Assembly: GCA_010405405.1 (NCBI GenBank)
Contig: MU004236.1
Span: 2,300,070-2,364,069 of the forward strand
Direction of reading: 5' to 3'
DNA from: Microthyrium microscopicum
Lineage: Eukaryota
Length of the DNA: 64,000 nt
This document shows, piece by piece, positions 1 to 64,000 of the stretch. The stretch's first letter is position 1, and each line of letters begins with the position of its first letter. The position numbers and the translations under genes are program-made. A model generated the notes under the pieces. It was given only the letters and a program-made list of their open reading frames with translations, was not told the DNA's origin and made no database searches.

Positions 1-39
1 ATGCTTATCTTTATTACTTTCTTTTTATCTATCTATAAC

Positions 40-380
40 CTTATTCTCTTCTTCTAACCTACTTATAACCTTATATTTTTTTTTATATACTACGCTCTTC
101 TTTATTATTCTCTTTTAACCTACTTATAATCTTATACTCCTCTTTATATACTACGCTCTTCTTTATTACCCTTTTCTAACCTACTTATAACTTTATACTC
201 CTTTTTATCTACTATGCTTTTCTTTATTTTTCTCTTTTAACTTACTTATAATTTTATACTCTTTTTTATATATTATACTCTTCTTTATTCTTCTTTTCTA
301 ACCTACTTATAACCTTATACTTCTCTTTATTTACTATACTCTATTTTATTACCCTCTTTATATCTACTTATAACTTTACT
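40..380. repeat. 61-bp tandem array, about 6 degenerate copies, inside the RIP block
   Basis: Anchor acttataa recurs at 61, 122, 183, 244, 305 and 366. Confidence 0.85.
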
Positions 381-3234
381 TTTTTACTCTTTCTTTATCT
401 ACCTTTTCTCTACTAATAAAAGTAAGCTATAAAACTTTTATTACTTATTTTATAACTTTTTATTCTTATTCTTTATATATCTCTAGTATTATTAAATAAG
501 TATTATTATTTAAGTTATTTTTTTTGCTAATATTTCTTATAAATAATAATATTAGTAGCAAAGAAAAAAATATATAATTAATAAACTACTAATATTTTAT
601 ATTCTAAAGAAATATTTATTTATATTATATTAAAAGTTTTTTAAGCTATTAAGTTAACTTTACTAATACTAGCCTATTATTAATACTATATTTAAGTTAT
701 AATAAAAGTTTTATTATATCTATAAAATAATTTTTTTTAGGCTTAATTATTACTTACTACTAATACTATTTATATATACTCTTTTTCTTAAATAACTAAG
801 AGCTTAAATTTAGACTAAGCTATTTATACTAATACGTTCTTAAAGTAATCTCTTAATAAATAGATATTTAAAATATAAAAGAAAAGTCTATAAAGTAAGA
901 AGGTAACTTAAAAAGTTATAAAAGAAATTATTATATTTCTATCTTATTAGTCTAACTATATAAAAGAAACTTATAGTAATAAGTTAAAAACTTATAGCTA
1001 ATAAAAGTAGTATAAATTTATAATATAGCTTATAAATTAAAAGTCTTAGCTTTTAAAATAGAACTAGTATCTTTAATTAAAGCTAATAATAAATAATTAG
1101 AAAATATAACTATTTATATTAGAGCCTAATTACTTATTATATTAAGATTATAAAGTTAAAAATAGTAAATTAGATTTATATAAATTAGAATAAATAGTTC
1201 TATTTTAGTATTCTAATACTTTAAATAGTACTATATCTATAATTTTATTTTTTAATTAATATTTAATTATACTTTATTAGGAAAATATTATTTTTTAGAA
1301 CTCTAACTAGAGCTAATACTAATTAATAAGTATTCTTATCCTATCTAAATTAAGTATTAGTTATAATAAACTAACTTATATTTACTAAAAGAACTAAAAA
1401 GAATTTTATGCTTAAAGCTAGATATAAGTAAATCTCTATTACTAACTTCTTAAACTTTGCTAGTATCTTTTATACTAACTTCTAAGCTTTCTTTTAAAGC
1501 TCTAGGGTAAATAAACTATTAGTTTCCTAAACTTCTTAATCCTCTATCTTCTAAATTACTTTATTAAATAGTATTTCCTTTTAGAAGTTAGAGTACTAAG
1601 TTATTAAATTTATAATTACTTCTTACTTTATTTTAATAAAAATAAGACTAGTACTAAGAAAGTAACTACTATATTTATAATAAGTCTAGAAATTTATTAG
1701 TATTAATTTTAGTATTAGCTTTATTATATCTTATAATTACTTTATAGAATAATTTTAGAAATTTCTTCTAAGTATAAGTTAATAGCTAATATCTATAGTT
1801 AAAGTTTACTAACTCTTAATCCTTTTTCTAATTCTCTATAATATACAATCTAGTAAAGTCTAGAAAGTATTTCTTATATAGTATTAGTTAAATTTATATA
1901 TACTAAGTATAAAAAACTTATATTAAGAGTTTTTATAAGAATAAGAATCTAAAAATAGTAATAGTTTTTAATAAGGCTAATTTCCTTATTAGCTAAATCT
2001 CTAATAACGTAACTAATAAAAAAAACGTTATAAATAGCTTTTTACTATCTATAGGTAAGGTTAACCTAAGAAAAAAATAAAATTTATAAATTACGCTCTT
2101 AGTAACTACGCTTATAAAGGAGTTAATAAAATTTTAGATTAAAGACGATTTAAGAAGCCTCCTTAGAAATAATATAGCTAGTAGTAATATTATAATTATA
2201 AGTAATACTTTTATTAGCGTTAATATATATATTATATTACTTAGACTTCTTATACTTTATTTTTATTAATTCTTAATAGTAAGCTAATAAAGTAATAGTA
2301 GTAAGATATAGTCTAGTTTAATAAGTAGTATACTTAGATTTTTAGCTAAGTAATTCTATAAATTTACTAGTATTAATATTAAGAGAAATTAATAAAGAAA
2401 ATCTAATAATAAAAAAGTATATACTACTCTTATTTAAAGAGTCTTATATAAGTAGTAAGAATAGTAATATATTAGTCTTTAGAAGCTTCTTAGTATTCTA
2501 TAGTTTTATACTCTTTATTATTTTTATAATTAATATAAGTATTATTATTCTTCTTAAGATAATTATATTCTATAGTATAGCTATTAAGATTAGTATAATA
2601 AGTATAATTCTTAATTACGTAAAAATTTTAAAATAATTAATTTATAAGCTTCTTAGTATCTATACTAAGAGAATAAAGTTTTAAAGAGTTAAATAAGTAT
2701 TAATTAAGCTAAGAAACTAAAACTAAGACTAATAAGAAAAATATAGAGATTATTATTACTAATTAAAAAAGAGTATATAAAAGAAGTTAAAGTATATAAG
2801 TAACGTAAAGTAGTATATATATATAGTTTCTTAAGTAATACTCTTTAAAATATATTAATTCTAGCGCTAGATTATAATACTCTTATTATTTTAGGTTAGC
2901 TCTACTATTACTTACTCTTCTTTACTATTTTATTCTTTTTAATTAGTTAAGCTTTTAAAGTTTTAAATTATACTAATTTAATACTCTAAATATTCTCTCC
3001 TTATAGAGGAATATTAAGAGATAGTTTTTAATAAGTAATAAGCTTACCTCTTATATCTTTAAAAGATTTATTTATTCTTTTTTCTCTAACTCCTTTTACT
3101 TCTTTAAAATCTCTAAGTTCCTTTTACCTTTATTATCTAGACCTTTACTACCTTAAAGAGCTTTATTATTACTATAGTATACCTAAATAACCTTAATTCT
3201 CTCCTTTCTATACTTTTCTAGACCTTAATAAACT

Positions 3235-3430
3235 TTATAATACTCTAAACTTTTTTATATAACTTTTATAAATTACTCTAGCTTAGTAATAACTTTTATA
3301 GCCTTTAAACCTTTTTATAAATCCTTTATAAACTATTCTAACTTAGTAGTAACTTTTATAGCCTTTAAACCTCTTTATACTACCTTTATAAACTACTCTA
3401 ACTTAGCTATAACTTCTATAAACTTCTACG
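3235..3430. repeat. 60-bp tandem repeat, about 3 copies, inside the RIP block
   Basis: The lines starting at 3241, 3301 and 3361 align column for column (gcctttaaacct...aacttagt...aacttttata). Confidence 0.85.
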
Positions 3431-4409
3431 TATTAATAGTAACTTTAATAAACTACTTTATACTAATAACTAACTCCTTAGCGTTAATAAAACCTAGCTA
3501 TAGCTTATAGAAACTATTATAAAAAAGCTTTAACTTATAGAAATTATTATAACTAATAGAATACTTATTATTATATACCTTAATGTATTAAACTTAATAA
3601 TAAGTTTTATATACTTTATTTTTTTTATAGATATTAACTATAATACTAGTAAAAGCTCTACGCAAAATTTACTAAATTTAGAAAGCTTATAATCTTCTAA
3701 TTCCTAAAATATTATTTATAAAATTAGTTTACAAGATTTACGTTACGTTCTAAGGAACTTCTAGTAATAATAGTAGTTTAATAAATCTAAATACGTATTA
3801 GTAAAGTAGTATAATTTAATATTTATAAGAATTAGTAGAGGCTTATCTTATTATATACTTTAAAAGTAAGTTATACCTCTATTTTTTAGATTATAAGTTA
3901 TTAATTTTTATAGATACTAACTTTTATATAATTTATATAAAGAGAGTAATAATCTAGTAAAAAGATATAAACTTAGTAAAAGCTCTATATACTAGCTAGG
4001 TTATAGACTATTAGATAAGTATTTAAAATTAACTAGTAATTTTATTATAGAGAAGTAATTAAAACTAGCAAACTTTAGAGGATAAAAAGGAAATTATAGT
4101 TATATAATTATTTATAAATAATAGAACTAATAAACTAATTCTAAATCCTAATTAATACTTTTATAACTTACTAAAAAATTAGTAGTAAGATATAATTATT
4201 AAATACTATACTAAACTTTTTAGGTTAACCTAAATTATATAGCGTTAGTCCTTTATTTAGGTTATCTATTAATAAATACGACCTATAGGCTAGACCTATA
4301 GAAACTTAACCTATTTAGGTTAAGTCATAATATTTCTAAAACCTAACCTACGCGGGTTGTAAAAATATTTAGAGAAACCCATACCCAACCCGACCCAACC
4401 CATGCCCTA

Positions 4410-5026
4410 GCATACTTACCAGCAGCTCCAAATCGCACGAGACAGCCAGCGGGAACAAGCCTTCCACTGTACCTTCGGATGATCCAAATCTCCTGGTCTT
4501 TCAAGAATCCGCGACCACGCGTGTACCCTCGGCCACTTTTCTCAAATATCAGCACGCTGTTGCCGACGCTAAGGACGAAGACGCCGCAGCCACGTTGTTG
4601 ACTGCTTACCTGCGCAACACCATGTCCATCTTCGCCTACACCCCGCAAGGTCTACTCATTAGCCGTTTTATCGACGAGCGAGCGCGTAAGTCCTTCGATT
4701 CCGCATATCTTGCTCGTTGCATCTTCGAAGAGGGTGATCGCGTTTGTGGTACTTACGTCGTTTCCCAACGGGCGGCGCGGCGCGTTGAGCTGGCGTTGAG
4801 TCCGCCCTCGTCGTATGCTGGGCCGGTAGTCAAGGGCGTGATGGTAGTGCGCATTGAACAAGAGAAGGGATGTGACATGTTGCTGTGCAATGAGGTATGG
4901 ATGTGGCGCCGTGAAGATGAGGCGCGCGTGCCAATTGAGGGTGGAATGGGTCGCTGGATGCACGGGTTCTTTGTCAGATGGTTGATGTATCGTGCGCTAG
5001 GGCATATATCCATGGCGAAAAGCTAG
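4410..5026 (+). pseudogene. 5'-truncated fungal hypothetical protein gene; N-terminus lost at the transposon junction
   Basis: The frame of ORF 4595-5026 stays open back to the element end (ILTSSSKSHETASGNK...EDAAATLLTAYLRNTMSIF) with no in-frame ATG upstream of TTG 4595. GC content is normal and the C-terminus is protein-like. Confidence 0.6.
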
Positions 5027-5442
5027 AAAGAAGTACGTCAGCTTGGACGATTTGAAGGATATTGTTCTCAGAATCATATTCAATCATTAGAGCTCACCGC
5101 CCGATTCATTATCGGGAGCTGCTTTTCACCCCGCTACCCACAACAGACGAAGGACCTCTCGTTGGAGTGAGTCCTTACAAGATACTACTCGGTGGGTGAA
5201 AAGGAACTTCAAGGCTGATCGCCTACAATAGCGGGTTGACGTAAAGGCCTCTGAAAGTGCGAGCTTCTGCAAGCGTTACATTCCATTGAATTCGTCCTAT
5301 AGGCTGAATATGTCAAAGAACAAGCCCAGTAGATGGATTAGAAGAAGGCTTCAACGGAAGTGATTTACTTCTTAGTTTAAGCTCACATACATATGCAGAA
5401 GCATACTTTTCTGAAGCCTCCAGTCGTGTAAGGCTTGTGAGC

Positions 5443-5590
5443 GCGCAACCAGTCTGGTGGAAACGTCGAACCAGGATCTTGTAGGTCTTGGAAGCAAGCA
5501 ACCTGAGGAGTGGAAACGTAGAACCAGGCTCTTGCAGATCTTGGAAGCGTGCAACCAGTCTGGCACAGCAGGCCAACCAGGCTCTTGCTT
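5443..5590. repeat. 53-bp-period imperfect direct repeat, 2-3 copies
   Basis: gtggaaacgtmgaaccaggmtcttgyagrtcttggaagc at 5457 and 5510; gcaaccagtctgg at 5445 and 5551. Confidence 0.75.
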
Positions 5591-6734
5591 CATGCAGGAT
5601 CAGCCAATCAATTTCAATTGACACCCAACAAGTTCTTCAATCAGTGACAGATCTTAGGCACAGCCGCTCGACAATATAATATAAAGTAAGTCCACTTCGG
5701 TTTGACAACTCGACGATACTTCAGTCAGCTTCTTGCATTCTTCTCTGAGCTTGAAAACAGGTTGACGGTTGTATTTCAGCCTTCGACTTTGATCTTGCAC
5801 TCTTTTGTCCGTTGACATTCCGCATTCACATGATACAAAGTGCCGAGTTCGATATACTCTGTAGCCCAGTAGAACATGTCTTTTGAATCACAGAACTGCA
5901 AATAGTGACATCTGAGGTTTTTCCCTTTGCTATGAGTATATGAGATATGGTATGTTGCAGCGGCTATGGATGTTTATTTGGTATGAATCTCGAATGATGC
6001 TCGTATTTACATTTTCAGCCTGATGTACTGGTCGAATGGTCGTGCAAAAGTCTTGGCAAGGCTGATTCGCGCATTCGCCATGTTTCCTCCTTCTTTTCAA
6101 GCTATCTAAGCCAGTCTATAAATGCATTATTAAGGATAGTTGTGCTATATCGAATATCGAGAGCAAAACATCCTTTTTCAGATCAGATTATGGTCTAGTT
6201 TGCACTACTACATCTTCAAAGACTATTTCTTACAAGTACTGGTTTGATGTGTTTCTGTTATTTCTCCCACCATTAATCTGAGAACATGAAGAGCTCTCCC
6301 AATCATGTAGAACGCTCGTTTATGATTGTAATCTCATCACAATTCGAGTTTTAAGTAATTTCACCTGGTTCGTTGTTGAATCATGACTTTTTCCTAGGAA
6401 GCTGTCCACGATTTAGTCTCGGACTGGATTGGATACGTGCTCTAAACCGGCGTAGATTCTGGGGATAGGAAAGTTAGACCGTACGGATTTTGTCCGCATG
6501 ATGGACAACGAAAGTATAGGGTTTCAGGAAGACATGCAACATAAAACACTATCATTGAGCAATTCTATATCTATCATCATGACCCGATCCTGCAGTATAT
6601 GAATGTCATAACAAAGCATCAAGCGCAACATCATAGCCCAATCGGGTCAATCGACCGCCTGTTTCTTTTTTTGCTCTTGTCTTCATAATAGCATGAAACA
6701 AATCTAACCTCTTCCTTTTACGATCCAATACGCT

Positions 6735-9335
<2,601 letters not shown>

Positions 9336-9358
9336 TTAGTTTTTTTGTGTCTGGCTGC

Positions 9359-9366
9359 TTCTAGAA
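9359..9366. promoter_or_regulatory. Minimal heat-shock element core (TTCnnGAA) upstream of Hsp110
   Basis: TTCTAGAA about 110 bp upstream of the ATG at 9251; only two perfect nGAAn units. Confidence 0.4.
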
Positions 9367-9552
9367 GGCACTGGCACTCTGCCATGCGCTTTCCATGTTT
9401 GTTGGACAGCTCTTTCCCAATCGCGGGGCAACCCGTTCGAGTTGGTGCCTTTAATCCTTGTGTTCGAGGCACAACTTGCCTTGACTCCTTCGTGCCTTCA
9501 ACATTAACATACAACTATTACAATACATACTATCAGACCGATTTGACACAGA

Positions 9553-9609
9553 TCGTACCCAAGTGCTAAAAGTAAAATCTCGTACCCAAGTGCTAAAAGT
9601 AAAATCTCG
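9553..9609. repeat. Perfect 27-bp tandem duplication
   Basis: tcgtacccaagtgctaaaagtaaaatc at 9553-9579 and 9580-9606. Confidence 0.95.
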
Positions 9610-10721
9610 CTAGCTATGTTCTAAACTCAGACTCCACGATCCCAAAACTCATCAAAAAATCCATGAGAACAGGGCGAAAAATGCACCTCACCGCCACTGC
9701 TTGACGTGTCAATCGTCTTGCAACCACCAATCACCAGATACGCCTTTCAAAAAAATGACAACCTCATGAATTGAACCGCTGTCCTGCAAAAAGAGGGAAG
9801 GCGCGCGGAGGCTGTTCAATTTTCTCGAAATAAAGACAAAAGTCAGATTTTCAGCAACTTCCCTGATGAAAAATCCTCCCAAACAGTCATATATACCTGC
9901 TGCCTGCACGCGATCCTACAGGTAATGATTGGTTGAGGCTGACCACGTCGCCAGTGACCGGTCAACAGTGAAAGTGAGGTTCCGCCCGGTCACCATAGCA
10001 ATCAAAGAGACAACTCACGCATCCAAAAGTACTGTAGAGAAGCAAAAGAGAAGAAGTTAGTTGGATGGTGTGAGGCGTATATTTCCCACTTCAATTGGAA
10101 GCTGTATTAAACTAATATCCACACAATCGCCTCACAGTATCGAATGCCAAGTGCCGAAACAATAACAAGAAACAGGTAATCGTTATCAAGTCGAAGAGTA
10201 GAAAGATTTCGGCTATAATGAAAACAGAGCAACTACAGCAAAATCAATAACACAAAAGCCTTTCCATTTCGCAGCTTTTGCAAATCTAACCTACTCCCAA
10301 TAACACGCCCGGTCTTCGGCAAAGCAATTCCATACTCCCGTTCATGATATGATTTAGTTCCCTTCCACTCGATTTCCTTTACAATATCGGTACTATGAAA
10401 AATGCAAAACGCATCTGAAGAATAAAGCCGGAGGTCAGATGGTGTTCTTGAGGTATTTGATGAGTTTGAAGAGTTTGTGTGTTTTATAGAGAGAAGATGG
10501 GCCATGATGAGTGGTGTTCGTATATAGTCCAGTCCGCCTAGGTGGTTTGGTTGGAGTTTCAGATTCTCTGAATCTCTTTTTGCTTCGCTTTCAGATTGGG
10601 TTATGGCTGCGATTAGCATATTTCGATGTGGAGCCACTGGCCAATAGTGTATGAGATGACTCAAACTGAATCACTACTTTATCAGGCGATAATCAGGCAA
10701 ATTGGATGTAGACCGCGATCC

Positions 10722-13700
10722 CTATTGTTGGCCTACTCTCGCTTTTCTTCGGAACGTGAATAGAGCCATCACCTTCTTCGCCGCGCCCGAGCTACCCGAA
10801 TGATCGCCTTGTTGATCATATCCGTCATTGAAGTTACGGCGTTTATGCAAGACCGAGGGTTTTGAGCCGTGCCGCGAAGAGTTGTAATCAACTGAAGGGC
10901 GAGAGTTCATGGCCGCTGGTTGCGCATAGCCGTAATCCATATCGGGAGCCACATTATGCTGTTGCTCTTGCCGCCGACCGGCAGGTGGAGTTGGGGTTCC
11001 TCGATCTATTGGACTCTCAGGGTAACTGTAATCTCCAGCGAAAGCCTGGGATGGTGGATATGGATTTGGGTACGGTTGAGACGTAGGTGCTACCGGCTTT
11101 CGATTTGATGCGGAGTTGTTTGGCCGGTCAAGAGTCGAGTCGTACAATGCATGAATAGAATCGTTCGTTGTGCTTCTCGAAGGTGATCTGCTCTCCCCAC
11201 GACCGAATGCTATTCGCGGTCGAGGTTCAGGCCGATAATTGGGATCTTTGTCTTCTTTGCGCCCAAATGATGGAATAAAACTGAAACGTCGGGAAGACCG
11301 CTTGCTCTCGGGTTGGTCGTCCTTTGGAGTACTACTCTTTCGACTGAAACTGAAGCTCGTTCTTCTCGAGTCTGATGATTTTCTTGGTTCAGCAGGAGCG
11401 CCACCAGAAGCGAGGTTATTGTCATTGTGCATAGGCTTTGTCATGCTGACAGGTGGATATTTCTTCGACTTACGAGGTTTTTCTTCATCATCTCCTTTGC
11501 CACCAAAGAGTGATCCTCGTTTCGAAAATCCAAGCTTCTCACTGAGACCACTGAGAGTATTAGACCGTCGATGGCCGCTAGCCTTGCCATGCCCTTGACC
11601 GGGAACAGCAGATGTCACAGTCTGTGGATAACCTTGGCTATATTCAGAATCATCTGGTCCCATGTATGATCGACGATCACGCCCAGGCATTTCGTCGCCA
11701 TTGTAAGATGCGAGTCGAGGCTGCGATATACGGCCTTGGGCCTGTTCTCTCGCAACAGCAACTGCAGGTTGCCCGTACGAGCCCCGAGAAGGTAATCTAT
11801 TGGCCGCCAAAGAACCACCAGTTGTAGGTCTTTGTGAAGTAACATTCTCTGATACTGCACGTGGCTGCTCCCGGGCAGGACGTGTTGGTGGCTGCATGGA
11901 AGCAGCAGCAGGATTTCTCGAATAGTCCGCACCAGAACCTGAAACTTCGATCGGGCCTTGACTTCCAGTTCTTGCTCGAGTCTTTGCTGATGATGGATCT
12001 GGACGGGTATTTGGTGACTGTGGTGCAACATATTCAACTTGTACAGTCCGACGCTTTGCGTCACGAGGCGTTTTGGCCTCAGCGTTTGGATCCACTTGAC
12101 CAGTTTTGGGGGCAAGACCGCCAACTTGCGGTGGCTGTCGAGCTCCATGAGCCTTGGACGTTGGTTCTCGAACAGATGCGCTACGAGCAAGATGTGGCAC
12201 TTCATTATATCCTGTAAAAGCTGTTAGTTGAGGATTTCCCGAGGAAAGGACAGGTAACATACCTGAGGGCACCGTTGTGTTCGAAATATCCTTGGTGGTC
12301 GTGGTGCTACTTGTGATGAGTCCAACAACATGGGCATATTCACTAAGCCAGCTGTGTCTTGCAATCTCGAACAAATCGGCGCGTTTCCGTGGATCAGGGA
12401 CAAGGATGCGCTTCAGAAGATCTCGGGCATGTGGTGTGACGTATTCCGGAAATATCAGTGGAGTCGATACGATGTACTTGTATAGAAGGTTGATGTTGTC
12501 ACCTTCAGGATTGTCTGGATCGTCATCAAAGGGTAGATAACCTGCCAGCATAGCGTACTTTCAAGAAGTTAGAGCAACTCCAGACTCAGGCGTGCTAAGT
12601 ACTTACCAGAATAACACCACAGCTCCATACGTCGACTTTGCGGCCAGTGTATAGAGAATCCGTCACAACAAGCTCAGGAGCCGCATAGCACGGGCTACCG
12701 CAGCTTGTCTGCATCAAATCTCCTCTTCGGTGACCTTCGTCATCAGTATGATCAAGACCCAAGCGCTTGACAAAGTCCTTGTTCGTCAAATTATACTCGA
12801 TTTCGTCCGTAAGATTATCATTTGAATTGAACGTGTTGGCGAAACCAAAATCTGTAATAATGATGTTCCGGTTCCTATCCAGTAGGAGGTTCTCAAGTTT
12901 CAAGTCGCGATGTACGATACCTTTCTTGTGAAGGTATCCTACGCCAGAAATTAGTTGAGCGAACAAGCGACGGGCCGCATTGTCCTTGAGATATCTGTTT
13001 TGTAGAATATAATCAAAAAGCTCTCCTCCAGATGCATATTCCAGGATGATTCCAATATGCCGTTCTGTTTCCACCATTTCGTGCAAGCGAACAATATTCG
13101 GGTGCTCTAATTCGCGAAGGATGGCGATTTCTCTATATATCTTGGGTAGTCGAGTTGGGTTGCTGCCGAGAGTCTCTCGTCGGATAAGCTTGATAGCAAC
13201 CTGCGTAGAGCCATCTCGTTTCCAGCCCATCTTGACTTTGCCAAACTCTCCTTCGCCGAGGGTTTGACCAAGGATGTATTCGCCAAATTTTACTTCTTTG
13301 CGTCGTCCACTTTGGCCCTCATGACGGCTGCCTTGTCGCGTATGACGAGTGCTGGATGAATCTTCAGCAGTTGGTGTTGCAACAGCCGTAGTGCTTGATT
13401 CATAGCCTGTGCCATTAGATCCAGTGACAGGCAATGGCCGCGCTTCGGCTGCGCGAGCCTGATCCCGAGCAACGTCCTCAGCAGGATCGGAGATAACAAG
13501 ACGGTTGATTATGGTACTCTCTTCGTGAGGTAATGAAGGTCGAGAAGCTTCCGCACTTCTGCTAGCAGAGGTTGGCTCGCGAGGAGATTGCTGCGCCCGA
13601 CGGCGGGAACTATTATCATCGGCCATTGTGCTTGATTGGGCGGTTCGTGGAGTTTGTGAAGGTGCAGGATCGTATTTCGGGGACGGAGCTCCAGCAGAAG

Positions 13701-14034
13701 TAGGAGGAGATCGATGAGAAGAAGAAATTCTAGGGGGCACTGATGGGCCTGAGCCAGCGGGTGAACCGGTCGGAGATGCGTGCGAAGCAAACGGTTGTGG
13801 TGCAGCGCGCGGCGTGGTCATATCTGAACCGTTCGAAACGGTTGGGGATGGATATTGGGGTTGGACAGAAGCGTTCGGGGTATTGGCATTGCTGGTACGC
13901 GTTGAAGATTTCCTAGCAGTATTGGTGGATGAAGGCGATTGCTGGAGATAAACTTGGTCGCGCGCAGCAACAGAATAACCTTGCCGGTGGGATACAGCAG
14001 AAGTACTTGGCTGGACAGCGGCGGCAGACGACAT
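10722..14034 (-). CDS. KIN4: Kin4/KfsA-like CAMKL Ser/Thr protein kinase
   Basis: [42 protein letters not shown] and the Kin4-type [44 protein letters not shown]. Intron 12606-12558 and a probable in-frame 51-nt intron near 12262-12212. Confidence 0.9.
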
Positions 14035-17000
14035 GATCCAACTAATGTTGGATGGGAGAAAAGACAGCGAATGACTAGGTATAGACACAAGCCGAGTAAC
14101 TGATGTGATTGATAGGCGATTGGCGATAGCCCAAGGGGAGTAAGGAAAGCAGTTGGGAGTACTGTGGTAAACTCGAGGTAATCTAGCCAGGTGGATATTG
14201 ATTGAGGGTAGGCGCTACCTACAACTGCAAGTGCGATAGAGCAATGCAATGCTGCTGCAAAGGGAAGGAGCGGGCCTGAGCGAGGAAGGTTCGAGGGCGG
14301 TTGTAGGTGGATTGATGCAGCAAGTGCTCGTCGCTGAATTGGGAAGGCGGCAGTTTCGTGACACAGTACTTGGAGAGAAGAGATCGATCGCAATCGAGTT
14401 GTGTACAGCGCTGATGAGGACTCGATGTTGATGATTAGCTATTAATTCAAAGCAGCGGATGCAGGTGGTCGCGGTGGAATTGGATGGGGTGGTGGAAAAG
14501 GAGTTGATGAATGGCGATGGGCTGCGGTAAAGTAACAACAGACAGTAACAGTCGCAGCAACCAGATTAAACCCCCAGCAGCGCGAGCCCAGCAGCAAGCA
14601 ACGCAGGCAAGGAAGAGAGAAGAGCGTCGAGGAGGGAGTGGATTATTGGAAGAGAAGGAAAGGTGGTGAGCCGCGAGCGACAGGTCTTGCTTGGTGAGTT
14701 GGCCCTGGCCTGGCTGGCGAGCTGGCTTCCGGTTGTTGTTCCTGCCTGAGCACTTGAATCTACGCCCCGTTTTTTCACCAGACTCGTCCGCTGCCACTAA
14801 GAAACGCCAGCTTTACGCACACGCCTTTCTCTATCAATTGACGTTTACCAGCAACTTGCAAGGAGCTGCTATACTGGCCAAGCAAGTAAATAAGCATTTC
14901 TACGATATTCCGTATGTGAAGCTACTTAAACCAAGTTATGGTCGCTGCCTGATAAGCAACAACAATTCATATCCAAAGAATTTCTTCAAACTACTTCTAC
15001 TTGATACTGCTGTTTTGACACTACGAACCGTCAATTTGATAAGCCGTCGCTTAGACCATCATTATACACCACCAACCTAACTTACTCAAGCACTCGAAGC
15101 GCCAATAATCATGGCAGCATTATCCCGGATTCCCTTCACAGATTTCAATTTCCCCAGACACGGCTCACTGTTACCTAGTTATCCCTTTACTCAAATAAAC
15201 CACGAGATCCAGGAAGAAATGGTTTGTGAAATTTGGGCGGATACTCCAATCGGACGCGTCAAGAATCAAGATTGCCCTCCTCGCTCGTGGATTCCACGAA
15301 TCTGTAGCAGAAGAAAACGTGCCAGATCCATCCATTGATCCCGCCAACCACATGTACACCTTCTGATTCTTCTCCGTGGTTGCCCATGTTGCCCTCTACC
15401 ACATTGGTCTTTCCAGACTCCAGAAGGAACCAAAATAACTATCATCTTCCAAGGATTCACTTGTAGTTGCCTCTTCGATATCATTTGTTGCCCATTTTTC
15501 GAGCAGCTGTTTGGTCAGATTCAGTCATCGCGCCGTTCTCGGGCCTGAATCCGTTTCAGAGATACTGCTCCATTTAGAGTTTCGGCAGGTCCAGGGAGTT
15601 CATGGTGGGTATAAGAGAAGCTGATATAAGGTATAAGCGTCCAATTGTCTCTTGCCGACTGCACCGCTAAGCTCCATAAGGATCACTTCACCGCCCATCT
15701 AAAACTCTTTTTCGACTTCCTTCCTGTAGACATGTTGTTCTGTAACCTTTTTAATATTTCGGCATGTGCCCGTACCTGCATTGACTGCAAGGAAAGATGA
15801 AGCCACAAGGTCGTACTGCCTCACCTCTGTACCTTCGTTGTACTGCTCCTTGGCTTAGTTGGAAGATCATATCTCCCTCTCACTTTGTTCATGAGGCTCA
15901 GCCCGCAATGTTTAATCTAATCGCGTCCAGCATATCCCCGCCCAAAGCGTGTCGCGACGCGCTCAACTTTGTATATCACGCAACTTCCATCGTCGGATGC
16001 CGTGTCGTCCGGGAGCGAATGCGCTTTTTTTGCCTCTGGATTCATTTGCAGAAAAAGCGCAAATTCTCACACCATAATCAACTCTACCGCCATCAACCCA
16101 GCAATACACGAATTATTTGGTTGGCACGCCTCGAGCCAACTTTCGAGTTCACCAACACCCCTGGGTACGAGACCAGGAACAACGCAAGGGCTCAAGGGTT
16201 CTCCAAGGCTCTCCTTTGCTTCCCGTCGCCAGGCCTGGTAATTTATCCTGGTGCTGACATGGACGAGCCTGGAAGTTTGCTGAGCTGGCCATGAGTCTAT
16301 CTCCCGCCAGCAGACAGCTTTGGGAGAGCGCGTCATTAAATAAAATAAAAAAGGTAAACAATGACGATAGGCATGCTCGTTGGGTATCAGTCGCGATTTT
16401 GCCGCCCAAATAAGATTTAGATTCAAATTATCAAGATCAAGTTGGTACTGGTACCGAGTCTTTCGCTCATCGAAAATCTCCGCGACTCGCTTGTTCGGCT
16501 CTGTCGAAACCACCGATATCTTGAGTCCGGGGTTTCAATACCAACGACAGACAGCTTGTGAAACACAGCCGGGATCACCACCAGGCTCAACTTCAACAAT
16601 CTCCTCGTTCTTCCCCCACAGAAAGATAGTTCGCTCAATAAGTGATGCGATCGGAATGCAGCAACTCAACTTTTCTCGCTCGTGTTGCACGACCGCAATG
16701 CCAATGACCTGCGGAAGTAACCAAACGCTACCCTATATAAAGGGCGGGAGAACCTGGCTCCCGAGTGTTACGTCCAGTCTAGTTACTCACCGCATACCTG
16801 CACCCCAGCTTTCGAGACGCTTTAGGCGGTGTTGGCAATTCCTCAAGTGTCCCGTACAAGATCCCGCACAGCGTCCGATTGGCGTCGGGAAGATGCATGC
16901 CATTATTTCTGCAGGCTCAGGTGCCATAATACTTGCAGCTTCTTCATGGCCATACTTGAACAAAAGAAAGTCTCGGTACGAATGAATTCCTCCTGAGTTT

Positions 17001-17073
17001 TTGAGAGAGATGGAGTTATTTGTGAAACAGTACATACGATCTAAGCATGAGCTAACATCTTGAATCATGACTA

Positions 17074-17317
17074 CCGTAATTGTACGTCGAATCCCCCCCC
17101 CAGGCTAGTGACTCAGCAAGGGGGCAAATGGGGCTGTTCAGACTTTCGGAAACGGAAAAACATAGGCAAAAGGGACATCTGGCTCATGAATTGCCCATGA
17201 ACAGGATCCACATTTGTACGGATGAGGCGTACTTTTTGGGGCGGAGCCCATCAAATTTTGCGACGCCACCACCGGTTCAGGTTTAGCCTGGGGGGGGGAT
17301 TCGACGTACAAAAACGG
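17074..17317. mobile_element. 244-bp MITE with ~34-bp terminal inverted repeats and a TA target duplication (Tc1/mariner superfamily type)
   Basis: Left TA|ccgtaattgtacgtcgaatcccccccccaggcta; right tagcctgggggggggattcgacgtacaaaaacgg|TA; 2 mismatches; no transposase ORF. Confidence 0.85.
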
Positions 17318-17660
17318 TAACTCATGGCGAGCACGCTGCGCTACGCATTTGGTGCCTGAATTGGTGCGTAGACTAAGATATAGTCAACCATTGAATCGGA
17401 GCTATAAAGTTGAGCCACACATAGATCAGCTTAGTGAAAGTAAACACCAGATGTGCTAGCCGCAAGCTATCGTGTCCTTTTTGGCCTTCAGTGTAATCAT
17501 ACCTCAGACTTCATTTGCAAAGTAAAAATCTTAAAATAACGAATATTGAACTATCTATTACAGTCCACGGACAATTATCAACAAATTATGAATTCACATT
17601 ATCATTTACGCAGTAGCTGCAGTCCCTTATATCTCTGAAGCATTCAAAAAGCACGGCTCC

Positions 17661-19685
17661 CTAGCCCATCTTAGACGGATTTGGGCTCCCATCATCAGAG
17701 CCATGCAGCTTCTCCGCGTTGTCAAATCGTTTTGAATCAGGATCATGTCGCTGGACGTTGTGGCCGCCAGTCGCATCTTCAAAGTCATGATCTGCTCCAG
17801 ACTCAAGCTTGCGACCAAGATACTCAGGTCCGGCGAAGGTGACCAGAAGGGTATATGCGTACACACAGCCCATAAAGATACAGATGACGAGGCCGTAGTT
17901 GTAGCGCGCCACTCCCTTGACTGGGGGAAGTGGGAAACGCTCGCCAATGGTGGCCTCAATGGTGGATGATGCTGAGGACACGAGATTTCCGCTGGAAAAT
18001 GATATTAGCAGTTGGAATCGTCGAGCAGATAGAAATCTCTGGGCTTACAGCTGATATGCAGTTCCGACTACGAAGCTTCGAAGAGAGCCAGGCGCCATTT
18101 CTGTAAGACTAATGCGTGTCAGTTGTGTTGCCTCACGAGCATAATCTCAAGACTTACTGAATGGGAATGACACCCCATGCACCTTGAACCATTGCCTGTT
18201 CGAAAAACGCAGCGGCCATGATGCCGGTGTTGGAGACGAAGGTGTATGGGTATAACAAAGCGCCTCCAACGACGCAGCAGACCATGATCGAGAAGCGTCG
18301 GCCGAATATGCCTGATGCCCAGCCTATGACGGTGCCTCCAAACATAGCTCCCAAGTTTGCAACAACTGGAATATGATTAGTACATGAAGACGTTTTGCCA
18401 GCTTTGTTGAGAACTTACCCTGGGTTACAGTAACCTCGTTCGCTGAGAACTGATATTGGTTCTGCAGCCTTGAACATATCAGTATGAACGCACAATATCT
18501 CGCATGAACCAGCGACTTACATGGTTGGATACAAATCCTGACTACCATGCGACATAAAGTTGAACCCAGCCATAAGAAGAACCATATACGTCAAGAGAAG
18601 CCAGTGACGACGAACAGCCACTTTGCCCTCGGCTAAGAAGGTCGATGTAGCATTTGGCTGAGCTTCTCGGACTAGCCTACGATCCAGGAATGACTGTGTC
18701 TCTGGAAGGAAGAGTCTGAAGATAATGACAAGTGTTGGTAGCGTAGCGGCGAACCAGTCTGGGAATATTAATACACATTCAAACAGCACCCTTTGATAAC
18801 AGCGAATACTCACACAATGGTCTCCATCCATGAGAAGTAGTATTAACAAGAGCACGTGCGAAGACAGTTGCAAGAAGGTAGCCGAAAGCATAACCTTGTT
18901 GGAACAGGCCTGATATAATACCTCGCGCCTCCTATACCAGTATCAATATCACGATGATGTATCACTGAGCATATCTTTGGCCTGGCTTACCACTGGGCAA
19001 TCTTCCAATGCAGTTGCAGCAGCATTGCCATATATTCCACCCATGGCAATACCGAACAAAGCTCGCACTCCTAGAAATTGTTTGTATGTCTGGCAGAAAC
19101 CAGTTCCGAGTTCAAGGACCACGAACAGAACGTTGTTGATGATGAAGGGCCACTTGCGACCATATCGGTCGCCGGCAATACTGCATGATACTCAGCAAAT
19201 ATCCAGATTTTGATCCTTCTGTGATAACATACCCAAAAATAATTGCGCCAACAGATCGCAGCATGAGCACCTGCAACAATTAACGTTCGGTTCTTTGTAA
19301 GGGTGAAAATACCCACTAAAGTAATACCCCATGTGATGTCACTGTTCTTCTTTCCGAAGTCTTCAGCCAAATCTGAAACTGTCTATATCCGTCATTAGTA
19401 TTCGCGAATGCGCCATGGCTAAACAAGACTCACAAGAGAGACAGTGAAGAAATCCAGTGCATCTAGTGTCCAAGCGAAAAAGGCAACCCAGAAGAACATC
19501 CATTGGCGAAAGTTAAGCAATCTCAGCGCACTGATCGGATTTGGCGCCTTGTGCATCGGAGGTTTGAGAGTCGTAACTCGCCTCTTAATGTATTCTCCAA
19601 TTCCATACTTTCTGTTTGGGTCATCACCAGAGATGACGACTTCCGTACCGCGAGGCTCCTCAATTGGAAATCTTGCGTCCGCCAT
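17661..19685 (-). CDS. JEN1: Jen1-type MFS carboxylate/H+ symporter; about 9 introns
   Basis: TLKPPMHKAPNPISALRLLNFRQWMFFWVAFFAWTLDALDFFTVSL, DITWGITLVLMLRSVGA, DRYGRKWPF, the Jen signature NFMSHGSQDLYPT, and GAWGVIPIHL. Confidence 0.92.
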
Positions 19686-20555
19686 GGCTTTTGGTTTTCG
19701 AGTGTAAGCAGTCGGCGATCTCGGTGAGATTCAATGCGGAGGATGTCCGCGAGTATTTAAAGGGCTGGTGAGTGTTGAACAATGGGGTGGAACCGATGAT
19801 CTGCACTACGATGTGCTCACTGCTCCATATGCCAATACGCAACCAGATTTGATCAAAAATGAAGAGCCAGTCCTATGTATATGTGCGCTGCTCGCTGGAA
19901 TGAAGCCTTTTGTCGACCAAAAAAGATTGACCACGGTGTGTATCCAAGCTTCTGGGATGGATTTTGGGATTCATTTATGTACTCACTCCCGAGAATCCAT
20001 TTTTTGCAGGGTCATCTGCATCTTTGCCCCAGAAAGGCGATCACGGTTAACCAAGGATTTCTCTTTCATCATCATCAGCCGTTGAGACGTGTGGACACAC
20101 TCGCTTAGCTCTAACCAGCTGTATCGTACATGTCAATGGTTGGGTCATTTGCGGGGTCGATCGAGAAGGCGTTGCCCAAATGATGCATGATCATCGTTTT
20201 GTGTAGCAGCGCATTGAGCCAATGATCATAGATTCTGGAAGGTCGGATAGTGTCTTTAGTGCTGTCAATTGAAATCCTACATAATTTGCTGTGTAGGTCA
20301 AGAATCTATTACAAGTCTAAATCCGTCTGCTCAATCCATCTCTAGGATTCAATTTGTTTAGCTGTTCTCACTTGTATCGCAATCTATTCACAATCGGCTA
20401 TCAAAATGCGGATCTGCTGGGCTCAGGGAACAAGACGTTGTATTCAATCTATTGCTGAAGAAATGGTCGAGAACATTGAAACAAGGTATCTACCTGTATC
20501 TACGGATGGTGGTGTATAACAACGATAAAAACTGAAACGATATCAACTGCTCCCT

Positions 20556-21239
20556 TCAGTTGGCTACAACCACTGCACTTCTGACAAATAGCCCTTCGAT
20601 CGCAACCTTAACTAAAAAGCTCGCGACACTGGCGACACTGACGCTATCACCCAGACCCATACCTTCTCCATTACTGCCGAGCGTTCTCACATCTTTCTTC
20701 GTATCGGTAGGTTTCTCATCGTCAAATTTCAACATCACAGCCCTCACCAAGGTCCAGTCCATCTTCGTCAGCCTAATCTCATTGTCCAGTATGCCATGGT
20801 CCTGAAGCGCGTACTTGATGTTCGTCAATCTCATGAATCCCTTGCTCAATAGTGGCAATTGGCCCCATGAATCGCCAACGCCTGCTGTTGACATCACGAC
20901 GATACGCTTCAAGCCGGCTTGCTCCAGCACCCCACAAACTGTGGCGCACGAGTCGGCTAGGAACCGAGGAGGTGAGACTTGAGCTGCGAATGGGCTGTCG
21001 GACTTGCGGACGGTGTTCAAGGTGAAGATTGTTGCCGAGGGCGATGAGGGTGAGGCGTCGAGAGCGCTTTGGATGTCCGAATTTGATAGCGGCGAGCCGG
21101 TGACAATGGTAAGGCCAGCACGAGGAGCAAGGCTGCTCGATGTTCGTACGAGGGCTGTTGCTGTGTGGCCTTGGGAGAGTAGTTGGGAGACGACATGCTG
21201 GCCGGTTCGCCCACTGGCGCCGAGAAGGAAGAAATGCAT
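20556..21239 (-). CDS. NAD(P)H-binding atypical SDR (flavin reductase/biliverdin reductase B-like), intronless
   Basis: N-terminal LLGASGRTG Rossmann motif, RIVVMSTAGVGDS and MDWTLVRA; 227 aa. Confidence 0.85.
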   Translation of the reverse strand: MHFFLLGASGRTGQHVVSQLLSQGHTATALVRTSSSLAPRAGLTIVTGSPLSNSDIQSALDASPSSPSATIFTLNTVRKSDSPFAAQVSPPRFLADSCATVCGVLEQAGLKRIVVMSTAGVGDSWGQLPLLSKGFMRLTNIKYALQDHGILDNEIRLTKMDWTLVRAVMLKFDDEKPTDTKKDVRTLGSNGEGMGLGDSVSVASVASFLVKVAIEGLFVRSAVVVAN

Positions 21240-21470
21240 GATTGTTGGAAGGGATGATGATGGTAGGTGGTGGTATGCTCTCGCGAGTGAGGATATGAAG
21301 AGGCTGCTTTACTTCAAGACGAAGGATACCTTATCCTTAAATAGTCCTCCACCTCCTCAGAGAAGAGTCTTGTTCGGAACGGTTGAAAGGCCGAATCAAA
21401 TGGCGATTCGCTGTTCGCTTTTCATTCCGCATTTGGACGTTGCATGAAATACGCCACTTTCTTATAAATA

Positions 21471-22855
21471 TCAATGGACAGCGGATTGTTCTGCTGGACT
21501 ACTGCTAGTCCCACTGCAAGTCTGATAAGCTCTAACTCTATCACTTATTTCGTCGGCTAGAGCCTGCAATTGATCATTCTCGGTCTGTAGCTTGGCGTAG
21601 AGATCCGCGGAGAAGTTTAGTGCTGTTGAGAGGACGATTCTCAGTATTAACTGGAAGAGGCGCAGGAAACACACTGATATAAGCTCAGGGCCGGGTAGTC
21701 CAATCTCCTTTTGACTGAGCTCAAGGTCATCAAACCACGATTCTAAGGAGTTCAGCAAAATAGTTTTTTCAGATACCAGTTGATTCGCGATGTCTTCCGT
21801 TTTCACTTGAGAAACTCTGTCGAGCAATCCAAGTGTCGAGTAGGCAATCCTCGTAAGCTCTGTTCGCATGTTTGGCACAAGCTTGCGAAGATCTCGAAAT
21901 TCGATTGACCTCTCCTGAGACGGAATTGGACAAGCAGACATTGTGGCTCCAGCTACGTCTCCAGTCTCTGGAGCATCCGCAAATTTGCAAGGTGCAGCAA
22001 ACAATTTGATGACGAATGCGTCCAATAAAGGCAACTGAGCCGGGTTTGCTGGCTCTAATCTACCGCTTTCTTCAAAACCTGGCCTTGCGCGGTACTCGTG
22101 CATGATTCTGAGTCCTCGAATAATATGCTGAGCCATAGCAGCATAGTTCTTTCGCACTTGTTCAATGCTAATGAGAACCTGGCAGCAAAGTAGTGCAGAC
22201 TTCAACGCGTCAGAATTTGGAGATGACAAGTTCGACGCGAGACCAGTCAATGCCTTGCTATATTGCTCAAGCCCATGTTGTTGACTTGGTGTTGGCTGCG
22301 CGACAGACGCTGGGCCATCTCCAGATGCCTCGAGGTCTGCGCGAAGTGTTCTAAGGGACAGTACTGCATGTCGTATAGGTGGATCAGTCATGCTGGCTTG
22401 AAGTATTTGTCTCGCTTCATCATCGCAGTTCAGTTTTACGTCAAATAACGTTTTGGTCGAGAAGCAACGATTGAGATTGTCAACGTCCTGAAGCGTGATC
22501 TCAACAACAGATCGCCAAATGGGCTGTATTCCAACGTCTGGTTTGGTGCTACCAGAATTGACCTTGCTTATGGTTTGACCGGTGAAGAATCGAAACGGAG
22601 ACTCATAGCCGTCACAAGTGCGACCTGTCTTAACACATTTTTGACAAAACGGTCTCTTCTCGTCGCATTTAATCTTCCTTACCCTGTTCCTGATTAAGAT
22701 CAATCGTTGGGGAGCTGGGCAGACTAGATCCACAGTAGACTGGTGGTACATGAGCCCAGGGTAGATTTGACTGACCTGCAAGTTGCACAACCAGTCTTTA
22801 CCTTGGTTCTACTTTTGACTATCGGCTTCTCGGCGACTACACTTTCGACTATCAT
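21471..22855 (-). CDS. Zn(II)2Cys6 transcription factor
   Basis: Exon 1 MIVESVVAEKPIVKSRTKVKTGCATCR splices to VRKIKCDEKRPFCQKCVKTGRTCDGY, giving a complete six-Cys cluster. Confidence 0.9.
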
Positions 22856-23326
22856 CCTGCAAGGAACGGGACAACCACGCCTCGCCGCGCAGTGTCCTTC
22901 AAACCAAAGAGAGGGATGATAGTAAGCAAGAAGTCCGAGCAGGCGAATGAAAGAAGCAGTCTTGTTATCGTAAAGTTCGAGTTGGCGAGGAGAATCATGT
23001 TGATAATGTAGTTAAAGTTAGGAGAAGGCGTTGGCGCTAGCCCTGATTAGGTCAAAAGTGCGCTTCGACCAATCAGCAACATCCACCAAGTTCGTAGCAT
23101 TGAATTGTGCACGAGTTGAGTTCATCAGATCCTCCCTTCGGCATCTTCCCCTTATTGTAGACACCGAATCGACGGCTCCGAGAAGGAGCTAGACCAACTT
23201 GCCTCAATATGTGTTCAGCTTATATATCGAGTGGCTGGCCTGGCGATTCTCGAAATGATGCAATAGGACATGTCAAAGCTCTTAAGCAGCTCTAAACTCG
23301 CGTCGAAATTAGTATCTAGCTCGAAA

Positions 23327-24050
23327 ATGCCAGCTTTCACTCTATACGGGGCTCGTGGTTCGACTAATACCGACCGTGTCCGCTTAACTCTTGCTGAGGG
23401 TGGCTTTACGGATTATGAACTCGTGCTTCTCAACCTCCAAAAGGGGGAGCAAAAGGTGAGGGACAGACTTCCATCATTAAAAGCCATGAAAGCTAACCAC
23501 GCGATACCAGTCCCCAGAACACTTCAAACGACACCCATGGGGCAAAATACCCGCCATAACCACCACCGATGGCTTCACGCTGTATGAGTCTCGCGCAATT
23601 TGCAAGTACCTCGCGAAAAAGTACTCCTTCCCGCTTCTACCACCCGATTCCAACGTCGAAGCTACAGCGCAATTCGATCAGGCACAGTGCGCGGAAACAC
23701 TGTACTTTGCGGACCCTGCTGGCAAAATCGCATTTGAGAAATTTGCCAGAAGGTTCATGGGACTGCCTGCTGATGAAGCCGTGGTATCAAGCGCACTGAA
23801 GTCGGTCGAGGCGTTTTTTGATGTTGCAGAGGGTCTCTTGAAGGACAAAGAGTATATGGCTGGGAATGAGTTCACTCTTGTGGACATCTACTACATTCCG
23901 CTCATCCAGAGACTCTTTGCTTGCGGGTATGGAGATGTCATCAGCAGCCGCAAAGCTGTGAGTGAGTGGTGGTATCGTTGTATGAACCGGCCAGCTATTC
24001 AGAGCTTGTTGAAGGCTGACAAGGAGGCTATGGCTGCGGCCAGCAGATAG
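23327..24050 (+). CDS. Glutathione S-transferase, phi-class-like; 1 intron
   Basis: Spliced: LYGARGSTNTDRVRL...KGEQK/SPEHFKRHPWGKIPAI...LYESRAICKYL...YMAGNEFTLVDIYYIP. Confidence 0.9.
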
Positions 24051-25036
24051 CTCAACCTTGGACACTAGTTCATGTATGACAGCTACCAAATAGTTGAAAT
24101 GCTATGATGGCCTGGAGCTGAAGTCTCCGAAGTCTCCCTCGAGATATGGCCCGCAGTGTGCGGTCACATGGCATGATCGTTACTGTAATAAAGGTGAACT
24201 TGGAGATCGAGAGTAATGAGTCTTTACTGTATGCTTCTCTGAATGCCATAGAGTCATACTCAACATTTTTATGTCTCGCTGACGAGTATGGGAAGTGAAC
24301 GCACTGCCACTAATCCCATTCTACTTACCTTCTTGCCTCCCTCACTCAGTATCGAAGAACCTGTACCAAGGAATGCGCCAGAACAGACTATCAGCAGGAC
24401 TCATTTGCTTATAAAGAGTCACCAACAAAATGAGAGGCATTGGACGAGTCATATTTAGGCATTAGACTACCAAATGAGGCAAATGGCACGGACCACGTGT
24501 ATGATAGAAATTCAGCCTTGTCGAGTTCTGACTGTTCTGCCGCAAAAAGATGGAGTGTAAGTGCACTGTGGTTGGAAAGCATGAAACAACATTGAACACC
24601 GAGGTCTTGTTGGTCCTGGTTATGCAGTTACCTGTATGGCAGTAACGAAGCAATGAGCTTGATGGTTCCTTCCTGGTTCCCTTCTTTGCCCCGCCCCGTT
24701 GCTGCCCATTTGAGCGAGGCGCCAGAAACTCCGGCCCACAGACTGACCTGGCTCGGATTGAAATTTTGCCCCACCACACTCTCACCCACCCACTCAACCC
24801 GGCTTCATTTATATTTCTCCCACCCTCCTCTCTCGCTCCTTCGCACCGCTTTGCTTCGTCAAACAACTCGGTTTGCGATTATTCACTAAACCTCCTTTGA
24901 GAGTATAGAGTCGTCTTCCCACGCCTCTTTGCTTCCATCCTCTCGGTCTATAACTGCCACTCAAGGCGGGGTATCCAAGCCCAACGTTTTCCCAACAACA
25001 CATCAACCAGAAAAAAATCCACCGTGAACCGCCAAG

Positions 25037-27936
25037 ATGGTGAAGTAAGTTAATACTCGACGAAAATTCTCTGGATAGCGCATATGGTGCCTGCTTTGAG
25101 CCTCGAGCGTGAGCTCTGCTGTTTGCGCTGCCCAGAGAGCTCAGTATTCTAGTTGTGCTATGGAACCTTGCTGACATATATCACAGCTTCACAGTCGAAG
25201 AGGTATGCGATACCGCCATCCATCACGATCCCCTTCAATAATCTTGCAATAATATACTGACTATGTTTAATAAAGATCCGTGAGCTCATGGACAAGGCTG
25301 CCAATGTCCGGAACATGTCCGTCATTGCGCATGGTATGCAGCCACCTGCAAACTTAGTTTCGAGAGCTTGGGCTAATTTTATTGACCACAGTCGACCATG
25401 GAAAGTCCACGCTCACCGACTCTCTTGTTCAGCGTGCCGGTATTATTTCGGCCGCCAAAGCTGGCGAGGCTCGATTTACCGATACTCGCGCCGACGAGCA
25501 GGAACGTGGTGTAACCATCAAGTCCACTGCCATCTCCCTATATGCCCAATTAAAGGAAGAGGAGGACTTGAAGGAAATTCCCTTCAAGGTCGAGAAGAAC
25601 GATTTCTTGATCAATCTCATCGACTCCCCCGGTCACGTTGATTTCTCTTCTGAAGTTACTGCTGCTCTCCGTGTCACTGACGGTGCTCTCGTTGTCGTCG
25701 ACACCATCGAAGGTGTGTGCGTGCAAACCGAGACTGTGCTTCGTCAAGCTCTTGGTGAGCGTATCAAGCCTGTCGTCATCATCAACAAGGTCGATCGTGC
25801 ACTGCTCGAACTCCAGCTTGAGAAGGAAGATCTTTTCCAGAATTTCTCTCGTGTCATTGAGTCCGTCAACGTCGTTATCTCTACATATTTCGACAAATCT
25901 CTTGGTGATGTCCAAGTCTACCCAGACAAGGGTACCGTGGCCTTCGGCTCTGGTCTCCATGGATGGGCCTTCACAATTCGCCAATTCGCTGCGAGATACG
26001 CCAAGAAGTTTGGTGTTGACAAGAACAAGATGATGAGCCGTCTTTGGGTAAGTGATACTTGAACGTAAATCTGTTCCACCCCGTTGCTAACAGCTTACAG
26101 GGTGACCAATGGTTCAATCCAAAGACCAAGAAGTGGACTACAACTGCCCCAGACGGTGTTGAACGTTCCTTCAACTCCTTTGTTCTTGATCCAATCTACA
26201 AGATTTTCAATGCGGTCATGAACGTCAAGAAGGACGAAGTCTTGAAGCTCGTTAATGCCCTTGACATCAAGCTTACCAACGACGAGAAAGACCTCGAAGG
26301 CAAGGCTCAGCTCAAGGTCGTTATGCGAAAGTTCCTCCCAGCTGCTGATGCTCTTTTGGAAATGATGATTCTCCATCTCCCATCACCTGCTCAAGCTCAA
26401 AAATACCGTATGGAGACGCTATACGAGGGTCCCCACGACGACGAGGCCGCCATCGGTATCCGAGACTGCGATCCCAAGGGACCTCTCATGCTTTACGTCT
26501 CCAAGATGGTACCGACATCTGATAAGGGTCGTTTCTATGCTTTCGGTCGTGTTTTCTCTGGTACTGTCCGCTCTGGTCTCAAAGTCCGTATCCAAGGTCC
26601 ACATTATACTCCTGGTAAGAAGGACGATTTGTTCATCAAGGCTGTTCAACGTACTATTCTCATGATGGGTCGTTTCATTGAACCTATCGAGGATGTCCCT
26701 GCTGGAAACATTTGCGGTCTTGTCGGAATCGATCAGTTCCTCCTCAAGTCTGGTACTCTCACTACCTCAGAGACTGCCCACAATCTCAAGGTCATGAAAT
26801 TCTCCGTTTCCCCTGTCGTGGAACGCTCCGTCGAGGTCAAGAACGCCAACGATTTGCCCAAGCTGGTCGAAGGTCTCAAGCGTCTTTCAAAGTCAGATCC
26901 ATGTGTCCTCACATACATCAATCCTTCTGGTGACCATATTGTGGCTGGTGCTGGTGAGCTACATTTGGAAATCTGCTTGAAGGATCTTGAGGAGGACCAC
27001 GCTTGCGTGCCTCTCAAGTTCTCCGACCCAGTCGTACAATATCGCGAGTCAGTTGGTGGGATTTCAAGTATTACCGCTCTGTCCAAGTCGCCCAACAAGC
27101 ACAATCGTCTTTATGTCACTGCTCAACCACTCGAGGAGGAGGTCTCCAAGGCTATTGAAGAGGGAAAGATTGGGCCCCGTGATGATTTCAAGGCTCGCGC
27201 TCGTATCCTTGCTGATGAGCACGGCTGGGATGTTACTGATGCCCGTAAGATTTGGTGCTTTGGCCCAGATACTAGCGGCCCCAATCTGTTCGTCGATCAA
27301 ACCAAGGCTGTGCAATACCTCAACGAAATCAAGGACTCTGTCGTCTCTGGTTTCTCTTGGGCAACTCGCGAGGGACCAGTTGCTGAAGAACCCCTCCGAT
27401 CGACTCGTTTCAACCTTCTAGATGTTACCCTCCACGCCGACGCTATCCATCGTGGAGCTGGTCAAATCATGCCTACCTGCCGTCGTGTACTTTACGCATC
27501 TATGCTGTTGGCTAAGCCAGCTATCCTTGAACCTGTTTATCTTGTCGAGATCCAGGTTCCAGAACAAGCCATGGGTGGTATCTATGGTGTGCTCACTCGC
27601 CGTCGTGGTCACGTCTTCGAGGAGGCTCAACGCCCAGGAACTCCTCTTTACAACATCAAGGCATACTTGCCCGTCAACGAGTCTTTCGGTTTCGTCGCCG
27701 ATCTCCGACAAGGTACAGGTGGACAAGCATTCCCACAGTCCGTGTTCGATCATTGGCAGATCCTGCCAGGTGATCCAACAGACAAGGCCACCAAATCCGG
27801 TCAAGTCGTGGAGGCAATGCGTATCAAGAAGGGTCTTAAGCCAGATGTTCCAGATTACACCAACGTAAGTTTTGACACAATACTAATTCGTGAATTCTTT
27901 CATACTAACATGTTCCAGTACTACGACAAGCTATAG
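25037..27936 (+). CDS. EFT2: Translation elongation factor eEF2; 5 introns
   Basis: MVN/FTVEE/IRELMDK...[46 protein letters not shown], diphthamide loop [10 protein letters not shown]-terminal YYDKL. Confidence 0.98.
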
Positions 27937-28376
27937 AGATAGACTGTTCCGATCTTTGAATCAACATTCTTTCTTGCGCTGTGTTTAGGTGCATCCGTAG
28001 AAAATTGGCTTTGCGCAAGGTAATGGAAAAGGGCAACAAAGTCCAGTGACCTGAGCTTTGTTGTTCCAAAGCAAATGAGGCCACGAGCTCGGAAATGTTC
28101 TAAGCTGTCGGGTTGGGTGGTCTGTAGGAAGTGCTCAAAAGATTGCATGTTATAGTATGAATCAAGTTGTTTTGTTTGACTTTGCAGTAGTTTGGTCCAT
28201 TAGATCATTCATTTAATGATCCGTTCAGTCTTCATGAAAATCCAAGTGAGCTTTTGTATAGGGGGTATAAAGTCTTATTAGAACGCAAAGCGCCAAAGAA
28301 CAACGCCAAAAACCAACCTGATGAGCACCAAATCCTGGATCTTAGGGAGCTCTGATCCCGTTCAATAAAGCGATTC

Positions 28377-29238
28377 TCATTGAACTTCTTTATTAACACC
28401 CTCCCTCGCCTTTTTCTCTTTCAGAGCATTCTTATACATCTGCCTCAACCCAAGCGTCACCCTCTCCCTATCCCGCCGTCGAGTCAATATCGGGCCTGGC
28501 AGTGCCCTCTTCACCACCCCACCCACATCACTCAGTCCCACCAGGGGCACTTCCATCGCCAACTCCCTTTGCATCATACTCCCCTCTACCCTAAACGGTC
28601 CCCAATACGGCGCCGCCCACTCTCTCAACTCTGCCCGCTGCTCGCCTCGCCACGCCGCGCTCGTCATACGCACTTGTACGTCTGTTTGCGCGTCTACGTC
28701 TGTAGCGTCAATTGCTTGTCTTTTCTTCGCGGCGGCCTCTTCCTCTGCTTCACTACCTTCGGGTGGGTTCACGTCGAAGCGGAGGGAGCGTGTGCTGCGG
28801 TAGATGTTGGTCGGTGATGCGCGGGGAGGCGCTTTGGGCGCGGGAGATAGGGAGAGGGGATTTGGTGGGTTGGAGGGGGTAGTTTGAAAGGGCCAGTGGA
28901 GGGAGACGGGATCGAAGGGGCGGCGTTGGATGGTGAGGTTCTTGGGGGTTGATTGGCGGAGACGGGTGGCGGAGGAGGCGTCGCGGTATATTATGAGGTA
29001 GTTGTTGGGTTGGTCGATGGTGCGGTTATACTAGAGGCGGAATTTGCGTCAGTTATGGGAATGTGAGAGAGCTGCTGGTGGGAGTGTTTACGTGGAGAGA
29101 TTTGAAATAGAGGATGTCGCCGAATGTTTGCAGGTGGTGGTATATTTGGCGGCGTTCGGCGAGATTGAGGGGTTTGGGGAGTATGGTTAGGCGGAGGGAG
29201 TTGGCGGCGAAGAATTGGGACTTTGCGGTGGTGGCCAT
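28377..29238 (-). CDS. Fungal hypothetical protein; 1 intron
   Basis: Exon 1 MATTAKSQFF...LTILPKPLNLAERRQIYHHLQTFGDILYFKSLH splices (GTAAAC...CTGAC...TAG) into a frame continuous with ORF 28377-28772. Confidence 0.7.
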
Positions 29239-31729
29239 TAGGGCGATTTTTGGGAATCGATTGTCGTCAGTTAAGGATCCTGTGATAGAAACTTTGGTGT
29301 TGAGTTCAGTTGACATCAATGGGTTCAAATGCCGATCATCGATGTGCACGAGCGCGGAAAGCTTGGATCATTCGGGCCGAAGTACTTGACAGGGGAGCTC
29401 CGATTCTGGTCATCAGGATCTTGATTCGAGGTTCAGATCTCTGGTTCATTGTTTCCTTCTTGAGATTTTGTTGAATTCCTCATCAGTGCTGAAGCCTCAA
29501 GTCATCATCGTGCTGTGCGCTGACTGTGGCTGAATGAAATTTTCCAGAAACCCCAGAGTGTTATTTCAGATTACTGGCCTTTCAGAAGCTGTGTAGTTAC
29601 AATTTTCATTTTGGTGCAAAGAAACACGAGAAAAGTGGCCAATGGTCGTTCAATATCATCAACCAGTAAGTGAGACATGGCGATCCTTCAGCCTTACCGC
29701 CAGCCTCGTTATTTCGAATAGTTCCCAACTACTTGGGTTCTTTTCAACAACCAAAAGGGTTGGCTGTCGACGTGGGCAAGCAAAATTGTCCTCTTCATTC
29801 TCTATCCATATTGTTGTCCTCGTCTGACTCGATCCATCATCCATCCACGCGCTCTGATTCGTGCTTTGTGTCTTCAATAGGCCAGGGGGCCTAAAGCGTT
29901 GATTTGGTGATTATTGATGTTCACAAGGCACGATCAGTGGCTTTCATCAGCTCTAGCGCGAATCTGTTAAGAGATAGTTCGTGGTGGCAAGCGTTGAATC
30001 GTTGTAAGCGAGCTTTCGTTTAGATTAAGCTTACAGGTAAGATGGGTGATACTGAGGTCCAAGTCTCATTGGATACTTTAATTATCACACCGTTTAGGCT
30101 TTGAGAAATGTGGAGCAGCTGAGAATAGGCTCTAACTTCTCAGAAGCCGAACCTTTTCGCAAATACTAGGAGTCCTCTTTGCAAGATGCAACATGTCTTT
30201 CAATCCATTGGCTATCCATGTCTACGTCAATTCGTCAGCTCGCGCGTATAATTTGGTGGCTGATGTCCCTTTTTTCCTGGCAAGAAAGAACATAATCCGC
30301 TCTACAATTCTTTTGAAGGACTAGCGCTAGATTGGCGAATGATCCTTTGCAGGACGACTAGTACTAGTATCACGGGCTTCTTCCAACTAAACAGGTGTAA
30401 TAGCGGATGGGTAGCGTGTCGACCACGAGGTCATTTGGTATCTATAATCTGTAATGAAACGGTAGCTATCTATGGATGCCAACGTCTGCATCTAGGTCAA
30501 TTGATATGGACACCATTCGCTGTCAGAGACGAAGCACACCAGGTCCGTTCTACTTCAGACATAAATGTCTTCTGCAATAACAAACCACCAGATGGCTTAT
30601 GACGATAAAGGCTAGCGGGCTGCGCAATGCGGAATATTTGCTAACATTCCAATTACCCCGACACCCTGCACAGCTTTCAAAAGACTCAAGAGTTTTGTCG
30701 TCCACCTCCCAATGAGCGGCAATACTGATCGGCTTAGCAATAGTTTTAGCAATAGAACCTGTTGACTAGCCATTCGCGCAGGATCGTATCAATTTAAAAG
30801 CATCACCAGGTATTGAGCGCATACCTCCATCAGACTAACAAACTCCCTAGATACAATGTCACCAGATAAGACATCGAATTCCACAAGAGCATGACAATAA
30901 TCTTCCGTGGCTGGCTGCGACTCTGCGAGGCAGTCACTCACAAAGAATGCACCAGCCATGAGGTTGGATCTAAACTTTGTACCAGGCGAATTAGCTCACA
31001 GCATCGCCAATTGAACACCGCGGCTCAAGTCCTCGCAAGCTGAAAATCTAGACGATATGTAAGAGTTGGGGTTGGTCAAATATGCACCATTACTTTTTGG
31101 TGCGTAACACCCATCCAGCTGGGATATTTGCCACTCTGATAGGTTCGAGTGTAAATGATGCACTCCGCACTGCTGCAGGTCTAGGACGCACGGTTAAAAG
31201 CGGTCGCATGCATTTCTGCCCACGAGGCTGCGACAAAGAGACGGCTGGTAGTAGGCAAATTCCATCTAAACAGGAAATTTCGATCCTTCGAGCGGGATTG
31301 TGCTGCCCAAAGGACTGGTGGTTTGTCAAATACCTGACAGAGACACTTGATCTTAGAGTAATGAGATGGCCCCCAAAGGAACATCTTATTCTTTGTGCAC
31401 TGACAGGGAAGTATTAAGTCAGGTTGATTCATAGATTATAAATTATTTTACATATATTGGTGGGGTTTGGCCCGTCTTTACGGCCATGGCTTGCATGGCT
31501 AAATCCAAAGCCTGGATATCATATCTGCGGTTCCAGACAGCTGGAAGCTGGAAGTGTGTGTGATGCTCGAAGAATGAACCTTGTGCTTGCTCTCGTTTGG
31601 ATTCGGACCCCTTTGAGTTGCCTCGTTGAATCCTTCCGGTGTTGCTAGACTAGTTCTCCAGCTCCGTCCCGCAGTTGTACTGGTTAGCTCTCCAGTGGGA
31701 CCAACGAATGGGCCTCAAGAAGCTGGCTT

Positions 31730-31888
31730 TCAAGGAGAGGGACTATGTTCAGGACAGAGAAAGCCCACGTAGAGGATGGTGATAGTGATTCCGTGTCCAG
31801 GCTGGCCCCAGAGGGAGCAGCGATCGACCTCATGGGTATGATAGTGACAGTGACATACGGCATACCGTTCGACAATCTGTATGCACAT
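31730..31888 (-). CDS. 52-aa Cys/His-rich microprotein, below the ORF-track cutoff
   Basis: MCIQIVERYAVCHCHYHTHEVDRCSLWGQPGHGITITILYVGFLCPEHSPSP*. TATAAA at 32029-32024 and a 49-nt 5'UTR intron 31962-31914 (GTGAGT...GCTGAC...CAG). Confidence 0.75.
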   Translation of the reverse strand: MCIQIVERYAVCHCHYHTHEVDRCSLWGQPGHGITITILYVGFLCPEHSPSP

Positions 31889-33037
31889 GCTGAGTTGTGT
31901 CTAGGCTTGTCCTCTGGCAGCGTCAGCCATCAAAAGTGCATCTTTGATTGAATGGTACTCACAATGCTGGGTTGAAGGTGCGAGCTTTGTAAGCTTCTGG
32001 AGCTGAAAGGAATTGGAGGCTCCTTTATATGTTCTTGTTACTCGGGGGTTGGAAAACATGAAAGATGTAGGTCCTGAGTCTTGGTGGTGGTTATGGTCCC
32101 TGGAGGTTGAACTGGACTACTTGTGACTTATAAGGTGCCTTTGGCTTTGTGCCCGAAGGCTTGGATAGGAGCTTGAAGACCTTACCGCTGCTGGCACAGC
32201 CTTACGCCCACGCTATGAAGATCCAAACCATTGAGCGATCAGATTAACGTCTTGCGGGTGGTCCCGGTAAGAGTGGATCTTCTGTCCAGCAGCGTTAAAG
32301 CAAACCAGACATCTTGTGAGGCTTGCATCTTTGTGGCAGAAGTGTCGCATACAGATACTTGGGCACTAGCTTTCCAAAATCTTGGCTTATGTAGGTGGCC
32401 GAGCTCATATCTTAGTACCAGTCGTTGACAGCTCATAAGGCTGCGGAAACTATTTGAAAACGGCCACTTTACCTACATCTGATTCGGGGACATTCTTCAG
32501 CCCTCCACAGCGCGTGTGTTTTCCGCCATATATATGGCGGCAAGCCACTGCATTCTGGCTAGCAAGAGCGCCAACATAATAGGACGACGCACTGCCCTAC
32601 AGCCAACAAGGAGAAATATCTTTTTCTCTGTATCTCTTGCTATGCCAATCGTCGTCGACGAGCGCGTTGAGCAGACTAGACACTCATTCCACATCTTGAA
32701 ACTCTTTGTGCTGGGGGACTTTGATTTGCTCATCTTTTCATTTCGATCTTTGCGCCGCCTGGAAGCCTCCGAACCTTAGGTATCTTATGATGAAAGGATT
32801 GTCGACAAGGCATACACCAAATCTGCTCCGGTAAGACGAATGTGGCAGCCGCATACAAAGAACAAATGCTCACCTCGGGTACGAGAGGCTGTCAATCATC
32901 TCAGCTGCAACTGTAGCGCCGTGTTGATTTAGTCAATACTTCTCTGGCATTTGCAGAGGGCTCTGTACAATCAACCATCTCAAGGTATGAGCTACGTTGA
33001 GCGACAATGACGAAATTGACATAAGGGCGAGAACGAA

Positions 33038-35353
33038 TCATTGATTAAACGCCATCATTGAGACGACATACCGCAGAGACTGGCGCTTCAGCGTTGTCTC
33101 AACGACGTGCCCACATGGTAAGGGCAGCTGATGTGTATCTCCAAACCTACTGCTAAGAAGTTGCTTATCTAGGAGATCGAGATATCGACTATACTTACTC
33201 GAACTCGCACTTGAAGGGCTCGCCTTTGAGTCAACGTTAGCTACCACGAAGCACCACGCTCCCGCCTTTTCCCTTAACCCGAAATACAATATCAACGAGC
33301 TCCCTTTACAGGGGTGGCTAAACAGACAAGTACCGGCAGATCCCACATGATCGAGTCCTACTCCTGGCCTGATTGGAGGCGTAGAGACGAATACATCAAC
33401 CGTTGGAGATGCAATCTGCTCCTGAAAGCCACTGGGATTCGTCTCGTGTGGGAAGTAGTCCATGACAACATCTTTCTTGTCGAATAATTTAGAGTCATGG
33501 TAGATAACAAACGTGTCATGCCTCTGGCTCAATGTCGCTGGATCCACCTGAGAGATATTCATTGGCTCTCTTACATACTTCCCAGATCGTATCAGATGGA
33601 AGTTCTTGTTCTTGGAAAGATATGGTGCAACTCGACGGAAGTGGCCCATTCTATGAGGAACGATGGAGATTCCACGTTCTTCCTCTGCCTCTAGGTAGAG
33701 ACCTACAGGACATCGCTTGTCGCCATAGGTCAAGTCGAGGCAGGCGAGGTTTTGTTTGAGGCGTGACTTTTGCATGATGCTTCCACTTTCTTGTCGAACT
33801 AATAGAGCAATTTCGAGCCCGTGAGGTCCAAGTTGGGGCGACGGGTATATCTTGTCTGTAGAGCTTTTCGAAATCGCAAAATCGTCGCAAGCTATGTTGG
33901 ATAGATTACCTGCCATGGGAGAAAATCGGCGATATAGTCCAGCAATGCGGTTGCCGTCAAGAATAGTTTCAGATAGGTTTGGTGTTTGTCCTGTGTTCAC
34001 CCATTGATGGCAGAGAGTGTGTCCACAGAATGCTGATGGTGATGTTGCTAAAAGTCCAAGATTACCCGCTTCATGCTTTGGGGCCCATAGAAAGACTATA
34101 AGACATGTTAGTGTCTGAAAAATGCGATAAAACAATGTTGCAGTCAGCAGTATAGCTGGCGTGCCCTCATCATGGTCGTCATATTCTGTCGCTCTTGCTG
34201 GTCAGGTCCTACATTATCTTGCTCCGCTTCTGATAGATTTGAAGCGCTTTAAGCGATAATGAAAGGTAGATGTCTTACTTGTTTGATCTGACGTTCGTCT
34301 TATGATCTCCTGCTGAAGTCGAATGAAAGCGCTTGCAACACCTTCCCCATAAATAGGAGGCATGTTTACACCGAATATCCCCATCAAAGAATATGCCATA
34401 TCCTCGCCGCGGGTCGTCCGTCGTTGAGACGCCCAGGACATTCTCTCAGCTATATTCCGAAATAGGGGTGACGTTCCTTGTAGCACTTCCACATCAATGC
34501 CTGTGATTGTGAATAGAAGTTTCGCGGCCACAGTCTTGCTTGTAAGAAGATTCCATCCCTTGGAATAGAACCTTAGCGAAGTAGGGGCTATTAGCTCCTG
34601 CAATGTCCACCCTCTGGTGAACCATCTGCTTGCTCGCATTTCGAGCTCAAAATCGCCATCGTTATAGTCCACGTCGGAGAGGTAGGCGTAGCAGATTATG
34701 GCGTTCTGATAGTACACATACCTATATGCATTAGTCTATATGGACATCTGACCAAATTTCGGCAGTAGGTCATAGCCAACCAAACATCTGGTAAATGGCT
34801 GGAATGCCAGATTCCAGTGATGCTTAGTTGAAAGTTTCCAATGTGTCACAAAGACTATCTTACATGCTATTGATATTTTCAGTTAATTCAGCACTGCTCG
34901 TCTTGTCACTGGAAATCTATTAGTATGCAATCATTATGATAGTCCCCGTCTTCAACCAAAGCCTCTCGTTATCTCGAAATCTTATCCTGTCGGTTGCGAC
35001 AGAACAGGAATCCGCAAAGTTCAGCCAAAATGAGGATATTGCTAAATAAGTAACTTACATGCAGCATGTATCAACCCATATCCACTGAATATTGTCTTGT
35101 TCGGCAATCTGACAACTCTTTTTAATCTTTTGATATCCCTTTTTCGCTTCAGCATTCCCTGCTTGCACATCCTGGAAGGTAACCTCCTCATCTTCCCCTA
35201 GAGTTCGTCAGCGTAGCTCCTACTCAACTGACCTAGGTGTGAGCTCGTCTAGATGCACGGAAGAAGCGTACATGTATGTGAGAGAATAGCATATTCGGGA
35301 ACTTCGTTCATAAAGTCATGGATGGACCGATCGCTAGTGCTTAGGAGTCTCAT
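33038..35353 (-). CDS. HET-domain (heterokaryon incompatibility, PF06985-type) protein; 4 introns
   Basis: MRLLST...YAILSHTW/GEDEEVTFQD...WIWVDTCCI/DKTSSAELTENINSM/Y..CYAYLSDV...RWFTRGWTLQELIAP...RMSWASQRRTTRGEDMAYSLMGIFGVNMPPIYGEG. All splice phases are compatible. Confidence 0.92.
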
Positions 35354-35672
35354 TTTCAGCTTTAAGCCCAAACGACCAATAACTTCAAAACTGCGCTGAT
35401 AACATCGTAAGCGTCGGTAGGCGAATGCTTACTCACTCCTCACTGTTCAGCTCTTGGCACAAGATCAGATCTCTACATTCGCATTTGGGGGCGGGGCGAT
35501 GTAGATCGCGAGATAGGGCTAGACACTGTTAGCGCGGTTTGGGACAACCTCAACTCTTGATGCAATTTTGATACCATCAAAGCGACCATCAGACTACCTG
35601 TTAGTAATCCATAAAGTCCTCTCTTTCTCAGGCTTTTTCTCCGATTTTCAGCACGTTGCAACTAGAGCCTCA

Positions 35673-37529
35673 ATGGCACAAAATCCCCTGCCATATACCT
35701 ACTACTCATGTCCATGTGTCAACACGTCCGCGCCAGTTCCCATTTTGGCCGCAAATCGTAAACATTCTCGCGAACAACCCCCTACCGATACCACAGAATT
35801 CGACAATGAAGAGCAGACATTTGACTCACGGTCGCCCCGAGCAAATCTCAGTCTTGTACCTCTAGAACACTTACTATGGTGTACAGAATGTCATCAAATG
35901 CGCTGCGCGCGTTGTGTGCTGGAGGAAGTGCAATGCTGGTATTGTCCAGCATGCCTATTCGAAGTTCCCAGCAGCACTGTAAGAAGTGAGGGCAATAGGT
36001 AATACGTCAGAGCCCCGGCTGTATTTTGGACCAAGATTATGTGCTGACTTATGTTGTACAGATGTACAAGAAGTTGCTACAACTGTCCAATATGTACCTC
36101 ACCCTTGACCATCAATCCGATGGAGGATCCAAGACAGGAAGATAAACCCGAACATGCGACTGGCCCATTCATAATGATGTGCCCGTGGTGCAATTGGTCT
36201 TCGCTGGACTTGGGAATCAAGTTGGAAAAGGGCACCAATGTCACTGCGCAATTGGCAAAGATCCGCAATGGGCGCAAGGCTGGAAAAATCCAGGATGCTG
36301 AAGTTACGAGTCCAACTCAGGAACAACCACTATCACCACTGGCGATACAGCACAGTTCGATAGATGATGCTGAAGCAGAAGCCACATCACCCCGCCCTGA
36401 TATGCTCTCCACAGACCACGACGAACTGTTCACTCGTCTTCGCAATTTCTACCAACAACAAATCGTCGAATCCTCAGAAGCCTCCATGTTTGGCCCTTCA
36501 TTCTCCTCAACAGACGGCTTCTCCTCGCCCTCAGCCATATCCCGTCTCCTCAACATCTACACCGGCAAAAAGACCAAACGCACCAAACCTGTCCCCATGC
36601 GCGAAGCTCTATCCCCATCTGAAGGGCTCCACATCCACTCTCCCGCCGACGACACGGACTCCCTAACATGTCTCTCCACGACCCCTTGGCCGGACACAAC
36701 AACCACCGCCCAACGCGCCCTTCAACCCGGCGACCACGCCCCACCCTTCACATCCGATCTCTGGCCCATCGCCACCCTCCTCCGTACAAAACGCAGTAAA
36801 CGCTGCCGTGCCTGCCGAACCCTCCTCGCGCGTCCAGAAGCACGCATGAACTACCGCTGGCGCATCCGCACCCTAGCACTAAACCACATGCCCAAACTCA
36901 CTCTCCTCCCGCTCGCCACAACCACCACATCTTCTGGCGGCATGCCAACACTAGGTCCAGATCTAGGCACACCAGCACATATAGCGCAGCGTGCATCCCT
37001 CTCTGCGCCACTCCGGACGGGTCAAACACATACATATCTATTAACAACAGCAAATCCACTAGAAGACGTACTAAGCGTAACACTCGCCACACCGCCAACC
37101 ACACCAGGACGCGTAGGCACTAGAGTCACAATCTTATGTCCGCAATTTAGCGTAGGCAAGAACAGCGATGTCTGGGATGAGGCGTTGGGTGCACAGCCAG
37201 CAGCAGCTAGTAAGCGGCGTAGCGGTATGCCGAGTGGAATGCCGACGGTAGGCGAAGACGGAGCGCAAGCACGCGTGGCAGAGGCAGGGAAAGTATGGGC
37301 CAGTGGACGGAACTGGACGAGTGTGGTGGTGGAAGTTGTACCAGGCATGTTGCCCGAAGACGCCAGTGAGGAGGAAGCAGACTTGGAGATTGCGGTCTTT
37401 GTGCGCATCGAGTATGAGACGGACGCTGCTGGAGAAGAAAAGGCGGTAGCGGCAACGGCAAAGGAGAAGCGAGAGGAAGCGTTTTGGTGTGTGCTGGGCG
37501 TGGGCACAATACAGAGCACTTTCGCGTAG
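35673..37529 (+). CDS. DCTN4: Dynactin subunit p62 (DCTN4/ropy-2); 1 intron
   Basis: YTYYSCPC, LLWCTECHQMRCARC, WYCPACLFEVPSSTVRSEGNR/CTRSCYNCPICTSPL, LRTKRSKRCRAC and GRNWTSVVVEVVP. Confidence 0.92.
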
Positions 37530-37654
37530 CATCTTTATGAGCGAAGCAGGGCAGAGTATTACACTGCAAGAAATGAAATGTCAAGATGAATTAGATGGCT
37601 AGTTGACCATCAAAGTAATGTATTTTACGAAGGTTACGAAAGACGGACGTAATT

Positions 37655-40358
37655 CTATCGTCGGCCAGTGATTGCCTCTGGTAGCCAACTAGTTTTCGTC
37701 GTCTCTGTCTCCAACTCCGGCTCAAACCGCTCTATTGGTATCCCAGCGCGCAGCGGATCCGTGTACGTCTCGACGGTTGACTGCTCTGAAGGTTCACTTG
37801 GTGGAGTGAGGATCCCTGACTTCGTATCCAACGAGCTCTTCTCTTCTCCATTGCGCTCCTCCATGCGCGCAAAGCGGCTTCCTGGTGCTGGACTCGAAGT
37901 TGTTGAAGGCACATTAAAATTCGTCATCGCTCCAAAGTTCGCCATTGCTTCTGGCGTTCCCTCTGCCAGAGATTCCGCAGTTGGTCCGGGTGGTGCGGTC
38001 GTGCCAAAGCTGGTATTACTACTTCCCAGGTTTGTAACCTCAGCACTACTGGATGGATCCGTGGAGTCTGTAGCTGCAGTTTGATCTGACAAGGGCCCAC
38101 CGCGCCCCATGGCACTCTCGTTGTTCATTTCAGCCTCCGTCCTACCGAGGAGTTCATGCCACCAGCGCACATCTTCCGGGTTCGGTTGAATTAGGCTTTT
38201 ACGATTGTCATCGTATTCGTCAATGACAGGATCGTACTCTTTGTTGATAAAATTTGCTCGTTTCTGCAAAAAGTAGCCCCATACGCTGGCAGTGCGTTCT
38301 TTGGCGCGATACTCCTTACGCTCACGCTCGTTATTGAAAAGAAAATTTCCATATTGACAGGAACTTTGATGGTAATACAGACGTCGAAGGAAGTGCGGAG
38401 TGAATTCGAAGCGGGTTGGATTTTGGCGTATCAATTGGTATACGCAGTCCAGGAATTGAAGAAAGACGGGACTGACCTAGTATTGTCAGTTTGGTATCAT
38501 AATTGTCCAAATGGCCAAATGTTGATACTGCTTGAGCAGCTGCCAGGCAGATCTCAAGAAGTAGTCGGCTACAAAGCTATGGATTGCAGATGTTGTCTTT
38601 TGGGGAAATGAACTTACCTCTCCAGGCAGAGTCGTCATCTTTGCATCCTTGGCTAGAGCTTTATTAGCCGCTTCTTGGGCGGCCTCGTCTATCTCATCTT
38701 CATTGCGGCGGCGAAAGAAGCCTTGCGCTTTTGCGATTGCGCTTTCGAAAGCGTTTGATTCAGGTTCCTGGAACTCCAGACTGTCTTCAGTGTTTCGAGA
38801 TTGGCGATTGGCAACCCTCTCATTCTCGATTTCAAACCACTTCTCGTGGCTCAAAAGTCCAGATCGCAGCCGAAACATGTAGCCAAAGGACATCCAATCT
38901 TTCTCAACCAAGACCATGAAACCTTCCATTGTGCGGTAATAGGGGTCCAAGCAGAGTTGTGCTAAAGCACTGAGTTGACTGGTTCGGTCCCAGCCGTCAG
39001 AGCAATGAACCAAAACGTGTGAGTGTTTGAGAGCGATTGTGTCTGCTATTTCTTTGGCGCCAAAAAGGATGCGACTGATGTATCCTCTCCATTTACTTTT
39101 TTCCAAGTGTTGGTACAGTGGAGGAAGAGTGGTTAAATCAGAGTCCTTTAAAGCTTCGACTACTTGGTCTAAAGATCTGCGCATGGTGTGAATGTTGTCG
39201 ATATTGAGAAAGTATTTCCGAGCGCCAGGATATCCGTCCATGTTTTCTGATCCGTAGCCGGTGGCATGCTGTGCAAGCGCATTGACCTGTGGTCTTGCGT
39301 CAAAGATGGCATTGGTTTGTTGAGCGCCATATATCTTGCCAATAATGGCTGTAGGACCATTCGTTGTGGAAACATTCATAGTGTCTCCAGATTCTCGAGC
39401 GCTTGGAGTGGTGACTTGCATAAAGTCAACGCCGTCTGTAATGTTATTAAGATTGGTTAGATCGGTTGTCTGTTGGGGAGGAGTTGGAGTATTAGTGCCC
39501 GATCGAGGGGCGTGTCCGGGCTTTGTGCTTTGAAAGATGGCATTTACAAGTTTTTCGTCCTGAGGACTTCTGCTATTGCGAATACCAGCGGCTGGTTGGG
39601 AGCTTCTTGTGATGGTGCACTTGTTCATGGCGTGCATATAAGAGAGCGCGGGTATTCGAGCTTTAGACCTGAATCCTGCCATATGCTTCAGAGTCGTATC
39701 TGAGATACCCGAAGGGACCACAAGGAGAGCTGGGTATGTACTTGAGTACTACTTTGGTCAGCTTAATTCTCTTCGAGTCAGGGGGGTCATGCCTCAAATT
39801 TAGAGTTGATCTCCGATATCCGCCAACCACTATCCTTACTCTTTCCAGATATTCCCATTCGCGCAAACTCTCTACGCGGATCGTAGATATCCCAGCCCTT
39901 GTACTGTCGTTCACTACTCGAGTTAAAGGTGAAAGCCATGAGCTGATCAACATGGGTGAGTTTGCATGTTGAGCGTTTTATAGTGTCGTAAATCTCACGG
40001 GCTTCTCGTTCTTCTTCAAAGTGAAAGGCTATATATGTAAAATCGCGACATCGTAGCCTTATTTGGGCAGGTAGATGAGAAGCTGGAGGGGATGGCCGGT
40101 AGTGGCAGAAGTTGATCATGGGATAAGGTATCCAGGTCTCGCGGAAGGTCTGCTCGGGTTTCGGCGATGGTGTAGAATCGTCATTTTGCGGAATTGGGTA
40201 CTTGAATGTGATGTGATGGTCCTTCATGAGCAATTCGCCGGACAGTGACTTTCCCTGCCTCCAGCATTTGACCTTCTCAGCCTATAACCCCAACGTTAGC
40301 TACGATCATGTTAGCATTTAGAGCCGTAGTATACTTTTGCTCGTTTTATTCTCTCCAT
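37655..40358 (-). CDS. YMR1: Myotubularin-family phosphoinositide 3-phosphatase; 3 introns
   Basis: Catalytic VHCSDGWDRT, FRSKARIPALSY, FDARPQVNA, LVEKDWMSFG and SPVFLQFLDCVYQL. Confidence 0.93.
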
Positions 40359-41302
40359 GATAGTATGTGTGTGGAAGATGAGGGTGTGGCAACTATTGTT
40401 GTTGATAGCAGCCTGGGTGCGGTTGACAGCGGAGGTAGTGTGGGTAGTGTGGGGCGTTTGCGCGCAGCTGGCAATTGAGCGAATTGGTGGGATAGTGAAG
40501 TGACAGTAAAGAATAGACGGGACGAGTGTAGGAGTATTATGGAGATTTGGATAGAGTACTGAAGTAGTAGAAGACTCGAGGCAGTCCAGAATATGGGAGA
40601 GTTAGAGATCTGGAAGAGCGCATATGCACGGCAGGCATCATGGACAACACCTTGCTGCGTTGGGCAGGCGCGCTCGAATCTCGAGGCTGAAAAGTGGCAG
40701 GAGCACAGAAGCAATAGTGGGGCTTGTACCTATTCCCTCCATGCGGTGTTAGCGGCATTACCACTTTAGCAGTCAGCTATTTTTATATCGCCATTCCCAG
40801 ACATAAAATAGCTGGAATCCATGGTAGATTATACCTATGTATATATACCCTGTAGGTATAAAGGCATACATATGTGCTCTCAAGTGTGTTCAGTCAATTG
40901 AGAGCTATAAACTGTAACTCAAGTGGGCTGGGACTTGGTATAATAAAGCCGCCATCATGCTCATCCTTCACCCTAGACAATTAAGGATCAAATCCAAAAG
41001 CTGCCATTCATCTAGGGAGAGCGTTTCCAATGTTTGAGTCGTGACTATGCTTGTGCTCTAATGTCCTGAATATGTGTATAGCGGAAAGGTATGGGCGGCG
41101 CTAAGCGCGCTTAAGCATATGACCCCTGTCAACTCTTTGGTGCTTCTTGTTCCTCTCACCTCACACTGCGCGACAACTAAGAACCAACAAGAACAAAACA
41201 TCGCTACTTTCATTTAATTCTCCATCTTTATCCTCCAGTCTCCTCTTTTCCTGTTTGGAACTGTGATTACTTGGCCTCGTAAGCATCTCCTTCCCTTAAG
41301 CC

Positions 41303-42828
41303 ATGTCCGACAGCCACAGAGTCAAGCGACTGCGACGGCTCAGTACAGAAGAAAGCACAACTGATGGCTCAGACGCTTGGATGCCGAGCACCAGGTAAGC
41401 AAGCAAACTTGAACCTCCCTCCCTTTGTCCATTGCCACTACCACCTCCTCCCTACCTACTACCAGAGCCATGGTCACACATCACCTGCCTGTCTTCCCCA
41501 AAGCTGGCAAGCGCTACCAAGCTATTTCCACTAAGGCCTCCATCGCAATCATTGCCAGCGATCAGTTCTTGTGTCACCACAAACTTGCTTATTCAATCCC
41601 ACAAATACTTCCTACATCCAATCTGTGATCATCCATCTTGCGGACACAATTCAAGATGGTTAGCACTCGCCGATCCGGCCGACTGACTGTCCCCAGTACT
41701 CCTAGACCAAATGCTACCACCACTGGCCGGCCCAGAAGAGCCGCTGCGGCTGCCGCCGCTCCTATCATCGATGACTCGCCTCCCGAGAGAACTCCAAAGC
41801 GCGCAACTGTCAAAGGTCCCAGCAAACTGAATCAGGTTACCACTGGCCGTGCCACACGAGGCAGCGGTGGAAGAGCTGCTAGGCGCAAGCCAATCGTCGA
41901 AGAGAGTTCCAGTGAAGCCGAGGACGAAGCCGAGGAGGAAGAACCTGATCAAGACGAGGACGCTGAAGGTGATGAAGACGAAGACGAAGAAATGGTAGAC
42001 GCCGAAGAAGAACCCGAGGAAGACGATGAAGAAGACGCGGAAGGCGAGGAGGATGAAGAGATGGAAGATGCACCCCCTCCGCCAGTCATTCACAAGAAAG
42101 CTGCGCCACCAGCTGCTCCAATCCAAGCTAAGGCAGCTGAAGATTCCGACGATGAACTTTCATCGCTCGCCAGCATGGACGAAGACGAGGATGCAGAGGG
42201 TGAAGAAGACGCAGAGGGTGAAGAGGACGTAGGTGGCGAGCCTGCTGAAGAGGATGACATGGAAGATGCAGAAGGCGAATCAGATGAAGAGAACGACAGT
42301 GATGGCACTCCGGTTTCTGGTAGTCGTGACGATACACCAGATCTCAGCAAGCTCACAAGGCGACAACGCGCCGCGTATGAAGACCTAGATGGCAGTCTCA
42401 TGGCATTGTCAAACGAAGCACAAAAGAAGAAACATCTCACAGCGGAAGAGTACGCTATGCGAAGAGCTGAAATGGCACGTCGTCGAAAGAACCTGAGCGA
42501 GAAGCGGAACGAAGAAGAAAAGGCATGTTGGTTCAAATTTGACATACTACACTAGTCGCTAACTTTTCTGCAGATGGACACCATCAACCGACTACTGAAG
42601 AAACAAGCACCCAAGAGACGGCGCAAAACTGACATGGGCGAAGACGAAGACGCCCCTGAATATCGCGCCCCCGTTTCTTTTGTTCGTACTATTCAAACTG
42701 TGGAAGGAACTCGAGTCGCGTATCCAGACGGCTGGCTTGAAGCACCATTGGGCGCCATTCTCAAAAACAGCGTCAAATCAACTGCGCACTCGGGACTCCA
42801 GCCAATGGTTCAGGTGGTAGAAGACTGA
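41303..42828 (+). CDS. IES2: INO80 complex subunit Ies2/INO80B (PAPA-1 domain)
   Basis: An acidic tract is followed by LTAEEYAMRRAEMARRRKNLSEKRNEEEK/MDTINRLLKKQAPK. Probable exon 1 is 41303-41394 with intron 41395-41696; GC-AG intron 42523-42573; alternative ATG at 41656. Confidence 0.88.
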
Positions 42829-43320
42829 TCGTCTACGAATGGATGATTCTTTTGCACTTTGGGTGTGGCTAGGATTGTGATTCTCACTTTACGAAGTGAG
42901 CTGGCATACGGAGGTATACATTGGATATATCCAAGAAGACGTGTTGTATACTACTCTTATTACTTTGGACAATCAATTCCAATTTTTTTGAATTCTTCTT
43001 TCGCGTCTGAATGAAGATACGGTAATCGCAAGCTGATGTGTTCTCATTACCGCCATCTTACTGCACCAAACTTAACATTTTCGAAACCACCTTGAGCATA
43101 TAGATGTGCAATTTGTTATAAACTACAAAAATATGATTATGACTTTCAAAATTGTCCGAAACTTGTCCATCTTATCTACAAAATACTAAGAGATATTGCT
43201 TCGTCCTACATTACTACTAGCGCTTACCTCCAACTTCAGTCCATGAAACCATCAACATTTCAAACCAACATTGAAACATCCCAACATCATACCTCTCAAC
43301 TCCCAATCCTTTCTCAAATA

Positions 43321-44109
43321 ATGTCCTCCCAACCCGAGCAAAATGACACTCCCGTCGAAACAGCTTCCCCATCCTCTACTCAAACAATAATCCCAACACT
43401 CCACATCCTCTCCTCCTCTCAAGCCTTTCGCACCCTCTGGCTCCTCGAAGAAATCGCCCTCGCCCACCCAAACTTCCAATTCTACATCTCCAAAATCGCC
43501 CGCCACATGCCTCCCTACCCGGAACTCGGAAAGATTCATCCCCTCGGAAAATCACCCATCCTTACGCTCACTACCACCGATTCCTCACCCCTTCCATGTC
43601 CGCAAATACATCCAGGCGTCCTCACAGAATCGAGGCTAATACTTCTCTACCTCACACAAACCTTCGCACCAGACTTATTTATTCCGGAGGCGAAGGATTT
43701 AGAAAGAGACACATTCTTCCAAGAATTCGCAAATAGCACATTCGCTTCCCGCACGACGTTTAGTGTGCTTTTTCAATCTCCGGGGGATGTAATGCCATGG
43801 GGAATATCTCACATTTGGCGTGCGATTACAAGTCCTATCCTTTCTCATTTCCACAAAGATGATCTAGTGATGTATGCATATCTGGAGGAGCAGCTTAGTG
43901 AGGAAAAGCCGTGGTTTGGCGGGGCTAGGATTGGGCTGAGTGATTTCAATGCTAGTTGGGCGATGGATAACGCGCATGCGAGGGGTTATTTTGATGGAGC
44001 GAAGTGGCCGAGACTGGAGAAGTGGAGGAAGATGTATACGGAAAGGGAGGGGTATAGGAGGGCGCTGGAGAAGGGTGGGAAGTATGATTTGAGTACGAGT
44101 CGTTGGTGA
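43321..44109 (+). CDS. Glutathione S-transferase, GTT1-like, intronless
   Basis: LHILSSSQAFRTLWLLEE, IHPLGKSPIL, LTESRLILLYL, WFGGARIGLSDF and REGYRRALEKGG. Confidence 0.85.
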   Translation: MSSQPEQNDTPVETASPSSTQTIIPTLHILSSSQAFRTLWLLEEIALAHPNFQFYISKIARHMPPYPELGKIHPLGKSPILTLTTTDSSPLPCPQIHPGVLTESRLILLYLTQTFAPDLFIPEAKDLERDTFFQEFANSTFASRTTFSVLFQSPGDVMPWGISHIWRAITSPILSHFHKDDLVMYAYLEEQLSEEKPWFGGARIGLSDFNASWAMDNAHARGYFDGAKWPRLEKWRKMYTEREGYRRALEKGGKYDLSTSRW

Positions 44110-45328
44110 GGTGGTTGGAAGGTAGGTTGTATTATATGCAGTGGTGTCATATGAGGGGGCCACGATGAATGGCGTGGAAAGAAGCTTCCATTGACAATGA
44201 AATGTGACAATCGTGCTAACTTCTGCATGATCGCGAGCGAAGTCTTGTAACGGAAAGGCTTTTAGTTGACATTGGGAAGTTCATACTTGATATATTGACA
44301 AAAGCTCACTTATAGCTGGTGATCATCCACGTTGTGGGTCAGTTAGTTCCTAACCAGTTGATGGCCGTGGCCATGGACTGACCAGAACAACTGAGATTAT
44401 GCTTGGGGGAATATCACACTCAATACCAAAGTGTGGGAGATGGCAAGTCTCGAGGCCTATGGGAGCATGCTCTTTGTTATACTCACTTTATGCAGCGAGT
44501 CAAATCCATTTGCCGATTTGAAGTTGTTTCGCGCTCGATGTCTGTTTGTCGTTCCGTGCACATGGAGTGTACGCTCAAACATGCTGAAAACCATGAACAT
44601 TTGGCGATTCGTAGTAGTGTTCATTCTTTGCCATGTTCAAGTCGCTCTGTGAAAAGTATGACGAGCTTTTGTTCATGGTAGTCGAGACAAACTATTCCAC
44701 TACCTCGAACTGTCTAGGAAAGTTTGCAAGCTGCTAGATTTTATACTCCTGAATTTCTGAAGTTGGATCAGCAGGCCATCCCATCAAACCAGTGAGAAAG
44801 TGAACGGCACTCTCCTATCGGCTGCGCTGGCTCCCATCAGCACCAATAAGCGAAAGATACTATATTTGCCATTGCATTCGACGTTGTATCTCTGAAAATA
44901 TGCCAATCTACCGGGAGATATAGCATAAGGGAGTTAAGCTCAGAATAAGAAAACATAGTACATCATGGGCGTGTGCCACTTGTTTCGTCGCCTTCTTGGC
45001 TGTCCCCTTGGCTTGGATCACGATCTTGCTTCATGTAGAGTGAATATTACAGCAGCCCCAAGTATAGGTAGACTGAAAGGGTTGATTATGCCATATTTTG
45101 TTCTATCAGAGATGGAGAAGGATTTGCCTACAATATAAATCCCAGGCGAAAACTGCCAGAAAGTTGCAGTGACAACTACTAAAATGATCTATACTGGAGC
45201 CAAAAAGAAGACAATAAATCCTAGATACTCCACATATGTTACAAGAAGGAGAGCACCATTCATCTGGTTCATCCAATTGGGATCACCTCTTCCTCTTGCA
45301 TTACAGTATAATCTTTTCAACTCTTACC

Positions 45329-45727
45329 ATGAGGTTATTGGATTCCACCTCGCTGTGGCTACTATCCTTCATTGGCTCCTCTCAAGCACATCACTCAGAT
45401 CTTAAAAGTGCGCAATCCTATGAAAAGCTAAGCACCATGAACAAACGAAGTTCTGAGCCAGGCTATACACCGTCATATATAACCACAGAACATAAGAGTG
45501 GACAGATTTCAAGTCCCGTTGGGCCAGGACCAGTAGAGTCGAAAACCAAGGAGCCACCACGATGGCCGGATGGATCACAAGCTTGCAATGTGCGCGGCGC
45601 ACCACTATGTGAACATGACACCATCTGTGTTCAGGTTTCAACCATGCGAAATCTGCCAGACACACCGCGAAAGTGCGTTCCAAAAGATCAGGTACCGCAA
45701 GACGGGGTACAGAGCTTGAGGTCGTGA
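45329..45727 (+). CDS. Small secreted Cys-containing protein (132 aa)
   Basis: Hydrophobic N-terminus ending SQA, dibasic KR at residues 39-40, a Ser/Pro/Thr linker, and four Cys in the C-terminal third. Confidence 0.6.
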   Translation: MRLLDSTSLWLLSFIGSSQAHHSDLKSAQSYEKLSTMNKRSSEPGYTPSYITTEHKSGQISSPVGPGPVESKTKEPPRWPDGSQACNVRGAPLCEHDTICVQVSTMRNLPDTPRKCVPKDQVPQDGVQSLRS

Positions 45728-45952
45728 AGGGAGCAAGAGAAGAAACTAGTGTGTGATTATCGGAAAGCCAAGCTGGCAATGGTCATGCTTAACAAAGATA
45801 ATGGTGGGAGTGTTTGCCACAGTGTGTCAGTAGGAAGTTCATGTGGATGTTTGCAAGTTTTGACTTCAGTGACTATAGACACTGGTACGAAACCAACTTT
45901 TCTGTTTTAAGGATGTCAGGCTCATTTACAATCTCGCTTTCTCAGCTGATTG

Positions 45953-46918
45953 TCAACTTTTTCTGGCGATAATCTTCTCCAAAAAGTCAAATCCTAGCCG
46001 CTGTCGTTCCCAGGTGGCATCTCCTTTCACCATTTTCATGGAGAATGTATGCTCCGCGCCCTCGACTTCGACCATCTCAGACTCGACTCCAGCATCTTGA
46101 AGCTTTTTGAAAAGAGCGTGGCTCAGATGAATTGGTACACTTACATCTGCTGTGCCATGTACGATCATAGTCGGAGGAAAGTCGCTTGTTACGTTGAGAA
46201 CCGGGTCAACCTTTTGATATCCTTCTGTTTCTCCTTTTGGATATATCGCTTTAACGACTCCTCCGCGAGACATGGTTGAAAATGTGAAAGCTTGTCTTGG
46301 GTCTGAGAAGTCCGGAGGTAGAGCCTGTCCTTCCAGTCCAACTCCTGCAGTTGTCGGTATTGGCTTTATGTCAAACACTTTTTGCGCTAGATCAAGGTCT
46401 ATTTTGACTCCGGGAGGCGTCCTGTCTTCCTGCTTCTTCCTCCATGACTGATCTGAAAATGATGCTGGAGAGTACTGGTCGTAAATTGCCACCACTTTGC
46501 GCGGGACATCATAGCCTAGACTAAGCGCTAGATGTCCGCCAGAGCTTGTGCCAAAAGACATGACTTTATCTTTGTTCACAGAAACTTCTAGGCCGGCATT
46601 TTTGAGCTCCTTATCGAGATTGCCGTCGTAAATCCAGGCTAGAAAGTCACGAATGTCTGTCATCGGACCTTCGAGTACGTCCACCTGAGGACACAAGCGG
46701 TGATTGGGAGAAACAACAATCCATTTTCGATCTAGACAGTCCTTGATCTGGTCTTTGTTGATCATGCTACTGGCTCCCACCATCCAGGCACCTCCATGAA
46801 TGATGATAAGGCATGGTAAACTTCCGGTTTCCTGAGGTGGGACGTAGATATCTGCAGTGATCTTGCTTCCATCAATTTCCTTGTATAAGGCCGTGATATC
46901 TGGAGAGATAGAGATCAT
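45953..46918 (-). CDS. Alpha/beta hydrolase (HGG-type esterase), intronless, no signal peptide
   Basis: IHGGAW oxyanion motif, GTSSG nucleophile elbow, HGTAD acid and AEHTF His. Confidence 0.9.
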   Translation of the reverse strand: MISISPDITALYKEIDGSKITADIYVPPQETGSLPCLIIIHGGAWMVGASSMINKDQIKDCLDRKWIVVSPNHRLCPQVDVLEGPMTDIRDFLAWIYDGNLDKELKNAGLEVSVNKDKVMSFGTSSGGHLALSLGYDVPRKVVAIYDQYSPASFSDQSWRKKQEDRTPPGVKIDLDLAQKVFDIKPIPTTAGVGLEGQALPPDFSDPRQAFTFSTMSRGGVVKAIYPKGETEGYQKVDPVLNVTSDFPPTMIVHGTADVSVPIHLSHALFKKLQDAGVESEMVEVEGAEHTFSMKMVKGDATWERQRLGFDFLEKIIARKS

Positions 46919-47220
46919 TTTGTGCGAATTGAAGTTCCTTGGCTTTGAAGAATTGTTTATCTGCAGTTCAGATAGAAGTGAACAATCGTCGAAAAGTGTT
47001 GTGTTGAAGTAGATCTGAGACTAGGACTTCAGATAAAGATGGCCAGCATGGCTTGTGCGATCATGCTGTGTTCGTAAGGAAACCTTGGAACTGTATCAAT
47101 TCCCACCACTCCCTAACCTCTCCACAAGCTAAAAAGCTATGAAGGTACTTTTGCTTTCTTATTTGTCAGTTTAAAAGCCGTGATGCCGGGTAAATCGACT
47201 TCTTACCTCGGGGCTGGACT

Positions 47221-47264
47221 CGGAAAACATCCGATAGCGCCAACAGGAATACTCGGCATGTCCG
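47221..47264. promoter_or_regulatory. Putative Zn2Cys6 sites (CGG-N7-CCG and CGG-N5-CCG) in the esterase/cupin divergent promoter
   Basis: CGGaaaacatCCG at 47221 and CGGcatgtCCG at 47254; the same pair occurs at 53454-53485. Confidence 0.45.
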
Positions 47265-47525
47265 ACTCATAGGGAATTGGTCGACTTTACATGCAACAAG
47301 GATAACTCAAGACAAACTAGTTACTAGCAGCTACATTTTGTGGGGTAATTCTTCCTCAGACTTGAGGCTATATCAAGGGTCTTAAACACTTGCGGTGCGG
47401 CATGTCAATCGTGCATATCTTCCACTTGCGGAGAGCTTCGAGATACGTGTGCAGACGCTATTTCTCCCAAATTGGCACGACGAAATCATTCAGTGCGATT
47501 ATCCCATTAACTGCCACTTGTAGCC

Positions 47526-48647
47526 ATGGCCTCAGCTGGGAAAGGAAGTCTGAAGTGGACCACGGAGCCGGCAACAGGAGAGAGTTATGTTGTCTCAAAC
47601 TTTGAAGGCGAACGAGTAACTATTCCTGGCAGCAAAACTGTCTATCGCATTCTCGCATCTTCGAAACAGACTCAAGGAAAGATCGCTGTCTTCACAACCG
47701 GAGGAGTTGCTGGAGATGCGCCCGGCTTCCACTATCATAACGAAGCGCACGATGTGTTTCTTATAACGAAAGGATTCTTGAAGTTATGGAACGGCGATAA
47801 ATGCAGAATTCTGGGGCCTGGTGACTTTGCATACATTCCACCTGTAAGTAAAACATTTGCTTCTCCGGTTACCAACAGATGTGGAGTCTTACAAAGTCTT
47901 CAGACGATAATTCACAACCCCGAGCCTCTGGGGCCGCATACTGAGACATTTGGCTTGGTCGCTCCGGGAGATTGGATTGATTTCTTTCGATATATTGGCG
48001 AACCATATTCGGGCACAGTAACTGCTGAATTTGACAATCGCAATATCAAGGAACATATCATGGGTAAGATGATGAAAGCCGATCGAGACTATGACGTCCA
48101 TTTTGTGCGCGATTATCATCCGCCGGAAGTGAAAGACTTTGATGAGAACGACTCCGTCATTCCTGAAGGACAGTCTCCCTACTATTTGAAGGCGAATACT
48201 GGACCAAGGTGGCTCGCTGGCAGTGTTCTATCTCGACCATTCGTCACAACTGCCCAAAACGGTGGGAAATTCGCGATAACAAGTCTGGAATCTTCAAAAG
48301 ACTATGAGTCTCGTGGAAATGTGTTTTCGCGATTTCTGACATTCAAGAATACGGATCATTGCTTCAGTGTTCAGGAAGGAGTCTTGATTGTAAAATTGAA
48401 AGACGGGGAGGAGCAGACTGTACGCGAAGGCGAAACTGCGGTTATACAGGCTGGGCAGAGCTTTTCCCTGTCCTTTGGCAGCAAATATGTTCGTGCTTGG
48501 TCAATTGCAAGTGGAGACGGTGTCGAGACCGTCATTCAAACCATTGGTAAGCCCTTTAAAGGCTTCGTACTGCCAGAAGAACCTCCCGAACTGGACGACT
48601 TAGAACTTGCTGAGACTTTGAAGAGTATCGGCGTAGATCTAGACTGA
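47526..48647 (+). CDS. Quercetin 2,3-dioxygenase-like bicupin, intracellular; one in-frame 60-nt intron
   Basis: PGFHYHNEAHDVF...LGPGDFAYIPP/TIIHNP metal site and YYLKANTGPRW...SRPF second cupin repeat. Intron 47844-47903. Confidence 0.85.
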   Translation: MASAGKGSLKWTTEPATGESYVVSNFEGERVTIPGSKTVYRILASSKQTQGKIAVFTTGGVAGDAPGFHYHNEAHDVFLITKGFLKLWNGDKCRILGPGDFAYIPPVSKTFASPVTNRCGVLQSLQTIIHNPEPLGPHTETFGLVAPGDWIDFFRYIGEPYSGTVTAEFDNRNIKEHIMGKMMKADRDYDVHFVRDYHPPEVKDFDENDSVIPEGQSPYYLKANTGPRWLAGSVLSRPFVTTAQNGGKFAITSLESSKDYESRGNVFSRFLTFKNTDHCFSVQEGVLIVKLKDGEEQTVREGETAVIQAGQSFSLSFGSKYVRAWSIASGDGVETVIQTIGKPFKGFVLPEEPPELDDLELAETLKSIGVDLD

Positions 48648-48703
48648 AAAAAAGCCGATCAAGACCAGACCTTTTACTGTATAACTTGAGTCGTTGAGAC
48701 CTT

Positions 48704-50087
48704 TCACATTGAATTCAACTCCCGACTATCGAGCCATAAAGACGTTGGCTTGGAAAAGTCGCGATCCCAGGCCCATTTTTTGTTCAATTCGGGAGCAAGC
48801 ATACCATCCAACATTTGAACAATATATTTACCCAGCACAGGAAAGAACTTGTATCCATGAAATGAGCCTCCAGTACCGATTGACAGTCCCTCACAACGAG
48901 GATGACGAGAGATGATGAAATCCTCATCTGGAGTCAAAGCATCCCTGTTGAGTTTCCTACTATCAGTAGACTGATCACAATGACTTGTACAAGGGGATTG
49001 AGAACTGACCAACAAAGGCGATATTTGCTCATCTTGAAATTCTTGCCTTTATCGCCAAATATTGATTCGTGTAGGTGCAGCATTTCCTTTTGCCTGCCAG
49101 CAGGTACATCCCATTGCTTGTTATCTTGTCCATCAGGTGGCGTGGAGAATCTACGACCTGATGAATGGGTCACCATGTTTGTGAATACGTTCATATTCCA
49201 GTATTTCATCTTTCTTTCTGATGGTAGAGGAATGCAACCGCCTAGGGCTCGTGAGTTTTGGACATACTTTTGTGACAAAAGAATCGTTCAGTACCTTTGG
49301 GATCATTTTCATGGCAGTACCCAGGAGCGCTGCCAAACAGATTGGCATCCTCTTCGTTAAGATCAGCCAAAGAAGATGGCATTGCCGCCGCAGTCAACCG
49401 GTGTCCAGCCTGGAGATCGTCTCGTTCCGGCGCAGTCTCTGCCAGAATTCTTGCAGTATGCGCTCCAGCGCAAAGTATAGTCTGTGAGGCTGAAATACTC
49501 CTGCCATCGATCAGTCGAACTCCTTTGCAAGTACCGTTGTCATCGATTTTGAGCGAAGTGGCTGCGCTGCATATGTACTGGACTCCAGCATTGGTGGCGG
49601 CCTGAGCTGCAGATTCCAAGGCTTCCTTAGCATAAGACCATCCTGAGTTCTTGTTCAGAAGAACCTCCTTGACTCCAGTGTAGTCAGCCTCAGAAAAGAT
49701 ACCACCGTGTAGTTTCTTTGTTTCTTCAACGGAAAGAAGATCGTAATCAATGTCCACTCCAAAATGCTTGTAGTTCTCGACCATTTGTCGCCCTGCTGTA
49801 CTTGTATCAACCCAAATGACGCCCTTTTCTTGAAAAAATGGTTTGAAGATAGGATCATTGCGCCAAAGATTCAATGCTTCTTGTCCAAGCTTCGCATAGA
49901 TTAGGTCAACATAATCTGAACGTATTATCTTATTCCAGTCCCAAGAGGCAGCCGAGTCGGAAGGAAAGGGCCGTCTGTCAATCAGGCTGATGGTGGCTCT
50001 GGGATATTTTCGAATAAGATGAAGAGCTGTGGAAGTGCCAAAAACACCGGCTCCGACAATAATATACGAGGATTTGTCAGTGGCCAT
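48704..50087 (-). CDS. FAD-dependent amine oxidase of the sarcosine/pipecolate/fructosyl-amine oxidase family; 2 introns
   Basis: IIVGAGVFGTSTA, AASWDWNKIIRSDY, YRLCW/DALTPDEDFII and TGGSFHGYKFFPVLG. Confidence 0.88.
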
Positions 50088-50497
50088 ATCTATCTGAGTC
50101 TTGTTGTGTTGGGCTTATCGTGCTTGTTGTCAAGTTGTTGTAGCTCAGATGGCCTCCAGCTCATCCCCTCCAGGCTATTCACGCACGTCTCGTATAAACC
50201 AGGTTAGCAGCGGGATACGAGACAGCTGTGACACAAGATTTTTACTGCCTCCCAGTGATACTGGGTCTTTGTACTTCGAAAGTCGTTGACGATTTTGACA
50301 AATTGAGGGACATTCATAACAGGAAAACATCAGGTCTATGTGGCGGACGACAGCCAAATTTGCTCGGATTATACCTTAAGGAAGTGCCAGCCTGTCTTAC
50401 TAAAAAGAGGAGCTTCAAATCAAAAGTATGCACTGTGATGCTTTAATCTTCCTGGCCTTCTGTGAATTGAGAATCGAAGATAGAGTACCGAAAGGTC

Positions 50498-50696
50498 GAC
50501 AGAATAAATGGCGCGCTCCCATCAACCATGATGTCTCCCATCGCACCCTTCAGTAAGAAATTGCTTAAATTTGTAGCGCATTCGATGGAGAAACGACTCT
50601 ATTTCTTTAGGGGAGAATAAATCATTTGATTCAAAAGCGTAGCAGATGGTAGCCACCGCAGTTGATGGGAGCACTCAGCGCACCATTTATTTTGTC
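50498..50696. repeat. Imperfect inverted repeat (~30-bp arms, ~200-bp span), possible decayed MITE
   Basis: gacagaataaatggcgcgctcccatcaac (50498-50526) versus gttgatgggagc(actcagc)gcaccatttattttgtc (50661-50696). Confidence 0.6.
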
Positions 50697-51068
50697 TTGG
50701 TTCAACAGTTGCCTCGTGGGTATCTAGAAAGTACCTACCTACCTACCCACAAGTTTCATCAGCGCCTTACCAAAGTACTCAGTACTATGCCAAGGTTGCT
50801 ACCATTATTAATGGGACTCCGAAGGACGAATCGGGAGAATGGATTTATAAAAATTTGGAGGCGCTGTGAACTTGTGACGCATGTAATCTACGGGCCACGC
50901 ACCCCGCATTGAATGAGTTCGCTAGGGTTGACGGCATCTAATGCGGCAAGGTATGGGTTCAATTGTGGAGGGCTCTCTGGAGAGCATGGATGGTCTTCCT
51001 TTTTTGTTTCATACTCTTTGGGTCGCGAACACCTCAGATTCTAACTTCATACCACTCCCCATGCTGCC

Positions 51069-53370
51069 ATGGATGAGAAAAGCCCCCCACGAAAGTTAAA
51101 GCGCCCTCGTGCTGCCCAGGCATGTGAGAGATGTCGACTAAAGAAATACAAGTGTGATGAATCGATCCCTTGTTTCCATTGTAAAAGTAATCTATCCAAA
51201 ATACTTGTCACTGGGACTCGCTGCTGACATACTATGCGCAGAGAGTAACCTGGAATGTGTCTATCAGAATGCCAATCGATATCGTGATGATGCCTATGCT
51301 TCACAGTAAGGGTGAAGAAAGTCCAAAGACTAGAAAAGATAAGCTGACTTGCATGGTAGCTATATCCAAACACTGGAGACAAAGGTCCGGGAGCTTACGG
51401 CTCAACTCATGGCAGTCGGGTCACCAGTCTCCCAACATTCCTTGGATCCCGAAAATCGTGTGATATTAACGTCGAATCCGTTACCAAAGAGTTTGATGCC
51501 AGCTGCCGATGGTCAGCAAACCACCAGTAGTCGCCAATCCGTCAGTGATGAGGCGGGAGATACTGCCGCAGAAGTAGAAATCGCAGATGTGAATCGACAC
51601 ACCAATGCCGTCGAGTTCCACGGTAGCACTTCTTCCATGGCCTTTCTTGGATATCTGAAGCGTAGGCAGAGTCATCAAACAGGATATAGTGCTGCCGCAG
51701 AGGCACCGTCGCTTGTCTCTGCTTTACACAATCCTGCATTTTCCCCACAGGCTCACCATCATGGCCCTGAGAAGAGCAGGAATATCTACTCTAAGCAAGC
51801 TCATATTTTCATTGAAGCTTACTTTGAGAACCTGCATTTTGTGCATCCTCTGATAGACAAGGAGCATTTTATGGCTAGAGCGAACAATTTATGGTTTGGA
51901 CATCACAATCCGGAGGATGAGAGCTTCGTACCTCTCTATCTAAGTCTCATGTCACTTGGTGCACTTGTAAGAGTTTGGGACGAAGAAAGACTCGACGGAC
52001 TGACAAGATTTGAATGGAGTCGAAAGCTTTTTGGTGACGCTCAGGCGTACTTGAATGATCTTCGATTTTCCAATGATCTCGACACCGTTCAGTGCTTATA
52101 TTTCATGGTACTTATATCCAAAACAACGATTAACGTCAACTAACGCTTCTCAAGGCAAAAGTATGTCAGAATGAACTAAACCAGCATTTAGCGTATATGT
52201 ATCTCGGCCTGGCCATTCGGACTTGCCTATCAGCCGGATTCAACCGAGAGTCACCAAATCCCAAATGTCATCAATCCGGCACTATTGCGAAAACTTGGTG
52301 GGGAATCTATTCGCTTGAGATTGAGATGAGCTTTTCACTGGGTAGACCTGATACTTTAGGAATGGATGAGTATCACAATCGACGTTTGCCACCAATCGAC
52401 GATTCAGAATACGCCATCATTCCGCTAATGGTACAGTTTGCGCACATCATCCGGAAAGTGACCATTTTGATATATCACAAGAAGTCAAAATGGCAAGAAA
52501 AAGTTAACATCGCATGCCAAATTGAGCAAGACATGGGCCAGTGGGTTGCCACGCTACCAGAGAAGATAAGACCATTCCCCTTGGAAAAGCGGTTTCTTGG
52601 AGCTCTCAAAGAACCCAAGTGGTGTCGACGACAGCGTTTAGTGCTTAATCTTCGTCAGTGTTTGCATCTTTTCCCCAATGATTTAACGCTGACATGATCA
52701 AACTAGGATATCACAATGTTCGAATGCTCTTGTTTCGACCATTTCTGTCATATGTCGCACAGAATCACTCGATAGTAATGCATGAAGCTTTAGAACAGGC
52801 GATAAATAAATGCCTCGACTCGGCGAAGACTACGATCGAGCTGATACATGAGACCTACACCATTCACAGCTTTTTCAGAACTTGGTAAGAGCTATATAGT
52901 CTTCAAACTACCAATTTGCTCACATTTGCAAGGTGGTATAACACGACATATGTCATGTTTGCGGTCTCTGTGCTACTACTATACATTTCAAGAGTTCGAA
53001 CTCCACTCCAAAGCCCTTCCGTCGTCAAGACGATCGAAATGGCAGTGGAGATTCTGGACGCCATGGATGAGTCGGTTGTAGCACGAAAAACTGCCGTGAT
53101 AATCAAAGATAGCCTTCGAGAAGCTATGGAGGCTTCAGCAGAACCTGCTGCTCCAACCTCAACTACTACAAACACCTTGGCCACAAACTCTCAGCTTTAT
53201 GTCGATGAATACTTGGATATGGTAAGCTGCCCTCGGAACATACGACTTTCTCGCCTCTTGCTAAGGATGAATAGAATCTATTTGCCAGTCTGGATTTCCC
53301 GGACTATTCGCTTCAAGACATGGCTAGTTTGTTTGACGAATTCAGTCGAACGCCTCATACTCCTATCTGA
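51069..53370 (+). CDS. Zn(II)2Cys6 transcription factor with a fungal-specific TF middle domain; multi-exon
   Basis: RAAQACERCRLKKYKCDESIPCFHCK/..NLECVY, EFHGSTSS, AYFENLHFVHPLID and KTWWGIYSLEIEMSFSLGRP. Confidence 0.92.
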
Positions 53371-53453
53371 ATATCAAGTCCCGATTGATTCTCCGGATGG
53401 AATCCACTGTGGCAGTTCAAAAGTCACACCACGGCAATGCTCGCGCTACTAAT

Positions 53454-53485
53454 CGGGAGCATGCCGAGGGCGACCGGATTTTCCG
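53454..53485. promoter_or_regulatory. Putative Zn2Cys6 sites upstream of the monooxygenase
   Basis: CGGgagcatgCCG at 53454 and CGGattttCCG at 53475. Confidence 0.45.
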
Positions 53486-53735
53486 AACTTCACCTGTACG
53501 ACCATATTAGGAACACAGTTGCCCTATTCCCTGCACACTCGGAAGAACAGAATTCGCTACTAGTACTCGCTTGATTGCCATCAGCCTGAAAGAGATACCA
53601 GCTTGCAGTGTGTGGCATAGACAACTGCTTGTCTGGATTTGGTAAGAGCCTTTACAATCTGGCCCTACTTCAGCCTCATTTAGTGTTGATGTCACTCATA
53701 TTTCCACTTCAGCAACTCTCCACCACATAATCTCA

Positions 53736-55208
53736 ATGGTAAGCTAAATTCCGCGACATTCTGGAGCTATTTTCGAATGACTGACCGTCTTCAAGGCAAC
53801 GCAACCCGAAAAGCTCAAAATAATCATTGTTGGAGCCGGGCTCAGTGGTCTTGGAACCGCGATATCATGTTCTCTCGCCGGCCATGAAGTCGTGGTCCTA
53901 GAAGCGGCCCCAGAAATCGCCGAGGCAAGTTCTTCATGCCTGTCTATCTAGAAAAGTCACGTTAATAATTTTCGAAATTCTAGGTTGGTGCTGGCCTGCA
54001 AATGACCCCCAATGCCACAAGGTTACTACAACACTGGAATGTATCAAAATCCTTTTGGGCCAAAGGAGCTGAACCAACATCGTTATCAGTTCATCGCTAC
54101 ACTGGCGAACTACTGGCCCATGAAGAATCCTATGATCTGAAAATGCGCCAGCGCTATGGCGCACCCTTCACAGACATGCATCGCGCAGACTTGCAGATAG
54201 CACTACTGGACCGCGCAAAAGAATTGGGGACTCAATTCTTTCTAGGTGAAAAGGTCGAAACCATTGACTTCGCCAAACCTTCTGTCAAGACATCGTCAGG
54301 CAAGACCTACACCGGGGATCTCATCGTCGCTTCCGATGGACTCTGGTCGCGCTGTAGAGAACTAATGCTCGGCAAAAAGGACGAGCCACTGCCTACTGGC
54401 GATTTGGCTTACCGCATCGTCCTCAGTCTTGATGAAATCCAAGATACGGATTTAAGAGAATGGGTAGCCAAACCAACAGTACACTTCTGGATCGGACCAA
54501 ACACACACGCGGTCGGCTATTCGATGCGCGATGGTAAGATGTATAATATCGTACTTCTCTGTCCTGACACATTGCCGGATGGTCTGGCAAAGCAAGCTGG
54601 CTCAGTAGATGAGATTCGCACCTTATTCAAAGGCTGGGATCCAATTCTCACACGCTTCCTTAACCACGTCAAGAAGGGCGTAGATAAGTGGAAGTTGATG
54701 CATTTGGAGCAGATGCCGCACTGGGTGAATGACGAGTCGAATTTGGTCTTCATGGGCGATGCGTGTCATCCAATGCTGCCATATCTTGCGCAAGGCGCCA
54801 ATTCATCGCTTGAGGACGCGGCGGTTTTGGGCGGGTTGTTGGCGAAGTTGACGAACAAGAGACAATTGCCGCGTGTACTACGGCTGTACGAGCGGTTGCG
54901 AAAGGAGCGTGGGGAAGCGATTGTGAGAGAAACGTTCAATCAACGGCGCGACTTTCATAGGGTTGATGGACCGGAGCAAGAGGCGCGAGATCGACAATTC
55001 AAGAGCAAGTTAGGGAAGGATCTGGGTACAGATGCTTTCCCAAGTCGATGGTATGTTATGACAGAGTTGAGATTGACTGGTATGGTGCTAACGCGTGTAT
55101 AGGACGTGTCCGCAGGTTCAGCCGTGGTTGTATGGGTATGATGCGATCAAGGAAGTGGAGGATGCAGTACGCAAGAATCCACTGTTTGATGATGGAACGA
55201 AACTTTAG
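53736..55208 (+). CDS. Group A flavoprotein monooxygenase, salicylate-hydroxylase-like; 3 introns
   Basis: IIVGAGLSG, EIAE/VGAGLQMTPNA, HRADL, VASDGLWS and FMGDACHPMLPYLAQGANSSLEDA. ATG-only first exon; GC-AG intron 53925-53983. Confidence 0.92.
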
Positions 55209-56431
55209 GTTTGTTGATATATTGCATATTCCAAGTTGGTAAAGGCATTGTTTAACCTTTGGATTGGTATAGAGGTTTCGATAGTCGGGCGGATACATTG
55301 TTTGTAGTTCCAAGACTCACTGAATATAGAGTTTTCACGCAATGTTGATCGAATGGTGATTGTCGTAGGCTGCTGACGAAGATATGTTTCAACTTATCTG
55401 CTTCATGATATGGTTCTTACACGCAAGGTTGTCGTTCAGCACAGGGGGAAACAAAACAGCGGAGTTAATGGAGAGGACTGCTTGTGTCTTCAGATTTCCT
55501 GAAACACGTGTCCTCAATACCACGTCTTTTGCAGTATTTTTCCAAGACATCAAGCAAGTGGAAAATGCTTGTCATAAAGTTTTTTAATGCTTGGCTATCG
55601 AGTGCAGGAAAAGAGCGCGTATGTATGCGTTTGCTTTAGGATATAATCTTACCTCGTAGCAAGCGTCCGACGGCAACGTGTTCTGGCATAGTTTGGAACA
55701 AACCTAAAATTTAAAAATCTTGGGAAAGTCGGGATGATGTTGAGCAATAATTGGCGTGACGGATTCAAAACGCGTACAGAAGCATACAATGTGGGGTTGA
55801 GGAGTTGATTGTAACAGCTTGACCTAGAAAGTGCGGCATAGGGCATGAAAGCTCAATAATACGGAGTATGATCTCAAAGGTAAAGTGTCAGACAGCGTAA
55901 AGTCAGCGGCTGGAGGCATTCAGTTATGTTGAACCAAAAGTTTTTGTTGATGTTGACGAAGATGGTGTCGAGTCGAGCAGAGACTCCAGAGAGGAATGGC
56001 AGTTGATCTTGGTACTCTAGATCAGTCTAGCCTGATTCAGAGGTGACCCTAGCAAGCTGTTTGCCAATAACATCACGAGAAAGACACCTTGAGGGCGTGA
56101 CTAATCACGTCATCGCGCATAACAGTCCAGACTGGGCAACTGCAAGTGGGCAAACCCCAGCCTTTCCCATTTTTGGCGTAGTCATACACAGCAACTTGCA
56201 AGGTCCCGCCGCGCCCACCTTTGCTGCCAGGCACCACCAGGAACCACATCAATCTCCACCTGCTATCTCGCCTACTTTCCACGCGATATCTACTAATAAA
56301 CAACTACTCAAAACACAAGTGCGGCACATACCGCTTGCTGTGCCCTTCGTTTTTTCCCTGCAACCTGCGCAGCTCAGATATCTACATCCGCCCAGAGCGA
56401 CTATGCGCCGCGTTGCGCGTTTGCATTCCTG

Positions 56432-58933
56432 ATGACATGTTGCTGTGATACGGCGTGTTCCAGCACATGTCCAGCATTCCAACAGCGTCAGAAACTGCAC
56501 GATTTGGAGGACAAGAATACGCTTGCCGGAGAACTGGGCCAGGTACGTACCCTCCTCTCATGAGTTATACAAGAGCCGCCACTGCTCAGATCTGCCTTTT
56601 GCGCCTGCCATATATGCACATATCAAGTTATCATTATGTTGTCGCTTCTGCCTCAGCCTGTCCCAGCGCCCTTACTCTTGCCAGAGTATGGTGCAATGGA
56701 CGATCCGAGTCATTTCCCCAACTCCAACTCTTCATTTCTGGATCAGATGGCTCGCACCACCTCACAGTCGCTAACCTTTATGCTTCAGGCTTTGCTGGCG
56801 CGCCATGAGAATTACGTTGCTGAAGCTGAGAAAGAACGCCGTCGCATGATGGACACTATCCAATCACTAGAGGAGAAGAATTCGCAGCTAGAGGACACCA
56901 ATAAACGAACTATCCAGGAGAATCGCGACCTTCTCGATCAACTTGAATCACTGAATGGCGCAGTTAAGGACTCGGAGGCCAAAGTTCAATCGCTGAGTGA
57001 CGTTTTGCACTCTACCGAGTATGAGTTGGAGCGCATGAATGGATTGGCAAGTCGGACAGAACAGTTGCATCAGTCGTTGGCACAGTTGGAGGATGATCTT
57101 GCTGCTTCCAATTCAGCGGTCGTGTCGACTAGAGACGAGCACAAGGCAGCCACCTTACGCTGGCAGAGAGCGGAGAGAACTATCACGGAACTACAAAGGG
57201 AGATTGAACAGATTGAAGTTGAGGCAAAGATAGAACGAGAAAGACATGCCGATGTTTGTGCCACTAGCCGGGGCGATCACAAAGATGCTAACGATATACA
57301 GGTTCTTTCTCGGATGGAAAGAAGAAGAGCGGTGGAAAATCAGCTACTTCAAAATCGACCCTGGAAACGCACCGAAGATAGTGAAAACGGCGTGGTTTCT
57401 CACTTCGTCAAAGATATTCTGCAGGACAATGCCAACTTACAACTCGGTATCATGGAGCTTCGAGACATGCTCCAAAGATCCAATGACGAAGTGGAGCAAC
57501 TGAGGGATCAAGTTCTACTCTCGCCATCTCTAAACGAAGCTCCTGATCCATCAGGTGCCCAAACGCCAACCCTGGGCTCAGAACTGGGTGGAACAACGAG
57601 AGAGTTGCATGTGCATCATCACTACCATCCGCCAGCAAAGACAGAGACTAGAAAGCCTCGAGCGCCGGCTCTCCGCAGAAAAGGCAAGCAGCGGCCCAGT
57701 GTATCACATACACCTCGATCTTCGATTTCACTGGGCCCGTCCACTCCATCATCATCTTCAGCAATCCTCAACAACACATCTGTAACAATTCCGACAAATC
57801 GGAATTCGAAGCGATGGTCTACGCAGTCGCACCAAACTGGCTTTACTAGTTCCTCATCACTCCCAAGCTCACCATACACCGACTCAATATTTGACCGAGC
57901 ATTTCCTGATACAGCTACGGATATCTCTCGACCTTCAAGTCCAGACAGTCTTAGCCTCTCGCCGCGAAATTCAAGCGGCTTTGGTGGCTATGACATGTCG
58001 AAACGAAGCTCGATTGAAAACACGATTTCCAATCCTCTCATTGAGCCTCTGCGACGGTCCATATCAGAAAATTCTGCTTCTTTCTCGCAGAAAGCAGAAA
58101 GTCCGTCCCGGGAATCTATCCATGAATTACCTACAACTCATTCTATTATCCTTGAAGAAAACGAAGATTTGGACTCTTTGTCACATTCGCCTGCAAAGAA
58201 ATCTCAACAACCATCTAATACTCAACCTATACAAATACACTCACCCATTCGACCTACCCTTAGACGTGCAGCATCGCACGAATCCCTAATATCAATCCAT
58301 GGCATGGATATACATACACTCAACACCCGCCCTTCCCAGCTGTTGCTAGGAAAATATGTCGCAGCTCCAACTACTTCTGCAAGTCAGATCGGCCTATCCG
58401 ACGCGAATGCACTTGCAGTACGCTCTTCACCCAGAGATCCACATCCAGTTCGATCAAGCAGTCAGTCCTACCTAAGCAGTATCGCTGCTGTGCAAAACAC
58501 CCGGACTCTTGCCCGGAAAGAAAGCAAATCCTCTATTGGCCGCGTAGGAGGATGGATGTTTGGCAAATGGAGTGTTGGCATTGGCGGCAGCGCTGCAACC
58601 AAAGACTCCTCTCCAGTACCCGCCCCTGCTCTCTCAATCACGAACGACACTGGAAGACCTGCTTCAATTGATCACCAGTCCAACGACTCGGCTAGCATCA
58701 AGTCCAACACCACCACATCTACCACAGATCATCCAGGCGGCCAATCCATACCGTCTCGGTCCACCCCATCCCGCTCACTGGCAGCGTCACCTCGCAAGAT
58801 GTTTATGCGTAGCCCAGGTATCAATCAATCAGGTCCGATTGGCTGGCTCCCGCCACCTCGCAGGCTTGATCCTATGCCAGTTATGCGTACTTTAGATATG
58901 GAGGCTTTACAAGAAGGACTGGAGGATGGATGA
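56432..58933 (+). CDS. Coiled-coil protein (~735 aa) with an N-terminal Cys cluster, CC1-box-like and Spindly-like motifs and a long Ser-rich tail
   Basis: Exon 1 (56432-56542, MTCCCDTACSSTC...LAGELGQ) joins ALLARHENYVAEAE via intron 56543-56788 (GTACGT...GCTAAC...CAG). Second intron 57254-57301. Heptad-rich region follows. Confidence 0.8.
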
Positions 58934-59370
58934 ACACTGGCTACTTGGCTTCATTTCACTTTCTTATGTCAATCATGGGTGGCTTTGCATTTTCCTCCAG
59001 CTGGAGTTGGACATTTTGATACCCCTTGTTTTACGCCAATAACCATCTTTTTCTTTGAATAGTTTTACAATATCAATGCTATTTATAGTCATAATCCTGA
59101 ATCTTGTGCTGTTCCACTTTGCCAGTATCTTATAACTCTAGTAGAGTGAAAGTCGTGTATCGAGCTGCGATTTATCTTTTGGCTCACCTGTGTCAGCAGA
59201 CGTACCAAAACCATTTCGACCGAATAGACAGTTGCAAATGAACGTTGTAAGGAGTCCAATATCAGGCTGAGGAGAGAGACGCTAAGCTCTAAATAGAAGA
59301 CTGAGAGCAAAAGTCACGTGTGGAGCGCTTACCTAAGCGATTCCGCACATCACTTTTCCCACTCTCGTAG

Positions 59371-60033
<663 letters not shown>

Positions 60034-60187
60034 TAGTTCGATTAGAGGACCCGAATTGACGACTTTTGCATCCTATATTCCCTGTCTGACTTTGCAGCTG
60101 CGATTGATACTCTAGTTTATTGTCGATCTAACTGGAGGATGCTAATATTGCCACAGCTCAGTTACTCGCAAAAACCCGAAGACTGGT

Positions 60188-61883
60188 TTAGAATTCCTCC
60201 GACATATCATCACTGTCTATGTCATCACTATCTACAACAATTGTTTTTCGCTTTGTTCGCATCAGTTTCCGAAGTCTGGTCTCAAGAGCACAAACCAAGG
60301 CAATCAAATCTTCCATATCCAACGCCAAAGGCTCCGCCACCGCCTGGTAGAACGCCTTTGCTACGCCATCCAGATTATCCACATGAGTAATTCGCAAATA
60401 CTCCGCACCCGGTCGATGATGACCAGCCGGGAGCTTCTTTTGCGCCTTTTTAACCTTCAAACCAGCCTGCACCTCCTTGAGCCTTTTCAGCTGCGCCTCC
60501 CGAACCTCCACCTCATCTACCTCCACCAGCTTCCTCGGCTTCTCCTCGATAGGGAACATCTCAAATATAGCCTGCTGATGCTCATCTTTCTTCGACATTG
60601 CATACAACTCATCTGGCCGAGCATATGTATCAGCAAACCAATCCATGTACTGATCCAGCCTTTCCTCCGAGAGATATAGCACGTCCTTTTCCGTCATATC
60701 GATAGCTTCTGCGTGGGTCATGACTCGCTGGTTTGCGCGCGCCTCATTGCGCTTCTTGCGGCTTTTATGCCACGCTTCCCAATCTAGTGTTGCCATAGCT
60801 GGCTCGGCATTGGTCTCAGGCACCACGAGTTTTGCGTCAAATGGGAATATTAATTTTGTGGCGATAACGACTAGCGCGGCAAGTTGCTGCTCTGGTACGT
60901 CTTTCCGCCATTCTCGTCGTGAGCGTTCAGGGAAGTGAAAGTCAAACTCTAGTAGTGCGGCCAGATGTTTGACGGCTGGGTATATCTCTAGTGGCAAGGC
61001 GACGTCTTGGATAATTCGATATAGACACAGTGGGACATTGAGCGCGGGTAATTCGAGACCTATTTCTTCCTTGTAGGCAGCGAATAGTAGGGCGGTTTTC
61101 TCCTGTATTCTTGTTGCGCTGATGGCGCCAGGTGGGCGCAGCAGGTTGAGTGATTGGGGTGATATTCGATCTCGCATGTCTTGGGGAAGATAGGCGGGTG
61201 CGTTTACAAAAAGGAGTTGTTCGCTGCCTGCCCAGCGTACTAGGTCGCCGAGAAGGACTGGTATGCGGAGGATGAATGCTGCTAGGTAGCAGAGAGAGAT
61301 CGTCTCGTCGATGGTGGGTGGTTGGTTGAACTTTAGTTTCTTAAGAGAAATGTCTTGTTCTGCGTCGAGTTGTGTGTTGAATATTTCTTGCGCTGTGCTG
61401 TCGAACTTGAATGTGAGGGCGTTGAGGCGCTGCTCCCATAATGCGCAGAGCAATTCCTGAACCATGTCAGCGCGTCAGTACATAGACTCTCTAAGTTGAA
61501 AGATACCTCAAATTCGGCGGGAAATTTCTGCTCTTGACATAACCACCAGCTTTGTTTGCGTAGAATCCATTGATGACATAAAAGCATCAAGTTTATCTGG
61601 TCGTGGCCAACGAGAACTGTAGCTTGTCAGTTGTCGTGAACTGCCAGAGCTTGTGAGTGTAATTACTATTGGATTTCTTCTTCTCTCGTTTCTCTTTCTT
61701 CTTTCTAGTTGTCGTTCCTAGTAGATGGTATTCTTCGATTTCATCTCCGGATCCAGTATCTCCTATGAATCGCTGTTTTGTGTGGCCGTATTCGCAGGTT
61801 TGACTGCCATCGTTGTTTGACCTCCAGAGCGAGGAGTCACAATTCTCGATGCCACAGACGTCGCCTTCAACGAGAACATCCAT
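60188..61883 (-). CDS. RRN7: RNA polymerase I core factor subunit Rrn7/TAF1B; 2 introns
   Basis: N-terminal zinc ribbon CGIENC...CEYGH, then ILRKQSWWL, TISLCYLAAFILRIPVLLGDL, LPLEIYPAV and LVVIATKLIFPFD. Confidence 0.82.
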
Positions 61884-62083
61884 GCCCACAATATAGTCTG
61901 AAAGTGCTCACAGTTCAGTAAAGAGTTGAGGTTGTGGTTGAAAAGTCGAAGGAATTGGCTGGTGAGGTTGAAGAGTGTTGGCCAATCAGGTCGTGGGCAT
62001 TTCAACGACATGGCGACTCCTGAAGCCTCCGTAAGCACAGCATCAGAGCTGTTCCCCTCCATTTTGAGTTCCGACATTCTACA

Positions 62084-63028
62084 ATGGGCAGCCTAGAGGT
62101 TGTAGTGACACTAGCTCTGGCTTTGTTAGGCTATATACTGTCCGAACACTTCCTACCAAAGCATGATCCAAGAGAACCTCCACTGGTGAAGTCGGTGATC
62201 AAGGTGCCTTTCATAGGCCACCTCCTTGGTATGCTGAGGTATGGCCATCGATATTACGCAAAAGCAGGGTACGTAAGGTCTTTCGGTCAAGAGTGGCTGC
62301 TAAATTTTATCAGCGGTGAAGACCCACCGCCAATATTCACGATAGACATGTTGTTGACGAAGACAAATATTGTCACAACATTGAAGCTCATGCAGTCGGT
62401 TCAACGAAATAGCAAAACACTCTCATTTGATCCTTTATTGACCTCTACTGCCGAACGAGTGATTGGAGTTCGCGGAGAAGGACTGAAAATACTGAAAGAA
62501 AAGGCCATTGGAGGCCATGGCGTCAAGTTGGTCTCCTAAAGTTGTACTTTATGGCAAGGCTAATATGGACGGTGTAGCGCCTCGATGGTTCAAGCTATGC
62601 TTCCGACACTTCTAGGGGATGGACTTGACAAAATGAACAAGACCATGATTGCTTTTGTTAAGCTTTCCATTGATGACTTGGTAAACGAACACGAGCCATT
62701 CGACTTGTATGCTTGGATTCGCCATGCCGTAACAATCGCAAGTACAGATGCAGTCTACGGCTCTCAAAATCCGTACCGGGATCCTGAGATCGAGCAAGCA
62801 TTCTGGTTAGTCAACATGCGTATTCGAGGCATTATCTGTTAAAGTGATTGACTTTACTACAGGGATTGGGACACAAATATCGTAGCGCTTATGCCGAACA
62901 TCCTGCAATCCATCATTGCCAGAAAGCCTCTACTTGCTCGCGAGAAAATTGTCGAACGCATGAAAATATATTTCAAATCTGGTGTTCCTGCGGATGCCTC
63001 TGAAATGACTAAATCGAGATGGAAGTAA
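62084..63028 (+). pseudogene. Cytochrome P450 (CYP7/prostacyclin-synthase-like fungal type), N-terminal half only
   Basis: TM anchor, DPREPPLV..VPFIGHLLGM, VQRNSKTLSFDP and IRHAVTIASTDAVYGSQNPY. The frame ends at SRWK-TAA just before the RIP block; no I-helix, ExxR or heme-Cys motif in the window. Confidence 0.8.
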
Positions 63029-64000
63029 CGGAATACGGTCCGTGCAGCTCAGGGAATGCAGAATCGGTGAAGGGAATATTAAAGAATCTAATTAACTAAC
63101 TACTATAATAACTATAGTATTTATACCCTATTAAAGACGTAAAACGTATCTTCTTAGAGCTTAGAATTTAGGCTATAATAGAGATAAAAGTAATATATAA
63201 AAAGGAGTAGAAAAAATAAAAAGATATAATAGCTAATAAAGGCTAAATTTTAGTATTTTTACTTCTTAATCCTAAATTAAGACTAGTATAGATCTAAGGT
63301 TTAAAATAAACCTTTTATTATACTCTCTAAGTTTCTAATCTATAAATCTTAAAATATACTTAGTATTAAGTATAAAAGAATATTAATTTTTAGGTTTTCT
63401 AAGACTAAGCTATTAAAATATTAAAACTAGTTAAAATAGAAAATAAAGAATACTATTAGATAGCCTTAGTATAGAAAATCTAGCTTATATAAAAATATAA
63501 AAGATTTAGTAATTTATAGTAGTAGTAAAAGTATTTATAACGTTTTAGAAAGAATCTTTCTAAGCTAGTACTAAGTACTTTATATTTACTAAATTTAGTA
63601 TCTTTCTAAACTTTTTATATTTTTATAGAGAAAGAGTTTTTATTAAACTATTTACTAGTATTTTATCTATAGAAACCTATTTAATAAAGATATAGCCTTT
63701 TATAACTTTTTAATAAAGCTAAAACTAATATATATTAATATACTTTAATTTAGAAGATAAAAGCTAAGCCTACTTTATTATAATACCTATTATTTAGGTA
63801 TTATTATTTAATATTAGTATTTTAATATTAGGATTAAACTTAAGCTATAAAAAGAGGTATATAAGGAGCTATTAGGCACAATTAGGTAAGTAGAATATAG
63901 CTAATATTATAGGATCTACGTATAGAGAAAAGAGATCTAGAGATAGAGCTATAGATATAAAGATATAGGGCCTAAGGGATCCTTAGATATACTAACCCTA
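63025..64000. mobile_element. RIP-degraded AT-rich transposon block running off the window; possibly starts with an LTR
   Basis: TpA-saturated and CpA/TpG-depleted from about 63075. The junction gtaacggaatacgg resembles a TGTAACG-type LTR start but lacks the terminal T. Confidence 0.8.

What the first reader, a model, noticed from the sequence alone, without database searches (positions are those of the whole stretch)
56432..57590. Hidden first exon completes a CC1-box-like motif: candidate fungal dynein-dynactin activating adaptor
Seen: the ORF track starts this gene inside an intron. A clean phase-0 splice (GTACGT 56543 ... GCTAAC ... CAG 56788) gives MTCCCDTACSSTC-x-LHDLEDKNTLAGELGQALLARHENY. 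About 230 aa of mostly heptad-rich sequence follow, then TLGSEL (L at about residue 283) just after the last coiled coil. Established: metazoan activating adaptors (BICD2, Spindly, TRAK/HAP1) carry an AAxxG CC1 box that binds the dynein light intermediate chain helix and, roughly 230-300 aa later, an LxxE Spindly motif that contacts the dynactin pointed end. The well-known fungal adaptors are Hook- and Num1-type. Inference: motif order and ~250-aa spacing fit a CC1-box adaptor that I do not know as described in filamentous fungi. Caveats: the box reads AGxxG, LxxEL is short, and the coiled coil has a break. An in-frame ATG at 56696 within intron 1 could yield an isoform lacking half the box.
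Basis: partly seen in the sequence, partly recalled or inferred. Interest (0 to 1): 0.75.

Follow-up and report, generated by a model that had tools for sequence, protein, structure and literature searches.

The report
Fungal BICDR-like, Vac17-like motor adaptor candidate
This fungal gene encodes a long coiled-coil protein whose front end resembles animal dynein-activating adaptors and whose tail resembles the yeast vacuole receptor Vac17, so it may hitch vacuoles to the dynein motor, though no binding has been shown.

Summary
The splice is real. Exon 1 (56432-56542) joins exon 2 (56789) in phase 0. A second 48-nt intron (57254-57301) explains the "break". Both junctions are bridged by one spliced contig of a public run. 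Both are also used in the public 735-aa model, so the exon is hidden only from an ORF track.

In relatives, 35 of 35 correctly spliced models carry A-[AGS]-x-x-G-[QK] across this junction. Another 75 of 114 models read through the intron and lose it. A profile of the N-terminus finds only BICDR1 significantly in the PDB (E 1.6e-5), and its AAxxG lies on BICDR1 A116/A117/G120.

LxxE[LMIVF] is present in 149 of 152 sequences, 235-266 residues after the box. BICDR1 has 231. The canonical QxxH heavy-chain motif is not conserved.

The disordered tail matches Pfam Vac17 over its Vac8-binding part. Fourteen of 106 relatives match at E<=1e-3 and three pass Pfam's cut-off; the window protein does not.

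Best reading, at confidence 0.45: a Vac8-linked cargo adaptor with the layout of a CC1-box dynein-dynactin adaptor. No binding was tested.

The parts
56272..56431 (+). 5' untranslated region (at least this long). It holds a 9-codon upstream ORF, 56403-56432, whose TGA overlaps the main ATG (TGATG).
   Evidence: The spliced contig of run X1 begins at 56272. The uORF was read.
56432..56542 (+). Exon 1, residues 1-37. Cys cluster C3-C5 (56438-46) and C13 (56468-70). First half of the CC1-box-like motif, A32-G-E-L-G36 (56525-56539), then Q37.
   Evidence: C3, C4, C5, C13, A32 and G36 are invariant in alignment A1.
56543..56788 (+). Intron 1, 246 nt, phase 0, GTACGT...GCTAAC...CAG. It holds the in-frame ATG at 56696.
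   Evidence: Joint 'skips 246, GT..AG, cut +3'. Reading through its 3' end gives the '..SLTFxLQ' false N-termini of 75 relatives.
56789..57253 (+). Exon 2, residues 38-192. Second half of the box (ALLARHE, 56789-56809) and most of the first long helix.
   Evidence: L39, R42, H43 and E44 are invariant.
57254..57301 (+). Intron 2, 48 nt, in frame, GTTTGT...GCTAAC...CAG. An ORF track reads it as 16 extra residues inside the coiled coil.
   Evidence: Joint 'skips 48, GT..AG'. It is absent from P0003 and from relatives.
57302..58933 (+). Exon 3, residues 193-735, with the stop codon at 58931-58933.
57395..57520 (+). Second helix, residues 224-265. It carries the most conserved block of the family (VVSHFVKDILQDNANLQxGIxELRxML..SN.EVE.LR). 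A loop at residues 209-223 precedes it.
   Evidence: AF2 helices H14-208 and H224-265. Invariant columns 224-260.
57572..57586 (+). Spindly-motif-like LGSEL, residues 283-287, in a disordered, proline-rich linker after the last helix.
   Evidence: L283 and E286 are invariant in A1. 149 of 152 sequences have the motif. Spacing to the box is 251 here and 235-266 in 34 sequences.
57608..57628 (+). Invariant His-rich motif HVHHHYH, residues 295-301. Function unknown.
   Evidence: H295, H297, H299, Y300 and H301 are invariant. The motif is present in 152 family sequences that also have at least 45 residues upstream of it.
57674..57694 (+). Basic cluster RRKGKQR, residues 317-323 (consensus RRxKKKR). 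Function unknown.
   Evidence: R317, K321 and R323 are invariant.
58238..58585 (+). Region corresponding to the Vac17-like part of relatives, about residues 505-620: LRRAASHESLIS.HGMDIHTL.TRPSQLL, then ..YLSSIA.., then GRVGGWMFGKWS.
   Evidence: Relatives' equivalent region matches Pfam Vac17 profile positions about 237-406. R513, S517, H518, S520, S523, G526, D528, P536, Q538, L583, W610 and W615 are invariant. The window protein itself gives no Vac17 hit.
58898..58924 (+). Short C-terminal helix, residues 725-733 (LDxEALxExL).
   Evidence: AF2 helix H725-733. L732 is invariant, and D724 and L728 are at least 90% conserved.

Best explanation
The gene encodes a conserved protein of filamentous ascomycetes that is built as a motor-cargo adaptor. 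The front third has the layout of a CC1-box dynein-dynactin activating adaptor. Its parts, in order:
- a small-residue A-[AGS]-x-x-G box at the start of a helix about 195 residues long;
- one break, then a second helix of 42 residues;
- a disordered loop that carries an invariant LxxE[LM], about 250 residues after the box.

The disordered tail carries short conserved motifs. One stretch of it is related to the part of yeast Vac17 that binds the vacuolar armadillo protein Vac8.

The inferred mechanism has three steps:
1. The tail docks on Vac8 at the vacuole or late-endosome membrane.
2. The dimeric N-terminal coiled coil takes the dynein light-intermediate-chain helix in the box and runs along the dynactin filament.
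3. The LxxEL motif reaches p25 at the pointed end.
This would recruit and activate dynein for microtubule-based movement of that organelle in hyphae.

Shown here: the gene structure, motif conservation and spacing, the helical layout, significant N-terminal similarity to BICDR1, and the Vac17-profile matches of relatives.

Inferred only: every binding step, dimerisation and the cargo.
For: Gene model.

The box:
- 35 of 114 sequences that hold the LLxRH[ED] anchor carry A[AGS]xxG[QK] directly upstream.
- The variants are AAQLG 17, AGELG 4, AGRLG 3, AAELG 2, AAKLG 2, AARLG 2, ASRIG 2, and AARMG, AAQVG and AAQMG 1 each.
- 75 of the 114 read through the 3' splice site, and 4 are too short.
- Position 1 is always A, position 2 only A, G or S, and position 5 always G. 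This is the pattern expected of a cleft that needs small side chains.
- One Leotiomycete (Monilinia, P0185) has AAQMGQALL.

Similarity to a known adaptor:
- The N-terminal profile A4 (20 sequences) was searched against 177,635 PDB sequences. 31 hits had E<=10.
- The best four are all BICDR1 chains (E 1.6e-5, 1.6e-5, 1e-4, 1.8e-3). The next hit, a myosin-GCN4 chimera, has E 0.058.
- The best stretch aligns profile positions 21-78 to BICDR1 104-161. The family's A-A-x-x-G falls on A116/A117/G120.
- Those residues are BICDR1's CC1 box according to passages of bioRxiv 10.1101/2022.03.17.482250.
- The whole-length profile had already put BICDR1 second, at E 1.2.

Layout:
- The AF2 model has H14-208 (pLDDT mostly above 90), a loop at 209-223 and H224-265, and is disordered after that.
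- LxxE[LMIVF] lies within 45 residues upstream of HxHHHYH in 149 of 152 sequences.
- By my own rough estimate, chance would give it in about 1 window in 10.
- The box-to-motif distance is 235-266, median 259, in 34 sequences. In BICDR1 the distance from A116 to L347 is 231.
- A coiled-coil break before the Spindly motif is typical of adaptors.

Cargo end:
- Pfam Vac17 (PF17321) matches 14 of 106 distinct family proteins scanned at E<=1e-3.
- Three are above the 25.8-bit cut-off: P0061 38.2 bits, P0159 32.5 and P0183 26.5.
- The match is always profile positions about 237-406 on the same conserved region.
- Vac17's Vac8-binding domain is residues 290-344 (PMC10161063, passages and sections 6-7).
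- No other Pfam family recurs at that level.
Against: - No binding was tested. The genome is not held, so the organism's LIC, p25, Vac8 and myosin V could not be fetched.
- The window protein's own box reads AGELG, not AAxxG, and the window protein gives no Vac17 hit.
- The CC2/HBS1 QxxH motif is not conserved. At the columns equivalent to BICDR1 Q150 and H153, Q occurs in 5 of 35 sequences and H in 4 of 35. At the E172 column, 34 of 35 have Q.
- The second residue of LxxEL is mostly G, R, Q or K, which does not fit L-phi-x-E-phi.
- Other CC1-box adaptors did not appear among the PDB hits with E<=10.
- Pfam HAP1_N is far below its cut-off: about 13 bits against 33.9, in 8 of 20 N-terminal pieces, among many generic coiled-coil hits.
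- Eleven of the 14 Vac17 matches are below Pfam's cut-off, and the matched region is serine-rich and disordered, so composition may inflate the scores. The proteins were partly chosen because they already carried a precomputed PF17321 flag. In the sample chosen without regard to that flag, 5 of 70 matched.
- The box could be checked only in Dothideomycetes and one Leotiomycete.
- The invariant CCC..C cluster and the HVHHHYH motif have no counterpart in known adaptors.
Confidence: 0.45

Rival explanations
1. It is the filamentous-fungal counterpart of Vac17 and works, like Vac17, with myosin V only. The tail binds Vac8. A motif in the disordered middle, or the N-terminal helices, binds the myosin V cargo-binding domain. 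The long coiled coil serves only for dimerisation and reach. On this reading the resemblance of the box to a CC1 box is convergent or reflects a different partner.
For: - Vac17-profile matches in relatives.
- Vac17 has an N-terminal helical domain that is a second Myo2 site, and a separate Myo2-binding domain (passages of bioRxiv 10.1101/2025.03.24.645041 and PMC2173761).
- The family has several further invariant short motifs between the coiled coil and the Vac17-like part that remain unassigned, for example SIFDRVFSD.
Against: - No family member matched Vac17 profile positions 1-236, which hold the helical domain and the Myo2-binding domain.
- The N-terminus matches BICDR1 significantly, and specifically over the CC1 box.
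- The conserved LxxEL at an adaptor-like distance is not explained by this reading.
- Vac17's N-terminus is a three-helix bundle of about 109 residues, not a 250-residue helix pair.
Confidence: 0.25
2. It is a coiled-coil scaffold with a different job, for example at a microtubule-organising centre, septum, nuclear envelope or cortex. The box, LxxEL and the Vac17-like stretch would then be short motifs that resemble known ones by chance or convergence.
For: - No Pfam family passes its cut-off on the window protein.
- Many generic coiled-coil families give weak hits.
- The family has invariant features without parallel in dynein adaptors: CCCGxxxC at the very N-terminus, HVHHHYH and RRxKKKR.
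- The QxxH motif is absent.
- Some databases name relatives 'NUDE domain-containing'.
Against: - The BICDR1 hit is more than 3,000-fold better in E-value than the best generic coiled coil and is anchored on the box.
- Two motifs are conserved at a fixed distance that matches BICDR1.
- Three relatives pass Pfam's curated Vac17 cut-off in the same region.
- NUDE_C did not appear in any Pfam listing.
- No NDEL1/NDE1 chain appeared in the PDB searches.
Confidence: 0.25
3. The first exon is an artefact, and the real protein starts inside intron 1 (ATG 56696 or later) without a complete box.
For: - The in-frame ATG at 56696 and an open frame through the intron.
- 75 of 114 relatives' models start this way.
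Against: - A spliced contig joins 56542 to 56789 and extends 160 nt upstream of ATG 56432.
- The public model uses exon 1.
- The exon-1 sequence is conserved in 35 relatives, whereas the read-through N-termini share only the translated branch point and acceptor.
- Contigs cannot exclude a minor intron-retaining form.
Confidence: 0.03

Closest known systems
BICDR1 (BICDL1) and the CC1-box class of dynein-dynactin activating adaptors (BICD2, Spindly, TRAK1/2, HAP1)
   Same: - An AAxxG-type box at the start of a long coiled coil. It aligns residue for residue on BICDR1 A116/A117/G120, with about 58 aligned residues at E 1.6e-5.
- A coiled coil with a break.
- An LxxE-phi motif in a loop after the last helix, 235-266 residues from the box against 231 in BICDR1.
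- A C-terminal part that plausibly binds cargo.
   Different: - No QxxH/Y CC2/HBS1 motif.
- Position 2 of the Spindly-like motif is not hydrophobic.
- The C-terminal two thirds are disordered rather than further coiled coils.
- Extra invariant motifs are present: a Cys cluster before the box and HVHHHYH after LxxEL.
- No Pfam BicD or HAP1_N membership.
- It is fungal, and no binding data exist.
Vac17 of budding yeast (Pfam PF17321), the vacuole-specific myosin V receptor that binds Vac8
   Same: - Relatives' C-terminal conserved region matches Vac17 profile positions about 237-406, which include the Vac8-binding domain 290-344.
- Both are largely disordered adaptors that carry short motifs.
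- The family keeps a conserved L-L-S-G-[MF] element, with two hydrophobic residues three apart, as L336 and F339 are in Vac17's HC helix. This correspondence is my inference. I did not align it to a Vac17 sequence.
   Different: - The family is about 700-800 residues long, against 423 for Vac17.
- The N-terminal 300 residues are a long coiled coil, not Vac17's three-helix bundle plus Myo2-binding domain.
- Profile positions 1-236 never match.
- The window protein itself does not reach any Vac17 score.
- Papers report no Vac17 homologue by BLAST in C. albicans (PMC2680324, passages) or in C. neoformans (PMC12734321, passages).
Hook-FTS-FHIP, the established dynein activating adaptor of filamentous fungi (HookA/Hok1)
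   Same: A candidate coiled-coil link between an organelle and dynein-dynactin in hyphae, with an LxxE-phi type motif after the first coiled coil. The HOOK3 motif LAAEI is given in passages of bioRxiv 10.64898/2026.04.25.720804.
   Different: There is no Hook domain. The putative LIC site is a CC1-type box instead. The proposed cargo end is Vac17-like, not FTS/FHIP-binding.

Membership tests
CC1-box dynein-dynactin activating adaptors | AAxxG CC1 box near the start of the first coiled coil | tested here: met
   A-[AGS]-x-x-G is present in 35 of 35 correctly spliced family sequences. The HMMER alignment places it on BICDR1 A116/A117/G120. The window protein has the variant AGELG.
CC1-box dynein-dynactin activating adaptors | Detectable sequence relationship to a known member | tested here: met
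   In the search of N-terminal profile A4 against PDB sequences, the four best of 31 hits are BICDR1 chains (E 1.6e-5 to 1.8e-3). The next hit has E 0.058. The match covers about 58 residues only.
CC1-box dynein-dynactin activating adaptors | Membership of a curated family model (Pfam BicD, HAP1_N) | tested here: not met
   HAP1_N matches 4 of 23 whole proteins (best E 0.077) and 8 of 20 N-terminal pieces (best E 0.0092, about 13 bits against a 33.9-bit cut-off). BicD was not listed in any scan.
CC1-box dynein-dynactin activating adaptors | Long (about 200-300 residue) parallel dimeric coiled coil | tested here: inconclusive
   AF2 monomer helices 14-208 and 224-265 and a heptad pattern give the length. 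Dimerisation and parallel register were not tested.
CC1-box dynein-dynactin activating adaptors | CC2 box / HBS1: QxxH/Y about 34 residues after the box, plus a downstream acidic contact | tested here: not met
   At the BICDR1 Q150 and H153 columns, Q occurs in 5 of 35 sequences and H in 4 of 35. At the E172 column, 34 of 35 have Q. A conserved acidic-containing block IEENRxLLDQLE follows. Passages of the 2026 preprint say that HBS1 chemistry varies and that the dynein sites are not conserved in A. nidulans.
CC1-box dynein-dynactin activating adaptors | Spindly motif after a coiled-coil break, at adaptor-like distance from the LIC site | tested here: met
   LxxE[LMIVF] is present in 149 of 152 sequences, 235-266 residues from the box, in the disordered loop after H224-265. 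It fits JxxE-phi but mostly not L-phi-x-E-phi.
CC1-box dynein-dynactin activating adaptors | Binds LIC helix 1 and the dynactin pointed end; activates processive motility | not testable with these tools
   No genome is held, so no LIC or p25 sequence was available.
Vac17 (Pfam PF17321) | Score above Pfam's gathering cut-off (25.8 bits) | tested here: inconclusive
   The window protein gives no hit. Among relatives, 3 of 106 scanned are above the cut-off (P0061 38.2 bits, P0159 32.5, P0183 26.5) and 14 of 106 have E<=1e-3. Only profile positions about 237-406 are matched.
Vac17 (Pfam PF17321) | Bipartite Vac8-binding region (loop 295-308, helix 332-340 with L336/F339) | tested here: inconclusive
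   The matched profile range covers it, and the family has conserved motifs there. No Vac17 sequence was available for a residue-level alignment, and no Vac8 was available for modelling.
Vac17 (Pfam PF17321) | N-terminal helical domain and Myo2-binding domain (residues 1-170) | tested here: not met
   Vac17 profile positions 1-236 were matched in none of the 106 proteins scanned.
NudE/Nde1 (label 'NUDE domain-containing' on some relatives) | Pfam NUDE_C, or similarity to the NDEL1 coiled coil | tested here: not met
   NUDE_C is listed in no scan, including the so-named P0030 and P0122. No Nde1/Ndel1 chain appears in the PDB searches.

The most novel reading that the evidence does not exclude
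Filamentous ascomycetes have a previously unrecognised CC1-box dynein-dynactin activating adaptor whose cargo end is the Vac8-binding module of Vac17. On this reading the Vac17 lineage began as a vacuole adaptor for dynein, possibly for both dynein and myosin V. Budding-yeast Vac17 would be its shortened, myosin-only derivative. The adaptor has escaped notice because a conserved intron splits the box, and two thirds of gene models drop the first exon.
Probability: 0.3. Interest if true: 0.85.

Novelty: new variant of a known kind. Interest (0 to 1): 0.66.

Why it matters
In the papers I read, Hook proteins are the activating adaptors discussed for filamentous fungi (passages of PMC7649786 and of bioRxiv 10.64898/2026.04.25.720804).

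A second adaptor of the BICD/BICDR type would show that the CC1-box solution is not confined to animals. It would also give the fungal dynein field a new, genetically tractable adaptor.

The Vac17-like tail supplies a concrete cargo hypothesis: Vac8-bearing vacuoles or late endosomes. It would also link two literatures that treat Vac17 as confined to budding yeasts.

There is a practical point as well. About two thirds of the public models of this family lack exon 1, and with it the box, so family annotations need correcting.

Tried and rejected
- Complex prediction: residues 190-300 (two copies) with the dynactin p62 that happens to lie in this window. The tool returned 'no answer', so this is no evidence either way.
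- Sequencing runs: no RNA holder is listed. The single holder X1 is only guessed to be RNA.
- Single-sequence PDB searches with P0050 and P0061 found nothing meaningful.
- Pfam on the window protein found nothing above cut-off.
- ESM Atlas: the N-terminal part found only the family's own clusters and one Basidiomycota cluster at 0.87. The C-terminal part gave no usable hit.
- Two searches aimed at named yeast Vac17 proteins found only family fragments, plus Leotiomycete and Lecanoromycete relatives. No profile-profile comparison with Vac17, BicD or HAP1_N could therefore be made.
- Cluster look-up of ten divergent relatives returned no names. Their two extra members also read through intron 1. 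The box therefore remains unchecked outside Dothideomycetes and one Leotiomycete, and I could not confirm orthologues in Aspergillus or Neurospora.
- Earlier findings of this scan: nothing was returned.
- One literature query was badly framed and gave nothing useful.
- The NudE reading was rejected (see the membership test).
- A zinc or palmitoyl role for the CCC..C cluster, and a metal role for HVHHHYH, were considered but could not be tested.
Full report
GENE STRUCTURE

The + strand carries a three-exon gene:
- exon 1, 56432-56542, 37 codons;
- intron 1, 56543-56788, phase 0, GTACGT..GCTAAC..CAG;
- exon 2, 56789-57253;
- intron 2, 57254-57301, 48 nt, in frame, GTTTGT..GCTAAC..CAG;
- exon 3, 57302-58933.

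The product is identical to the public 735-aa protein P0003, named 'hypothetical protein BT63DRAFT_426142 [Microthyrium microscopicum]'.

One contig of the coded run X1 covers 56272-56539 | 56786-57253 | 57302-58904. Both of its joints have GT..AG ends, and adapter remnants sit at both contig ends. The run is only guessed to be RNA. A molecule that lacks both introns exactly is most simply a cDNA.

The exon is hidden only from an ORF track, not from the public annotation.

I have no evidence on whether it is used.

THE FAMILY

A search with the exon 2-3 translation gave 1464 proteins at E<=1e-3 among 8000 scored candidates. The 120 listed are Dothideomycetes wherever a name is given. A later search added Leotiomycetes (Monilinia, Lachnellula) and a Lecanoromycete (Caloplaca). 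The ESM Atlas places the protein in Ascomycota clusters of 1501 and 101 members, and near a Basidiomycota cluster at score 0.87, which is only a lead.

No Pfam family passes its cut-off on the window protein. No PDB chain is found by single-sequence search.

An alignment of 23 full-length members (A1) shows a consistent order of conserved elements:
- CCCGxxxC at the very N-terminus;
- A-A-x-L-G-Q-A-L-L-x-R-H-E;
- about 230 residues of heptad-like sequence;
- an invariant block VVSHFVKDILQDNANLQxGIVELREML;
- LxxEL;
- ELHVHHHYH;
- RRxKKKR;
- a serine-rich tail holding SIFDRVFSD, SRPTSP, LRRAASHESLLSxSGMDIHTLxSRPSQLL, SLLSGMA, KVGGWVFGKWG, PGINQSGPI and a terminal LDxEALxEAL.

THE BOX

Among 195 family sequences, 114 hold the anchor L[LI]xRH[ED]. 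They divide as follows:
- 35 carry A[AGS]xxG[QK] directly upstream.
- 75 instead carry '..[SA]LQ', the translated branch point and CAG acceptor of intron 1. These gene models start inside the intron.
- 4 are too short to tell.

So every model that includes exon 1 has the box, and about two thirds of public models lack it. The intron sits between Q37 and A38, inside the motif.

Position 1 is always A, position 2 is A, G or S, and position 5 is always G. The window's AGELG is a minority form, shared with Venturia-like and Verruconis-like sequences.

COMPARISON WITH KNOWN ADAPTORS

A whole-length profile search of the PDB gave nothing significant, but it placed BICDR1 second, at E 1.2, aligned on its CC1 box.

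I then built an N-terminal alignment (A4) from 20 unchanged stretches, 32 residues before the box to 100 residues from its start. The PDB search with A4 gave 31 hits at E<=10:
- The top four are all BICDR1 chains (E 1.6e-5, 1.6e-5, 1e-4, 1.8e-3).
- The fifth is a myosin-GCN4 chimera at E 0.058.
- The rest are generic coiled coils at E>=0.3.

The best stretch aligns profile positions 21-78 to BICDR1 104-161. The family's A-A-x-x-G lies on A116/A117/G120. The preprint 10.1101/2022.03.17.482250 (passages) names these residues as the AAXXG CC1 box. The same passages place BICDR1's CC2 box at Q150/H153 with E172, and its Spindly motif at L347/L348/E350.

At the columns equivalent to Q150 and H153 the family is variable: Q in 5 of 35 and H in 4 of 35. 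The E172 column is Q in 34 of 35. The canonical heavy-chain motif is therefore not met.

Passages of the 2026 preprint 10.64898/2026.04.25.720804 say that HBS1 chemistry differs widely among adaptors. They also say that the dynein sites recognising HBS1-3 are not conserved in A. nidulans. This failure therefore weakens membership more than it weakens mechanism.

Pfam HAP1_N appears only as a sub-threshold match on the box region, in 8 of 20 N-terminal pieces (best E 0.0092), among many generic coiled-coil hits. It also matched 4 of 23 whole proteins. Other CC1-box adaptors did not appear in the PDB lists.

LAYOUT AND THE SECOND MOTIF

The AF2 model built with alignment A1 gives one helix at residues 14-208, with block-mean pLDDT mostly above 90. 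A loop follows at 209-223, then a second helix at 224-265. The rest is disordered until a short terminal helix at 725-733.

LGSEL (283-287) lies in the loop after the second helix. Of 152 sequences that have HxHHHYH and at least 45 residues upstream of it, 149 have [LI]xxE[LMIVF] in those 45 residues, always with L first. The misses are P0065, P0185 and P0191. P0185 also lacks the conserved VVSHFVKDIL block, which I take to be a faulty gene model.

From rough residue frequencies I estimate that chance would give such a match in about one window in ten. That figure is my inference, not a tool result.

The distance from the first A of the box to the L is 235-266, median 259, in 34 sequences, and 251 in the window protein. 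The BICDR1 distance from A116 to L347 is 231.

The second motif position is mostly G, R, Q or K. The motif therefore fits the updated JxxE-phi consensus but not the original L-phi-x-E-phi.

THE TAIL

Pfam's Vac17 model (441 positions) matches the conserved C-terminal region of some relatives, always over profile positions about 237-406:
- P0061 scores 38.2 bits (E 1.3e-9), P0159 32.5 and P0183 26.5. All three are above the 25.8-bit cut-off.
- Eleven more score between 19.4 and 25.2 bits.
- That makes 14 of 106 distinct family proteins scanned.

The proteins were partly picked because the database already flagged them with PF17321. In the sample chosen without regard to that flag, 5 of 70 matched. 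The window protein itself does not match.

According to PMC10161063 (passages and sections 6-7):
- Vac17 is 423 residues long.
- It binds Vac8 through residues 290-344.
- An extended loop at 295-308 is recognised through the backbone carbonyls of N298, T300, G302, S304 and I305.
- A helix at 332-340 contributes L336 and F339.

The matched profile range covers this domain. The family keeps a conserved L-L-S-G-[MF] downstream of the LRRxxSHES block, which is compatible with that helix. I could not align a Vac17 sequence, because none was retrievable.

Vac17's N-terminal three-helix bundle and its Myo2-binding domain are never matched.

Papers report no Vac17 homologue by BLAST in C. albicans (PMC2680324, passages) or in C. 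neoformans (PMC12734321, passages). PMC2173761 says none was found in higher eukaryotes. Searches for Vac17 together with dynein and dynactin, for Vac8 with dynein and 'activating adaptor', and for 'Vac17 homolog/ortholog/-like' found no paper describing this family.

INTERPRETATION

The simplest reading of all parts together is a modular motor-cargo adaptor. It has a BICDR-like front end that could engage the LIC, the dynactin filament and p25. Its Vac17-like tail could dock on Vac8.

I give the dynein-adaptor reading 0.45. A myosin-V-only Vac17 counterpart gets 0.25. An unrelated scaffold with look-alike motifs gets about 0.25. An artefactual first exon gets about 0.03.

What is shown: gene structure, conservation, spacing, helical layout and two sequence relationships. 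One is significant but short. The other is partial and carried by relatives.

What is inferred: every interaction, dimerisation, the cargo and the direction of evolution.

The Cys cluster before the box, the HVHHHYH motif and the basic cluster are invariant and unexplained.

WHAT COULD NOT BE DONE

The window happens to contain dynactin p62, and a complex job with it returned no verdict. Profile-profile comparison with BicD, HAP1_N, Spindly and Vac17 needs alignments that I could not obtain. Supplementary figures of the adaptor and Vac8 papers, which hold the motif alignments, were not seen.

Noticed in passing
window 35674-37526 (+): A dynactin p62 (DCTN4) gene lies 19 kb upstream of the finding. 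ORF 36048-37526 matches Pfam Dynactin_p62 at E 1.9e-124. A first exon appears to start at ATG 35674, with an intron ending at 36061. I know of no reason to think the proximity is more than coincidence. A search found 434 relatives at E<=1e-3.
   Followed up: partly
window 56403-56434 (+): A 9-codon upstream ORF lies in the transcribed leader. Its TGA stop overlaps the main ATG (TGATG), an arrangement that can couple termination to re-initiation. Its conservation was not examined.
   Followed up: no
family-wide (relatives of the gene at 56432-58933): 75 of 114 public or metagenomic gene models of this family start inside intron 1 and read through its branch point and acceptor ('..SLTFxLQ|ALL'). 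They therefore lack the Cys cluster and half of the box. This is a systematic annotation error.
   Followed up: yes
window 56438-56470 and 57608-57628 (+): Two invariant, unexplained motifs: CCC(G)xxxC at the extreme N-terminus and HVHHHYH about 10 residues after LxxEL. They might be metal-binding or lipidation sites. No known dynein adaptor feature corresponds to them.
   Followed up: no
window 59371-60033 (+): A ubiquitin-ribosomal protein L40 fusion gene lies just downstream. It matches Pfam ubiquitin at E 6.7e-32 and Ribosomal_L40e at 4.3e-12, and is interrupted by at least one intron.
   Followed up: no
window 37658-40281 (-), 25358-27933 (+), 7012-9165 (-), 60191-61474 (-): Ordinary neighbours: a myotubularin-like phosphatase in three ORF pieces, an EF-G/EF-2-type GTPase, an Hsp70 and an Rrn7/TAF1B-like factor.
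   Followed up: no
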